A stretch of DNA of 64,000 bases from Octopus bimaculoides (GCF_001194135.2 NC_068984.1:37689607-37753606); one strand, 5' to 3'. Positions 1 to 64,000 are shown, counted from the first letter of the stretch. Notes: generated by a model from the letters alone, not told the origin. Numbers and translations: made by a program.

Positions 1-228
1 TCCACCATATCCTTCCAATCGTTCAGCCTTTTAAACATGTCCTCTCCCGCGTTCTCATACAGAACGCAAGCGAAGCAAACAGGGGGAGGGGAAATCTTAT
101 TATCATCGTGTGTGTTTGTATTTTTTTTCTGTTTTCTTGTTGGAGGGGATTGGGTAGGTTTGGTGTCTGTATGGGTAGGGTGAGGTGGCAAGGGAGCGGA
201 TGGGCCCTGGCTGGGTCGGGGTTCACAA

Positions 229-576
229 TTACTTTCTTTCTTTTCCTTTTTTCCTCCTCACGGCCGTTTCCCATTCCTTATCTTCTGGAGTTTCCCTTTC
301 CACTTCTTGTGTCCTCTCTTGTGGTGGAGGCCGTCTCTCCTCTACCATTTTGGGTGGTGTAGGGCAGTTCGCTCTTATGTGTCCCTTCAGGCCACATTTG
401 AAGCACCGTGGAACTCTTCCTTCCACCCTAACAGTCATAGTTATTTCATCCATGGTTATAGACTCTGTAATCTTTTCTACCGTTTCTTTTGACCCTTGGA
501 CTATCATCTCCAATTGTTGACCTCTCCAGTTAACGCAGTCTTTTTTCTTTGCCTGGAGCACTACTATGCGCTCCAA
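229..576 (-). mobile_element. Non-LTR retrotransposon ORF1/gag-like remnant with a CCHC zinc knuckle
   Basis: The ORF contains CFKCGLKGHIRANC (CX2CX4HX4C), followed by a Pro/Glu-rich linker and a basic tail. The frame is broken upstream. The element class is inferred from the motif alone. Confidence 0.65.
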
Positions 577-3056
577 TTTGTGCTCTATTGTGCCCTAAAT
601 ACGGTGATATACCCCCGAAATGGCCATAGGTGTTCTGTGTTTGTGTTCCACCTATACTTGTAATCCACTGTAAATGATGTTTATGGTTTGACTTTACTGA
701 TGTTACCTGCGGAATGGAGAAATATGGATTTTACTTTGCCACACTTTGGATGTTCTGTTGTTGTTTTGTCCCGTGCACTTCGGTATTCCTGTTTATGAAA
801 TTGGATTTTACCTACTAAATTTGCTGTCATGAGGGAGGTAGTTGAACTTTCGTACTATTTATCTTGAACTTTTTTTATTGGCTATTGGCCTTAGCGAATG
901 AACTGTTGAGCTACGTCTCCCTATGTATTATATTTTTTCTCGATTTTTTTCTATATATATTTTTTTTTTATTCTACTGTATTTGTACCGGTCACTAATAT
1001 TTTTAATCAACTTTTAATCGCAGTTTATTTATTTATTTATATTATTCTATTGTATTTTTAATCGATTTTTATTCTTATGTATAAAAATTTTGACTTCCCT
1101 TTACTAATTTGGTTTTGTGGTCTATGTTGTACTTCTTATATGTGGTCATTGGTGAGCTACGGCTTTTTGAGTCGATGACCTAACGGTTTTATTCTGCAAT
1201 TAACTTTATATATTAACTTTATAAATTTTCAGTATGTTGGAGAAGCAACTCAATCCCTATATATTTATGATGATAAATGGTTTTACCGATAAAGGTTTTT
1301 NNNNNNNNNNNNNNNNNNNNNNNNNNNNNNNNNNNNNNNNNNNNNNNNNNNNNNNNNNNNNNNNNNNNNNNNNNNNNNNNNNNNNNNNNNNNNNNNNNNN
1401 NNNNNNNNNNNNNNNNNNNNNNNNNNNNNNNNNNNNNNNNNNNNNNNNNNNNNNNNNNNNNNNNNNNNNNNNNNNNNNNNNNNNNNNNNNNNNNNNNNNN
1501 NNNNNNNNNNNNNNNNNNNNNNNNNNNNATATATATATATATATATACACACACGTATACAGTCGGCTCCTTTCATTTTCCGTCTGCCAAATCAACTCAC
1601 AAGATTTTGGTCAACCCGGGTCTATAGAAGAAAACATTTGCTCAAGGTGTAATGCAGTGGGACTGAGCTCGAAACCGTGCAATTGGGAAACAACCTTCTT
1701 ACACCATGATTGTACCTATCTTAGCTAAATTTCGCCTTCTTAAGTTCTATTTTTAACTTTCTTGACACTGATCAACCCATTGCTACTAAACATACCTACA
1801 CATTAATATTCTCCTTAACTTAATTTTCGTTTCATCCCTGTAGTAGTAGTAGCTGCAGGAGGTAGTGGTTTGTCCTATGCCAATCTTGAGCTGATTTATG
1901 TGTATGGGCATTTCCATTCGCAATCATACCGTGATTTTATATATTAAGAACACCATAGTTTAACATATATTTCGTTTTTATGAGACGACAGAGTGTAATT
2001 TGAGGGAGAACTAGTTGCTTTTTCTAGCAGTTGACAGCGTTGACACATCTTCATTCGCTCATTCTATCCCTATGGACAACACTTTACTCTTACGGAAGCC
2101 AGATGCATGCCAACTATCCAATATAAATACATTATTTTAGGTTTATTAAATAAGCAACATAGATTTACGAACAATTTACACGTTGTGTATCCGTTAGACT
2201 TGATAAAACCGAAAGTACGATCTACAAGATCTTACTTTTCCGCATCAAGTGTGAAATAGTTTGTCAGGTTGACATCTCACAGACAGAGGAATGACCTGTG
2301 GATATTTAATGATATTTACACTAACCCATCCTATCTGTATTTGAAATGCTATACACTCAATAATACTAGAGTGCACATTGTTCATATGAACGTCTGATAT
2401 TGTTGTTGCTGTCGTTGTTATTGCTTCTAATAATAAGGCCGAAAGTCTTCACGGCCAATCACAGACGAAATTTCTGTTCCTTCTAACTTTGGCCACCAGC
2501 CTCCAAAATCCTCGCCTCTCTGCTCTTGATCAGAGAGAAACACCTAAAATGGTCTGATTTGTTTTTTGCTTGTTTTATCCAGTATCCTCAACACTTCCAG
2601 ACATATATTTTGGACCATTTTTCTCTTCGTTCAGCACTGACATCCATTATCTAGATGATAATTTTCTAAAAGTCACGAAAATTTAGTGTTCCACTGAAAT
2701 GGTATGCTTTCTCCAAGAATCACCATATTTTTACTCTTGTATAGAGATAAAGGGGTTTTTTTGTTCCCTATTCGGTGTGAAACATTTACACTGTACCCTG
2801 TACGGATGGTATCAAGTCCTTATTATTGTTGATGGTGTTGTTATTGCTATTGTAATCACTGTTGCTGCTACTGCTGTTGTTGTTGTTGGATTCAAGTATA
2901 TTACCAGGGTCAAACTAAACGGCCATCAGTGGGAGCTGCTTCGTGTTGCTCTCTCGGTGCACTAAAGAGGCTTCTTTTCGTTTCTTCTGTATGTTTTGGA
3001 ACCATTGCTACGGAGACTGGAAACCTCCCAAACGGCATCCAACCACATGTCTTGTG

Positions 3057-3312
3057 GGTAATCTTCAAGTTTAGGGGTGTAAAAAAAAAAAAAATATTCA
3101 AGGGAAGTAACTGAACGTCTTACCAGTATTCTCCGTACATCTCTGTTTATAAATAAATCACACACGTGATTTGATTGACGTTAGGGTTAGGGTTAGGGTG
3201 TGATTTATTTATAAACAGCTAGAAGAAAACGGATAATACTGGTAAGTCGTTCAGTTATTTCCCTTGAATATTTTTATTTAATTTTTTTGCCCCCCTAAAC
3301 TTGAAGATTACC
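3057..3312. mobile_element. Palindromic MITE (Mutator/MULE-like) with (TTAGGG)3 in the loop
   Basis: Inverted arms of about 105-115 bp begin GGTAATCTTCAAGTTTAGGGG and end CCCCCTAAACTTGAAGATTACC. A 9-bp flanking direct repeat reads TGTCTTGTG (3048-3056) and TGTCTTGCG (3313-3321). Confidence 0.8.
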
Positions 3313-3967
3313 TGTCTTGCGGTAAAATAGAAAGTTGTACAACTTGCTGGTACCAACCAGCTAGCAAGCTTTCTGCCCATAACATAGGGCAACAGAAGGA
3401 AGGTCTGCACTTCTTCAAACACACAACCACCATCACAGCATCAACAGCAACTACAACAGCAGCAGTTATAAAAAACGACAACAACTGCAAGCAACTACAA
3501 CAGTAGCAACAGCTTCAACAGAAACAATAACAGCAGCAGTAGAGACCAATAACACAAGGCAAAAGGACAATTCCGCTGCCACACCAATACAATGCTTCAT
3601 TCATACACATACACACGCGCGCGCTCGTGCACACACATTCACCAAAGCAAAAACACACGCATGCTCACGCATTCACATCCAACCATTCTTTTTACCTCGG
3701 GCCTCTCCAAGATCTTGTTTGAAAACCTCGTTCAAAAAACACAAGAAAACATGAATAGGAAAGTCCCACCTCCGTGTTGCTGGGGTGTGTGTAGCATTCT
3801 GTTCTTATTTTTATGGCAATTAGGTGTCTACAGACTCCACTTGATTGTGTATTACATCAATTTCATTGGTATGGGGTTTAATTAATTGTTTCCTGTTATA
3901 GTAGAAATTTTTTCTGATCTGTGCGCTGTGTGTAATGTGAGTTTTATTTTATTGGATATAAATTTGT

Positions 3968-3971
<4 letters not shown>

Positions 3972-4046
<75 letters not shown>
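3972..4046. repeat. Compound (TA)n(GA)n microsatellite
   Basis: Read directly from the sequence. Confidence 0.98.
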
Positions 4047-4048
<2 letters not shown>

Positions 4049-4269
4049 TACATGAGCTGTGTTGTTTTAAATTATTAGGTGTTTACTGTGTAGGGTGTGG
4101 GTGTTGTGTGTGAAAAGATTGTTTTGAATCGATAGTGTCTTGTCCAAGGTGTGGGTTGTTTATAACAAAGATATTTCGGGTGACAATGTGTAGTGTTGTG
4201 AGCCTTAGCATGGCTTCTGTGTTTCTTTTGGACTTTTGGCAGAAGTGTTAGCTTGTCGGATAAAATGCC

Positions 4270-5440
4270 TAACATCATTTATTCCAGCTCTTTACGTTCA
4301 GATTTCAAATCCCTCCGAGGCCAACTTTGTGTTTCATCTTGGAGAGCTCGATAAAATAAGTACTAATCAAGTACTAGGATCGATATAATAGACTAGCCCC
4401 CTCCCTTCAAAACTGTTGGTTTTATGTCTAAATTAGGAACCTTTAGTATAAATAAGGTTAGGTGGAATGGCAGAATCATTAGAGCTTCGGAAAAAATACT
4501 TTGCGGTATTTCTTCATGCTCTTTACACTCTGAGTACAAATCCCACGAAGGTCAAACCTGCCTTTCATCTTTTCCAGATCTGTAAAATAAAGTACCAGTC
4601 AAGTACTGGGTTTAATGGAATCAACTAAAACACTCGCCTCAACATTTCTGGCCTTGTGCCAAAGTTAGAAAGTAGTAGTAGTAGTAGTAGTAGTAGCAGC
4701 AGGGCAATAAATGAGGCAGTGAGTTGGCAGAATCGTTAGATTATAAGGCGGCGAGCTGGCAGAAACGTTAGCACGCCAGGCGAAATGCGTAGCGGTATTT
4801 CGTCTACCGTTACGTTCTGAGTTCAAATTCCGCCGAAGTCGACTTTGCCTTTCATCCTTTCGGGGTCGATAAATTAAGCACCAGTTACGCACTGGGGTTG
4901 ATGTAATCGACTTAATCCATTTGTCTGTCCTTGTTTGTCCCCTCTATGTTTAGTCCCTTGTGGGCAATAAAGAAATAAGAATCGTTAGCTCGCTGGACAA
5001 AATGCTTAGCAGCATTTCGTCCGTCTACGTTCTGAGTTCAAATTCCGCCAAGGTCAACTTTGCTTTTCATCCTTTCGGGGTCAATAAAATAAGTACTAGT
5101 TGAGGACTTGAGCTGATGTAATCGAGTAGCACCCTTCCCACTAAATTGCAGGGCCTGTGCTTAGTGTAGAAAGGATTATTAGAACAACCGATAGAAGAAC
5201 AACCGATAAATTGCAAAGCAAATTACCTTGCAGTATTTAGTTAAGTTATTAATTAATACGTACGATATTTTAATACGTTTTAAGTTCAACTACCACCGAA
5301 AACGGCTTTGGTTTCCGTCTTTCAGGGGTCGGTAAAATAAACATCAATCAATAAAATAAACACTAGTTCAATAATGATGTAAATCAAACCGATTGCACCT
5401 CCTTCCGCAAAATATTTGATCTTGCGCCTATGTTAGAAAT
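4270..5440 (+). mobile_element. Cluster of about five head-to-tail tRNA-derived SINE copies (family 1)
   Basis: The core GAGTTCAAATTCCGCCGAGGTCGACTTTGCCTTTCATCCTTTCGGGGTCGATAAA(A/T)TAAGTACCAGT recurs with A-box-like (TGGCAGAA..G) and B-box-like (GAGTTCAAAT) motifs. The best copy is about 4745-4975. Confidence 0.85.
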
Positions 5441-5633
5441 CCTATCTTTAACTCTAACCAGACAAATAGTTAATGAGTTATTGACCTGTACTGTCGGCTG
5501 CGCAAGACAGTGCCCATAGCTAAACGACTTAACTCGCATGATCTCAAACACTAAGCAATTTTAAGTGGCAAGGAAAACCACTATATACACATTCGATCTT
5601 CGAGAAATAGCAGCCAAATCTCCCTCAAATCAC

Positions 5634-6206
5634 GGATCTATTTTAAAACGGTGGCCACATTTTTCATTAATGTTTTACGTAGTGTTTTTGGTACGGAAAG
5701 ACTTTCAAACTTCGTATACTTATCTATTTTGTGTTATAGAACAGAAAAATATTTTTGTATTCGAATTTATTTCATGTAAAAAATTGTCTTATTTCGATAA
5801 TTTCAACTAATCACTGACAAGTATTCAGTTGTTTACATTTACTCCTTTGGCTGATTAAGCGATGTAAAGCGTATTTAATCTTCATACCTTCGTTTTATTT
5901 GCTTTTTTCATTTTAAATTTGCTTTAACCCTAACCCTAACCCTAACCCTACGGTTAGGGTTAGGGTTAATTGTTTCAGAATCGTTTGTTTATGTAGTCGG
6001 CACTTAATGTATATCGGCTGAATGGACGTCAGTGACTGGTTGAAATTACAGAAATACGACAACTTCAACATGGAATAACTTATGGATTTCTTTTTTTTTA
6101 AGAAGACTAAGAGAAAAAGATGTTTTATATGACACATTCTACCAGTGTTCCAAGTTTCAAAGTGTTTCGTTAATGAAAAATGTGGCCCCCGTTTTAAAAA
6201 AGATCC
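5634..6206. mobile_element. Non-autonomous TIR DNA transposon with an 8-bp TSD and central opposed telomeric repeats, nested in another interspersed repeat
   Basis: The left end reads GGATCTATTTTAAAACGGTGGCCACATTTTTCATTAA. The right end reverse-complements to GGATCTTTTTTAAAACGGGGGCCACATTTTTCATTAA. Flanks are CAAATCAC (5626-5633) and CAAATTAC (6207-6214), and the host repeat resumes after the insertion. Confidence 0.8.
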
Positions 6207-8362
6207 CAAATTACATTCTATCATCTTAAAAAGAGGAAGATCACATTGGGTAAAGTAGCTCTAGATGGCCTTAGATGAACTATAGCTGAATAAAAAATGA
6301 GATAGTTATGGCTGGAACATTTTTATTCATAGCTCTGCAAGATCAGAACTGATATGAGGGTTAAATAACAATGAAACCACAATTGCATGTCAATGAAAGG
6401 GAAACTCTATGTAGTCACTCAACCTGCTAGATATAGCAGCCAAACCTCCCTTAATTTAGATCCTACAATCTTGAAAGGACACATCAGATGATGCAATCTG
6501 AAGAACACACTTGTTGAAAGCAGGTGGGATGGCTATAAGTGGAATATCTTTACTGGAACCTGAAACTTACTAGCAACAGCAGCGACTAGACGTTTACATA
6601 GTGAATCGAGCTTGTGTTAAAATAGTTAATGCTATCAATACCCAAAATCAAATTAGAAATAATTATACAGAGAGGAAAAGAGAATATCAGTAAATACTTA
6701 ATAGTATTTTAATTACCTTAAATGTTCAAGCACAATACGTTACCATATGTAAAACGCATCTCTTTTTATGTCTGAGTTGTCTAAAAAAAAAAGTCACAAT
6801 ACATCATGGTGCTGCACAGCTGCTACCAGAGTAGATAATCTACAATAATCTGTTTTATTAGTTTTTGATATTTCATTTTAAAGAAAATAAATTGATATGA
6901 TAAAGAAATAGCCTAAAACATAATACAGCTTTACATCATTATTTTGTTTTCTTAATAAAAGTAGTGCGTGGTGGGGAGAAAACAGCGTAGCATATGATGT
7001 ATTTTATAAAGAATTAATTTTAATTCTGATTTTAGCGCAGAAAAAATAGACGCGTGTATTATTCATGAAGTTTGGCTGTAGTCCTGAAAGTACAGAAGAC
7101 AAATCTGTACATGTTTTATGCAGGTAGGTAAAAACAGGATGAAATGACATCACTGCTGAAAGCAAGAGAGATAACAAGTTAAAAGTTGATGGATGTTTAC
7201 GCTGGCTCTGGCAAGAGGGATTTCGGTTTTTACTGATGACTTGGCCATGTTAAAAAAAAAAGAAAAAACTAACAATGCGTCACTACTTTCACTTCTGTCA
7301 CTCAACTCTCAAGAGTGGCCTCAATAATGAATAACCAGCGAATTAATCAATAATATTTATTGACAATGTACTCTCTCCCCCTCTCTCTCTCCCTCCCTCT
7401 CTCTCTCCCTCCCTCTCTCTCTCTCTCTCTNNNNNNNNNNCCTCTCTCTCTCCCTCCCTCTCTCTCTCCCTCCCTCTCTCTCTCTCTCTCGCTCCTATAG
7501 TTTGACTTGCAAACATTTGTTTGAAATTTTTTACATTCTTTCACTGGTTTCTTTTCTTATGTTTTTCTTTTTAACCAATTTCGTTCAACCGTTTTTCTCT
7601 TGTTTTACATTTTTGTTTAATTATTCAGTCACTCGTTCAATTATTTTATAGTTTGTTTAGGTTTTTATAATTTTATCTTTATTCATTTATTTGTTTATTG
7701 AGTTGTTTACATCTATTGTTCTTTTATGAGTTTTAGGTTGATATTAGTTGCTCTTTTTTGTCTGTTTTTTGTGTTCTTTTTGTTTTGTTGTTTTTTTTGG
7801 GGGGGGGGTTCTTTTCTTATCTTAGAATTAAATCCGTTAAATTGGTAAGTCAATCAAGTGGCGAAATACCTTACAAAAGACAGCATTCCCTAAAAGAATC
7901 CTGTTCACAGGATGAAAATTCCGTTTTAAAAATATGGAACCCTGACATTCAATTAATAATGATTCGTAGCACTGAGCACTGATAATGCGTTAATTTCCCA
8001 GAGCAAGAAAGAAAACGAAGGGAAACAAGAAAGGAAGTTAGAGACAAAGTTGATATCTCGATGAAATGCAGTCATCTGTTTCGGAACGGTTAGGATTCTC
8101 GCTTTACATGCTTTACATTGATGTCAGGTTTTCCTTTATTTTTTTATATGTATACATATATATTTTTCTTTCTTTTATTTTTTTTGTCAGCTGCATAATA
8201 AATCTTGTGCAAAAGAATGAAATTAAAGCATAACATCCCTTCTAACGCACATGCGTGCGTGTGTGTGTGTGTGTGTATATAGAGAGAAAGAGAGACAGAC
8301 ACATGCGCGCGCGCGCACACACACACACATAGATAGATGTACATCATTTTTACATACATAAC

Positions 8363-8530
8363 TAGGTGCAGGCATGATTTTGTGGATTAGAAGTTTGCTT
8401 CTCAACCTCGTAGTTTCGGTTCTGTCCCACAGCACAGCGCCTTAGACAAGTGTCTTCTACTATAACCCAGGGGCCAACCAATGCCGTGTGAGTGAATTTT
8501 GTAGACGGAAACTGTAACCATGTATATACA
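8363..8530 (+). mobile_element. tRNA-derived SINE, family 2 (other copies about 1530-1700 -, 34958-35125 +, 38285-38455 -, 50025-50195 +)
   Basis: Shared sequence AGGTGCAGGCATGGCTGTGTGG...GGTTCAGTCCCAC...GGCAAGTGTCTTCTACTATAGCC...GTGAGTGGATTTGGTAGACGGAAACTG, with A/B-box-like motifs and a simple-repeat tail. Confidence 0.85.
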
Positions 8531-8703
8531 GACAAATAAATGCATAAGTGTGTATGTATGCATGCATTCATTTATGTATGTGTGCCCTTTTTGTTGTTTC
8601 CTAATATCAGAACGAATGGACAAACATTATTCATAGCTTAAATTTGGAGTATACCACACGATGAAGCAAGTTCGTTTGCATAAAAGTACGTGTATGCCTG
8701 TAC

Positions 8704-8748
<45 letters not shown>

Positions 8749-9699
8749 GCGCGTATTTGTCTGCTAATTTGTGTGTGTTTATGATATACTTCAGCGTACA
8801 CAATTATTGCATCGGATTTTTAGTAACTTTTGAAGAAAATTATACACTTCTGCATATAATGCCACGGTAAGTGTAAAAATGACAAGCGATATTGATTAGA
8901 TATAAATTCAAAGGCACTACGTTCAAGCAAGAGGAGTCTACATAATTTATATAATTTGCTGTTCTTGTTATAAGATGAATGTGTATGCATGTGAAGGTAT
9001 GTGTGTGAATGTGTATGTGTGAGTGTACATGCGTGTATGTATGTGTGTGTGTGTGTGAGTGTAATTTGTTGTTTTTCGTGTGGATGTTTTGCCCTAGGTC
9101 AGACTTGATCGCACGTCTACCTGTGACAATTTTTCTTTTCATCAGCGCAACACCCATAACCACAACATCAAATGTGTCCTTCATCCTTTAAGACAGTATG
9201 GTGTAATTTGAAGGAAATATTTGCTGCTGTTTCGAACCATCTATGATGTATAGACACCATCATTGGCTCCAACTTTCCTTGGTTGTTAGAGTTGCCATTA
9301 GTTAGTAAAATATATCAGACTATAAACGATTAAACGGAGCAGGAGGTGACTTTAACCGTGTATAAAACATTGTACATAAGGCTCTATGCCAAAACTGATT
9401 TCGTGCATGAGTGACCATTTGTGTTACCTTCTACTGATTGAACAAACCTATGATTAAAAAAGCATCCTAGTCATGGCAACCTCATCTGTGTTTTTAGGAG
9501 ACGCTTATGACTACATTTTCTTATGTGCTCCTCTTTGTTTAAAACAGTAGTGTCTGGTTTGTGGGAGTCTTGACTGCTCTTCCTAGTGGATCGAGCGACT
9601 ATGTAGATACTCATTAATTTGCATGTGTTTGTGTGAATGCGTGCATGTGTATGTATGGGTTGGTGTATGTGTATGCGTCTTTGTGTTTGTATTTTTTGT

Positions 9700-9890
9700 C
9701 CACCACAGTTTGACAACCAGTGTTGGTTTGTTTACGTCCCTGTATCTTATCGGTTCAGCAAAAGAGAACAATAGAATAAGAACCAGACTTTAAAATAAGT
9801 ACTAAAGTCGATTTGTTCGACTAAAACCGCCAAAGTGGTGTTCCAGTATGACCACAATGCAATGAATGAAACAATTAAAAAGATAAAATT
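9700..9890 (+). mobile_element. Interspersed repeat, family 3 (second copy about 35745-35950)
   Basis: Shared CCAGTGTTGGTTTGTTTACG...GTCGATTTGTTCGACTAAAACC...CTCCAGCATGACC...GAAACAAGTA between the two loci. Confidence 0.7.
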
Positions 9891-10925
9891 TTAAATATAT
9901 GTTGCTTGGGAAGTGGGGATATTCGAATGGTTAGCTCCACAATTTTGAGGTGCCAGGTTCGATTTCACAACATGATACCTCAGATAAGCATCTTCTACTT
10001 TAACTTTGACTCCATCACCTAAGCTTTGTGACACTGAGTTGACAAACTATACGGAATACTGTCAGGTGGATAGTACCTACGATTTTTCCTGAGAGTCACG
10101 TTAAGAGCACAAGTTTATCTATTGAATGTTCAGTCACAATATAACATAATGAGTAGGTATTTTAGTTGATCAAACAACTAGAATACCGATCATCGTCGAA
10201 ACCAACAGGGGGTCAATTTTCAATGATAGTTTTTAATGGAAGAGATTAGAGTACAATTTAAATATTAAAAATATTATTTTGTGATCATTGCAGGATTTAG
10301 GCATAAGCTAAACAAGCTAGAGTTAAGGGCTTCACAGGGAACTCTAATTCAAAGGCACATATGTTTCTAATTTATACGAGATCTTCTGTTGTAATTTATA
10401 ATAAGCTTAAATAGCTTAGGACTTTATTGGGTGGAATGAAGGTCTATTTCAATTGAATTTGATCAGTTTAAAATATTTGTAGAAATAATAAAGGCTGAAT
10501 TGGCAGCCTTGCACAAACCAGCAGCGTAACCAGTAGTTTCTATGCTGTGGTCAACTGGCAATACAGTGCCCGTTGCAAAGACATTTTACTCTTAACACTT
10601 CTAAGCAGTAGGAGCATTGCGGTTTATTGGCTTCTATTGCTGACCGAACTGAATTATTTCCATAAGAAATGTTACCCTCGACTGACCACTATCCGATCTA
10701 AAGAAAATGTCCTTCACATCCAAATAACTCACTTGCCGCTACGAGATACTTGTAGTCCAGAAGTGGATTGCGTGATTATCTTCAGCTCTAACCACTCCAG
10801 TTAAGGTCCTACGCATTAATCTCTCATATTATGAATCAGCTTTCTAACTACCCGTAAGCATCACAGATATTTAGTTCAGCTTTAATAAATAGTATATATA
10901 AATAGTATACATATATAATAAATAG

Positions 10926-10982
<57 letters not shown>

Positions 10983-11613
10983 NNNNNNNNNNNNNNNNNN
11001 NNNNNNNNNNNNNNNNNNNNNNNNNNNNNNNNNNNNNNNNNNNNNNNNNNNNNNNNNNNNNNNNNNNNNNNNNNNNNNNNNNNNNNNNNNNNNNNNNNNN
11101 NNNNNNNNNNNNNNNNNNNNNNNNNNNNNNNNNNNNNNNNNNNNNNNNNNNNNNNNNNNNNNNNNNNNNNNNNNNNNNNNNNNNNNNNNNNNNNNNNNNN
11201 NNNNNNNNNNNNNNNNNNNNNNNNNNNNNNNNNNNNNNNNNNNNNNNNNNNNNNNNNNNNNNNNNNNNNNNNNNNNNNNNNNNNNNNNNNNNNNNNNNNN
11301 NNNNNNNNNNNNNNNNNNNNNNNNNNNNNNNNNNNNNNNNNNNNNNNNNNNNNNNNNNNNNNNNNNNNNNNNNNNNNNNNNNNNNNNNNNNNNNNNNNNN
11401 NNNNNNNNNNNNNNNNNNNNNNNNNNNNNNNNNNNNNNNNNNNNNNNNNNNNNNNNNNNNNNNNNNNNNNNNNNNNNNNNNNNNNNNNNNNNNNNNNNNN
11501 NNNNNNNNNNNNNNNNNNNNNNNNNNNNNNNNNNNNNNNNNNNNNNNNNNNNNNNNNNNNNNNNNNNNNNNNNNNNNNNNNNNNNNNNNNNNNNNNNNNN
11601 NNNNNNNNNNNNN
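10983..11613. other. Assembly gap (others at 1301-1528, 7431-7440, 18072-18780, 21275-21329, 23375-23410, 27164-27266, 39599-39701, 48201-48550, 60923-60932)
   Basis: Runs of N, nearly all abutting (TG)n, (TA)n or (CT)n microsatellites. Confidence 1.
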
Positions 11614-11887
11614 TATAATGTGATCAATAAGTATCCGGACGGTTTCCATAGTAACAATGCTAAAGCATGCAGAGTCAAGCTGTTTGGAAAAGATTGACCT
11701 TAAACTCTGCTGTGTATGTGCACTAAGTTTTAATGTTCTAGCTCACTTCCGCTGTTTACAGCAGTGCTTGGAAGGAACCTGTGTAACGTGTGATCATCGC
11801 ATTCACCATGACAGAGAAAGCTGTCATGGAGATACTTGCTCAGAGATCTGAGCAATGTTGCAGAAAGTGTATGGAGATGAGCGTATG
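11614..11887 (+). mobile_element. Mariner-family non-autonomous element, left arm only
   Basis: Matches the left arm of the 52039-52912 element (TGATCAATAAGTATCC...CCATAGTAA...AGTGCTTGGAAGGAA...GCAGAAAGTGTATGGAGA) and stops at the KVYGDE codons. Confidence 0.8.
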
Positions 11888-11897
11888 GAGATGAGTC

Positions 11898-12683
11898 CTG
11901 GAAAGGAGATATGTGACAATTCGTCAAAGCTCTTGACAAAAATGGGGAGTGCTTCAAGTATATCTACAGGGTATTTTCTGACTTAACGATTGAAAAACTT
12001 AAAGCAGGGGTTTTTGATGGACCACAGATCCGTAAGCTCTTTAAGGACACAAATTTACTGAAAATGATGAACGAAACTGAAGCATCAGCTTGGTTAGCCT
12101 TTGCAAAAGTAGAGCAAAATTTCCCTGGGAAACACAAAAGTGAAAACTATAAAGACCTTGTTACCAACTCGATATCCACTTTTCGTGATATTGGCGCTAA
12201 TATGAGCATCAAAATGATCGTTTTCCTGAAAATCTCGGAGACGTTAGTGATGAACAAGGCGAACGATTCCATCAGGACATCGAGGAGATGGAAACTCGGT
12301 ACCAAGGACGTTGAGACGCTGTGATGATGGCAGATTATTGTTGGTGTTTAAAACGAGATGTTCTTGTTGCTCAGTATTCACGGTGCACAAAGAAACGTAA
12401 ATTCATTCCTTGAATTTTCTGCCAAAAATCTTTGCCAATGTGCATTTTCAATTTTGAATTTTTATTTGTATTTTGTTTTGCTTTGTGTTGCGCTCTCTTT
12501 ATTGATTCACATTATATGCCACTTGTATGAATAAAATACTTACTCTATCAGGTCTAGTTTTCTAACTAGACCTGATAGAGAAAAACTGAAGTTATTTTTT
12601 TAATTTAGCAGGCAAAATCGCTTAAAAATTCGTTGAAATATTCCAGGCACCAAACAAAAGAAAATTTCTTTTGTTGCCCAGTG
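11898..12683 (+). mobile_element. Chapaev3-like (CMC/Transib/RAG1-related) DNA transposon, 3' part, with a degraded transposase and right end
   Basis: Stitched translation: QFVKALDKNGECFKY...LKAGVFDGPQIRKLFKD...AWLAF...NYKDLV...IGANMSIK..FPENLGDVSDEQGERFHQDIEEMETRYQGR*DAVMMADYCWCLKRD. The terminus TTTTGTTGCCCAGTG fits CAC...GTG ends. The superfamily assignment is from recalled motifs. Confidence 0.7.
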
Positions 12684-12696
12684 TTGTTATTCCAAG

Positions 12697-12915
12697 TTTA
12701 AGGCGGCGAGCTGGCAGAAACGTTAGCACGCCGGGTGAAATGGTTAGCGGTATTTCGTCTGCCGCTACGTTCTGAGTTCAAATTCCGCCGAAGTCGACAT
12801 TGCCTTTGATCCTTTCGGGGTCGATAAATTAAGTACCAGTTGAGTACTGGGATCGATGTAATCGACTATCCCCCTCGCCCAAATTTCAGGCCTTCTTCCT
12901 ATAGTAGAAAGGATT
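12697..12915 (+). mobile_element. SINE family 1, near full length (further copies about 15400-15640 -, 19690-19820 -, 22385-22610 -, 34005-34420 two +, 37120-37530 two -, 39880-40060 -, 40605-40820 +, 41975-42190 +, 42215-42360 -, 49300-49530 +, 53890-54070 +)
   Basis: AAGGCGGCGAGCTGGCAGAAACGTTAGCACGCCGGG head, conserved core, and a tail ending AGAAAGGATTATTATT. Confidence 0.9.
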
Positions 12916-13719
12916 ATTATTCCAAGTTTGTCTCTAATTCTTAGTCCAATGTGCTAATACTTTCTTTTACGACATCAACAACTTCTTTTATTATTATTTC
13001 CCGCCAACCCGTCTCATAAATCTGAATTGGTCGAGTCAGTAGTCATCAGACCTGATCTTATAATTCTGCCTAGCTCCCAAAACCTAAAATTATTATCGAT
13101 TACCACAATTACAAATTCAGACGAGTAATAGTATTGCGAAATCTAATAATATAGACAGAATTCTCAAATAATATATCTGATATACAAGTTGTTCCAAATG
13201 AAACTACTATTAGTAGTAATAGGATAGATTTACAAAGTTAATAATGATGGCATTTACTATTTAACATCAAAATTTTAAAATGAAAAAAAAAATGACTTCA
13301 TTCCAAGTAAGAAAATGAAACAAATTCTAGTACTGAATATTTAATAAATTGTTTTTATTGTTGTTGTTGTTGTTGCTGCTGCTGCTGCTGCTGTTGTTGT
13401 TGTTGTTACTGTTGTTATTGCTGGGTTTTTTACATAGTGACTGTTGTTATTTTGCAAATGATGTTTGTTGTTCTACTTGTTAACATTGCTATTGATAAGA
13501 TCTTAAGAAATTGTTTTGTTTGAAGTCTTGGTTAGGTAATTATTTCGTTTCTTCTGGCATTTTTGATTTTCTTAGTCATTTTAACAACTGCTTCTTGTTC
13601 TTATTCTTGTTATTGTTGAAGTTGTTGTTGTTTATCTCTGAGATAGCATTAAATGAACAGACTTATAATCAAAGAAGTTCCACCCGTGACCATTCCATCT
13701 TTTTGTAACTATATTGTCC

Positions 13720-14035
13720 ATTATGTAGACCCCATATTTTCGAGAACAAGGTTTCGTCTGGGGAAGATTTAACCGTTATTTCTAACGCGCCAAGCAATTG
13801 TGTAGATTCTTTAATTGGCTCGATTAACCACCGTTTCTTGTGGGTTTTTTCCTTTTTAACAAAAACGTTCGATCAAACCCACGATCAAAGGCACTCCAGC
13901 TATGATCGTCCCCTGTTTTTAAGAGTATGCAAGACTATATGATCTAATGTATCGTTTCCTTATTTAAAACTGTAAAATGAGATGTGAGGGACATTTGGCT
14001 GTTATTTCTCGCAGATCAAGCAACTACGAAAAAGC
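13720..14035 (-). mobile_element. Interspersed repeat, family 4 (other pieces about 5590-5633 plus 6207-6560, 37650-37790, 39755-39850, 63690-63880)
   Basis: The motif AGAAATAGCAGCCAAATCTCCCTCAAATCACA...TCTTAAAAA recurs at these loci. Confidence 0.65.
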
Positions 14036-14089
14036 TATTTGTTGTTTGACTTGCAGCTAGTACATTAACAACAAGTCTTAATTGAACGG

Positions 14090-14330
14090 TTCCATCCAAT
14101 CTCTCTTATCTGTTCTCCTACAGTGCTCTCTGTTCCTCTGAAAATTCCCTTACCCAAACCTATTAGATGTATACAACAATCCATTTCCTCTCACCCCTTG
14201 CAATATGTTTTAAATCACTTCCGAATATCCTTAAAATTTCTTTGCCTAATCTTTCATCCGTCTCCCAAGGGTATACTCTTCTGTAATACTTTTCACTTAA
14301 TCCAAGATCCCTTTGTAATCATGTGTGTCT
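14090..14330 (-). mobile_element. Possible decayed LINE ORF2 C-terminal fragment
   Basis: Minus-strand translation LGLSEKYYRRVYPWETDERLGKEILRIFGSDLKHIARGERKWI resembles LINE ORF2 tails. Stops are present, and the resemblance was judged by eye only. Confidence 0.35.
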
Positions 14331-17300
14331 AACTTTCTATCAAGCTATCGCTCACTAAGAGGACTAATATTTTTTTCTCGTAGCATATTTGCTTGTAGTT
14401 AGCTTTTTAATACTCAATTTTTTTACTAAATGTATCAATACTAACTTAGTTTACATGGAAATCGTATTACGGTTTATTTAATTTCTAAATAAATTTATTT
14501 TCCCACGCCAATAAAATGTACACACTGGTATATTTTACTTAGTGGTTCTATCATTTATACTACATCACAAAAACAGTAGAGGCTACACATTACCGATGAT
14601 GTTAGAATAAAATGAAAACGATACCCTGAGTTGTTTCCCCGTATTTACAGGGAAAATAAATACATCATCATTGTCTAATATTTTTACGCCAAATTTTTAA
14701 CAATTTCTTTTAAATTAATAAGCAGGAAGTGGAATTAATAATAATTGGCATTCAATATTTGCAGCAGTAGCCAAGTTCCAAAAGCAAAAACAAAAAGCTG
14801 AATTTCTTTTTCCATAAAAATTACCAATATTGTCTCTCATGCTACAACATAAAATTAATAGTTGCAAGACATAACTTAGGTTTAATCTTGTTGTTGTCTA
14901 CGTTTTTTTTTATATTATTATTTTTACTGAGGTAGTAGCACATAACTTAGGTTTAATCTTGTTTTCTTCTTTTTTTTAACTCAAATAGAAGCCAAATTAT
15001 TATGGTTGAAATAATTTCTCTCTACAAAATAAAACATATTTCGTTGCCTGAAAATCAAATTTTCTCTTTATCAGAAAATAGACCTCAGAGAATAAAAGCA
15101 ATTCTGAAACAATGGTAACTATTCTTCCTGATAAATTACAACATAATTTTCTCCATCAGTCACTTCCAAATTTCCAGCATAGACACAGTTTCTTTATTTT
15201 TTTACAGATATGACAGAAGATATTCGAGGAGGAATAATAATGGTTTCTTAGATTAGCACAAGGTCATCAATTTTGAAGGTGGGAAACAGTCGGCTAAATT
15301 TCTCCCAGTTCTTGACTCGTACTTACTTTGTTGTTCCTGTAATGATGAAATGCAAAGTGGAAACAGACGAAGATTGAATTGAGAACACTACCAATTCTGC
15401 GATTATAATAATAAATTCTGGCATAAATTCCTACATAGGAGCTCGGCCAAAAATTTGGAGGAAAAAGTTAGTCGATTAGATTGCTCCCAGTATTTGACTG
15501 GCACTATATTTTATCAATCCTAAAATTATGTAAAACAAAGTTGACCTCGGATGATTTCAATTCAGAGCACGAGAAGCTGCAACAAATACCGCAATGCATT
15601 TTGTCTGGTACTCTAAAGAATCTGCCAAGTAGTTCTCACTTTTGCGGAATAATAAAGATTTCTAATGTGTATCGCGGCAGGGGGTGAATAATACTCTTAA
15701 GGTTATCATTTACTTTTCCGCGACTAATTCTACGTCTTCTAGCTAATCCAATTCTTGACCAAATTAAATGCAGTTACATTCTTTGAAATGGACCAGTGTT
15801 CCGCTACATTTTGAGGTATCATAAATGAAAACTGGTTGGGTGAAAAAAAAAAGTTACTATAAAATATATGTTCAAAAATGGAATAGTAATGTATATATGC
15901 AAATTCTAATCAGTATAGTTTCCTTATGTTTTAGTATTCTTGTTTTAATTACACTTAAATAAAAATTACACTTCAATAAAAATTCGAATGATAGAAAGCT
16001 AATTCTTTAAACCTCATCAAAAGTGATGCATTAAAAAAAAACATGAGGAAAAAGTGATCAAATATAAATAAGAGTAAGGCCCACATTCTTCTATAAACCA
16101 CATTTCTGTTATTTAAAATAAACATTTGGTATAATTATATGCTTATATGAAAGATTTCAATGAAAAGAATATATTTCTGTAAACCAAGTTAAAATTGGAG
16201 CAGAAGAAAAACAAAGGGGCAAAAAGTGGTCAAATTGGAATGAGAAAAAAGCCTAAATGTGTCTTCAAACCATCATATCTCGCTCATTCTAGAAAAACTA
16301 GAAAGCTTTCTTTAAATATTTAACTTAGAGAAATCTAATAGTGAAAATCGCATAAAATTTGATACCGTAGATAAGAGACTTCTGGTACAAAAAACGATCC
16401 AGCTTGAGGAAGACTACTAATAAATTTTGTAAGATTGGAAGCCTTGTAATTATACTTTAAGCGCACAGAGAAGAGGGGAAGCGTTGCACTTGTTCCAAAT
16501 TTTGACTGGTTTCAGTTTAATTCTAGTTTTGGTTGAGTTCCATCTAGATATGTTTTTTGGGAGGGTATGGGTTTGTGTGGGTTTTTGGAAGGTAGTGTTT
16601 CATATGCTAAAAGTTTTCCGATTTTCCAATTTTTTAAAAATTATATATATAAATCATACGTGGAGAGCGAATTTTAGATGTCATTTTAGAGCGAATTTTA
16701 GGTGCAAATTTCAAGTGAGAAAAATAGTGGTTTTAGGTGCAAAACATGTCGTTTTTCAGTGCGATCGTTCGATTTAAGAAGAAATAAGTGCGGCATTTGA
16801 AATGAAATAAAAGCCTAGAATATACAGAAATAAACTTCGCTAACTTGAGTAAGCGAAACGAATAAGTAAATGCTTAAAAGTAGATTATTAAATGTCAGTA
16901 TTATGGATTTCTGTTTTCATTCGTCAATAGTTTTATTAAGTTAGCCTTTTGAAGGAGCCATCATTGAAAATAAGGCATTTTTTAATATCAAAAAAAGGAT
17001 ACTTGGTAAAGTCATGGCAAATTGATAACACATTTCGAAAAGGAAAGAAAAATAATATCCGGGTTCCTCAAGGGCATTTTTTATAATTTACCTTTTGACT
17101 ATAGATTAAGCTTTTAAAAAGAAAATTTTGGGACGTTTATATTTTTTTTTAATCTTTGCCTCAATAGCAATTACTTTTGTCTGTAAAATACGTTTCTGTA
17201 AAGGCAGTGTACAAAAGGAGAAAATGCGGGCACAGGAATGATAATATTCTTAATTAAGTGAATTGGAAAAGAAAAAGTCTAGAAAAAGTGGAAGCTCAAA

Positions 17301-17391
17301 GATATTGTAGCTTAAGATGGAATTTGGATTTAAATAATATACCTTTGTAGAAGTGGTTTGGATGGAAAAAAAGATAGAGAAGTGCATTGTA

Positions 17392-18020
17392 TGTAGTGTG
17401 ATCAATATGTATCCGGATTGTTGCCATAGTAATGAATCTAAAGTACACTGAGTAAAGCCACTTGGCACAGATTGACCTTGAACTCTGCTGTGCAGGCACA
17501 CTAAGTTTTAACATCCTAGCTCACTTCCACTATTTACAGCAGTGCTTGGAAGGAAGGTGTGTAGCGTGTCGCATTGACCATGACAGAGAAAGTTGAGCAA
17601 AGAATTTGCATCAAATTTTGCCAAAAGCTTCGCGATGCCTGCTCAGAGGCGTACGTAAAGTTTTCGGAACGTTTTCATTGTTCTCGACACAATCAAAGAG
17701 ATTTTATACAACTGCAACCCGAGTGTCTTTTTTGGTCAGCTGAAAGCAGTTTGGGCAGAAACTTGGTAGACACGCGTCTCATATCCAAATCTTCAGTGAT
17801 AATGGACTGAACTGAACCATAACTAATTTACACATCCTCTGATAACTCACAGATGGTGATTCGACGATTTCCCCTTACCTTATAGCTGCACGCACATTTA
17901 CGATGTTTTTCTCAGTTCTGTTGGCTGCAGGTCTCCCAGAACGTTCGTCAATAACGATATTTTTTCGTCCATCTTGGAAGCGTCTGAACCACTCGTACAC
18001 TTATGTGCAACTCATACACT

Positions 18021-18022
<2 letters not shown>
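17392..18022 (-). mobile_element. Mariner-family non-autonomous element: internal transposase fragment plus right arm
   Basis: The minus strand reads ECMSCT*VYEWFRRFQDGRKNIVIDERSGRP...SYGSVQSIITEDLDMRRVSTKFLPKLLSADQK. It then joins an inverted arm containing MTEKVEQRICIKFCQKL, with the same junction as in the 52039-52912 copy. Confidence 0.85.
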
Positions 18023-18071
<49 letters not shown>

Positions 18072-21000
18072 NNNNNNNNNNNNNNNNNNNNNNNNNNNNN
18101 NNNNNNNNNNNNNNNNNNNNNNNNNNNNNNNNNNNNNNNNNNNNNNNNNNNNNNNNNNNNNNNNNNNNNNNNNNNNNNNNNNNNNNNNNNNNNNNNNNNN
18201 NNNNNNNNNNNNNNNNNNNNNNNNNNNNNNNNNNNNNNNNNNNNNNNNNNNNNNNNNNNNNNNNNNNNNNNNNNNNNNNNNNNNNNNNNNNNNNNNNNNN
18301 NNNNNNNNNNNNNNNNNNNNNNNNNNNNNNNNNNNNNNNNNNNNNNNNNNNNNNNNNNNNNNNNNNNNNNNNNNNNNNNNNNNNNNNNNNNNNNNNNNNN
18401 NNNNNNNNNNNNNNNNNNNNNNNNNNNNNNNNNNNNNNNNNNNNNNNNNNNNNNNNNNNNNNNNNNNNNNNNNNNNNNNNNNNNNNNNNNNNNNNNNNNN
18501 NNNNNNNNNNNNNNNNNNNNNNNNNNNNNNNNNNNNNNNNNNNNNNNNNNNNNNNNNNNNNNNNNNNNNNNNNNNNNNNNNNNNNNNNNNNNNNNNNNNN
18601 NNNNNNNNNNNNNNNNNNNNNNNNNNNNNNNNNNNNNNNNNNNNNNNNNNNNNNNNNNNNNNNNNNNNNNNNNNNNNNNNNNNNNNNNNNNNNNNNNNNN
18701 NNNNNNNNNNNNNNNNNNNNNNNNNNNNNNNNNNNNNNNNNNNNNNNNNNNNNNNNNNNNNNNNNNNNNNNNNNNNNNNNATATATATATATATATACAT
18801 GTATGTCTATATGTATATATGTGTGTGTATGTATGCATGTATGTTTTATATATGTGTGTATGTGTGTATGCTTTATATATATATAGTATAGCATAGTTTA
18901 GTATAGTATAGTATAGTATAATATTATATAGTATAGTTTCAATATATTATGAATTTATTGTGAACAGCTTTCAGTACATCCTTTTAACTTAATTATTCAA
19001 ATTCATGATTCATAAAATTGTTGCATTTTGAGGGTGAGGTCGTAATTATTACTTTTTGTGTTGTTAATTATGCAAATTATCCTTACTGAAAAAGAAACGT
19101 ACTTAATTAGTAATCTTGATACACAAATCACAGTACACTTTAGACCGGGATTCAGTTTACTAGAAAACGAGTGTATCTTTTCCAGGATGAAAAACCTTGA
19201 GTGATCGGATTACAGCATTAGTTAAGGAGGCGGAAGATGATGGACCATATTCCAACAGAGATATGGCTGGGGGAAATCGGAAATTATACTCTATTAAGTT
19301 TAACAAAAACATATTAGAGGACAATTAGTTAATTAGAGAATGATTTATAAACAATCCTTCTTTGTTAATGTATTAGCCACAGGAAAGTTTACTGCCTTGG
19401 TCATTTATTGGTGCTAAATGAATGTTGTTAGACTCGAACATACAAAACCCGATAACCGCAGCTAGCATGTTGATTTTGTGCCATCTATGGAGCAAGAGGT
19501 CGGCAATTTATATTTTCTCACTGGTATTACATTGTGTACCTGGTAAACTTAATTTTCGGCGAACTATAAATAGATGCTTTGGAAAGGCGCAGATCACACT
19601 TGTATACAGTTAAGTCACCGAAAAATTGATATCTTACGTTTACAAAAAGAAAGTCACAGACAGTATTTTTAAGCGATTAACTTAATCCTGACCTGATATC
19701 TATTTTAGCAAGCCAAGAAAAATAAAAGACAAAGTCGACTCCATCAGGATTTGAACGCAGAGCATAAAGATAGGAAAGAATGTGGCATTTTATCTGATAC
19801 TCTACAGGTTCTTCTCCGCTCCTCACCACCTGCTGATGTTTCTAGAATTGAATTAGTGTTTCATTAGCTTGGAGAGCCAAGCTCAAATCAAGGCATGAAC
19901 CAAAACGTCAACTTCAATAATTTCGGTTATTGAGTTAATGCGTTGTTAGTGACAATGTTAAAGCCTCTACAGCTATTGTCCTTAGCTCTGCTGCAGTTTC
20001 ATGACAAAATTTGTTTATCATTGGAGTCGTATCAGGTCAACTATAATTATTTCTATCCGAAGAAAATGCGTTTAACAGCACGTTTAAATGGTTTGGAGAC
20101 CTGACTACGACGTCTATCGAAATGGTTGTTGTAAATTTGTCGGCTCTATTGGAGAATTCTATAGTGAAACTGTTCTGGAGCAGAGGGATTGGTTTTAATA
20201 CCGAATATCATATGAATAATACAGTATGAGAAGCTAAAAAAGATCGGATGTTACCGAGATGTTGATGCAGATAAGCAAGCCTAGGGAAGTAAGTGAGCCA
20301 ATATTTTGTTGACAGCTTTTGGTGGGCTATTCCTATATTCTTACATTCTTTTACTCACGTTCGTCTTCCTCCCTCTTCTTTCGCCTTTCTTCTTTCTCTC
20401 ATTCTCACTCCCACTTCCTCATACACAAACACACGCATCACCGCCATCACCAACAGGGTACACCAAATACTTTATAGCAAAGCAGGAAATATAACTTTCC
20501 ATATAGATCTATCGTATGTGAGATATGAAATCTTCAATCTTGAAACCTTCAAACATTTGCCGGAAACACAAACCACATAAATATATTTTATGATATCAGT
20601 TTAGAATTACGTCTCCAAGGCTGAGCTTCAAATTTCGATTGTGTTACGAAGCTTGGCTTTTGAATATCACAGTTGTAATATTAAGCTTGCAAATGTGTGC
20701 ACTGGTGCATGTGACTGCAATTGTGAATATCCATATCGGTGTTCGCTAACGGAAAAATCTGAAAACTTGATTTGTACATTGGCAGTATCGGAAGGATTTA
20801 ATATTTCAAGTCATGTTAAGCCAAATGAACCTGCCACGTGACAGAAACGATAAAAGGACATCAAGAGAAAGCAAAATTAGGTTGGTTGTAATACAAACCC
20901 TTTAAATGACATGTAGTGATAAGTGGTTGAGCCAATGTATCTTTTGAAAGCTGCATATAAAACACGTCCTTCTTACATGTATATTTCGGTTACGAAATAA

Positions 21001-23410
21001 TTACATTGAATGTTTCCCGGTGGACGAAATTTGCCAAATAAAAAAGAATCTTTAAATGTCTATTTTTAAAAACCAATTATGTAATATTTAAGCTATTTAA
21101 TCCTCTGAAGACAAGCGTGTTTAATAAGTTTGCAATACAGATATATTTCTTTCTAGCTATGAATGGCATGTAAATACACTTCATCCTTTTTATTAAAAAC
21201 TAGTAAGCTATTTAGGCTATTCAAATACCACATTGATTCTATGTTGTCTTATATATATATATATATATATATATNNNNNNNNNNNNNNNNNNNNNNNNNN
21301 NNNNNNNNNNNNNNNNNNNNNNNNNNNNNTATATATATTCCAATCCGAATGATCAGATATGTCTATAAATATCATGATAGCTGAAAGACAATGTTTCTTC
21401 GTTTTAGATAGAGCATAGTAACGGTTTAATATATATATATATATATTAAAATTTAATGAAAGTATTCACAAGATTAATTTATATATATTCCGTCAACTTG
21501 AGAAATACTTTCTTTTAATTCTTTGTGCTTTACGACAGGTTCTATTCGAGGAATGAGAAGAACATGGAAGATAAAATTGGTCCAGAATGTTGAACAGTAA
21601 AATAAATAAATGTGCAATTTTACAATAAAATGTCAAATAATTTAAGTGTGTGCTTCTATGTTGCAGCAGAATCATACTAGTTAAGAGATAAGCTGATGAA
21701 GTACTTTAGTCACTGACTTTATACGTTAATCTAAGAAAACGAAGGCATAGCTTTGTTGTTTCGAAGTTCACGTCGAACCCACTGTATGGTCTCTTTGGCG
21801 AGTATCGTCTACAATTGCTTTGGATTGACTATAGCCTTGAGAGCGTAATTTGGCCGGCAGAAACCGTGTTGAAGACTGTTAGATGGACCGTTCTTATCCT
21901 TAATCTGTACACAACTTAGTGCCATCATCTATGTCCCTAATGAATCCCACTCTGCTGAAAACATTCAAACCAGGCATTTAGTTTCATAATAACTTCCTCA
22001 GTCCCGTCCATCCTCCCTCAAGTCAAGCAGGCCCTGAAAAGAGTTATGAACGCTGTCCTCTCTACTTCGACTAAGCCATTAAAAATGGACCGTTTCTTCT
22101 ATGTCCCATGATAATTTTAGTTATAAGTTTATCATGGGAGATATTTAACTACAATCAGCCAATCGTTTAAAATGCATATTCGAAAATGTTTTATGAGAGA
22201 AAATAAATACATAAATAAACGTGTGAGTGGTGTGGTAAATTTTTTGACTCATTTTAATGACTTCGTTAGAGGAAGAAAGGCAACACACATGACCCTTTTC
22301 AGAACCGCTATGACTGGTGAATGGAATGGAGAAGCTTACCCTTAAACTGAAGACCGGACCTGAATGCTTGCAACAGAGCAGATGCCGCTAAAATTGATTT
22401 CTAATTTTGGCACAAGGCCAGCAATTATGGGGGGGGGGAATAAGTCGATTACGTCGACCCCAGAACTTAACTGGTACTTATTTTATCTACCAAGAGAGGA
22501 TGAAAGGAAAAGTCGACGTCGGTGGTGTTTGAACTCAGAACATAAAGACGGGCAAAATGCCACTACGCGTTTTGCCCGGCGTACTAACGATTCACCCAGC
22601 TCGCCGTAAGGATGCCACTAAAATTACCAACGGACAAAGCAGCGCTTTTAAAGAAAATGTATCAGTAAAGAGTTCGCTTTCATATAGTGTTCTTACACAT
22701 AACAGCCGAAAGTGGGTTATTTTCTGTACTGTGCCATACCTCTTCCAAGCTTATCCTTTGTCTAAAGTTGACCAACGTCCAGTATTTCCCCTTTGGCTTG
22801 CGACGCTAGCAAAGCATAAGTTGCTGTTAATGGTAATATTTTTCTCAATGGTATTTAAGTTCCCATTTTCACTTCAGAAGCTGTAACTGTCAATGTTTAT
22901 AAATGACCCCGAATATTTCTTTATCTTTTTTGCTGTTTATCTTTCTAATAATTTTTTAAATCTGTTTTTGTTATTTTAACTTAAAAACAGATTTTTAAAA
23001 ACTCTTGAGGCTGTGTTCTCTGTTATCAACTTTGTGGTAAGCCTCTGCTTCTGTTACCTCAGAAGTGACCAAATGAAACGAATATAATGAACAAAGTAAA
23101 ATGAATGGTGGCTGCAATGAACAAAATTAAACGGGTGTTTGCAAACACAAAAATATATGTTGAATACAAATGTCTAAAGCCGTTTCTTCTTTCCTATCCA
23201 CAGGAAAATGGATGGTCGGTTGAATATAGAAGGAAGCTTTTTATGGATAAGAATTTTTTTTTTTCTCCTGAAAACGTATTCCTGCAGAAAAATATCTTCT
23301 AAACGAAGCACTATGAAAACACGTGAGCACACGGTAAACAACAACAACAATAGCACCAATAATGTGTATATATANNNNNNNNNNNNNNNNNNNNNNNNNN
23401 NNNNNNNNNN

Positions 23411-23469
<59 letters not shown>

Positions 23470-23803
23470 AGTTCGATTGTCTTTTCAGTTTTGTTTCCAT
23501 GAATTTCCATAATTAATTGTTCTTTCAAATTATCTTCGCTTAATTTTGTAATTATCTCTGCTACGATAATGATTTCTGATATTTATTGTTCGAGCGAGCG
23601 GAATAGTGAATGAGAGGGGAAAGCTGTTACTAAGCCGGCATTGTTAGTAGGTAGGTTTCCATTCTGGCCTTAAGGTCACACTTACTTTCTAGTGTCCATT
23701 CTCAATTTCATTGTCATGTGTCTAAATATGAAATCATAATTACATAGGTTGAAAACGAATTTTTGCTTGATCATGTCTCTCTCTCCCTCCTCATTCTCTC
23801 CTT

Positions 23804-23837
<34 letters not shown>

Positions 23838-24234
23838 GTAGATGGATGTGGCGGGTCCGTGTTTGTATCTAAAAACTTGGTGTTATTTGTGTTGTGTCTA
23901 TTTATAGACCGTAACTTCGTTGTTCAAAAACCCGATTGAAGTGATGGGGTTCATTTGATGTACTGCAACAATTGAAGGCGGTATTGAAACCAATGAATAA
24001 ATGAATATAATTGCGTGTGTGTATGTTCATTATTTACATTGGATGGATAGGTGTCCTCACCTTGGTTGTTGTTACCAACACGTTTTTTTCGGATGATGTA
24101 CTCTCCAGCCTTAAACAGGTGTCCTGGTGGAGTTTCGAACCCAACCCTTTTTTGACTAACGGGATGCTCTGTTCTCATTCCTAAAGTATTCTTTTTTTGC
24201 TGATGTTATTTTTTCTACTGATATTATTTCCCAA

Positions 24235-24306
24235 CTCCCTGCCTGTGGTTAAACTCAGGATCCGAAGGTTAGTAGCCCGCGCTCTTATCCACTACGCTAT
24301 ATGCCC
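24235..24306 (-). promoter_or_regulatory. tRNA-like internal Pol III promoter segment in the Penelope 3' repeat
   Basis: The minus strand reads GGGCATATAGCGTAGTGGATAAGAGCGCGGGCTACTAACC..., with an A-box-like TAGCGTAGTGG and a 7-nt loop CTACTAA. The B box is degraded here but better preserved (GATTCGATTCC) in the copy at 25190-25201. Confidence 0.7.
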
Positions 24307-24335
24307 GTAGGTAATTATATAGTGAGTTTTGGGAC

Positions 24336-24990
24336 TTATAAACGTAATATTTTATCTTTTCTTAATACCAGTTCCCATATTACGTTCATGTCTGCACTAG
24401 GTCTGCTTATGATGTTATTGCGTCCTACTATATGTGCTGCCTCTTTTAATTTTCGTATTTCCCAGTGGTGTTCTCTGTCTATTATTTTAACTTCATCCCA
24501 CAGGGGGAGGTGGTCTCCATTTTTCCAAAAATGATCGGCTATACCCGATTTTTCAATATCTCCTTGTGTCACAGCTTTACGATATTCCTCTACCGCTATC
24601 TTAAGGAGGTAGCATGTTTTGCCTTTGTATAACCTACTGCAAATGCATGGAATAGAATGCACGCATTTTTTGGTTATATTCTCTTTTATGGGTGGTTTTA
24701 CTAGGAGGAGATATTTGCGAAGTGTTGTATTACTGCTGAATACTGTCCTGGTGTCATATGGACCGCATATCTTTTGTGTCTTTTCCGAGAGGACTTTGAC
24801 ATAGGGTAGACAGACTGCGATCAATTTATGGGTTTCATCCTCTCTCCTCTTCCTAAGTAGAGTTGATAGTATGTTTTCTGGGTAGTCGTTGAATAGTAGA
24901 TTGTTCCTTAGCCTGATAACATCTTCGTGGTGTGTATCAGGATCGCTACTTATATTCTTTGCGCGATGTTTTAGGCACTGAGTAACACCT
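24336..24990 (-). pseudogene. Penelope-like RT thumb and GIY-YIG endonuclease coding remnant (open frame, degenerate GIY/YIG motifs)
   Basis: CLPYVKVLSEKTQKI...VFSSNTTLRKYL...CVHSIPCICSRLYKGKT...KSGIADHFWKNGDHLPLWDEVKIIDREHHWEIRKLKEAAHI is the typical Penelope C-terminal layout. The ATG at 25097 in the ORF track lies in the inverted repeat and is not a real start. Confidence 0.85.
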
Positions 24991-25000
24991 ATTCCACCAG

Positions 25001-25046
25001 AACACCTGATGAAGGCTGGAGAGTATATAAGCCGAAACGTTGTGGT
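25001..25046 (+). ncRNA. Minimal (Penelope-type) hammerhead ribozyme motif, copy 1
   Basis: AACAC-CTGATGA-A-GGCT(G GAGAGTATAT A)AGCC-GAAA-CGT-T-GTGGT: core CUGAUGA/GAAA, stem II GGCT/AGCC, palindromic ACGT in place of stem III, and stem I with 4 of 5 pairs. Confidence 0.75.
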
Positions 25047-25144
25047 AACAACAAATAAGGTGAGGACACCTATCTGCCCAATGTAAATAATGTGCATAAT
25101 TCCTCATCTCAAAAATATAGAATAGTATTATGTATATATGTTAG

Positions 25145-25400
25145 TCGGAATCTTGGGGTTAGTAGCCCGCGCTCTTAACCCCAAGATTCCGATTCGATTC
25201 CAAGCAGTGACCTGAACAATAACAATAATAATAATAATATCGAAAAATACCTTAGGAATGAGAACCCAGGTTCGAAATTTCCCCAAGACACCTGAAGAAG
25301 GCTGGAAAGTATATCAGCCGAAACGTTATGTTAACAACAAACAAGATGAGGACAAATATCCGTCGAATTTAAATAATGTAAATAATGTAAATAATGTATA
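25145..25400 (+). mobile_element. Short non-coding Penelope-derived unit: tRNA-like head with 5' fold-back, A-rich linker, hammerhead motif and pLTR tail
   Basis: Collinear with the minus-strand 3' repeat at 24306-24030 (GGTTAGTAGCCCGCGCTCTTA, TTAGGAATGAGAAC, GGTTCGAAA, hammerhead, GATGAGGAC, TAAATAATG). No ORF. Confidence 0.8.
25287..25332 (+). ncRNA. Minimal hammerhead ribozyme motif, copy 2
   Basis: GACAC-CTGAAGA-A-GGCTG(GAAAGTATAT)CAGCC-GAAA-CGT-T-ATGTT: perfect 5-bp stem II, with one stem I mismatch next to the core. Confidence 0.7.
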
Positions 25401-25697
25401 CATATATACACTATATATATAGGTAGAAATCGTCGATCTGGGATTAACCATTAATTTTTTGCTAATTTCCTTGTTCATTTATCTTTTCACCTGTGCCATA
25501 AGAATGCACGATGTGGTTTTAGAGTCAGTTTTGACTTCTATATCTAGCATGGTGGTACCTCTCCAGTACCCTTAGTTACAATTATATTTATATAACTATA
25601 TATCTATAGTAATTATCACCTATGCGGGGTTTTTTTCCATGCTGGCTACTTGACATGATCGTTATTTTAAATAATGGTCTTATCCTCTTTATATATA

Positions 25698-25699
<2 letters not shown>

Positions 25700-25764
<65 letters not shown>

Positions 25765-25808
25765 GTGCGTGTGTGTGTGTGTGTGTGCGTGTGTGTGTGT
25801 GTGTGTGT
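25700..25808. repeat. (TG)n microsatellite with TGCG interruptions
   Basis: Read directly from the sequence. Confidence 0.98.
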
Positions 25809-27127
25809 ACTCATATTACTGTCAATGATATTATATATCGACGAAAATTTTTAATAGTAGCAAAGAACTTGTGCTCTTTGAATGAAGCCCTTTGCAATAT
25901 CAAAGTCCTTTGTAGCGAGTTACAGATATTCTCTTCTCACTATCACCATAAGAAATGTCTGGAAATATTGATTGGCCTATCGGAGTCCTGTAAGTTAGGA
26001 GCCCCCAACCACGGGGCCACAGACCAATACCGGGCTATGGATCATTTGGTAACGGGTTAGAATCAATTTTTAAATTTTACTTCTATTTTATTGACTATCG
26101 TAGTCTGTAGGGTATTTTGCATTACATATGTGCAATATATGTAATATATATGCATTATATATGTAATAACTAAATTATATAGTATGCACTTTATTGTGTT
26201 TCGTTATACTCGTGATACTCCGATCTGTGGGAAAATTGTCTTGCATGAAACCGGTCTGTGATACAAAAAAGGTTGGTTACTTCTGCTGTAAAGGACTGCG
26301 CTATCGTTTACCAATTGCAATATATAGTTAAATTCGGTGCTACCAATAACCCAAAATTCATTATGTTTTCTAGATATATCGTACAACATATTTCTGTTAA
26401 CAACTATGTTCTTGGTTATTTTTTTATTTTCTAATTCAAAGTCAAAAAATGGTGACTAGTAGCTTGGATGGTTCCAAATTAAAGACAAGTTTATTTACTG
26501 TTCTCATGAATATTTACTGTTTTATACTTCATGAAATAGTGAAATTCATGAATTAAAGAAAACTTTATTTACTCTCCTCATGAATATTTATTCTTTTTCA
26601 AGTCTTGAAATCATGAAATTCATGCCCTGGCAATAAATTAATGTTTGAAGTAATCTTATTTTTAGTTACATAAGATGTTTTCTAAACAGCCACCTTCGCT
26701 TCACTTATGAAATTATATGTGAGAGAGAGTATGGATTCGACAAATAAACCAAAGCACTGCAGGAAACATACACAAAAAACAACAATTCTGTCATGTATAA
26801 AGCTTATTTTCTGTTAGCCTACCTGTGATTCCACTACACCTCTATGTCTAAGGTCTACATTGGGTGCAGTGTATGGTGTTTATACACCCGCCCCTTGTTT
26901 GCATATTGAGGAAGACCATTTCTTTGATGAAACTGGTGTTTTGTCTTCTTTCCTACTTACTAAAACTTTAGTTTTTGCTAAGTTTACTCTGGAACCACTT
27001 GATTCGAGCTTTAGCTCCTATGGCTAGAATTTCATCATTAATTCCGCTAAAAGTTCAGCTATGCGATCTAGAGCAGCAGAATATTTGAGTTCCCATGTCT
27101 ATATGTGAACACATACACACATTTGTA

Positions 27128-27163
<36 letters not shown>

Positions 27164-27499
27164 NNNNNNNNNNNNNNNNNNNNNNNNNNNNNNNNNNNNN
27201 NNNNNNNNNNNNNNNNNNNNNNNNNNNNNNNNNNNNNNNNNNNNNNNNNNNNNNNNNNNNNNNNNNATTATTTATATACATACATACATACGTACGTACA
27301 TACATATACTAATGTTATATGAAATTGTCTTTTAATTTTAAATGCCTACTCTTTAGTATCTGCTTGTTCCCATTTAGCATTCGAATGTCGTCTATGCCAC
27401 CGATAATTTTCATGTATGTTATAAGGGCTAACATGTGAGTTGGCCTATCAGACCTTATCAGTGTGTAGATATGAAATAAAGTGATCTGTGTTATTTTTT

Positions 27500-29115
27500 A
27501 CAGAATGGGTCATGAACAATTGCAGTGTCATGTCGTGCCTGATGAGAATTTTTTAATTCAATGAAGATGTTTTGGAGTTTGATTACTTATTGTAGAAAAT
27601 GTTTGTGTTTTGTATGTGAAGTGTAAGTAAGTAAGTTTAATGTTGATACCCTGTTCGGAATTGCGGCGATGGAAAAGAACATAATGACAGTACTTCCGGT
27701 TTCAAATTTTTTTTCCTCTTGTTATAATTTATATTATATGGCGTAATTATTTAAAGTTTTAGTAAATGTTGCTACATTGGCAGAATTGAGTTGGAGAATA
27801 CAAAACAATTATACAGATTCTAAAATCTTCGTGGTTTTGAGCTGCGTGTATATAACTTTCGTATTGCTAAATTTTCGTTTTCTTCACTCGACCGGCGTTG
27901 TGGTCATAAAAATCCCTTCATATTGTGTTGCATATTGTGTACAGAACTACTTCATCTACCATGTTCAGCCAGTTTAAATACGGTAGGCTAAAATTAGAAT
28001 GAGATTTGACTACTATTGCTAGCGCGTCTTTTATTGAATTGTATGTATGCGTCACACATATAAGTATTAATTTCAATAATTGAAAATTAAGCTACAAGTC
28101 AATCATGCTTGAATAATCTGTAGTCAGAGCTGACGAGAAAATGTTCATTTCTTCCATTTTTCTCGTGGTACAAATTGATATAGAAACATTAACACACTCG
28201 CACTTTCGTTAAAACATGCTGGGTTTATGTTTTTGCCTCAGGTCAATTGCAGCTCCGATATCTTCTCCAGAATTTATACGAGCATATAGTCATTATTTAT
28301 AATGAACGGTGAATCCATTTCCACAGAAGTGCGAATATAACTGTAACAGTTTGAAGTGATATTTGCCATATTATTTGTCTTTCTTTTTTCTTTATTGTAT
28401 TTCTACAAATCAGTGCATTGTTATTTCCAGTTCATAACAACAGTTAGGCTTCGAATACTTCATATCGATAGTGTTAGAAATATTTCATTTTTCTGTCGAA
28501 ATATGAAGATATTACGACAGAGATGTGTCAACTGCTTGAATAAATAAGGAAAAAACAGCCGGAGAAAAAAAGAGCTGCAGGGAATTCAAAGACATTACTG
28601 TCAGAAATATAACACAAGCTAATCTAGAGAAAGCGGTTTTAGCGTCGCGACAATGCGAGTAAAAAACATGTGCAAGAGCAGGAATTATTTCGACGAGAGC
28701 AAATAGAAAGTTTTGGTATTTACTTTTACTCCATGAACATTAATACTTATCACCACAATTTAGTCTCTGCATCAGTAATTTATGTTTTTGGATATATTTC
28801 TGTTTTATTGGTGAAACCATATTCGTATACAGAAAGGTGTATGTATTTTTGTTGATATGTTTAAGTTACATGAAGATATGTTACATATAGTTAGCTCCTA
28901 AACAGTCTATTAGTATGTAGTTTGAGTTAATGGGACGATGCTCTAAGCTTTTAATATTTGGTTGCAGATTCTTTTAAGGTATTTGTGGAGGATGTGCAGA
29001 TTATTCAGCCAAACGTTTAGTAATCTTTCCAGATTTTTGTCTTAAGTGACAGTGGGTTTGTATGGTATTGTTTTTCCTGTTTTTGCTTATTTTTATTCAC
29101 TATTCTTCGCGATTA
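27500..29115 (+). repeat. Left arm of a 1.6 kb inverted duplication
   Basis: Collinear with the reverse complement of 30555-32155. For example, GGTATTTGTGGAGGATGTGCAGATTATTCA and GATATTACGACAGAGATGTGTCAACTGCTTGAATAAATAAG occur in both arms. Confidence 0.9.
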
Positions 29116-30554
29116 TCATGTTGTTGTTTAAAACTTATTCTTTCATCTTTGAAATCTCTACTATGACCTCTTTACGTTCTCTCCTCTTTTTACATGAGAG
29201 TTATGATGAGAGTGTCGATAATGAAGCCTACGAGAAGCAAGCTGATGATAATAATAACGATAAAGACAGGAAATGGAACACAGTACTGTTGGTTATGACC
29301 GTCCTCTTTATGATATCTCCTAGGATTTGAACTCTGTCCTATAAGGTAGTGAAATATGTTAATGGCTACCTTTGTAAATTACGATTAACTGAACCTGTGA
29401 GAACTTTAGTGTTTATCAAAGGTTTAAGTCTATAGTATTTAAGGAGTGTAAATTGTTGATCCCGCGGCACAATAAAAGCTCAAGCAGCTACAATTCTTGA
29501 AATCGATAAATAATGAACAACAAAAATCATTGATCTTTATATTACTGTCGGCCACTCCTGTAAAACATAGATAAAAACTACGCCCAAAATATTGGCTCTC
29601 ATTAGATGTTGATCCTCTACAAAACTTAAGATCCACAATGGACGATTACCTTCATATCTGTGTCACTGCTACAAATACACTAAACTATATGCAACAGAAG
29701 ACCATTTGACTGATTGGTAAAGGTACACCTACTAACACGTTAAAATCTCTAATCCACAGACGAAGTTTTCTAACTTTTCCTATTCTATCATTAAAACAAT
29801 TTAAACAATATCCTCTGCTCATCATAGCTAGCCGCCAATTGCATACCACTTTACTCAGACTCATCTTACAAACCTGTTTTTCTCTTCATCACACCTTCAT
29901 CTCGCTTCATCTCACTTCATCTCGCTCACAAGCCCATACTAAACCACTATTCCTAAACCTTTCTCCGTAAAACGTTGACTTTCTGGAATATCATTTGTTA
30001 CCAAATTTGTTTGTTTTGTTTTTTCTGCAAATGTCGACATAATCTCTCCGTGTGGTAAATTGTAAATGAAAACAGAGGTGTTACCTGAAGAATATTAAAT
30101 TCCATTTCAGAAATTGAGATAAGAACGTGTTTTAATAAAAACAAAATTATACAATTTGATATAAACGAGGAATTGATCAATAAAAATTATTACAAGCGAA
30201 CATATCAAACACGTACAGACAGAAACACAAAGATTCGGGAGATACACAAATTGAAAATTCTGTAAACAGATCTAGTTAGAGAACAAAAATTGGTAGAAAG
30301 TCCTTGCAGGAGCTAAAAAGTTATATATATTAACATTAATTAGATTGAGCAATCATATTTGGGAAGGAAAGTGAATTTCCTCAAACGAAAGCTATATGTT
30401 TCACATAACAGGAACATTAACGCGCTAAACAATGAGCGAACAATTAAGAAAAACAGCACAACACATGCCTACCTCTATTGTCACTCCAAAGACCAACAAC
30501 TGGAAATAAATTATTTCAAATTATTTGGATGAATACTCAGTAATCCACAGAATT

Positions 30555-32155
30555 GCGCAGAATAGTGAACAAAAATAAGTAACAACAGGAGAAACAATAC
30601 AATACATACCGCTACTGTTACTCAAAACTGGAAACATATTACAAAACATTTGGATGAATAATCTGCACATCCTCCACAAATACCTTTAAGAAATCTGCAA
30701 CCAAATATTAAAAGACAGTGTATTCATAGTCTGTTTAGGATCTAACTATATCTAACATATCTTCGAGTAGCCTGAACATATCAACTAAAGTATATACATC
30801 TTTCTGTATAAAAATGTGATTTGAGCAATAAAACAGAAATATATACAAAAACAGAAATTACTGATGCAGAGACTAAATTGTGGTGATAAATATTAATGCT
30901 CTTGGAGAAAACGTAAATACCGAAACTTCCTATTTGCAGTCGTCGAAATAATCCCCGTTCTTGCACATATGCTTTTTGCTCGCACTGTCGCGACGCTAAA
31001 CCCGCTTTCTCTAGATTGGCTTGTGTCATATTTCTGACAGTAATGTCATTGAATTCCCTGCAGCTCTTTCTTTCTTTGACTGTTTTTCTTTATTTATTCA
31101 AGCAGTTGACACATCTCTGTCGTAATATCTTCTTCTTATTTCGACAGAAAAATAAAATATTTTTAACACTGTCAAAATGAAGTATTCGAGGCCTAACTCC
31201 TGCTATGAACTGGAAATAATAATGTAGTGATATAGCGTGCTTTGTAGGAATATAATGAAAAGAAGGAATGGACAAAAATTTATAGCAAATATTACTTCAC
31301 ATTGTTACAGTTACATTCGCACTCCTATGGACATGGATTCGCCGTTCATTATAAATAATGACTATATGCTCGTATAAATTCTGGAGAAGATAGCGGAGCC
31401 GCAATTGATGTCAGGCAAAAACATAAACCCAGCATGTTTTATTGAAAGTGTGTGTGTTTATGTTTCTACATCAATCTGCACCACAAGTGGAAGAAATGAA
31501 CGTTTTCTCTTCAGCTCTGCCTACAGGTTAGTCAAGCCTGTTTGTCATCTATCCTAGTTTTCATTATCAATTATTGAAATTCATGCCTGTATGTGTAACA
31601 AATATACATACAATCCAATGAAGGAAGCTCTAGAAAGAGTAGCCAAATTTCCTTTACATTTCACCTTACTGTATTTAAAGCGGCTGAATGTAGTGGATAA
31701 AGTAGTCATGTGTACAATTTGCAAGAAAATATGACGAGATGGTCACGGCCAGAAATCCCATCGAGTGATGAACATTTGATAAAAAGAGACAAATAAAACC
31801 TTAGTCTAAAATAACGCGTGACATAAATTCAAAAATAGTGAACGTGCGAGAAGCAGATTTCAGAATCTGTATAAATTTCGTGTGTTCTCCAGTACAATTT
31901 TCCTCCAACTACAAATGGACATTTACCAAAACTACAAATATACACCATATATTACAAATCGTAAGAATACTAACAATTATTAAAACTAGAAGTATTGTTA
32001 CTGTCTTCTTTTCTAACAGCACATTTCCGAACAATATACGAACGAGATAAGTCGCATAAAAATACAGATATATTGCTAAAAAAATTAAATACCTTTATTG
32101 AAGCCAAAAAAAATGCCATCAACACGCAATTCGTCACATCGTAATAGTTCATGGA
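30555..32155 (-). repeat. Right arm of the 1.6 kb inverted duplication
   Basis: Parallel ORF-track peptides 28356-28547(+) with 31090-31275(-), and 28670-28855(+) with 30781-31029(-), confirm the homology. Confidence 0.9.
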
Positions 32156-32326
32156 ATTTTTTTTTTTGTTTTTTTTTTTGTTTTTTTTTTTGCAAAACCA
32201 ATTGACATCACCTTAAATTCCTGCTTACATGCCAATGGGTTGTTAAAAGCTAAATAATGCCGTAGGCCTTATAAAATCAAAGATGGCACAAATAACATTC
32301 GAACGCTAAAAGAGAACGGTAGAATA

Positions 32327-32546
32327 CTAAAAATGCAGTTTGAATGAAGCTTTTGCACACTTGTCGAGGCCGAATTCCATATTTATGTCATCGCTGAATT
32401 TTTTCACAGTTACTAGTAGCCCTTTCAGATCCTTGTTATCTACATTTAATTTCAGGTCATCCATGTAGAGCAAGTGTGAGATGGTCTTGTCAAACATTTT
32501 ATAACCGTGATTTGTTCTATTCAACTCGTGAGACAAAGGAATTGTT
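32327..32546 (-). mobile_element. Reverse-transcriptase fragment of an RLE-type (R4/Dong-like) non-LTR retrotransposon
   Basis: IPLSHELNRTNHGYKMFDKTISHLLYMDDLKL...FSDDINMEFGLDKCAKASF, including the YMDD catalytic motif. Confidence 0.85.
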
Positions 32547-33769
32547 GTTGTTGGCTTGCTCTACTCTCAAGCCAATTCCGATTTCTCTGACATATTTCTC
32601 GAACTTGGTTGATAGTGCTCTGGGTGCATCCCTCTCAAAAGGATGTTGAACGAAACACATATGTTTCCAGAGGTGAATTATTCAAACTTCAAAGAATTCC
32701 TCTCAACACATGGCTATGATGCTCCCCCACTACTTCTGCTCGTGATCAGAGATACACATATCGTCAACCACCAAGGGACATGCTCAACTGGTTAAGGTCA
32801 AACAACTGACAAGCAAATCTGTGGTATTGAAGAGAATATTTGCACTAGCCCATCTTTTACATCAAGGCGAAACATGTACGTGATAACATTTCCAATCAGT
32901 TAAGATCAGAAGCCATGAGAGCCAGAGCCTGGTATCGGGGCATTTATTATTATTATTATTATTATTATTGTTTACAAAGTTTAGAACGGGGGTAGTAACA
33001 CTAGGTTATTTTTTGCGATGACGTATTTTAACAGCATTGGGCAGTGGGTGTAATGCTGCAAGTAAAATATCTTAACAATAGTCTTGTTGCAAGGAAAAAA
33101 GAATCTTTCTTATTATCTGTTAATAGCATATGCCATACAAGTAAGCGAACGTTTTTGTAGTATACTCCTTTCTCAAGTCCTTCAATTCTTTTATATTGAT
33201 CTTACGTTAACGTAGAAACATAGATCCATACCTAACACTTTATTATCCGTTATTTTCAAAATAACTACCTCCATAAATGCTTCTCAGCTCGATGGTTCAA
33301 TAGCAGGTCTTGTCTTTCCTTGTTTTTTTATTATTATTTTTAGTTTTCAAATAAAGTGGATCTCCATTATCCTAGCTTCGATTGAAATTGGAGTGTCTCA
33401 CTAAAATTTTTACCTTGAATTTTATTCCTCTTTTCTTTCTGTGGATGAAGAATACGTTGCCATATAGAAAATTAGATGTCTTTCTCAAATTTAGTCTTTG
33501 CTGCTTTTCATTACTTTGATATCAATAAAATAAGCATCTACGATAGATTGGAATATATTCCTCCTACTAAAAAGGATCCTTGATGTACAGAAATAATGAA
33601 AATGTTTCGAAAGGTAACGTCGTTGCCATAAACGCTTGAGCGTCTAACATGCTTTAGCGAGTCCCATAACACATTGAATACTGTGGGTACAAAAGTGCAA
33701 TACAGCCAACCGGCACTCGCAATGGACACACTTGACATGGTGGAGCACCTGGGATGTGACAGTTGGAGG

Positions 33770-33950
33770 AAGAAAGAACTGCGCTAGCAACCGGCTGGTA
33801 TTCATTTACAGCTGAGTAAACTGGGACAATGTGAAACGAAGTGCCTTACTCAAAGGCACAACGTGCCCCCATCCCACTCGGTCCGGAAACTGAACCCTCG
33901 GCCTTATGATCACAAGCTTAACAACCTAACCACTAAAGCACGCGCATTCG
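33770..33950 (-). mobile_element. tRNA-derived SINE, family 5 (second copy about 38530-38710 -)
   Basis: The minus strand shows GC(G/A)TG..(T/C)TAGTGGTTAGG head, GGTT(T)CAGTT.C B-box-like motif and G(C)GTTGTG..(C/T)TTGAG(T/C)AA..CACTTC central block at both loci. Confidence 0.7.
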
Positions 33951-35139
33951 TCCCATAGGTATCACAGGAGATTCAATAGAATAATTTATCCTTAATATTA
34001 AGGGGAGCTGGCAGAGTTGTTAGCATGTCGGACAAAATGCTTAGCAGTGGTTCTTCTGGCTTTACGTTCTTAGCTCAAATTCTGCCCAGGTCGACTTTGC
34101 TTTTCATCCTTCAGGATCGATAAAATAAGTACCAGCTGAGTACTGGGGTCGATGTAATCGACTAATCTCCTCCCTCGAGCTTGCTGGCCTTGTGCCAAAA
34201 TTTGAAACCAATATTAAGTGGAGTCGGCAGAATCGTTATCACACCGGACAAAATGCTCAACAGAATTTCTTCCGGCTTTGTTCTTAGCTCAATTCCTACC
34301 GATGTCGACTTTGCCCTTCATCCTTTTGGAGCCGATAAAATAAGTACTCGTTGAGCACTGGGGGTCGACGAAATAGACTGGCTCCTCCACAGAAATATCA
34401 GATTTTGTGCCTACAATAAAAGGAATATCAAGAGTAAATTATTTACCCAGCCCTCTCGAAGTTATATATCCAAGATAATAGGGGGTGGGGCGTTAAACTC
34501 ATAAGAACTACAAGCTAATGTAACACGAGTCCAGTTTTCATCAAAGCTCTGGTAAGTTGTTTGGAGCCTTGCAGTTTCTACTTGTAGATGAAACTGTTCA
34601 AGATTAACTCCCTTGAGCACGATATATGCATCCCATCACTGAAAATGAGATATGAACCGCTAGACTCCTCATCAGTTTCTTTGTTATACTATGATTCCAA
34701 CAACCTACGACTTATATCACATGCTTTATGGCATTCGGTTTAGGTACCTCCCTATTTCGAGTTCAAATCCAGTTAGCAGTGACTTATTTTGTATTAGTTT
34801 GTCAAAGAGGCTAATAATATCTTCCCAGACAAGCAAACTGTTGATGATAGAAGGAAAACAAAAAACAAGAAACAAATAACGGTAATAAATAACAACAATG
34901 TGTTGTGCATCAAAGGAATCAAACCAACCACTTGTCCCTTAGATAAAAATTATAAATAGGTGCAGGCATACCTGCGTGGTTAAGAAGCGACCATGCTGTT
35001 TCGGGTTCAGTCCCACTGTGCGGCACCTTGAGCAAGTGTCTTCTACTATAACCCCGGGTTGATCATTGCCTTATGAGTGAATTAGGGAGATAGAAACTGT
35101 GTGGAATCCCGTCAAATACATGCATACATACAAATTAAT

Positions 35140-35273
35140 ATTAATATTTAGCAGAAACAACAGAGTGACTCAATGGTCAAGAGTTCCATGCGTTATCAAA
35201 CTAGTTTGATAAGTGCCAACGCACGAAACCCTCGGCCCTTGGGTCACTCAGTTACTTTTGCTAAAGATTAATA
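35140..35273. mobile_element. Short palindromic MITE, same family as 50214-50689
   Basis: ATTAATATTTAGCAGAAACAACAGAGTGACTC...GGTCACTCAGTTACTTTTGCTAAAGATTAATA; the arms are mutually complementary. Confidence 0.7.
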
Positions 35274-36233
35274 AAAAATATATACAGGTGTTTATATTTA
35301 TATATGTCTGGTTATGTTTGCACTGACGAGTGGACAGCGTTGACCATGAAATCGTTTCGACATGCAACTGGACCTTTTCAAAAGAACTTCTGCGCGTCTG
35401 TATATTTTGATAAAGTAGTTTGATTTTAGCGTCTCTCTCCGGCCTGTGGCTTTATTTATAGTAACAGCCCTTAATGTAATAGTGTATTTTAAAAAATTAT
35501 ATACTTAGTATTAATTTTTTTACCTTGATTGGTTTTATACTCTGGCTTCTTCATAAAATCTTATATAGATTTTTTCTTTATATTTAATTGATATATGTGC
35601 GTGTGTGTTTATATATGTGTGTGTGTGCGTGTGTATGTATGTATGTACGTATGTATGTATGTATGTATGTATGCATGCATGTATGTATGTATGTATGCAC
35701 GTGTGTGTATGCATGTATATATGTGCGTCTCTATTTTTGTGTTTGCCACACACACACATAACCGCTTTCAACCGGTGTTAGTTTGTTTGCGACACTCGTA
35801 ACTTAGCGGTGCGGCCATGGCCGGGTGCAATTTATATAAAAGAAAAATAATTACTAGAATCGATTTGTCCAACTAAAACCCTCCAAAGCGGCGCTCCAGC
35901 ATGACCGCTGCCCAGTGACTGAAACAAGTACTTCAGGAAAAAGAATAAGAAGACAAAATAATATTAGATACTCTGGAATTCCTATAGACTTTTATTTATT
36001 TATCTATTTCGTATGGGGTGAACTAGTATCTAAAAATTACATTCCAAAATATATTTGCATAACTGAAATTCTCTTTTTGCTGTTTCCTTCATTTTTCTTT
36101 TATTTTTCTGCTTTTTCTTGTACTTCTTATTGTCTAAGTACTGTTTCTACTAGAACTGCTGCTAAAACTACTTCTGCTGGTTTTTAAGATCTACTACAAC
36201 TGAAAACTGAGGCTTTTTATTACCAGCAGCACC

Positions 36234-37077
36234 ATGACAAAAACAACCAGCGTTCTTCTTCATTCTTCATTCTTCTTCGTCTTTATTCTTCTTCTCCTCC
36301 TCTTCTTCCACTGTCTTCTTTTACTTCTTCTCTTCCTCCTCCTCCCCATCATCATCATCATTATTATCTTTGTTCTCTTCCTCCTCTTTCTTTTTTTCCT
36401 CTTTCTCCTTCTCCTTCCTCTTCTGCATTTGTTTCTTTCTCTCGTTTTGTTTCTTCTTCTCCTCTTCCTCCTCCTTCTTTTTGTCCTCTTCTTCTTCTTC
36501 CTCTATCTCCTCCTCTTCCTTTTCTACCCTTCTTCCTCCACATTATCATCATCATCATCATTGTTCTCTTCCTCCTCTTTTCTTTTTCTCCTTCTTTTCC
36601 TTTTCTCTTTCTTCATCCGCTTCTTTCTCGTGTTTTTTCCTTCTTCTTCTACACCTCCCCATCATCATCATCATCATCATCTTTGTTCTTCTCCTCAACT
36701 TTCTTTTTCCTCCTCTTTCTCCTCCATCTTAATCTTCTTAATCTTTCTTTTTCTTCTCCTCCTTCTCCTTCTTTTCCTTCTCCTCCTCCTTCACCTCTTC
36801 TATCTTCCTTAATCCTCTCCTTTTTCTGCTCTCCATTCCCATCTTCTTTTCCACCATTCCTTTATTCTACCCCTACACCACTATATATTTTGTCTTCTCT
36901 TACTTTCGTGTCCCCTATCTATTTTCTTCTCTTCATTCTTACTCCACTTGGCCTTTCTTTTTATTTATCAAATCTTATCCCCCTTCCTTTTATGTTTCTG
37001 TTTTTCTTTTACTTTTCCCTGTTCCTCTTCTTTAAGCTCTAATCTTATAATCATTTTTCTCTTACGTATTCACAATC

Positions 37078-37080
<3 letters not shown>
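36234..37080. repeat. Polypyrimidine (CTT/CCT/CAT) low-complexity tract with a decayed higher-order unit
   Basis: An approximately 850 bp pyrimidine-rich tract, with three (CAT)n blocks at about 36349, 36544 and 36660, each followed by TGTTCT(C/T)...CTTTCTTTT. Confidence 0.9.
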
Positions 37081-37117
<37 letters not shown>

Positions 37118-38724
37118 CTTTTCTACTACAGGCACAAGGCCTGAAATTTGTAGATCACAACAACCTCAATACTTGACTGGTGCTTAATTTATCGACCCCA
37201 CAAAAAGGATGAAAGACAAAGTCGACTTCGGTGGAATTTGAACTCAAAATACTGCTAAGCATTTCGTCCAGCGTGCTAACGATTCTGCCAACTCACCGCC
37301 ATCTAATAATAATAATAATAATAATAATCCTTTCTACTATAGGCACAAGGCCTGAAATTTTGAGGGAGGGGACTAGTCGATTACATCGATCCCTGTGTTT
37401 CACTGGTACTTAATTTATCGACTCCAAAAGGATGAAAGGTGAAGTTAAATTTGTGGAATTTGAACTCAGAACGTAGCGACGGGCGAAATACCGCTAAGCA
37501 TTTCGTCCAGCGTGCTAATGATTCCGCTTTAATATTAATAATAATAATTTTTTTATTAGCTACAGAGGCAAGCATACCATTACCACTGCTACCGCCACCA
37601 CCACTAACTACTCCACTACAGGCTACTACTACTGCTAGTCGTGACTATTCTGTCATTTTATAGATCAGGAACTACATTGTCCAATGTGGCCTTCTTTTTT
37701 TTTTTAATCGGTAGGATGTGATTTAGGAAAAATTTGGCTGTTATTTCTAGCAGGTCCAGTAACTGTGCAGAAGCTCTTTCGTTGGTTCGTTTAGTTAGTT
37801 GTTAGGCATATAGCGGGCAGATGTCCCTAGAATAAATAGTAAGTTTTTTTCCCCACCTCCAAAAAAAAACCCAGAGAATTTATTTTCCCTGTCTAATACG
37901 AATGCATCACCCGCCAATATCAAGAATACGGCTGGTTCTGTATACAGTTTGGGTTGAATCGGTCGTTGATATTGGCTGGGGCATCTTACAAAGCAGGATA
38001 CGAACTGCTAACATCTTTGCTAGCTTTGTGTCTCGCAACAAATATACCAGGTTCTCTAGATATCAATATAGATGGACTCTCTCGTCGAAGACGTGTGAAT
38101 TCTTCCTTTTTAAATCGATCCCAGGACTTATTCTTGTAAGCCTAGTACTTATTCTATCGGACTATCTTGCCGGACTGCTAAGTGACGAGGACGTAAACAC
38201 ACCAGCATCGGTTGTCAAGCGATGTAGGGGGGACAAATACAGACACACAAACATATACATACACACACATATATATATAAATATATACGACGAGCTTCTT
38301 TCAGTTTCCGTCTACCAAATCCACTCACAAGGCTTTGGCCGGCTCGAGGCTATAGTAGAAGACACGCACCTATGGTGCCACGCAGTGGAACTGAGCCCGG
38401 AACCATGTGGTTGGTAAGCAAGCTACTTACCACACAGCCACTCCTGCGCCTATATGTTCAGCTTCTACCGAACAACCTACACAAATGATTTGTTTATAGT
38501 GATCAAATATTCGTGCTCACCCATTCCATCAAATTGAAGTTGTCTGAACAGATGCACGATGCGTCACGCGTCAGGTATTGAAGTGATAGCAGAGCAACGC
38601 GAGATGAAGTGTTTTGCTCAAGAACACAACGCACTAACTTGTCTAGGAACTGAAACCACGATTTCGCGATCGTGTGTACAACACCCTAACCACTAGGCCA
38701 TGCGTCCTCATTAACCTGTATAGC

Positions 38725-39260
38725 TCTATACCTCGATACTAATATATCTCGATACCGTTATGCTTATATACATGGATATCAATATACCTAGATACCATGA
38801 TACCTATATACCTAGATATCAATATACTAATATACCTGGGAACCAATATACCTAGATACGAACATACTTATATACAGCAAGATACGTATATATATATCAA
38901 CCTACCATTTACCTAGAGCCCAATATACTTAAAAACCAATATTAGCTACATATCAATATACTTTGGTACCAATATTAATAATATACCAATATAATTAGAT
39001 ATCAATATTGACATATCTAGATATCAATATATAAATTTACTGATATATATCAAAATATGAAGAACCCAAAATGTCTAAGTATGAAGATATCTAGTTATCA
39101 ACATACCTAGATACTCAGATACATAAATACCAAAGTACCTGAGATATCAAGAAATCTAGATATCTACAAGCTTAGATATCAATATACTTATATATCTTGA
39201 TACCAGAATATCAATATACTTATACACCTATAATGTTATACCAAGATATCAAGATACTTT
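38725..39260. repeat. Decayed minisatellite, unit about 16 bp (ATATACCTAGATATCA)
   Basis: ATATACCTAGATA(T/C)CA variants recur across about 530 bp. Confidence 0.8.
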
Positions 39261-39563
39261 TATGTAAGCATTACTCGCATTACGGAAACGTTGTGTTTCT
39301 GAAAATCTTGCTGTAACGAAGGATTCGTATTACGAAATGTATTCCCCATTGACTTCCATGAGCTTACACGTAACATGAAAGTCAATGAACAGAAGATTTC
39401 TAGTTAAAAAAAACTCCGCATTACTTCCATACGCGAATTTTTCGTAACGCGTGTAATGTCTGTATCTAGACGCCAATACATCGATATACCTAAATACCAT
39501 TTTCCCAGCAAGTATACATTCATTATTTCTAGTTAGAGAATTCTAAAATGAGAAAGATAAGTG

Positions 39564-39598
<35 letters not shown>

Positions 39599-42500
39599 NN
39601 NNNNNNNNNNNNNNNNNNNNNNNNNNNNNNNNNNNNNNNNNNNNNNNNNNNNNNNNNNNNNNNNNNNNNNNNNNNNNNNNNNNNNNNNNNNNNNNNNNNN
39701 NAGACTGCTTGTTTTAACTTCCTGGATTTTGTGTAACTCATTTTTACCTATGAATCGCAGTGAGAGACGGGTGACTCGGAGTGGTCACTCGATTGCTAGA
39801 AATAGCAGCCAAATCTCTCTTAAATCACACCGCAGCATTTTAAAAGACGAAGAATTAATTAAATAATATATAGTCCTTTATTGCCCACAGGAGGCTAAAC
39901 ATAGAGGAGGGAAAAAAAGGACAAAGGGATTAAGTCGATAATTCGACTCGAGTGCATAATTGGTATTTATTGAATCGACCCCGAAAGGATGAAAGACAAA
40001 GTCGACCTTGGCGGAATTTGAACTCGCCCGGCGTGCTAACGATTCTGCCAGCTCGCCGCCCTATGAATTAAATTATATAGCCTTGGATATGTTGTACTTG
40101 GGGAAATGATAGATTGGTCTCGGTTGGAAGGCCTTCAAAGAAAGTCCTACTGTCTGGTCAAAGTCGATGTGGCCACTTCTGTTTACAAAAATACAAGTTA
40201 TGATTTATTCTATTTATTTACTTGATCTATTTAAACGCCCGGATAAAGTTAGAAGAATAAACAACTACAAAATCCCAAAAACTAAAAGAGAAAAAGAAGC
40301 GAGAAAGAAGTACAGATGAATAAGTGAAATGTTCCTGTTTGTATAGTCTCTATGAATTGAAAGATCTTATTTATTATAGGTGGATCTCTAAAGAATAACC
40401 TGCAACACCAGCCTTGGTAGCCTTTTTAAGCCATTTTTAAAATGTCCGCTCTCTTAGACTGATAAGACTGGTGAATTTTTTTTACATAGGAAGAAATAAT
40501 GTAAGGTTTTGTCCATAAGAACCTTATAAAATAATATTTTAAGTAGAGTTACTTCCCTTACACGCTTTTGCTTTCGTTCCATTTTCAAATCACTTAACAC
40601 AAATAAACCGTTGAGCTGGCACACTCGGTAGCATGTCAGGAAAATGCTTGGTGACATTTCTTGCGGCTCTTCCCGTTGTGAGTTCAAATTCTGCCGAGGT
40701 CGACTTTGCTTTTCACCTTTTTGGGGTAGATGAAACAATACCAGTCAAGTATTAGAGTCGATGCAATCAACTGACCCTTTCCCCTCAAAATTGCTGACTT
40801 GGTACCAAAATTAGAAATGCTTAACACGAATATATACTCCTCTGGATTTTATTACTTAACGTAAGGATTTCAAATTACACTGAGTTTGATATTTCTTTTC
40901 ATTTCTCCAGGATTTGTATACTAGAACACCAACACTTGCGTTACGAAAGTGCCACATTCTTAAAAAATACAGCCGTAATGTGGAATTTTTTAGAACATAT
41001 TTCTCATAACCTCTACGTAACACCGAAGACAATGAACATGTGCTTCGTGTTACGGAAATCCACATTACAACAATATTTTCTACAATGCAGGGACGTTGTT
41101 ATCTTTTTTCTTCTTATATATAAGGGTTATTATATACCTTTTTTTTTTTTGTCATAGTTTGCCAGTGTTACATGGGCGCTGAAATTAATTTAATAGATAA
41201 TAAATAGTTACCAGGCAACTACATCCCTCGCCTACAACAATTGGCTTTGTACATAAATATGAAATCATTTTTTACTGGGCCCAGAGAGGGAACCTCTAAG
41301 TGCTCGTTCAACCAGCAAGAAATAGCATCCGAATACCTTCAAATCACACTCTTAACAAAAAGGAAAAAAAACATTGAAAAAAATATTGTCATCGATATAC
41401 GAAATTACGGTATGGTCGTTGCTGGAACGCTTTTAGTCATACATCTCTTTAATCTTCTAGAGCTAAACAACAACAACAATGAATCAGTATTTATAACAAA
41501 ATGTTAGAACAGAGACCGAATTGTTTTGCAGCATTTAATTTCGTTTCCAGTTTCGGTTTTGCTGGTCATTTCTTCTGGGGTGACAAAAAGCAGTAGTAAT
41601 ATATTCGTATCGAATCAGTCAGTTGTATCATTCTCTTAAAGCAACCCTTGTGCCTAAAGACAGAATCGATTATTACAAAACTGACGCCATTTGCCCAAAT
41701 GCTATGAGTGATGGCGGCGATCGGGTATTGAACAAGTCATTGGTCGGTAGGGCATGTTCTGTGACCAGCGCTACGCTAATGTTATCTTTAGTCAAGGCAC
41801 CGAACTCTAAACAGACCAAATTTACTCAATTACCTGTAATTTACCGATAGACCAGCATTTTACATCTGCTTAAACACAACAGAAAGCAATGTTCTATATT
41901 AGCTTTATGGATGCTTATCGTTCAGAAAAGATTAAAATTTTTTATAAGAATAATATTTATATAAATACCAGTAATCTAAGGCAGCGAGCTAGCACAATCG
42001 TTAGCACGTAAAACAAAATGCTTAGCAACATTTCGTCCGTCTTTACATACTGAGCTCAAATTCCGCCGAGGTCGACTTTGTCTTTCATCCTTTCGGGGTC
42101 GATAAAATAACTACCAGTTAATCACTGGGGTTCGATGTAATCGACTTATCCCTCCTCCAAACTTGCTGGCCTGATGCACATTTGGAATGAACGTAAGTAC
42201 CAGTAATAAATTGATTTCAAAGTTAGGCACAAGGTCAACAGTTTCGGATGAGGGAGTTAGGTCGATTACATCGACCCCAGTGCTCAACTGGTAATTATTT
42301 TATCGACCAAGAAAGGATGAAAGGCAGAGCGCTAACGATTCTGCCAGCTCGCCGCCCTAAGTACCAGTAATATATTAAGATCGATCCAGTTGACGTTATC
42401 CTTCCTATTAAATAGACCTTTTATCTAAAGATGAAATCAATCATTACAAATCTCATAGATCAGTCGAATGCTACAGACGTTAATCAACTTGGTGATTCGT

Positions 42501-44031
42501 AAGAATGCAAAGCGACGATTAAAACCAAATTTATCCTCTTACTCCCACTCCTGTCTTTCTCTCTAATTATTAATAATGAATAAAACAATACAACTTTAAA
42601 GTAGTCACTCATATTATTTTTAAAATTTTCCATAATCCCAAAAGAATATAAATAAGAATCAATATTGCACCGAATCACTCACTAACCGAGAGAGACAGAC
42701 AGACCTTTAATTGACATTACATTTTGTTTGGCTTCAATACAGTTAGCTGTTGAATAATCCAACAGAGTTAAATGTAAATAGGTACCACCGGTGAGGGGTA
42801 GTTCGAGTCCGTAAGAAATGTAAAATGTGACTCGTATTTCTTTGGTGTGCTGGGTTAAGATTTTGTCTTTTGGTTAGACATAAAGCTAATCGCTTCAATT
42901 ATGTTTTTCATGTTATTAAGTAAATATATGAGTGCCAATTTTCTTCTATAATTAAAAAATAGTTGACGCCTTCCAATCTCTGAACATCAGTTTATTTCAT
43001 TTTTTTTGTTTTTCGTTTTGTTTTTCTTTTTGTCTTTTGCTTCTTTGTTTGGTTTGGGGGATTTTTTTTTCCTTTTTGTACTCAATATTTCTAATTGAGT
43101 ATTCTCCAATTACTTCTGTAATTGTACCTTACTTAGTGTTACGTTAAACTATGTGCATACTGAATTGTTGCAGCGGGGAACGGCTCTGTAGGCCCGATGT
43201 TAATGTATGTCTACAGTGACTGGGTAAATAGGAGTCCCAGTGCAATACTTTACCCGAAGACTTATAATCATGTTTAGGTGACCTTGACCTTACATATTCT
43301 CTAGCTGACTTAGAGCATTCATTTCTAAGTTAATTTGATGTAAATAAACTTGAGTGAAAAAAATATAAATATAGGAAATATTTTCCGGGTATTTCATTTC
43401 ATTTTCCCCCCTCCCAGTAAAACCAATAAATTCTTTTTTTTTTCTTTTTTTCTTTTTTGTCATTGATTCAAAGCACTCCAGTCGACCAATTCAAATTGTA
43501 TTCTTTGCTACCTGGACTAAACCAACATATCTCTAAGTTATTCTCCTACAAGGATTTGAACTCAATGGTCCCAAATCCAATTACACTCTCTTGCCTTTTC
43601 TTCGAACTGTAATACAGGATATATATATATATATATATATAATAACTGGTTCGTCAAGTGAGTCAAAAAAGATTAAGTATCTTAGGCAGTGAAATATCAC
43701 CATAAATAAAATATGAATGAATGGTGTTGGCTTTGTGGTCGACTCAACCAAGTGTGATTTTCAGGAATGAGCAATAAATGCTATAACATTTTGTTAGAGA
43801 TCCTAGGCAGAAATTGAATTAGCAAGGGTATTTAAATCACTTTCCATCATAATTTCTTTGAAAACTATATCAACCTACGCGCACGTCCAAGACATTTTAT
43901 TTGGTCGTAAAGTTATGGAAGATCGACCTCGGAATTATGAAATGCATTGCAGCTCTGGCAGTACTTGATCTTATAAAACAAAATATTATAACTATGAAAT
44001 AAAGAACCCGGTGCTCTGCGTTTTCTAAATA

Positions 44032-44913
44032 CAGTAATCACTCGCCATATCACGCCTCAGTACATCGCGGATTTTTCAAGCTAATATATGTAAATTCAAA
44101 TCGTGGACTCCTCAGTATATCGCAGGTTTCTGCGGCCAATAGGTATTCATATTTTTTTTAGATATTATTTCTGTGGTAAAAAAAAAAAAAGCATTTTCAC
44201 GCCTAAAAATAAATTAATAAATAAAAATACAGTACAGTACTGCACTGAATAACACATTAATTAAAATATATTAAAAGAAAATACGTAATGTACAGTAGAT
44301 GAATGAACAAAGAATCGCACATACTGCATGGAAAACGAAACTCGGGAGGCGAGTGTGTGGTGTTGTTTTGCATTTGTGTGCAAAATTGTGAATTTATTTG
44401 AAGCCCTACGATGTCGCCCAAGCATTCTGCACCTTCTAAGGTTTCTGACAGTGAACCCAAGCGCCAGAGGAAGACGCTTACTATAGCAGAGGAGGTGAGA
44501 CTCCTCGACTTGCTTAGGGAAGAGAGAAGGTATGCAGATGTATGCCGGCAAAAGAACTTCAGAGAATGGCGAAAGATTGGGACACCCAGATGATTCGTGT
44601 GTTGCAATTCAGAAATGTAATCGACGAAGCCATGGGAGTTTATAAAAACCTCCTTACACAGAAGAAAAGGCAGCGCTAGCAACTGCCCATCACTATGTTC
44701 CTTACCCGCAAAAAAAAAAAAGACACGGGTACTCCTAAGAGTTTGGGGAGAGTTTATAAAAGCTTAAATATGTAAAAATAATAAAATGAATATATACAAA
44801 TTATGAAAATAATTTTAAAAAATATACAGTACAGTGCTGTTTCTACTTTGCGGATTTTCACCTATCGCGTGGAGTTTGGGAATGGAATACCCGCGATAGT
44901 CGAGAGACTACTG
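44032..44913 (+). mobile_element. Internally deleted Tigger/pogo-like DNA transposon with TA TSD
   Basis: TA|CAGTAATCACTCG ... CGAGAGACTACTG|TA ends. The N-terminal peptide MSPKHSAPSKVSDSEPKRQRKTLTIAEEVRLLDLL (CENP-B-type HTH start) is joined to the C-terminal QFRNVIDEAMGVYKNLLTQKKRQR*QLPITMFL. Confidence 0.85.
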
Positions 44914-45693
44914 TACACCTGAAGATTAACGAATATGGTTATGAGATAAATTCCCACACTCAAATATCCGAATAAACTGTGTATTTGACAACCAGTTAGT
45001 ATGTTCATTTAACTGTTATAAATGCAGATAATGAAGGAATCCTATTTGGAACAGACGAATAGAACATACAGAAAAGAAAATCTATGCTTTTTTGACGTTA
45101 TGTAACTAGATTTTTAAATAGGCAAAGACGAAGTCAAGGGAGACTACTTTTAAATGTTAAAGTAGCCTCCCTTGAAAGAAATATTATGGTGAGTAAGCAA
45201 CTATAAATTATTTTGAACTTCTTGAGAATTTATATTAAACCAACTTTGCAGACAGAGAGTGTGGGACAGACTATTGTCTGCATATTAACATATTAGTGAA
45301 CAATTCCAGACAAATTTAAAGATAGTAGGTAGTGAACTGGCACAAATGTGTGTCGGTCACAGCACCTGCGATATTCAGTTACGGCCCTTTAATTCTCCCA
45401 CAGAAATCAACTTTACTTTTCAGCCCTTTAGACATCAATAAAATAAAGTATTAGCCTTCATCGACTGGGATCGATTCCTAAAATACATCGAAGGCGAGAA
45501 CAGAATTATAACACAAGATAAGACAAAATTTAAGTCACTTCGATTGGTTGTTTTAATTTTGAATACGAATTAATTTTATCGAAAATCTCAGTTATAAAAA
45601 TAATTCTTTTCTTGAATAGTTTGTAAATTTTGTTCTAATCAGTGGTTTTTATTTGTCTTGTGGATTTTTATGGTTGGGGGCTGTTAATTACAA

Positions 45694-45694
<1 letters not shown>

Positions 45695-45778
<84 letters not shown>
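45695..45778. repeat. (TG)n microsatellite ending in (CG)4
   Basis: Read directly from the sequence. Confidence 0.98.
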
Positions 45779-45779
<1 letters not shown>

Positions 45780-46389
45780 TTTGTTTTGGGGGTTTTATAG
45801 ACCATATCTCAAATGGAAGTTTTCGTTTTGTTTTATTTTATTTTCGTTTTCTGTCTGCATTGCATAAGTGACTAAACTAACACCCAACCGGGCCAACATG
45901 ATACAGGCAACCCTAGTGTATTTGTACAACTAACTAGCAGTAGCACACAGGGACAGATAAATACTTTAGGTAATGGACGAGATTGTTATAAGATCACTTT
46001 GGTAGTTGCGGACCCCTGGTTCTTGAAGGTATCTTTCAATAAGAGGCTTATGTAAAACCTGGGGAATCATTCAATTTCTGGTTTTCCCAGCCAATGCTGG
46101 GCCATATCTGATTGGCTGAAATTCAAAAATATTTCAATTCTTAAAGTTTCGTAGTTACTTTATTCTTAATTTCTCCAAAGAGTTTGCTATCTTTAAGTTC
46201 AAATACTTATATCTGCGGGACTGCTAAGAAAATACAAAAATAAACTTGAATATTCTAACTAAGCGAAACGAATATGTAAATGCTCAAAAGTCATTCATTA
46301 ATTGAAAATATATTGATTTAATTTTCTCTTCGGTGAAATTTTTGAAATATATTTTTATAACTACTTAGGGGTCTTTCCATATTAATTAT

Positions 46390-46730
46390 TCGACTTGCCT
46401 CAGGGTTAGTCTTATTCCTGGTAGAGTATATATGGGTAGTAGGTTATTACCTGTAACCTTAGATATCGACATTATTTCTCTAAGCCATCAAATGTTCAAG
46501 TCCCTCCTGATTACCTTTCTTTTTCTTCAGAAGCAAACCTCCCGTAGAAGTTCTACAAGAGATTCCATTCCAATCTCCTTTCCCGACATGACCATTTCAA
46601 AATTCATAGTCTCTGGTGCACCAACTACTACAAATTTCATGTTCCAAATCTTCAGAATCTCAAATTTTAAGGGGTTGTATTTTTTCCACTGTTCATCTAC
46701 TTTCTTCGCAATCCTAAGTATCAAATGAGC
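46390..46730 (-). mobile_element. 3' end of an RLE-type (R4/Dong-like) non-LTR retrotransposon
   Basis: RIAKKVDEQWKKYNPLKFEILKIWNMKFVVVGAPET resembles the restriction-like endonuclease C-terminus (EK..KY..L..E...W......VVGA.G). Confidence 0.65.
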
Positions 46731-47400
46731 ATGATAGATCAGTTAACAAGCAAATTTGATTTTCTTTGTCTATCTCTGTAATTTTACTTCAAACTCCCCC
46801 CCCCCATTCCTATCATTATTGTTGTTATCGTTTTGGAGTTTGTTATTTTTTCTCGAAATCTTTCTTAAGATCCAACCAATTTGAAATGTCTTTTATAGAA
46901 GTGTGACAATATGATAATTATTTTTTGCAGATTATTTTATTAAGTTACTTTAAAACATCATCATTAAAGTTAAAAATAAAATAATAACAGATTATTTAAT
47001 AAGTGACTTTTAAATATTTACGTATTCGTTCCGCTTACTCTGAATACCCATGTCTATTTTTATATCAATCCTCGGATTGTTTGGTTTACTCGTTAGACCC
47101 GCAGCTATATGTACCTAAAACCAAATATAACCCGGCAAAATCTATGATTTTCATAATTAGCATTAAAAATTACATCTGTGTAAAAAAAATTTCAAAACAA
47201 TAGCACCGGGTATGTGAAACCGAAAAGACCTCATATAAGCTATATATTTATATATATAAATGCCTAAGCACACGCGTAAACAGTTGTCAAAACACGAGCG
47301 ACATAAATTTGTTACCTCCCTTTGAAATTCGTGTCATTTAGTAGCAAGTGAAATCCGCTAGAGGACTCTTGCGTCTTCCTCTTTTAATAATTTTCTGATC

Positions 47401-47511
47401 ATGGCAACTGGTAAATCTTTAAGAAAGGATCATAAATTATCAGAAAATTTGGCATTACTGCCATCTGAACAGAAAGAATTCGAAAAATTTGCTAATGTCG
47501 AGTCTTCTAAA
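47401..47511 (+). CDS. NIFK: NIFK (MKI67 FHA-interacting nucleolar phosphoprotein, Nop15-like) exon 1
   Basis: MATGKSLRKDHKLSENLALLPSEQKEFEKFANVESSK (37 codons), then a phase-0 donor AAA|GTAAGC. LALLPSEQKEF resembles the NIFK N-terminal motif. Confidence 0.8.
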
Positions 47512-48668
47512 GTAAGCCATTTTAATTAAATAATTATTTTATCGTAAATCTTTTGAATGTTTGACTGTCAGCACGTGGGGCACTGCCTACATAAACATAT
47601 TATTGTGTAATAAATTGTTCGTAGCAATTATCTATTAATGTTTTTTTGTTAATATTGTCTCTAAATGCTATTCTCTGTAAATCTTGCTTGTTTCATAATC
47701 TTCGAAATCAAAACCAGTAGAAATTACAAGTTTCCTTAATATTTTGCTTCCTTTCCTTTTACTGGAAAAGACGGTGTATGCTGAGTTTGTGATTAAAATC
47801 AACATTAAAGCAAATACTTGTCGAAGTGGAACAAGTTTTATCGAGTTGTGATAACCAAGTTGTTTATTAGTGGCTGGAATTTTTAAATTGTCGTGCTTTG
47901 ATATTTATTTTAACCTAGAGAAGTTTCTTATCCCCGCGAAAATTATGAACATAATGTAACAACTAAGGAACTTCGATGGACATAACTACATATTTCTGTC
48001 ACCCCCACCTATAACTTTCAGAAAAATGGATATTTTTTAATGAAATTTTCTACGAATATGTAACTAATGCAGTTTCACACCTCTCTTTGAAAAATGCATT
48101 CGGTTCCTTATGCATTTTTTTGAAAAGTTTTTTTTTCAGATTCCAACGTTTTAGATGTCGGAGATTACGAATGTACAAAAAAAAATTAATTCCACCAACA
48201 NNNNNNNNNNNNNNNNNNNNNNNNNNNNNNNNNNNNNNNNNNNNNNNNNNNNNNNNNNNNNNNNNNNNNNNNNNNNNNNNNNNNNNNNNNNNNNNNNNNN
48301 NNNNNNNNNNNNNNNNNNNNNNNNNNNNNNNNNNNNNNNNNNNNNNNNNNNNNNNNNNNNNNNNNNNNNNNNNNNNNNNNNNNNNNNNNNNNNNNNNNNN
48401 NNNNNNNNNNNNNNNNNNNNNNNNNNNNNNNNNNNNNNNNNNNNNNNNNNNNNNNNNNNNNNNNNNNNNNNNNNNNNNNNNNNNNNNNNNNNNNNNNNNN
48501 NNNNNNNNNNNNNNNNNNNNNNNNNNNNNNNNNNNNNNNNNNNNNNNNNNAAACGGAATCATGCTTATTATAGAGATTATGTAACAAGTTATACTTTACA
48601 CTTCTATATTTAACTGTGCACGTATATACTTTTTATCAAAATGTTATTGATTATATTTTTTCTAAAAG

Positions 48669-48791
48669 GTAACTAGGCGTGGTGTTGTTTATCTTGGTCA
48701 TATCCCCTATGGATTCTTTGAGAACCAAATGAGAGCGTATTTCAGTCAATTTGGCAAAGTGACTCGCCTTAGACTATCACGGAGTAAAAGA
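48669..48791 (+). CDS. NIFK: NIFK exon 2 (RRM, RNP2)
   Basis: Acceptor TTTTCTAAAAG|; [41 protein letters not shown]; donor AGA|GTAAGT; phase 0/0. Confidence 0.93.
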
Positions 48792-49636
48792 GTAAGTTTT
48801 TTTCCTTCTTGTTTTTTTTTGGGGGGGGGGTTCTTGTTTTTTTTTCATTTGATGGCTACGATTTCAATTCTTTAAGCAAGGTCCCTTCAATAGGCCTCAT
48901 ATTTTGAAATCAAAGAATAACAAAGTGAAATAAAGACTCCCTTACTGAATCCCATGTCAGTGCAGAGATTAGTGTGATCTAATCCTTTTCAGTTTAATAA
49001 ATTGAAAATTCTACCAAGTCTTGCATGTATTCCAAAATTTTTTCTTAAATACATGTAAGACTTTGGTAGAATATTAAATTTATTTAACTGAAAGGGATTG
49101 CACCAACTTTTGTATTAACATGCATTTCACTAAAAAAATTTATGTCTACATAATTGTACTTTCACTTAAAATATACTGGAGTAAATATTAAGAAGTCTGT
49201 GTTTGTACTCTCTAGTTTTGAACTTGTAACATACTATAAATTGTAAATTTTATCAGCTTTACTGATTCTGTAGTTCTTTCTATCAATATAAGTTAATATT
49301 AAGGCAGCAAGCTGACAGGGCTATTACTGCGCTGGACAAAATGCTTAGCAGCACTTCATCCATCTTTATGTTCTGAGTTTAAATGCCACCAAAGTTGACT
49401 TTGCCTTTTCATCTTTTTGAGGTCAATAAAATAAGTACTAGTTGATCACTGGGGGTCAATGCAATCAACTTACCCCTCCCTCTCCCCAAAATTTGCTAGT
49501 GTTGTACCAAAATTTGAAACCAATATAAGTTAATGTTAATTTTATGTTGAACATCATAGAGTAAAAGGTGCTTTCTCCTGAAACTCTCACTTCTACCCTA
49601 CTAATATTGAATCTAATTTCTCTCAATCAATTAATG

Positions 49637-49669
<33 letters not shown>

Positions 49670-49672
49670 CAG

Positions 49673-49781
49673 ACAGGAAAATCCAAAGGTTTTGCCTTCA
49701 TTGAATTCTTGAGTGGAGATGTGGCAAAAATTGTAGCTGAAACAATGAATAACTATTTGTTGTTTGAAAATTTACTAAAAT
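49673..49781 (+). CDS. NIFK: NIFK exon 3 (RRM, RNP1)
   Basis: Poly-T tract plus CAG|; [36 protein letters not shown]; donor T|GTTAGT, phase 1. Confidence 0.95.
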
Positions 49782-50213
49782 GTTAGTATCTACTTTACAA
49801 CAGTCTTTAAAAACATGTTTTATTTTCCTTGCTTTGATTTTGTAGTACTGAAAGTCTGATATTTTAAAATATGGGAGAAAATCAATAAAACTGGGCTTGA
49901 GTGGAGATGCCAAACAAGCTAGTCTCATAATGCCTAGGGCTTTTATATCATGGATTTCAAACTTTGCATTATGAAATACTTATTTTTATATAAAATTAAT
50001 ATAGAATAATCATTGTCATGGTAGACACAGGCATGGCTGTGTGGTTATTTCCAAATCACATAATTCTGGGTTCAGTCCCTCTGCATGACACCTTGGGCAA
50101 ATGTCTTCCACTATAGCCCTAGGGCTATAGTGGAAGACAAAAAAACCTTGCGAGTGGATTTGGTAGACAGAAACTGAAAGAAGCCTGTTTTATGTTATAT
50201 AATATATATTTTT

Positions 50214-50689
50214 TATTAATATTTAGCAGAAGTAACAGTGACTCGAGGTCCGAGAGTTTTGTACATTGGCACTTATCAAACTGGTTACAGGTCAAAGACT
50301 TGAGAGTTTATATAGCTGGTGATAAATGTATTTCCTTATGGATTGTTCTAGATCAAATTTTAAAATAATGTAATGTCACATGGATAATTCAAATAGTTTG
50401 CCTGTTATATCATTCAGTAAGCAAATATATGGATGAAACCTTGTGCATGTCATCACACACACACTGTTTCTTTACTTATTTGTGTATTTGCTTATTGAAC
50501 AAAATAACAGGCAAACTATGTGAATTATCCACATGACATTACGATTTTAAAATTTAGTCTAAAAAATCCAGAGGGAACTATATTTATCACCAGCTATATA
50601 AGCTCACAGGTCTTCGATCTGTAACTAGTTTGAGTGCCAGCACGCAAAACTCAGATCTTGGCTCACTCTATTTCTTATTAATATTAATA
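50214..50689. mobile_element. Palindromic MITE with inverted arms of about 210 bp, in NIFK intron 3
   Basis: The left arm (TATTAATATTTAGCAGAAG...TATATAGCTGGTGATAAAT...GGATAATTCA.ATAGTTTGCCTGTTAT) is matched by the reverse complement of about 50480-50689. Confidence 0.85.
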
Positions 50690-51149
50690 AAAATATACAT
50701 ACTCATATTTTGAGTTCTGCTTTTCCTGTTTACATCAACATATATTATATATAGAGAGGGTGGGATGTAAGGTGGTGACTCCTTGTCTTAGGATAGTTGT
50801 AAATGAGTGTCACCAGCATACAACAGTGTCCTCCATTTCCAATCTTTGATGAAAACATGCCTCGCCATACCTTACTTGGTGTTTTAAAGTTGAATGCCAT
50901 CTCCTTCCTTTTCACTGTGGTGGCAGATGTTCTTATAGTACCATCAGAACTAAAGATATTCTGTTACAAAACTTCTGTGTGTGTCTGTATATATCACCTT
51001 TTTTTCTATGTTGGGTTGGTATTTGAAGTGAGAATGAACAGAACCAACAATGTTGTCTCTTTCAACAGCATAAAGGCCCCATTACAACACATTTTTAGGA
51101 AACAGACAGGTGTCATTAATCAAATCCAATCTGTTGTGGCTGGGAGATA

Positions 51150-51375
51150 ACAGTTTACTCAAAGCTTCCATCACAGTCTCAAGACAGCTCCAGAACCTGG
51201 TACATGTGTTCTCACTCTATCTCTGGGAAGTTCTTCAAACAACTCCTCGGCCTTGATGTTGCAAGCAAAACAGTTGGTATCTTTCTCAACTGTATCCCAT
51301 ACATTGTAATTCATGGTATTACAATGAGGAGGATTAGGAGGCCAAAATTGTAGAAATTCTCCAACAACCACTTGT
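51150..51375 (-). mobile_element. Tc1/mariner transposase C-terminal remnant (a related copy lies at about 56960-57290 +)
   Basis: FWPPNPPHCNTMNYNVWDTVEKDTN resembles the WPPNSPDxNPxDYxVWG motif. The second copy also preserves YV*QQVSALCHTSRK (QQDSAPCH-like). Confidence 0.75.
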
Positions 51376-51512
51376 GACTCTTCCTTGCTTTACCTTTTAT
51401 ATCAGAACTTCCATAAGTAAGATGAAGCTAAAATTCATTGTTTAATAAAATTGTAAGTGAATATTCTTCGCTTATACTAATGAAATCCTATTTTTCTTTT
51501 CAATTCCTCCAG

Positions 51513-51730
51513 GTAGGTTCATTCCACCAGAAGAAGTGAAACTTAATTTATTCAAAGGATGTAACAGAAAATTCACACTACCAAAATCTCATATTATTTC
51601 CAGAGATCGACACAACTCAACTAAATCTACTAAAGTAATTCGATATAAAACAATTCGCTCCCTGAAAAGGCTCAATAAAAGGGTGGAAAAGCTTAAGGAT
51701 ATAGGTGTTGAATTTGATTCAAGCAACTTG
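51513..51730 (+). CDS. NIFK: NIFK exon 4
   Basis: Acceptor TTCCTCCAG|; (C)RFIPPEEVKLNLFKGCNRKFTLPKSH...LKRLNKRVEKLKDIGVEFDSSNL; donor TTG|GTAAGT; phases 1 and 0 fit the neighbouring exons. Confidence 0.92.
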
Positions 51731-52038
51731 GTAAGTAGCAGGAGCATGATGAACTTGTAGCAACTTTTTTTTGATTATTTTACGTCTGTTTTCCCATGCC
51801 AGCATGGAGGAATGTACTGGACATGCCTGTAAGTAAAATTGTGGCCATCCATACTTGCAGGCATGTCTTCTACATCCCTCTCTCAGCTGGAAGATCCTAC
51901 TCTTGCAGGCTTGTAGGTGCTGGGGGCCACATAAAAGCACCTAATGCGCTCTGTAAAGTGGTTGACGTTAGGAAGGGCATCCAATCATAGAAACCACGCC
52001 AGCATGGAAAACGGATGTTAAATGGTGATGGTGATATA

Positions 52039-52912
52039 CAAGGTCTGATCAATAAGTATCTGTACTGTTGCCATAGTAATGAAGCTAAGGCACGCAGTGA
52101 AGCTGCTTGGCATAGGCTGACATTGAACTCTGCTGTGCATGCAAACTAAGTTTTTACGTTCTAGCTCACTTCTGCTGTTTACAGCAGTGCTTGGAAGGAA
52201 AATGTGTAGTGTGTGATCATCGCATTGACCCATGACAGTGAAAGTTGTCATGGCAATACCTGCTCAGAGGCATATGCAAAGTTGCAGAAAGTGTATGGAG
52301 AAGAGTGTATGAGCCACACACAAGTGTCCAAGTGGTTCAGACGTTTCCAAGAAAGCTGGAAAAAATGTCAATATTGATGAATGTTCTGGTAAACCTGCAA
52401 CCAGCAGAACTGAGAAAAACTTCACAGATGTTTGTGCAGCTGTGGTGGGGAAACTGTCGAATCACCATCTGTGAATTATGAATGGTTGTGCAGATTAGTT
52501 CAGTTTGGTCCATTGTCGCTGAAGATTTGGGTAGGAGACACGTGTCTGCCAAGTTTGTTCCAAAACTGCTTTCAGCTAACCAAAAAAACACTTGGGTTTC
52601 AGTTGCACAAGATCTCCCTGATTGTGCCAAGAACGATGGAAACTTTTTGAAAACTTTGCGTAGGCCTCTGAGCAGGTATTGCCAAGATTTTGGCAAAATT
52701 TGATGCAGATTCTCTGTCATGGTCAATACAACAATCACACGCTACATGCCTTCCTTCCAAGAACTGCTGTAAACAGTGGAAGTGAGCTAGAACGTTAAAA
52801 CTTAGCACACATGCACAGCAAAGTTCAAGGCCAATTTGTCATGTGGCTTCATTCTGCATGCTTTAGCTTCATTACTATGGCAACAGTCCAGATACTTATT
52901 AATCAGACTTCA
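52039..52912 (+). mobile_element. Complete non-autonomous mariner with long inverted arms (about 230-250 bp) and TA TSD, in NIFK intron 4
   Basis: TA|CAAGGTCTGATCAATAAGTATC ... GATACTTATTAATCAGACTTCA|TA. The internal frame reads CSEAYAKLQKVYGEECMSHTQVSKWFRRFQ...WSIVAEDLGRRHVSAKFVPKLLS. Confidence 0.9.
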
Positions 52913-54454
52913 TATATATACACATACATACATGAGACATTGTTTTACAGCTGGATATCCTTCTTCTCATAAGCCTGACCTGTATTTTCAAGTAAGGGAG
53001 TTTTTCTGCTACTTGCCATCTAAAGTGCAGAATTACTAGATGGTTTACTGACAGGGAAATGTCAGTACTTTTAGCTCAGCTTCATGCAGTATGTAAAAAT
53101 TAATATAGCCGTATGCACTGTATGTGTGTATATATACACACATGTGGGGATGATTGTGTGGTTAAGTTTGTTTTGAAACCAATGTGATTGAAGGCTATAT
53201 CCTCTGTATGGACATTATTGGCAAGTGGCCTGTACCATAATGCTGTGAGTCAACTAATACTACGTGAGTGAAATTGATGAACAGAAACTGAAGAAGCAAG
53301 TCGTTTTTGTGAGTTCATATTCGTTCACTGTCTGTAAACAACCTTGGTATCATTTGCTTGCAATTTCCCATTGAAGCATGTCCAGATTACTTGATATATT
53401 ATGTGAATCTTTGATCTTCGTAAACAAAAGTCTTGTTTGAATGGTGGTGTTTTCGATTCTCCACATAACCATCTCTGGGCTTTTCATTGTTCTTAGACTT
53501 GAGGGTTATTACCGTAACTATAAAAGAAAAGACTTGCCCAAGGTACTGTGTAGGACTGAACTTGAAACCATATGGTTTGAAAGCAAGCTTCTTAACCACA
53601 AGACTATGCCTGCAAGCATTGTGCTTGTGTTACTGAGATAAGCTAAATTAATATTGGACATCCAAACAACTCTTTCTCCTCATTTGTCAGTCTGATTCTT
53701 AATTTATTGACACCTGCAGGTGATGTATAAGCAATATAAAAGGTAATTAAAAAAACCCTAATCAGAAGACGAGCCACATAACTAGTTTCTAAATTCATAA
53801 CAAAGTGTCTCAATTCTGATGCCTAACTCCGCAAACAAATCAACTCCTTACCCATTGTGAACAAAAATATCTCTAATATTTGCAGTGGAGAAGGCAGCAA
53901 GTTGACATAATCATTAGAACACCAAGCAAAATGCTTGGCAGCATGTCATCCATTTTTACATTCTGAGTTCAAATTCCATTGTGGTTGACTTTGCCTTTCA
54001 TCTTTTCAGGGTTGATAAAATAACAGTTGAGCACTGGGGTCAGTGTAATCAACTTACCTCTTTGTCAAATTCAGAAGCATATCAGTTTAACTGTGTTTTA
54101 TCACAAATATTGCATTGTGCTGCTTCAAATATTGCTGGTTGCACATTTTAAAGTGATTATTTTTATATGTATATATAATCTTATTTTCCATACTTATGTC
54201 ACTGAAACCTAGGGCTTAGGCTGCATGTAGTTTGACTCCTTCCCTCATCCAACCAAGACATAAAAGACAAAAACAAAGCTACTTTGATTTAAACTCAGGA
54301 TGTTAAGCAAAAATATTTACTGTATTCAATCCATTGTTTCTGGTTAACTCAAACAGACAAGAGTTTGAAATAGTCGAAAAATAAGTCAGGATTTGGAGCA
54401 TTTTCAATAATGGATAGAATATTTCTTTTAACTTTTTTCTTTTTATTTTTTCAG

Positions 54455-54790
54455 GAAAAATCAATCAAGGCCAGATTAGATAAGCAGCTATCTGTAGCTA
54501 AAAAAGAAACTGATGACAGTTCAGAGATGAAGAAAGATGAGTCCATACTTTCTGCAGGTGATACCAGTCATTTGACTAATGAAACTGACTCCAAAACTGG
54601 TGGCAGCATATTATTACTGGAAGATGACATCAGTGATGATGAGATACAGATAAAAACGCCACCAAACTGTGTCAAACGCTCAAAGCTAAACCAGCTTTCC
54701 AAAAAAGAACTCAGGAAGGTTAAGACCATAAAAACAGCCAAAGCACCCAGCTATAGATTATTCCCAAAACCAAAAAAGGTTAAAGAATAA
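54455..54790 (+). CDS. NIFK: NIFK proximal last exon (5a), completing a 298-aa protein
   Basis: Poly-pyrimidine tract plus TCAG|, phase 0; EKSIKARLDKQ...LLEDDISDDEIQIKTPPNCVKRSK...KPKKVKE*. The DDEI..K.P..CVK block resembles the vertebrate NIFK C-terminal region (recalled). Confidence 0.88.
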   Translation, partial: EKSIKARLDKQLSVAKKETDDSSEMKKDESILSAGDTSHLTNETDSKTGGSILLLEDDISDDEIQIKTPPNCVKRSKLNQLSKKELRKVKTIKTAKAPSYRLFPKPKKVKE

Positions 54791-54805
54791 TTATGAAAGT
54801 TTTAC

Positions 54806-54811
54806 AATAAA
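54806..54811 (+). terminator. Polyadenylation signal AATAAA after exon 5a
   Basis: AATAAA 16 nt after the stop codon, followed by a T-rich stretch. Confidence 0.6.
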
Positions 54812-57800
54812 AATTTTAAAACTAATTTCTTCTCTTTAACTTTTTTAACAACTTTTTTTGTAAAATTGTCCAAGTCAAACTACTATAGAAAAACTTGGGC
54901 AATTTTACAAATCTCAAAATTTATTGGGTCATAATAATGTGCTGAAATGGCTTTTATTTGTTTAAATGAACCTCTGGTATGACGATTGCTGTTAAGCTGA
55001 TATTTTAAGGGATTTTGTTGAATTTTTAAATTTTAACTAGGGGGCATTGCAGTCTCTGGGGTTCTTCAATTATACTATTTTTTTGGTTTTCTGAAAGTGA
55101 ATTTGACTATTTGAGTTTACTCATTTTATTGAAGGGTTTTTTTTTTTTTATATGGATAGTTGTAGACAGTGTCCATAGTTCATCTAGACATTCCCAACTG
55201 GTGAGTTGTAATGGGGTTGATATTCAGCTTGAACTTCTAGTGGATATCTATAGTGAAAACATAGTGGAAGCTTCAGTGGGATACACCTTTGGAAAGAAGA
55301 GATTCAGTATAGAGAAGAGTGAGCTCCATGAGGAGTTGCAAGAGGCAGAGAGTGCTTGATTGGCTAGGTTGTAAGCAGGATTCGTAGCTGCAGTAGGAGG
55401 GAGGAAACTAAGCACATTGATAGGCTTGTAGTTGTAGCTTGTTAGCAAAGAACTGCTGAACAGGAAGGCTTTCTTTTTACTTGAACCTAGAATCTAGTAG
55501 CAGCTACACTGTTCTTGATATGTGGAGTATAGCAGTCATCATCATCATCATTTAACATCTGTTGTCTATGCCAGCATGGGTTGGATGGTTTGACCAGGGC
55601 TGCACCAGACTCCCAGTCTGATTTGGCATGGTTTCTATGACCTTCCTAATGCCAACCACTCCAAGAGTGTAATTGGTGCTTTTATGTGCCAATTGTGTGA
55701 CACCAGTATCTCCCACAACTACGATTTCACTTGGCTTGAAATTATTTTTTTATGGTTCTAGTAGTCAGTGTTGGAATAGCAATGCCTACACCCTTTTGTA
55801 TAGAATGGAGGAAGAAACCAAGACTTGCATCAGAGTAAATTTCATTGAAGGTGCCAAAAGACCAGGTAATACTGTTAAATTGCATTAGTGTCCCATCTAA
55901 GTACAATGGACAAAGTTCTTATCTCTTCAATCTCACCTGTAAGGTTGTGGTATACTATTTCTTGTCATGATGCTCTTCAGTGTTGTTGAACTCAGGACCA
56001 TGTGATTGAGAAACAAATTTCATAACCACAGGGTCATGTCTGGCCATTGCCTTCAAAGAGGTAACTTTACATTTGTAATGCAATTTTGGTAATGTTATGC
56101 TTATAGTTGCCAGAAAAATTCATCAGAGACTGTGAGGTCAAGCATCCCTAACTGTCCAAACTTTTGACTCTTCAAACTGTATTTTAAGAAAATAGTGTAA
56201 TTTAACAGAAAGTTGGGTTAGAACAACAATTCATAATTAGTATAGCTTACTGAGCTACTATGTATAAAACACTTTCTTTCAAGCAGTCTAGAAGCTGTTC
56301 ATTTTATATGTCTCTTAGCTGTACAACAAGCTCCTATATATGGATTTTATGTCAAGAAATATCATTAGTTGATCTGTTTAATGGCAGTGAAACCTTAACT
56401 TAGCACATATCCTTATGATTCTTTTATAAATTTTAGATGTTTTCATGCTGTTGGAGTATATATCTTCTCAGATGGATCTACTTTCTACAAACCAAAGTTC
56501 AACCATGAAATAAGATCATAACTTGACACACTTGTTTTTGAGCAAGTAGGATCTCAAATCATTTTATTTACTCTCACTGATTAACCAAATTATATCTTTC
56601 TTACTTAACATTTCTAACTTGCCTTCATTACACATTACAGCTCTATATAATTATATATATATATGAAAGAGTGTGTGTTTGAGTTAAATTTGACAATTTA
56701 ATTTTTTAAGGTTGATGTATTGGAGAACATAATGATTAAAGTTACAGTTGAGAAAAAGTTAACTGAATGGGAAACTAGAAGCCATCTGAATATTGGAAAA
56801 GAATTCCCTGTATCATGATGATTCTTACCAGGTATCATGATATCAACATCATTGCTAGTTAATGCTCTGTGAACACTGTAAAATGTGACAGGGAAAGCTG
56901 TAGCCAGCAGGTGTTCTGACTCCACACAGCCTTAGGCTCAATTCAGATGGCATGTTAAGCTACTGGAGACTAGTCAATCCCTGGTTGTAGAGGATTGTTG
57001 ATGGAAGGACATATGTGTGACAGCAGGTTTCAGCTCTTTGCCATACCTCTAGAAAGAATCAGAAGTGATTATCAGAGAATTTCTGACCTAATTCCCCCAA
57101 TTGTAATCTCATGGATTACAATGTGTGGGGCACAGTTAAGAAAGACCTTCTGCTCTGCCTGAAATTCCAAGGCCGAGATCGAGGAGGCTTTCAGAGGTCT
57201 TCTCAAGGATGCAGTGAGGAATGCATTCACCAGATTCCAGAGTTATCTTGAGGCGCTGATGGTGGCAACTTTGAGTTAACTGTTATCTCCCAACCATAAT
57301 CTAGTAATTCTTTTTGATTCCTTAAAATACTTTTACTTTTGGATGGGATATTATATTTTCTTTTCCTTTTATGCATACTGTCAAATTTACCCAAAACAGC
57401 TTGTACATGTGTGTGATTTCATTCTCACAAATAAGGAAAAGCCTGTTGACAAGTATTTCAAATTCTAAGATTTTTGAGTAACATTTGTGATTTTTTCCTA
57501 TTGAGGAATGAAATATTAACAACTTTTGAAATTATATCTAACCTACTTTTTAAATACTGTTTTCTTCAGTTTCATTCTAATACACTAATTGACTTGATAA
57601 GAAAAGTTTATTGTCACTATAAATATTTCTGTACCTGAAATGAAAGATGTGCCTCATCTATTTAATGTTGGAAAAAAAAAATACTTAGTGGTCTGTGAAT
57701 GTACAACAGAAGAATACTACTAATGCTCCTGCATTTTATACAGTGCACCAAACATACACATCTGTGATCATATCCATGTTACTTTGATATCTTGCAGTAT

Positions 57801-58429
57801 TGTGTTTCATTTGAGAGGGATACTAGCTCGATACTGTGTCTTCTTCCTTGAAAAAAGATACGTCTACTCATAGTAACCATGCACACTTTGAACAGACCTC
57901 TGATCAAATGTATTTCAGCTGTAGTCATGTTGTGATTTCAATTCAAAACATAAAGGGACATAACTGGATACTTCAAAATATTTTGATCAACTGATGTACT
58001 AACTCTTTTTTCCACCTTTATCAGGGCAGACAATAGGTATTTTTGTTAGAGAATGGTTTATAAGTGATATAGTCAACCCAAGTAGCTTACTATTCATTTT
58101 GTTTGTTTTATTTTTGACACTAGTCTCGCATTATCATTCTAAAATTACTTTTAGCCCCAAATTAATGAAGCATTAACTTTAGCCATGTAAAAAGTATTTG
58201 TTTTTGGTCTTTACTATCAATGCCACCATCACTATTACATCACTTATTACCAGTAAAAGCAATTATATATCTCTAATGTCACAAAGTTATCTTTTTCTAA
58301 TTTGGTAGTCTGTAAGTACTTCTCATCAGACAACTGAAGGCTTCATTTCAGTCTTGTAAAATATGTTGTTCAGTAACTTCTTGTTCTTGTATATCGCTTC
58401 CGAATGATCCCTCACAGCTGAAAACTTTA

Positions 58430-58560
58430 GTGAAAGTAATAACATTGCACTTGACATCAGGAAAACTTACCATGTCTGACATGTGAATCTTCTAGCTAAG
58501 ATGTCTGGCTAGATTCTTCATATCTCCTACGTCTTGGATTGGAAGAATCTATAAGCCGAG
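58430..58560 (+). mobile_element. Decayed CR1/Jockey-like LINE RT fragment
   Basis: IALDIRKTYHV*HVNLLAKMSG resembles the IALDISKAFDRVWHxxLLAK motif. Confidence 0.5.
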
Positions 58561-60149
58561 ATATTGTGTACATCCTTCAATTAGGACATAACAATGTAAT
58601 CTCTTTCAACAGTATAATGGTCCCATTACAGCACACTTTTAGGAAACATGTGGTACCATTAATGGAATCCACTCTGTTGTAAGCATTCAGAGCAGGTCTG
58701 TGAATAACCCAGGAGTGATGGTTCTTTCTCCTTCCTACATCAGTTTCAGAGGACATGCAGAAATGATTATGCATACAGTCTCTCTTCCTCTAAGCCACAA
58801 ACATATCTATAAGTGGTCTTGTGTCTAGAATGCCTTACAGGACTGGTTCTAAGTTCAAATCCTGACAAAGTCAACTTTGCTTTTCAAACTTTCAGCAGTC
58901 CAGAGTAGTGAGTTGGCAATGGGCAGGATGTCTTACAGCATCTATTTTCGCTCTGTTCATTCTGAGTTCAAATACCAACCCAACATAGAAAAAGGTGATA
59001 TCACTGCCAAGGATTGGAATCCACAGATAGTAAGATTGTGTCAGCAATTTTAAAAGTCAATGGAAAATTAGTTTCCTTAAATCAACAGCCACCACATGTG
59101 TATGTATAGATGAAATGGAAGGGAACAGAACTCAACTCATGATCAAGTAAGACCACTTCCTTAACTTGGAATGTTCATGCAAATGTTCTAAAAACTCACG
59201 GAGTTCCTGTGTGTAAATTTGCTTTGAACGGATGAAGTGTTTCACAGCTCTGAACCCACTTTTCAGTGCAATTAGCTATAACATTAATGGTACAACAGAG
59301 GCTGAGATGGCCAGAAACTAACTGCACTTCAGGTTTTATATATATATATATATATATATACACCCACACACATAAGCATGTGAGCGCATAAGTTCAAGAC
59401 AAGGTGGAAAAAATAGCACTCAAATAGCAGAGATATAGTAAAATAATATTTGAATGAAGCTGGAAAGACTTTACAAATTGTTACTCAGTGTTTCAGCAAG
59501 AAACTGAACACTCATAATACATCATCTTAAATGGGAGATTCCTCATCATCATCATATGTGTGTGTGTGTGTGTGTTTGTTATCACTTATTAAAACTATAT
59601 CTCAAAGATTTGACTTGTTATTTGGAGCTAGGAAATTCTTTAGCTCTGATCTGTTGCAAACAGTACCAAGGTACAAGACCCACATTTGAGTCCTACTCAC
59701 ATCAAAGGGATTGTACTGTTGCTGATATATGCACAATCTAGATTGTATCCAAACAAAGGCTGTTGTGCAGCACAATTCTACCACTTTCTCACAGACAAGC
59801 CATTTCTTTATTCTCTTTTGACAATGCACCTTTGCCCCTCATAACAGCATGAGATGTTTTGGTGCTGCCTGTTAGACATCACTGATTGAACACTAACTTA
59901 TTTGACATCAGACAATTTAATGTCTGTCTCTCACCCTCTATCTATCTCTTTATGTATGTAAACATATTTCTCTGTCTATGTATATGAGGATAGGGAAAGT
60001 GTTAATGTCATTTATGTTCAATTAATAATGTAATACAATGTCTTTTTTCACTCTATCTATATATGTAAGTTTCTGCATGCACATATGTGTGTGTTTGCCT
60101 TGAGAGCCAAAAAGAAATGTTACCCAAATCAGGCTAAATGTCCAGTCAG

Positions 60150-60390
60150 CCATGCCAAATAATCAGCATTGAAACAGCTGCACCGAATTGTCTCATTCCA
60201 TTCAGAACACTGTTCACCACAAATTAGTTTGTTCCCAGACTTGTTTGTCACTTTTGCTATCCCTCATCGCCTTCCAGACTCTGCACTTCAAACACTAGAA
60301 CTAAAACCCTCAAGAATTCTTTCCCTGCTTACATTGTTTCCTAGACACTAACCGACAAGTGTTAAAACTGAATGTTAACAACAGCAATGT
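60150..60390 (+). mobile_element. Decayed 3' end of a CR1/Jockey-like LINE
   Basis: Similar to the better-preserved 63130-63480 fragment (GAATTCTTTCCCTGC...TTTCCTA...AATGTTAACAACAGC). Confidence 0.4.
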
Positions 60391-60840
60391 CACAAGTCCC
60401 AGGGAGACTTCAAAGTACATGGGTACTAATTCCACTTCTCTTCTGTTTTGTACAAAAGAAAATATAACCGTTTTCTAAAAGAATAGTTTTCTACATTTAC
60501 AATTAGACTGACCAATATTTTGTAATTTCTGTTTTCCATTATCTCCGTTTTATGGGAGGCTTCTTTCTTTTTTAAAAATATACATTCCTTTTTGAATGGT
60601 CCCATCTCTGTTGTTAGGTGTTATATTTATTTTGTTTTATGTACTTCTTGTTTAGCCACAGGCCAGCTGAGATCCAGTAAAAACCTATGGAGGGGAGATT
60701 AGTCAATATAGTACCTGACTACACATAAAGATGAGTTAGCAATGACTGCTCAGTCAGTGATCTGGAGATAAATAACAACTGCCTTCAACACTATATAGCA
60801 CTAGAAAATAACATTGATAACTAGCTAGCTACTTTAAACT

Positions 60841-61014
60841 CTCTCTCTCTCTCTCTCTCTCGCTCACACACACTTCTCTTCTCCCCTCCTCTCTCTCTCT
60901 CTCTCTCGCTCACACACACTTCNNNNNNNNNNACACACACTTCTCTTCTCCCCTCCTCTCTCTCTCTCTCTCTCGCTCACACACACTTCTCTTCTCCCCT
61001 CCTCTCTCTCTCTC
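60841..61014. repeat. Minisatellite of about 46 bp, (CT)n-CGCTCACACACACTTCTCTTCTCCCCTC, spanning a 10-N gap
   Basis: Three to four near-identical units, read directly from the sequence. Confidence 0.9.
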
Positions 61015-61237
61015 AACAAACTTTCCTTTTTCTTCTATTAAATATCATTTTTTTGATCCACAGCTTTCCTATAGCTCAATTTTGATTTTATTTTAGTTTT
61101 TACTATTAAATCAAAGAGAGTCAACATGAATAAAATCAAGAGCAATTTAGAAAAGATAAGATCATAAAAACAGCCTAAAATCTCAGTGGGAAAAATTTAA
61201 AGAATAATTTTGAAAATTTGTAATAAAAATAGTTTAA

Positions 61238-61451
61238 CCCTTTCGTTACTGTATTTATTTTGGGATGCTCTGTGTTTCTTTCAATTACTTTAAATATAAC
61301 AAAGAATTTCGTAAAATAGCTTAATTATCATTCAGCTAGTGTTAGGAACATAAATTGTGACAAAGGTTTGGTGGAAGATTTTAATTCAAAACTTATGAAA
61401 ACAAGACATTTGTACTCAGAGCCAGTTTCAGTCGGGTTGGTAACAAAAGGG
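61238..61451. mobile_element. piggyBac-type MITE with TTAA TSD
   Basis: TTAA|CCCTTTCGTTAC ... GTAACAAAAGGG|TTAA (11 of 12 positions match in the TIR; CCC/GGG ends). Confidence 0.9.
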
Positions 61452-61637
61452 TTAACTTAATAAAAAAAATGTAATTTCTTCACTTCAGTATTATTTAGTA
61501 CTTGGTTGTTTGTCTTTTACAATATTAAGACATGGTAAGTTGGATGGTTTCAAGATTTCTTAAGTTATCAAAAATATCTTTTGGTTTCTAATTTGCAAGC
61601 TACCAACAAGCATGCCAACGTGCATTTTTTTTTTTTT

Positions 61638-61688
61638 TACTAACTCTGGGTCTTTTTTTTTTTTTTTACATTTCTTCAGTCTCAGCAG
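61638..61688 (+). promoter_or_regulatory. 3' splice region of the distal exon: TACTAAC branch point, poly-T tract and three in-frame CAG acceptors
   Basis: TACTAAC at 61638-61644, then a T tract, then CAG at 61677-79, 61683-85 and 61686-88, all giving phase 0 with the downstream ORF. Confidence 0.75.
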
Positions 61689-62153
61689 GAAAATTTACCA
61701 AGTGCTATAAGAATGAAAAGCAGGCATGTAATTAAGAAAGAATCCAATAACAGTCAGACACTGAATGAGAGAAATGAAGGTCAAAGGATTAATGACAACA
61801 ATATCATGTTTTGGGAAAATAATCATAATAAACCATTTAACAAGAACATTGCCCTTCATTTTAAAACCCTTGATGATTCTTTTACGATTTCTGCTTCTGA
61901 TGAAAACTATGTGAACGATGAGACCATTTCTGCACACCCTGACTGCTGGATACTCAGTAATACTCCATCTGCATCATCTCGAAATAACAGTTTATATTTA
62001 TTGGAAGATGACAGCAGTGATGATGAAATAATATTGAAAACACCACCAAACTGTGTTAAACGGTCAAAATTAAACACACTTTCTGAAGAACAGCTCGGGA
62101 AAGTAAAAACCATAAAAACAGCCCAGAATCCAAGCTATAAATTATTTCCTTAA
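61689..62153 (+). CDS. NIFK: Duplicated distal last exon (5b) of NIFK, predicted alternative C-terminus (341-344-aa isoform)
   Basis: Open 154-codon frame in phase with the exon 4 donor. 40 of 51 residues are identical to exon 5a over LLEDD...PSYxLFP. No copies of exons 1-4 were found between 5a and 5b. Confidence 0.75.
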   Translation, partial: ENLPSAIRMKSRHVIKKESNNSQTLNERNEGQRINDNNIMFWENNHNKPFNKNIALHFKTLDDSFTISASDENYVNDETISAHPDCWILSNTPSASSRNNSLYLLEDDSSDDEIILKTPPNCVKRSKLNTLSEEQLGKVKTIKTAQNPSYKLFP

Positions 62154-62287
62154 CTAAAATCGTTTTGAAAATTTGACAAAAATACTTTAGCCTTATTTTT
62201 TTGCATTATGATATTATTTAAAACTAATTTTTGAAAGAAAGATATTTTTCTCAGCTATGGAAAGAAAGTTCATTTTAAAATACATTC

Positions 62288-62302
62288 AATAAAAGAAATA
62301 AA
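62288..62302 (+). terminator. Two AATAAA polyadenylation signals after exon 5b
   Basis: CAATAAAAGAAATAAAAC followed by a T-rich downstream element. Confidence 0.6.
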
Positions 62303-63129
62303 ACATTTTGGTTTTTTTTTTCTTTCTTTTTATTTTAATTTATCTTTCCTCACTATACTAAAGTTTCAAACTTGGTAAGCGTTCATTAAAGGGAGGTAAC
62401 TTTTATTGGCCAAAACCGGAAAAATTCATCACAACCTTTTTCAGCATGATATCCATCATGTGTATATGTTTGTGTTCCATATATGTATATACGCGCACAC
62501 TCATATATAGATACGTTTATAATCAGGAACCATTCTGAAGTTGAGCCTAGAATAAAATTGCATCATCTCGGATGATAAGTAAAAATCAACTTCTACAGAA
62601 ACATTCTTGTCTATTGTAGAGGTGATCTTCATGTGAAAAAAGCTCATAGATGCTTGATCTCGAAATCTGTACCAAGAGTCAGTGTATGCTGTGGAAAAAA
62701 AATTACAATGAATAATAATGTTTAATATTGTTCACAAACATTATATGTACACACTTAATTAACTTTTGATTATTCTAGCAAGTAACAAAAAGATATTTTG
62801 GTTGCCTGAACAAGCATATCAAAGTGAGAAACTCTTAGTAACAACAGAATGAATTGTCAGCTTTGAATAAATCTATAAATACATAGCATCATCACCATTG
62901 TTACCACAATTTTATGTCCAATTTCTCTGTTGGTATTAAGTGGACAAAGCTTCACATTCCAAGTCAGTTCTTGTTTGAAGGCACTGCCTTCTTAGACAAG
63001 CCAGAAGATCATATCTTACTTGTATATTTCATTTTTACCTTAGTTTTAACAGCCATTGTTCCTGCTAACACCTACCACATTGCAGAGTGTACTGCATGGC
63101 TCTCAAAGTCAGTCAACTTAAAAACCAAA

Positions 63130-63480
63130 GATTACAAGCACCGTCTCCTCTCTCACTCTCTCTCTCTCTGCCTTTGTTATTGATACGATAACATCCTCTG
63201 CACCTTGGAACTAGCTGGGCTCATGTCATCTCTATTCAAACACTTCTTATTTCTCCTCTTCTCACCATTTTTTTGAAACCAACTATCCCCACTTCTTCAA
63301 GCCATACATTCATCACTATACTTGGTCTTTTCTTCCCAGAACATCAGCCTGTGAAAATTTCTCCTTGCGCACAGATTTTGTCTTACAAACATTCAAGAGA
63401 AACATTAATGGCATCAGTCTCAACTGGTCTAGAATGGTCTGCAAAGGCCATTTGCACTGGCCCTTTCTCCAAACTCCAAA
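63130..63480 (+). mobile_element. 3' end of a CR1/Jockey-like LINE
   Basis: VSSL...LCLCY*YDNILCTLELAGLM...TDFVLQTFKRNINGISLN resembles the SLCLFYRYY..LCSSELA...FKRNIN C-terminus of such LINEs. Confidence 0.55.
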
Positions 63481-64000
63481 CAAAGTTAAGAAATGTTTGA
63501 AGAATCCTGCTAACTTCTCTTCTATCTGTTTTAAATATTGTATTGTATTTTTAAAATAAAGTGTTGATGCAAGCACAAATCTCATTTGAAAAATAGTCAA
63601 ACAGGAGCAAATGGTGCTTTTGTTTCAAAATATCATTTCTCTTTGCATCTAGATTTAGTTTCAAAATACATATGCCAATGATGGAGTCTCTACATGGTCA
63701 CTTAACCTACAAGAAATAGCAGTCAAATCACCCCCAAATTACATGCTACTATCAGGAAGAGGAGGATGTCACACTGGGAAATGTAGTCCTAGATATGCAA
63801 TTTCTGAGAAAGAATAAGATAGTCATGGGCCAGAATGTTTTTGGTCAAAGTCCTTCTCAGAACTCGCCTAGAGCTAAAGAACAAATATGTTTTGCATTCA
63901 ATCTTAGATTAGTGTGTGTGTGTGTACACACACACACACAAATTATTTAATTCCAAGAATTATTTTTCAGAATTAGCACAGTAGAAATGAAACTCACCTT

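Follow-up and report, generated by a model that had tools for sequence, protein, structure and literature searches.

The gene for the core 60S-assembly factor NIFK in Octopus bimaculoides is followed, about 7 kb downstream of its annotated terminal coding exon, by a second open frame that resembles this exon, and the question raised by the locus is whether the copy serves as an alternative end of the gene. An earlier note, made from the DNA alone, had proposed that it is a duplicated and selectively maintained alternative last exon. We followed up this proposal in a window of 64,000 nucleotides (GCF_001194135.2, NC_068984.1:37689607-37753606); positions are counted from its first letter, and all features given below with coordinates lie on the + strand, except for an assembly gap, to which no strand applies.

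The NIFK gene and the duplicate of its terminal coding exon

The gene in the window is NIFK: exons 1 to 4 joined to the annotated terminal coding exon, here exon 5a, translate into a protein (P0001) with 100% identity to the annotated O. bimaculoides NIFK-like protein. The coding part of exon 1 (47401-47511) starts with the ATG and ends in a phase 0 donor (AAA|GTAAGC), exon 2 (48669-48791) encodes the first half of the RRM (Pfam RRM_1, E = 2.5e-13), exon 3 (49673-49781), with phase 1 at its end, encodes the RNP1 half, and exon 4 (51513-51730) ends in the phase 0 donor TTG|GTAAGT. Exon 5a (54455-54790) consists of 111 codons and a TAA, reads EKSIK...KPKKVKE, and is followed by the proximal poly(A) signal AATAAA (54806-54811), which is kept in O. 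sinensis, O. vulgaris, and Argonauta. The protein has a single RRM of the NIFK/Nop15 type and full-length similarity to orthologs, which database comparison places across Metazoa and Fungi; sequence matches in a structure database include human NIFK in pre-60S structures (8FKP, E = 5e-43) and yeast Nop15 (E = 3e-19). The NCBI annotation holds only one NIFK product (298/299 aa) in both O. bimaculoides and O. sinensis.

Exon 5b (61680-62153) comprises 157 codons counted from its first acceptor AG, or 154 from 61689, plus a TAA at 62151-62153, in a frame that is open from 61644 to 62150. Its 3' splice region (61638-61679) contains a TACTAAC branch point (61638-61644), a T-run and the first AG (61678-61679), and is kept in O. 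sinensis and O. vulgaris. The acceptors of 5a and 5b are both in phase 0 and match the exon 4 donor, which holds for all three AGs of 5b (61678-61679, 61684-61685, and 61687-61688), and the first codons of 5b (GAAAAT...) are similar to the 5a start. Downstream stand two distal AATAAA signals (62288 and 62297, spanning 62288-62302), the second of which is kept in O. sinensis and O. vulgaris, and 5b hence has what a distal last exon requires: an acceptor, a stop codon, and poly(A) signals of its own. Our analysis reproduced the coordinates and counts of the earlier note for all of these elements, including the intact 154-codon frame.

The likeness between the two exons centers on a block of 51 codons, delimited by sequence comparison at 54614-54766 in 5a (LLEDDISDDEIQIKTPPNCVKRSKL...LFP) and by alignment at 61998-62150 in 5b (LLEDDSSDDEIILKTPPNCVKRSKL...LFP). 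We recovered the reported 40 identical residues among the 51, 14 of which are encoded by different codons (including CTG/TTG, GTC/GTT, CGC/CGG, and CCC/CCA), with 119 of 153 nucleotides identical; the match as a whole covers 162 nt at 77.8% identity, extends ~45 nt into the 3' UTR and gives E = 4e-30 in BLASTP. Upstream of the block, the N-part counts 103 codons in 5b versus 53 in 5a, and the description of this 5b part as about 50 aa longer and Asn-rich holds; that it is not alignable to 5a is correct only in part, as weak BLASTP similarity reaches back to 5a residue 8. The probability that an N-part of this composition stays open by chance over 103 codons is 2.7e-4. At the other end, 5b lacks the basic KPKKVKE tail because an AAA codon has changed to TAA, as had been noted, and translation confirmed the proposed isoform lengths of 298 aa with 5a versus 341, 342, or 344 aa with 5b joined to exon 4. 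The two homologous exons are neighbours within one gene and have the same orientation, as expected for a tandem duplication, and the copying of only the last exon, the 78% identity and the presence in four assemblies do not fit a processed pseudogene or an assembly duplicate. Judged from these comparisons, 5b is an old paralogous duplicate of the NIFK terminal coding exon.

The block begins with the conserved NIFK motif EDxSDDEIxxKxPxxCVK, which in our alignment is kept across molluscs, a brachiopod, and vertebrates, and which is also contained in the Ki-67 FHA-binding fragment of human NIFK (PDB 2AFF chain B; PF12196). The starts of both octopus blocks (LLEDDxSDDEIxxKTPPNC) resemble the final 19 residues of the 2AFF peptide (human ELNDDDKDDEIVFKQPISC), and the 5b block aligns with this peptide as well as with residues 251-276 of human NIFK. 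The matches lie below curated thresholds (E = 0.06-1.4 against the PDB; for Pfam PF12196, hNIFK_binding, E = 0.0036 and 17.2 bits for 5b against a cutoff of 25, with 5a unreported), and the phospho-Thr portion that lies upstream in the human fragment cannot be recognised in octopus, where the motif is a putative FHA binder.

Conservation and selection in octopods

Disruption of 5b in related species, named beforehand as grounds against the proposal, was not found: O. sinensis, O. vulgaris, and Argonauta hians all preserve the frame intact, which makes four octopod species together with O. bimaculoides. In the two other Octopus species, 5b agrees in its stop, branch point, and acceptor, with 82-83% amino acid identity over 157-158 aa. 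The A. hians exon has 282 open codons (P(open) < 5e-6) in the same gene arrangement and a phase 0 acceptor in the same CAGCAG context, and NIFK of both A. hians and O. vulgaris shares the synteny of O. bimaculoides with its convergent LBP/BPI/CETP neighbour. The O. bimaculoides spacer holds an assembly gap of 10 N (60923-60932) within a CT/CA tandem repeat (microsatellite) ~750 nt upstream of 5b, which lies in neither exon and is crossed by no frame. The adjacency of 5a and 5b is nevertheless real, since O. sinensis and O. vulgaris show the same order at a spacing of 6.8-7.3 kb, with zero N at the O. sinensis locus and zero N between the two exons in O. vulgaris. Between Octopus and Argonauta, only two segments of the spacer still align, the 5b block and the CDS of the neighbouring gene.

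Taken alone, the open frame across three Octopus species is not significant (P ~0.4), and the nucleotide conservation of 5b (90-95%) is no higher than that of flanking non-coding DNA (86-96%). Within the block, where the selection tests draw on only ~32 synonymous sites, omega between Octopus species is 0.09 (five synonymous and two nonsynonymous changes, p = 0.005) and 0.15 (p = 0.01) for 5b and a higher 0.35 for 5a, and comparison of the two paralogs gives a dS of 0.56-1.14 and an omega of 0.12-0.32 (p = 1.7e-7 in O. bimaculoides). These paralog comparisons revealed no same-species excess of synonymous similarity between the blocks, which makes recent gene conversion improbable. Both copies of the block are under purifying selection, in agreement with what the earlier note had concluded from the codon differences. 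The N-part of 5b, with an omega of 1.0-1.6 between Octopus species, instead evolves neutrally, its frame being nonetheless open. What neutral decay looks like at this locus is shown by a third, dead copy of the exon 5 3' end and 3' UTR (61125-61245), which is interrupted by an in-frame TAA, carries a deletion of 21 nt, and retains the AAAGAATAA tail and an AATAAA. By these indications 5b is a selectively maintained duplicated terminal exon of the ordinary kind.

Possible splicing and products of exon 5b

Gene models of two relatives use the 5b acceptor, which supports the assignment of 5b to NIFK rather than to another gene, and both enter it from donors inside 5a. The O. vulgaris model (P0003), from an annotation built on Iso-Seq and RNA-seq via StringTie, PASA, and EVM, has the first AG of 5b as its acceptor; it is without exon 3 because of an assembly gap, and its donor inside 5a is in phase 1, which shifts the frame relative to the conserved 5b ORF and leads to a stop after 18 aa. 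The A. hians model (P0121, GAB1599129.1) joins 5a to 5b in frame from a donor at LRK|VKT (CGAAAG|gtaaaa to cag|CAGGGA, phase 0 on both sides) and encodes 563 aa with both motif copies. This junction may be purely predicted, since GINGER, the source of the model, combines ab initio, RNA-seq, and homology predictions.

We consider it fairly probable that 5b is an old tandem duplicate kept by octopods as translated sequence, in the role of a distal alternative 3'-terminal exon of NIFK. Most transcripts would stop at the poly(A) site of 5a (AATAAA at 54806) and yield the annotated 298-aa protein; where this competing site is bypassed, the 5b acceptor (TACTAAC at 61638, T-run, first AG at 61679) would be transcribed and could be spliced in phase 0 to an upstream phase 0 donor, with the transcript ending at the AATAAA of 62288 or 62297. 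The donor may be that of exon 4 (51730), in which case 5a would be skipped and 341-344 aa result, or an in-frame donor-like site inside 5a (AAG|GTTAAG, 54716-54724; junction 54718|54719, phase 0), homologous to the donor of the Argonauta model though a weak match to the consensus, which would give 429-432 aa with both motif copies; we weigh the two about equally. Either product would carry the 5b copy of the acidic NIFK motif and the KVKTIKTA..LFP segment at its C-terminus and would lack the basic KPKKVKE tail.

That the two last exons are strictly mutually exclusive (298 versus 341-344 aa), with 5b always joined directly to exon 4 as had been proposed, is possible though rather unlikely. The phase compatibility of this splice stands and extends to Argonauta, the exon 4 donor is strong, the 5b acceptor very good, and the beginning of 5b resembles that of 5a; the junction itself occurs in no gene model or protein of the collections looked up, both models that reach 5b leave from inside 5a, and the joining of exon 4 to 5a, whose strong acceptor is transcribed ~7 kb earlier, would as a rule come first. 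A similarly modest chance attaches to the opposite extreme, in which 5a acts only as a composite exon, terminal or made internal through its in-frame 5' splice site at LRK|VKT, so that 5b appears solely in a long two-motif isoform. The A. hians model has this very structure, and the annotation of the snail Gigantopelta includes a NIFK-like protein that carries the motif twice. The homologous GT is present in all Octopus species, but this conservation says nothing about splicing because a Val codon dictates it, and the Octopus donor is poor (GTTAAG, no G at +5), with A at -1 in O. sinensis and O. vulgaris (AAA|GTTAAG). Apart from the possibly ab initio origin of the Argonauta junction, none of 14 hypothetical full-length isoforms from three species, comprising both those spliced from exon 4 and those spliced from inside 5a, had an exact match in a collection of 15 billion proteins.

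We think it improbable that 5b is a non-functional relic whose splicing is read-through noise and whose open frame and low omega reflect chance or past function. Such a relic would be in keeping with the neutral N-part, nucleotide conservation no higher than in the flanks, the frame shift in the sole Octopus model that uses 5b, the single product annotated by NCBI, and the degraded motif of Argonauta 5b (KTPP to GTHT). At the dS observed between the paralogs, however, neutral decay should have erased block and frame, as in the dead third copy; the 5b block has its low omega within Octopus, and frames of 154-157 and 282 codons have stayed open in two lineages whose synonymous sites are saturated. 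Still less credible is a separate transcript encoding a small stand-alone protein of ~146 aa from Met 61712, which would have the NIFK C-terminal motif only. This Met is kept in three Octopus species, a Met-Met lies near the Argonauta exon start, and selection on the block alone does not tell which transcript bears it, but the ORF start coincides with a conserved branch point, T-run, and AG, i.e., with the features that mark an internal or terminal exon, and two NIFK models have a splice junction leading into this ORF; neither a promoter nor an upstream exon turned up in a spacer that is otherwise not conserved with Argonauta, and the Met-started 5b ORFs of the three species had no exact match among the 15 billion proteins. 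An assembly duplicate or mis-join, suggested by the gap between 5a and 5b and excluded already by the earlier note, is refuted by copies that are just 78% identical and by an unchanged layout in three further independent assemblies, of which two are gap-free in the interval.

If 5b is a translated distal last exon, the isoforms may differ in function; that they exert tissue-specific control over ribosome biogenesis is speculation. It is possible, though rather unlikely, that octopods have had, since before the Argonauta/Octopus split, a second and differently tailed Ki-67-FHA-binding-like NIFK module, with bypass of the proximal poly(A) site swapping or doubling this module and dropping the KPKKVKE tail; a core factor of 60S assembly would then exist in a regulated and perhaps tissue-specific form.

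Comparison with known systems

Close counterparts are the A. hians and O. vulgaris models, which share the gene, its synteny, both exons, and the 5b acceptor with O. bimaculoides, and which differ in entering 5b from inside 5a instead of from exon 4 and, in A. hians, in the 282 codons of 5b. More widely, tandem exon duplication giving alternative exons has reportedly been described by Kondrashov and Koonin (in 2001) and by Letunic, Copley, and Bork (in 2002), and NIFK shares with it neighbouring homologous exons of compatible phase on one strand of one gene, ancient divergence and purifying selection on both copies. Classic tandem duplicates are internal, mutually exclusive, and of equal length, whereas in NIFK the copied unit is a terminal exon complete with stop and 3' UTR, the lengths differ by 50 codons, and alternative use is what we infer. 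Alternative last exons coupled to alternative polyadenylation are known from calcitonin/CGRP, and composite internal/terminal exons from the secreted versus membrane forms of immunoglobulin mu. The ends of these genes are unrelated in sequence and their use is proven by experiment, in contrast to the NIFK ends, which are paralogs with the same motif and whose use is deduced. In the layout itself NIFK resembles both, with a proximal terminal exon that has its own poly(A) site followed by a distal one with acceptor, stop, and poly(A) signals, and the weak in-frame donor-like site in its proximal exon may recall immunoglobulin mu in particular.

NIFK and its duplicated last coding exon

The NIFK exons on the Octopus bimaculoides chromosome of the window, CM046604.1 (47401–47511, 48669–48791, 49673–49781, 51513–51730, and 54455–54790), join into a 298-aa protein that is identical to the annotated "MKI67 FHA domain-interacting nucleolar phosphoprotein-like". 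The protein carries an RRM (Pfam RRM_1, E = 2.5e-13) and matches both human NIFK in pre-60S structures (E = 5e-43) and yeast Nop15 (E = 3e-19). Intron 4 contains a plus-strand fragment of a Mos1/mariner transposase HTH_48 domain (52210–52374, Pfam E = 1.8e-10), one degenerate repeat family matching 53891–54060 has more than 15 copies across the window, and a second is common to 51074–51147 and 58500–58679. An Rfam scan of the 47–64 kb part of the window gave no match at gathering score.

The earlier note had described a duplicate (5b, 61680/61689–62153) of the last coding exon (5a, 54455–54790), and all features it listed were present when the sequence was checked again. Exon 5a ends in KPKKVKE* with an AATAAA at 54806. 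Exon 5b is preceded by TACTAAC at 61638 and a long T-run, its open frame spans 61644–62150 and closes with a TAA at 62151–62153, and an AATAAA pair follows at 62288 and 62297. All three candidate acceptor AGs (61678–61679, 61684–61685, and 61687–61688) fit the phase-0 donor of exon 4, which gives hypothetical isoforms of 341, 342, or 344 aa. In the block of 51 codons common to both exons (54614–54766 and 61998–62150), 40 residues are identical and the codons differ in 14 of those 40; the four synonymous examples quoted earlier are all right. The next gene downstream is a convergent LBP/BPI/CETP gene with its CDS end near 62644, and its minus-strand AATAAA (62334–62329) lies within ~50 nt of the 5b pair, so that both transcription units would end almost head-on.

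The statement that the 103 codons of 5b ahead of the block (the N-part) cannot be aligned to 5a holds only in part. Weak BLASTP similarity reaches back to 5a residue 8, which places the extra ~50 residues at the 5′ end of 5b, and homology between the exons spans the first codons (GAAAA...) to ~45 nt beyond the stop. The 5b stop is a TAA derived from an AAA (Lys) of PKPKKVKE, and decayed leftovers of the basic tail and of an old poly(A) signal remain downstream; we infer a resemblance of the lost KPKKVKE tail to a basic localisation signal. A 103-codon frame of the N-part's composition would be open by chance with P = 2.7e-4, and the N-part was not found as a repeat inside the window.

The adjacency of the two exons is real, because the O. 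sinensis locus (L002, zero N) and the O. vulgaris locus (L003, zero N from 5a to 5b) show the same order of 5a, 6.8–7.3 kb of alignable spacer, 5b, and the convergent BPI gene. In O. bimaculoides, 10 Ns (60923–60932) sit in a CT/CA tandem repeat of the spacer, ~750 nt 5′ of 5b, and touch neither exon.

The spacer also holds a third partial exon copy (61125–61245), ~65% identical to each of 5a and 5b, with an in-frame TAA and a 21-nt deletion but still with the AAAGAATAA tail and an AATAAA. This dead copy usefully illustrates neutral decay at the NIFK locus. Inserted directly after it is a 222-bp element (61234–61455) that looks like a piggyBac-type MITE: its terminal inverted repeats are 16 nt long and each end bears a TTAA (TTAA|CCCTTTCGTTAC...GTAACAAAAGGG|TTAA). 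The surrounding 61002–61459, free of indels, is where the spacer is best conserved (O. bimaculoides is 94.5% identical to O. sinensis/O. vulgaris there).

Constraint on the second exon and its age

No disruption of 5b was found in the related species: O. sinensis and O. vulgaris both keep it whole, and its stop, branch point, and acceptor match those of O. bimaculoides. Between O. bimaculoides and these two species, Nei-Gojobori counting gives the 5b block an omega of 0.09 in one pair (5 synonymous and 2 nonsynonymous changes, Fisher p = 0.005) and 0.15 in the other (p = 0.01), and the 5a block an omega of 0.35. The N-part (omega 1.0–1.6, one 3-nt indel) evolves like an unconstrained spacer, yet remains in frame. 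The paralogs 5a and 5b differ by dS 0.56–1.14 with omega 0.12–0.32 (p = 1.7e-7 in O. bimaculoides). Nucleotide conservation is uninformative as an exon signal, since 5b identity (90–95%) is not above that of the flanks (86–96%), and ORF retention over the three Octopus species was left out as evidence because by itself it falls short of significance (P about 0.4).

A 5b exon is also present in Argonauta hians. A HMMER scan with the 5b peptide recovered GAB1599129.1 (P0121, 563 aa), the only relevant match besides the O. bimaculoides NIFK itself; two others were long low-complexity proteins. The A. hians locus (L004) has the same synteny as Octopus, a full 5a that has a stop and an AATAAA of its own, and, ~5 kb beyond it, an open 282-codon 5b exon ending in ...SLYLVEDDSDDEVTFGTHTKCIKRSELSRLSKKQLLKVKTIATVNCPSHRVFPDLNI*, whose 231-codon N-part was open in 0 of 200,000 shuffles. 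This N-part (L004 22782–23474) has a tandem repeat within it (DDDVSC[KN]KAVKDITLCRDDD x2) as well as long runs of Asp/Ser; the spacer part of the exon enlarges by in-frame repeat expansion.

At synonymous sites, Argonauta 5b is nearest to Octopus 5b (pS 0.46–0.51) rather than to its own 5a (0.79), and against Octopus 5b its omega is 0.33–0.39 (p = 0.008–0.02). A neighbour-joining tree of the block weakly favours a single old duplication (62% bootstrap, versus 38% for Argonauta 5a and 5b together). Given this bootstrap value, the orthology of Argonauta 5b rests partly on shared characters, which agree with a single duplication: SLYL ahead of the acidic run, E(N)L(N)P where the exon begins, a CAGCAG acceptor, the lost basic tail, and the position of the exon. 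A word-indexed homolog search is lossy, as an octopus NIFK query missed the Argonauta ortholog, and its negatives do not mean absence: the 5b peptide gave zero matches and missed even the window's own 5a protein, and with the Argonauta protein RRM and low-complexity words swamped the output and no more cephalopods appeared, leaving the duplication undatable beyond Argonauta.

A second complete NIFK gene copy is argued against by the spacer, which holds no RRM exons and in which, the BPI coding end aside, only the 5b block still aligns between Octopus and Argonauta. Recent gene conversion is unlikely to be the cause of the 5a/5b conservation, since synonymous similarity within species is not above that between species. 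There is strong confidence that the duplicated exon is real, old, and maintained by selection as coding sequence.

Possible routes from NIFK transcripts into the second exon

The NCBI annotations of O. bimaculoides and O. sinensis hold only one NIFK product (298/299 aa), and the protein collection has no exact match to any of 14 hypothetical full-length isoforms, of A-type (exon 4 joined to 5b) and B-type (the site inside 5a joined to 5b), or to any of 3 Met-started 5b ORFs, with three species covered in each set. Two gene models reach 5b. In the O. vulgaris model P0003 (210 aa, ending in ...SHSTNE|VSAGKFTKCSKNENQACN*), a strong cryptic donor in 5a, GAAG|GTGACT (phase 1), is joined to the first AG of 5b, which puts 5b out of frame. 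This mid-exon donor occurs in O. vulgaris (L003 18329|18330) and O. sinensis (L002 21476|21477), and O. bimaculoides lacks it, reading GAAACTGACT there. The junction is probably read-derived, because the annotation was built from Iso-Seq and RNA-seq via StringTie, TACO, PASA, and EVM (PMC10700109). P0003 lacks exon 3, the RNP1 half of the RRM, because of a 100-N assembly gap (L003 12956–13055), and stays in frame through an alternative exon 2 donor (A|GTAAAA).

The Argonauta model P0121 joins CGAAAG|gtaaaa in 5a (LRK|VKT, phase 0) to 5b with the frame kept, so that the protein contains both motif copies. This junction may be only predicted, because GINGER, its source, combines ab initio prediction with RNA-seq and homology (PMC12682272). 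The Octopus counterpart of the donor, 54718|54719 (AAG|GTTAAG), is a weak one.

In summary, the 5b acceptor belongs to NIFK transcripts, and 5b is likely to be a distal alternative terminal exon of the gene. Judged from reading phase, entry in phase 0 would be possible from exon 4 (51730) or from within 5a. How 5b is used is where the earlier interpretation is weakest. The exon 4–5b isoform proposed earlier is phase-compatible, but both models that reach 5b exit inside 5a, and it is now one of two equally plausible routes, each tentative. A role in tissue-specific ribosome biogenesis is speculation. Exon 5b is unannotated in O. bimaculoides and O. sinensis, mis-framed in O. vulgaris, and fused after 5a in A. 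hians, which leaves four NIFK annotations in disagreement and in need of transcript-based curation.

Significance and the conserved motif

As a 60S-assembly factor, NIFK/Nop15 is conserved and normally does not vary, and an alternative C-terminus, if selectively retained, would represent rare isoform diversity in the core ribosome-biogenesis machinery. Our literature search on duplicated alternative last exons found nothing specific; the mechanism, an alternative 3′ end fed by exon duplication, is a well-known one, and the general surprise is modest.

The first 20 residues of the block hold the motif EDxSDDEIxxKTPPxxVK, which is conserved in gastropods, one brachiopod, and vertebrates, and the lophotrochozoan consensus is nearer to the 5b version (EDDSSDDEI) than to the 5a version. 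Exon 5b matches PF12196 weakly (E = 0.0036, below threshold). A NIFK-like protein of Gigantopelta aegis (P0004, 414 aa, a LOW QUALITY PROTEIN record) carries the SDEEISFKTPP motif twice, and for this reason the NIFK module may have been duplicated more than once in molluscs. Retention of 5b, if true, would suggest that the deeply conserved acidic motif (EDxSDDEI..K.P..VK) has a function outside vertebrates. The motif aligns with human NIFK 251–276 (ELNDDDKDDEIVFKQPISCVKEE), and it is with the last 19 residues of the human NIFK peptide crystallised with the Ki-67 FHA domain (2AFF_B) that the octopus motif aligns.
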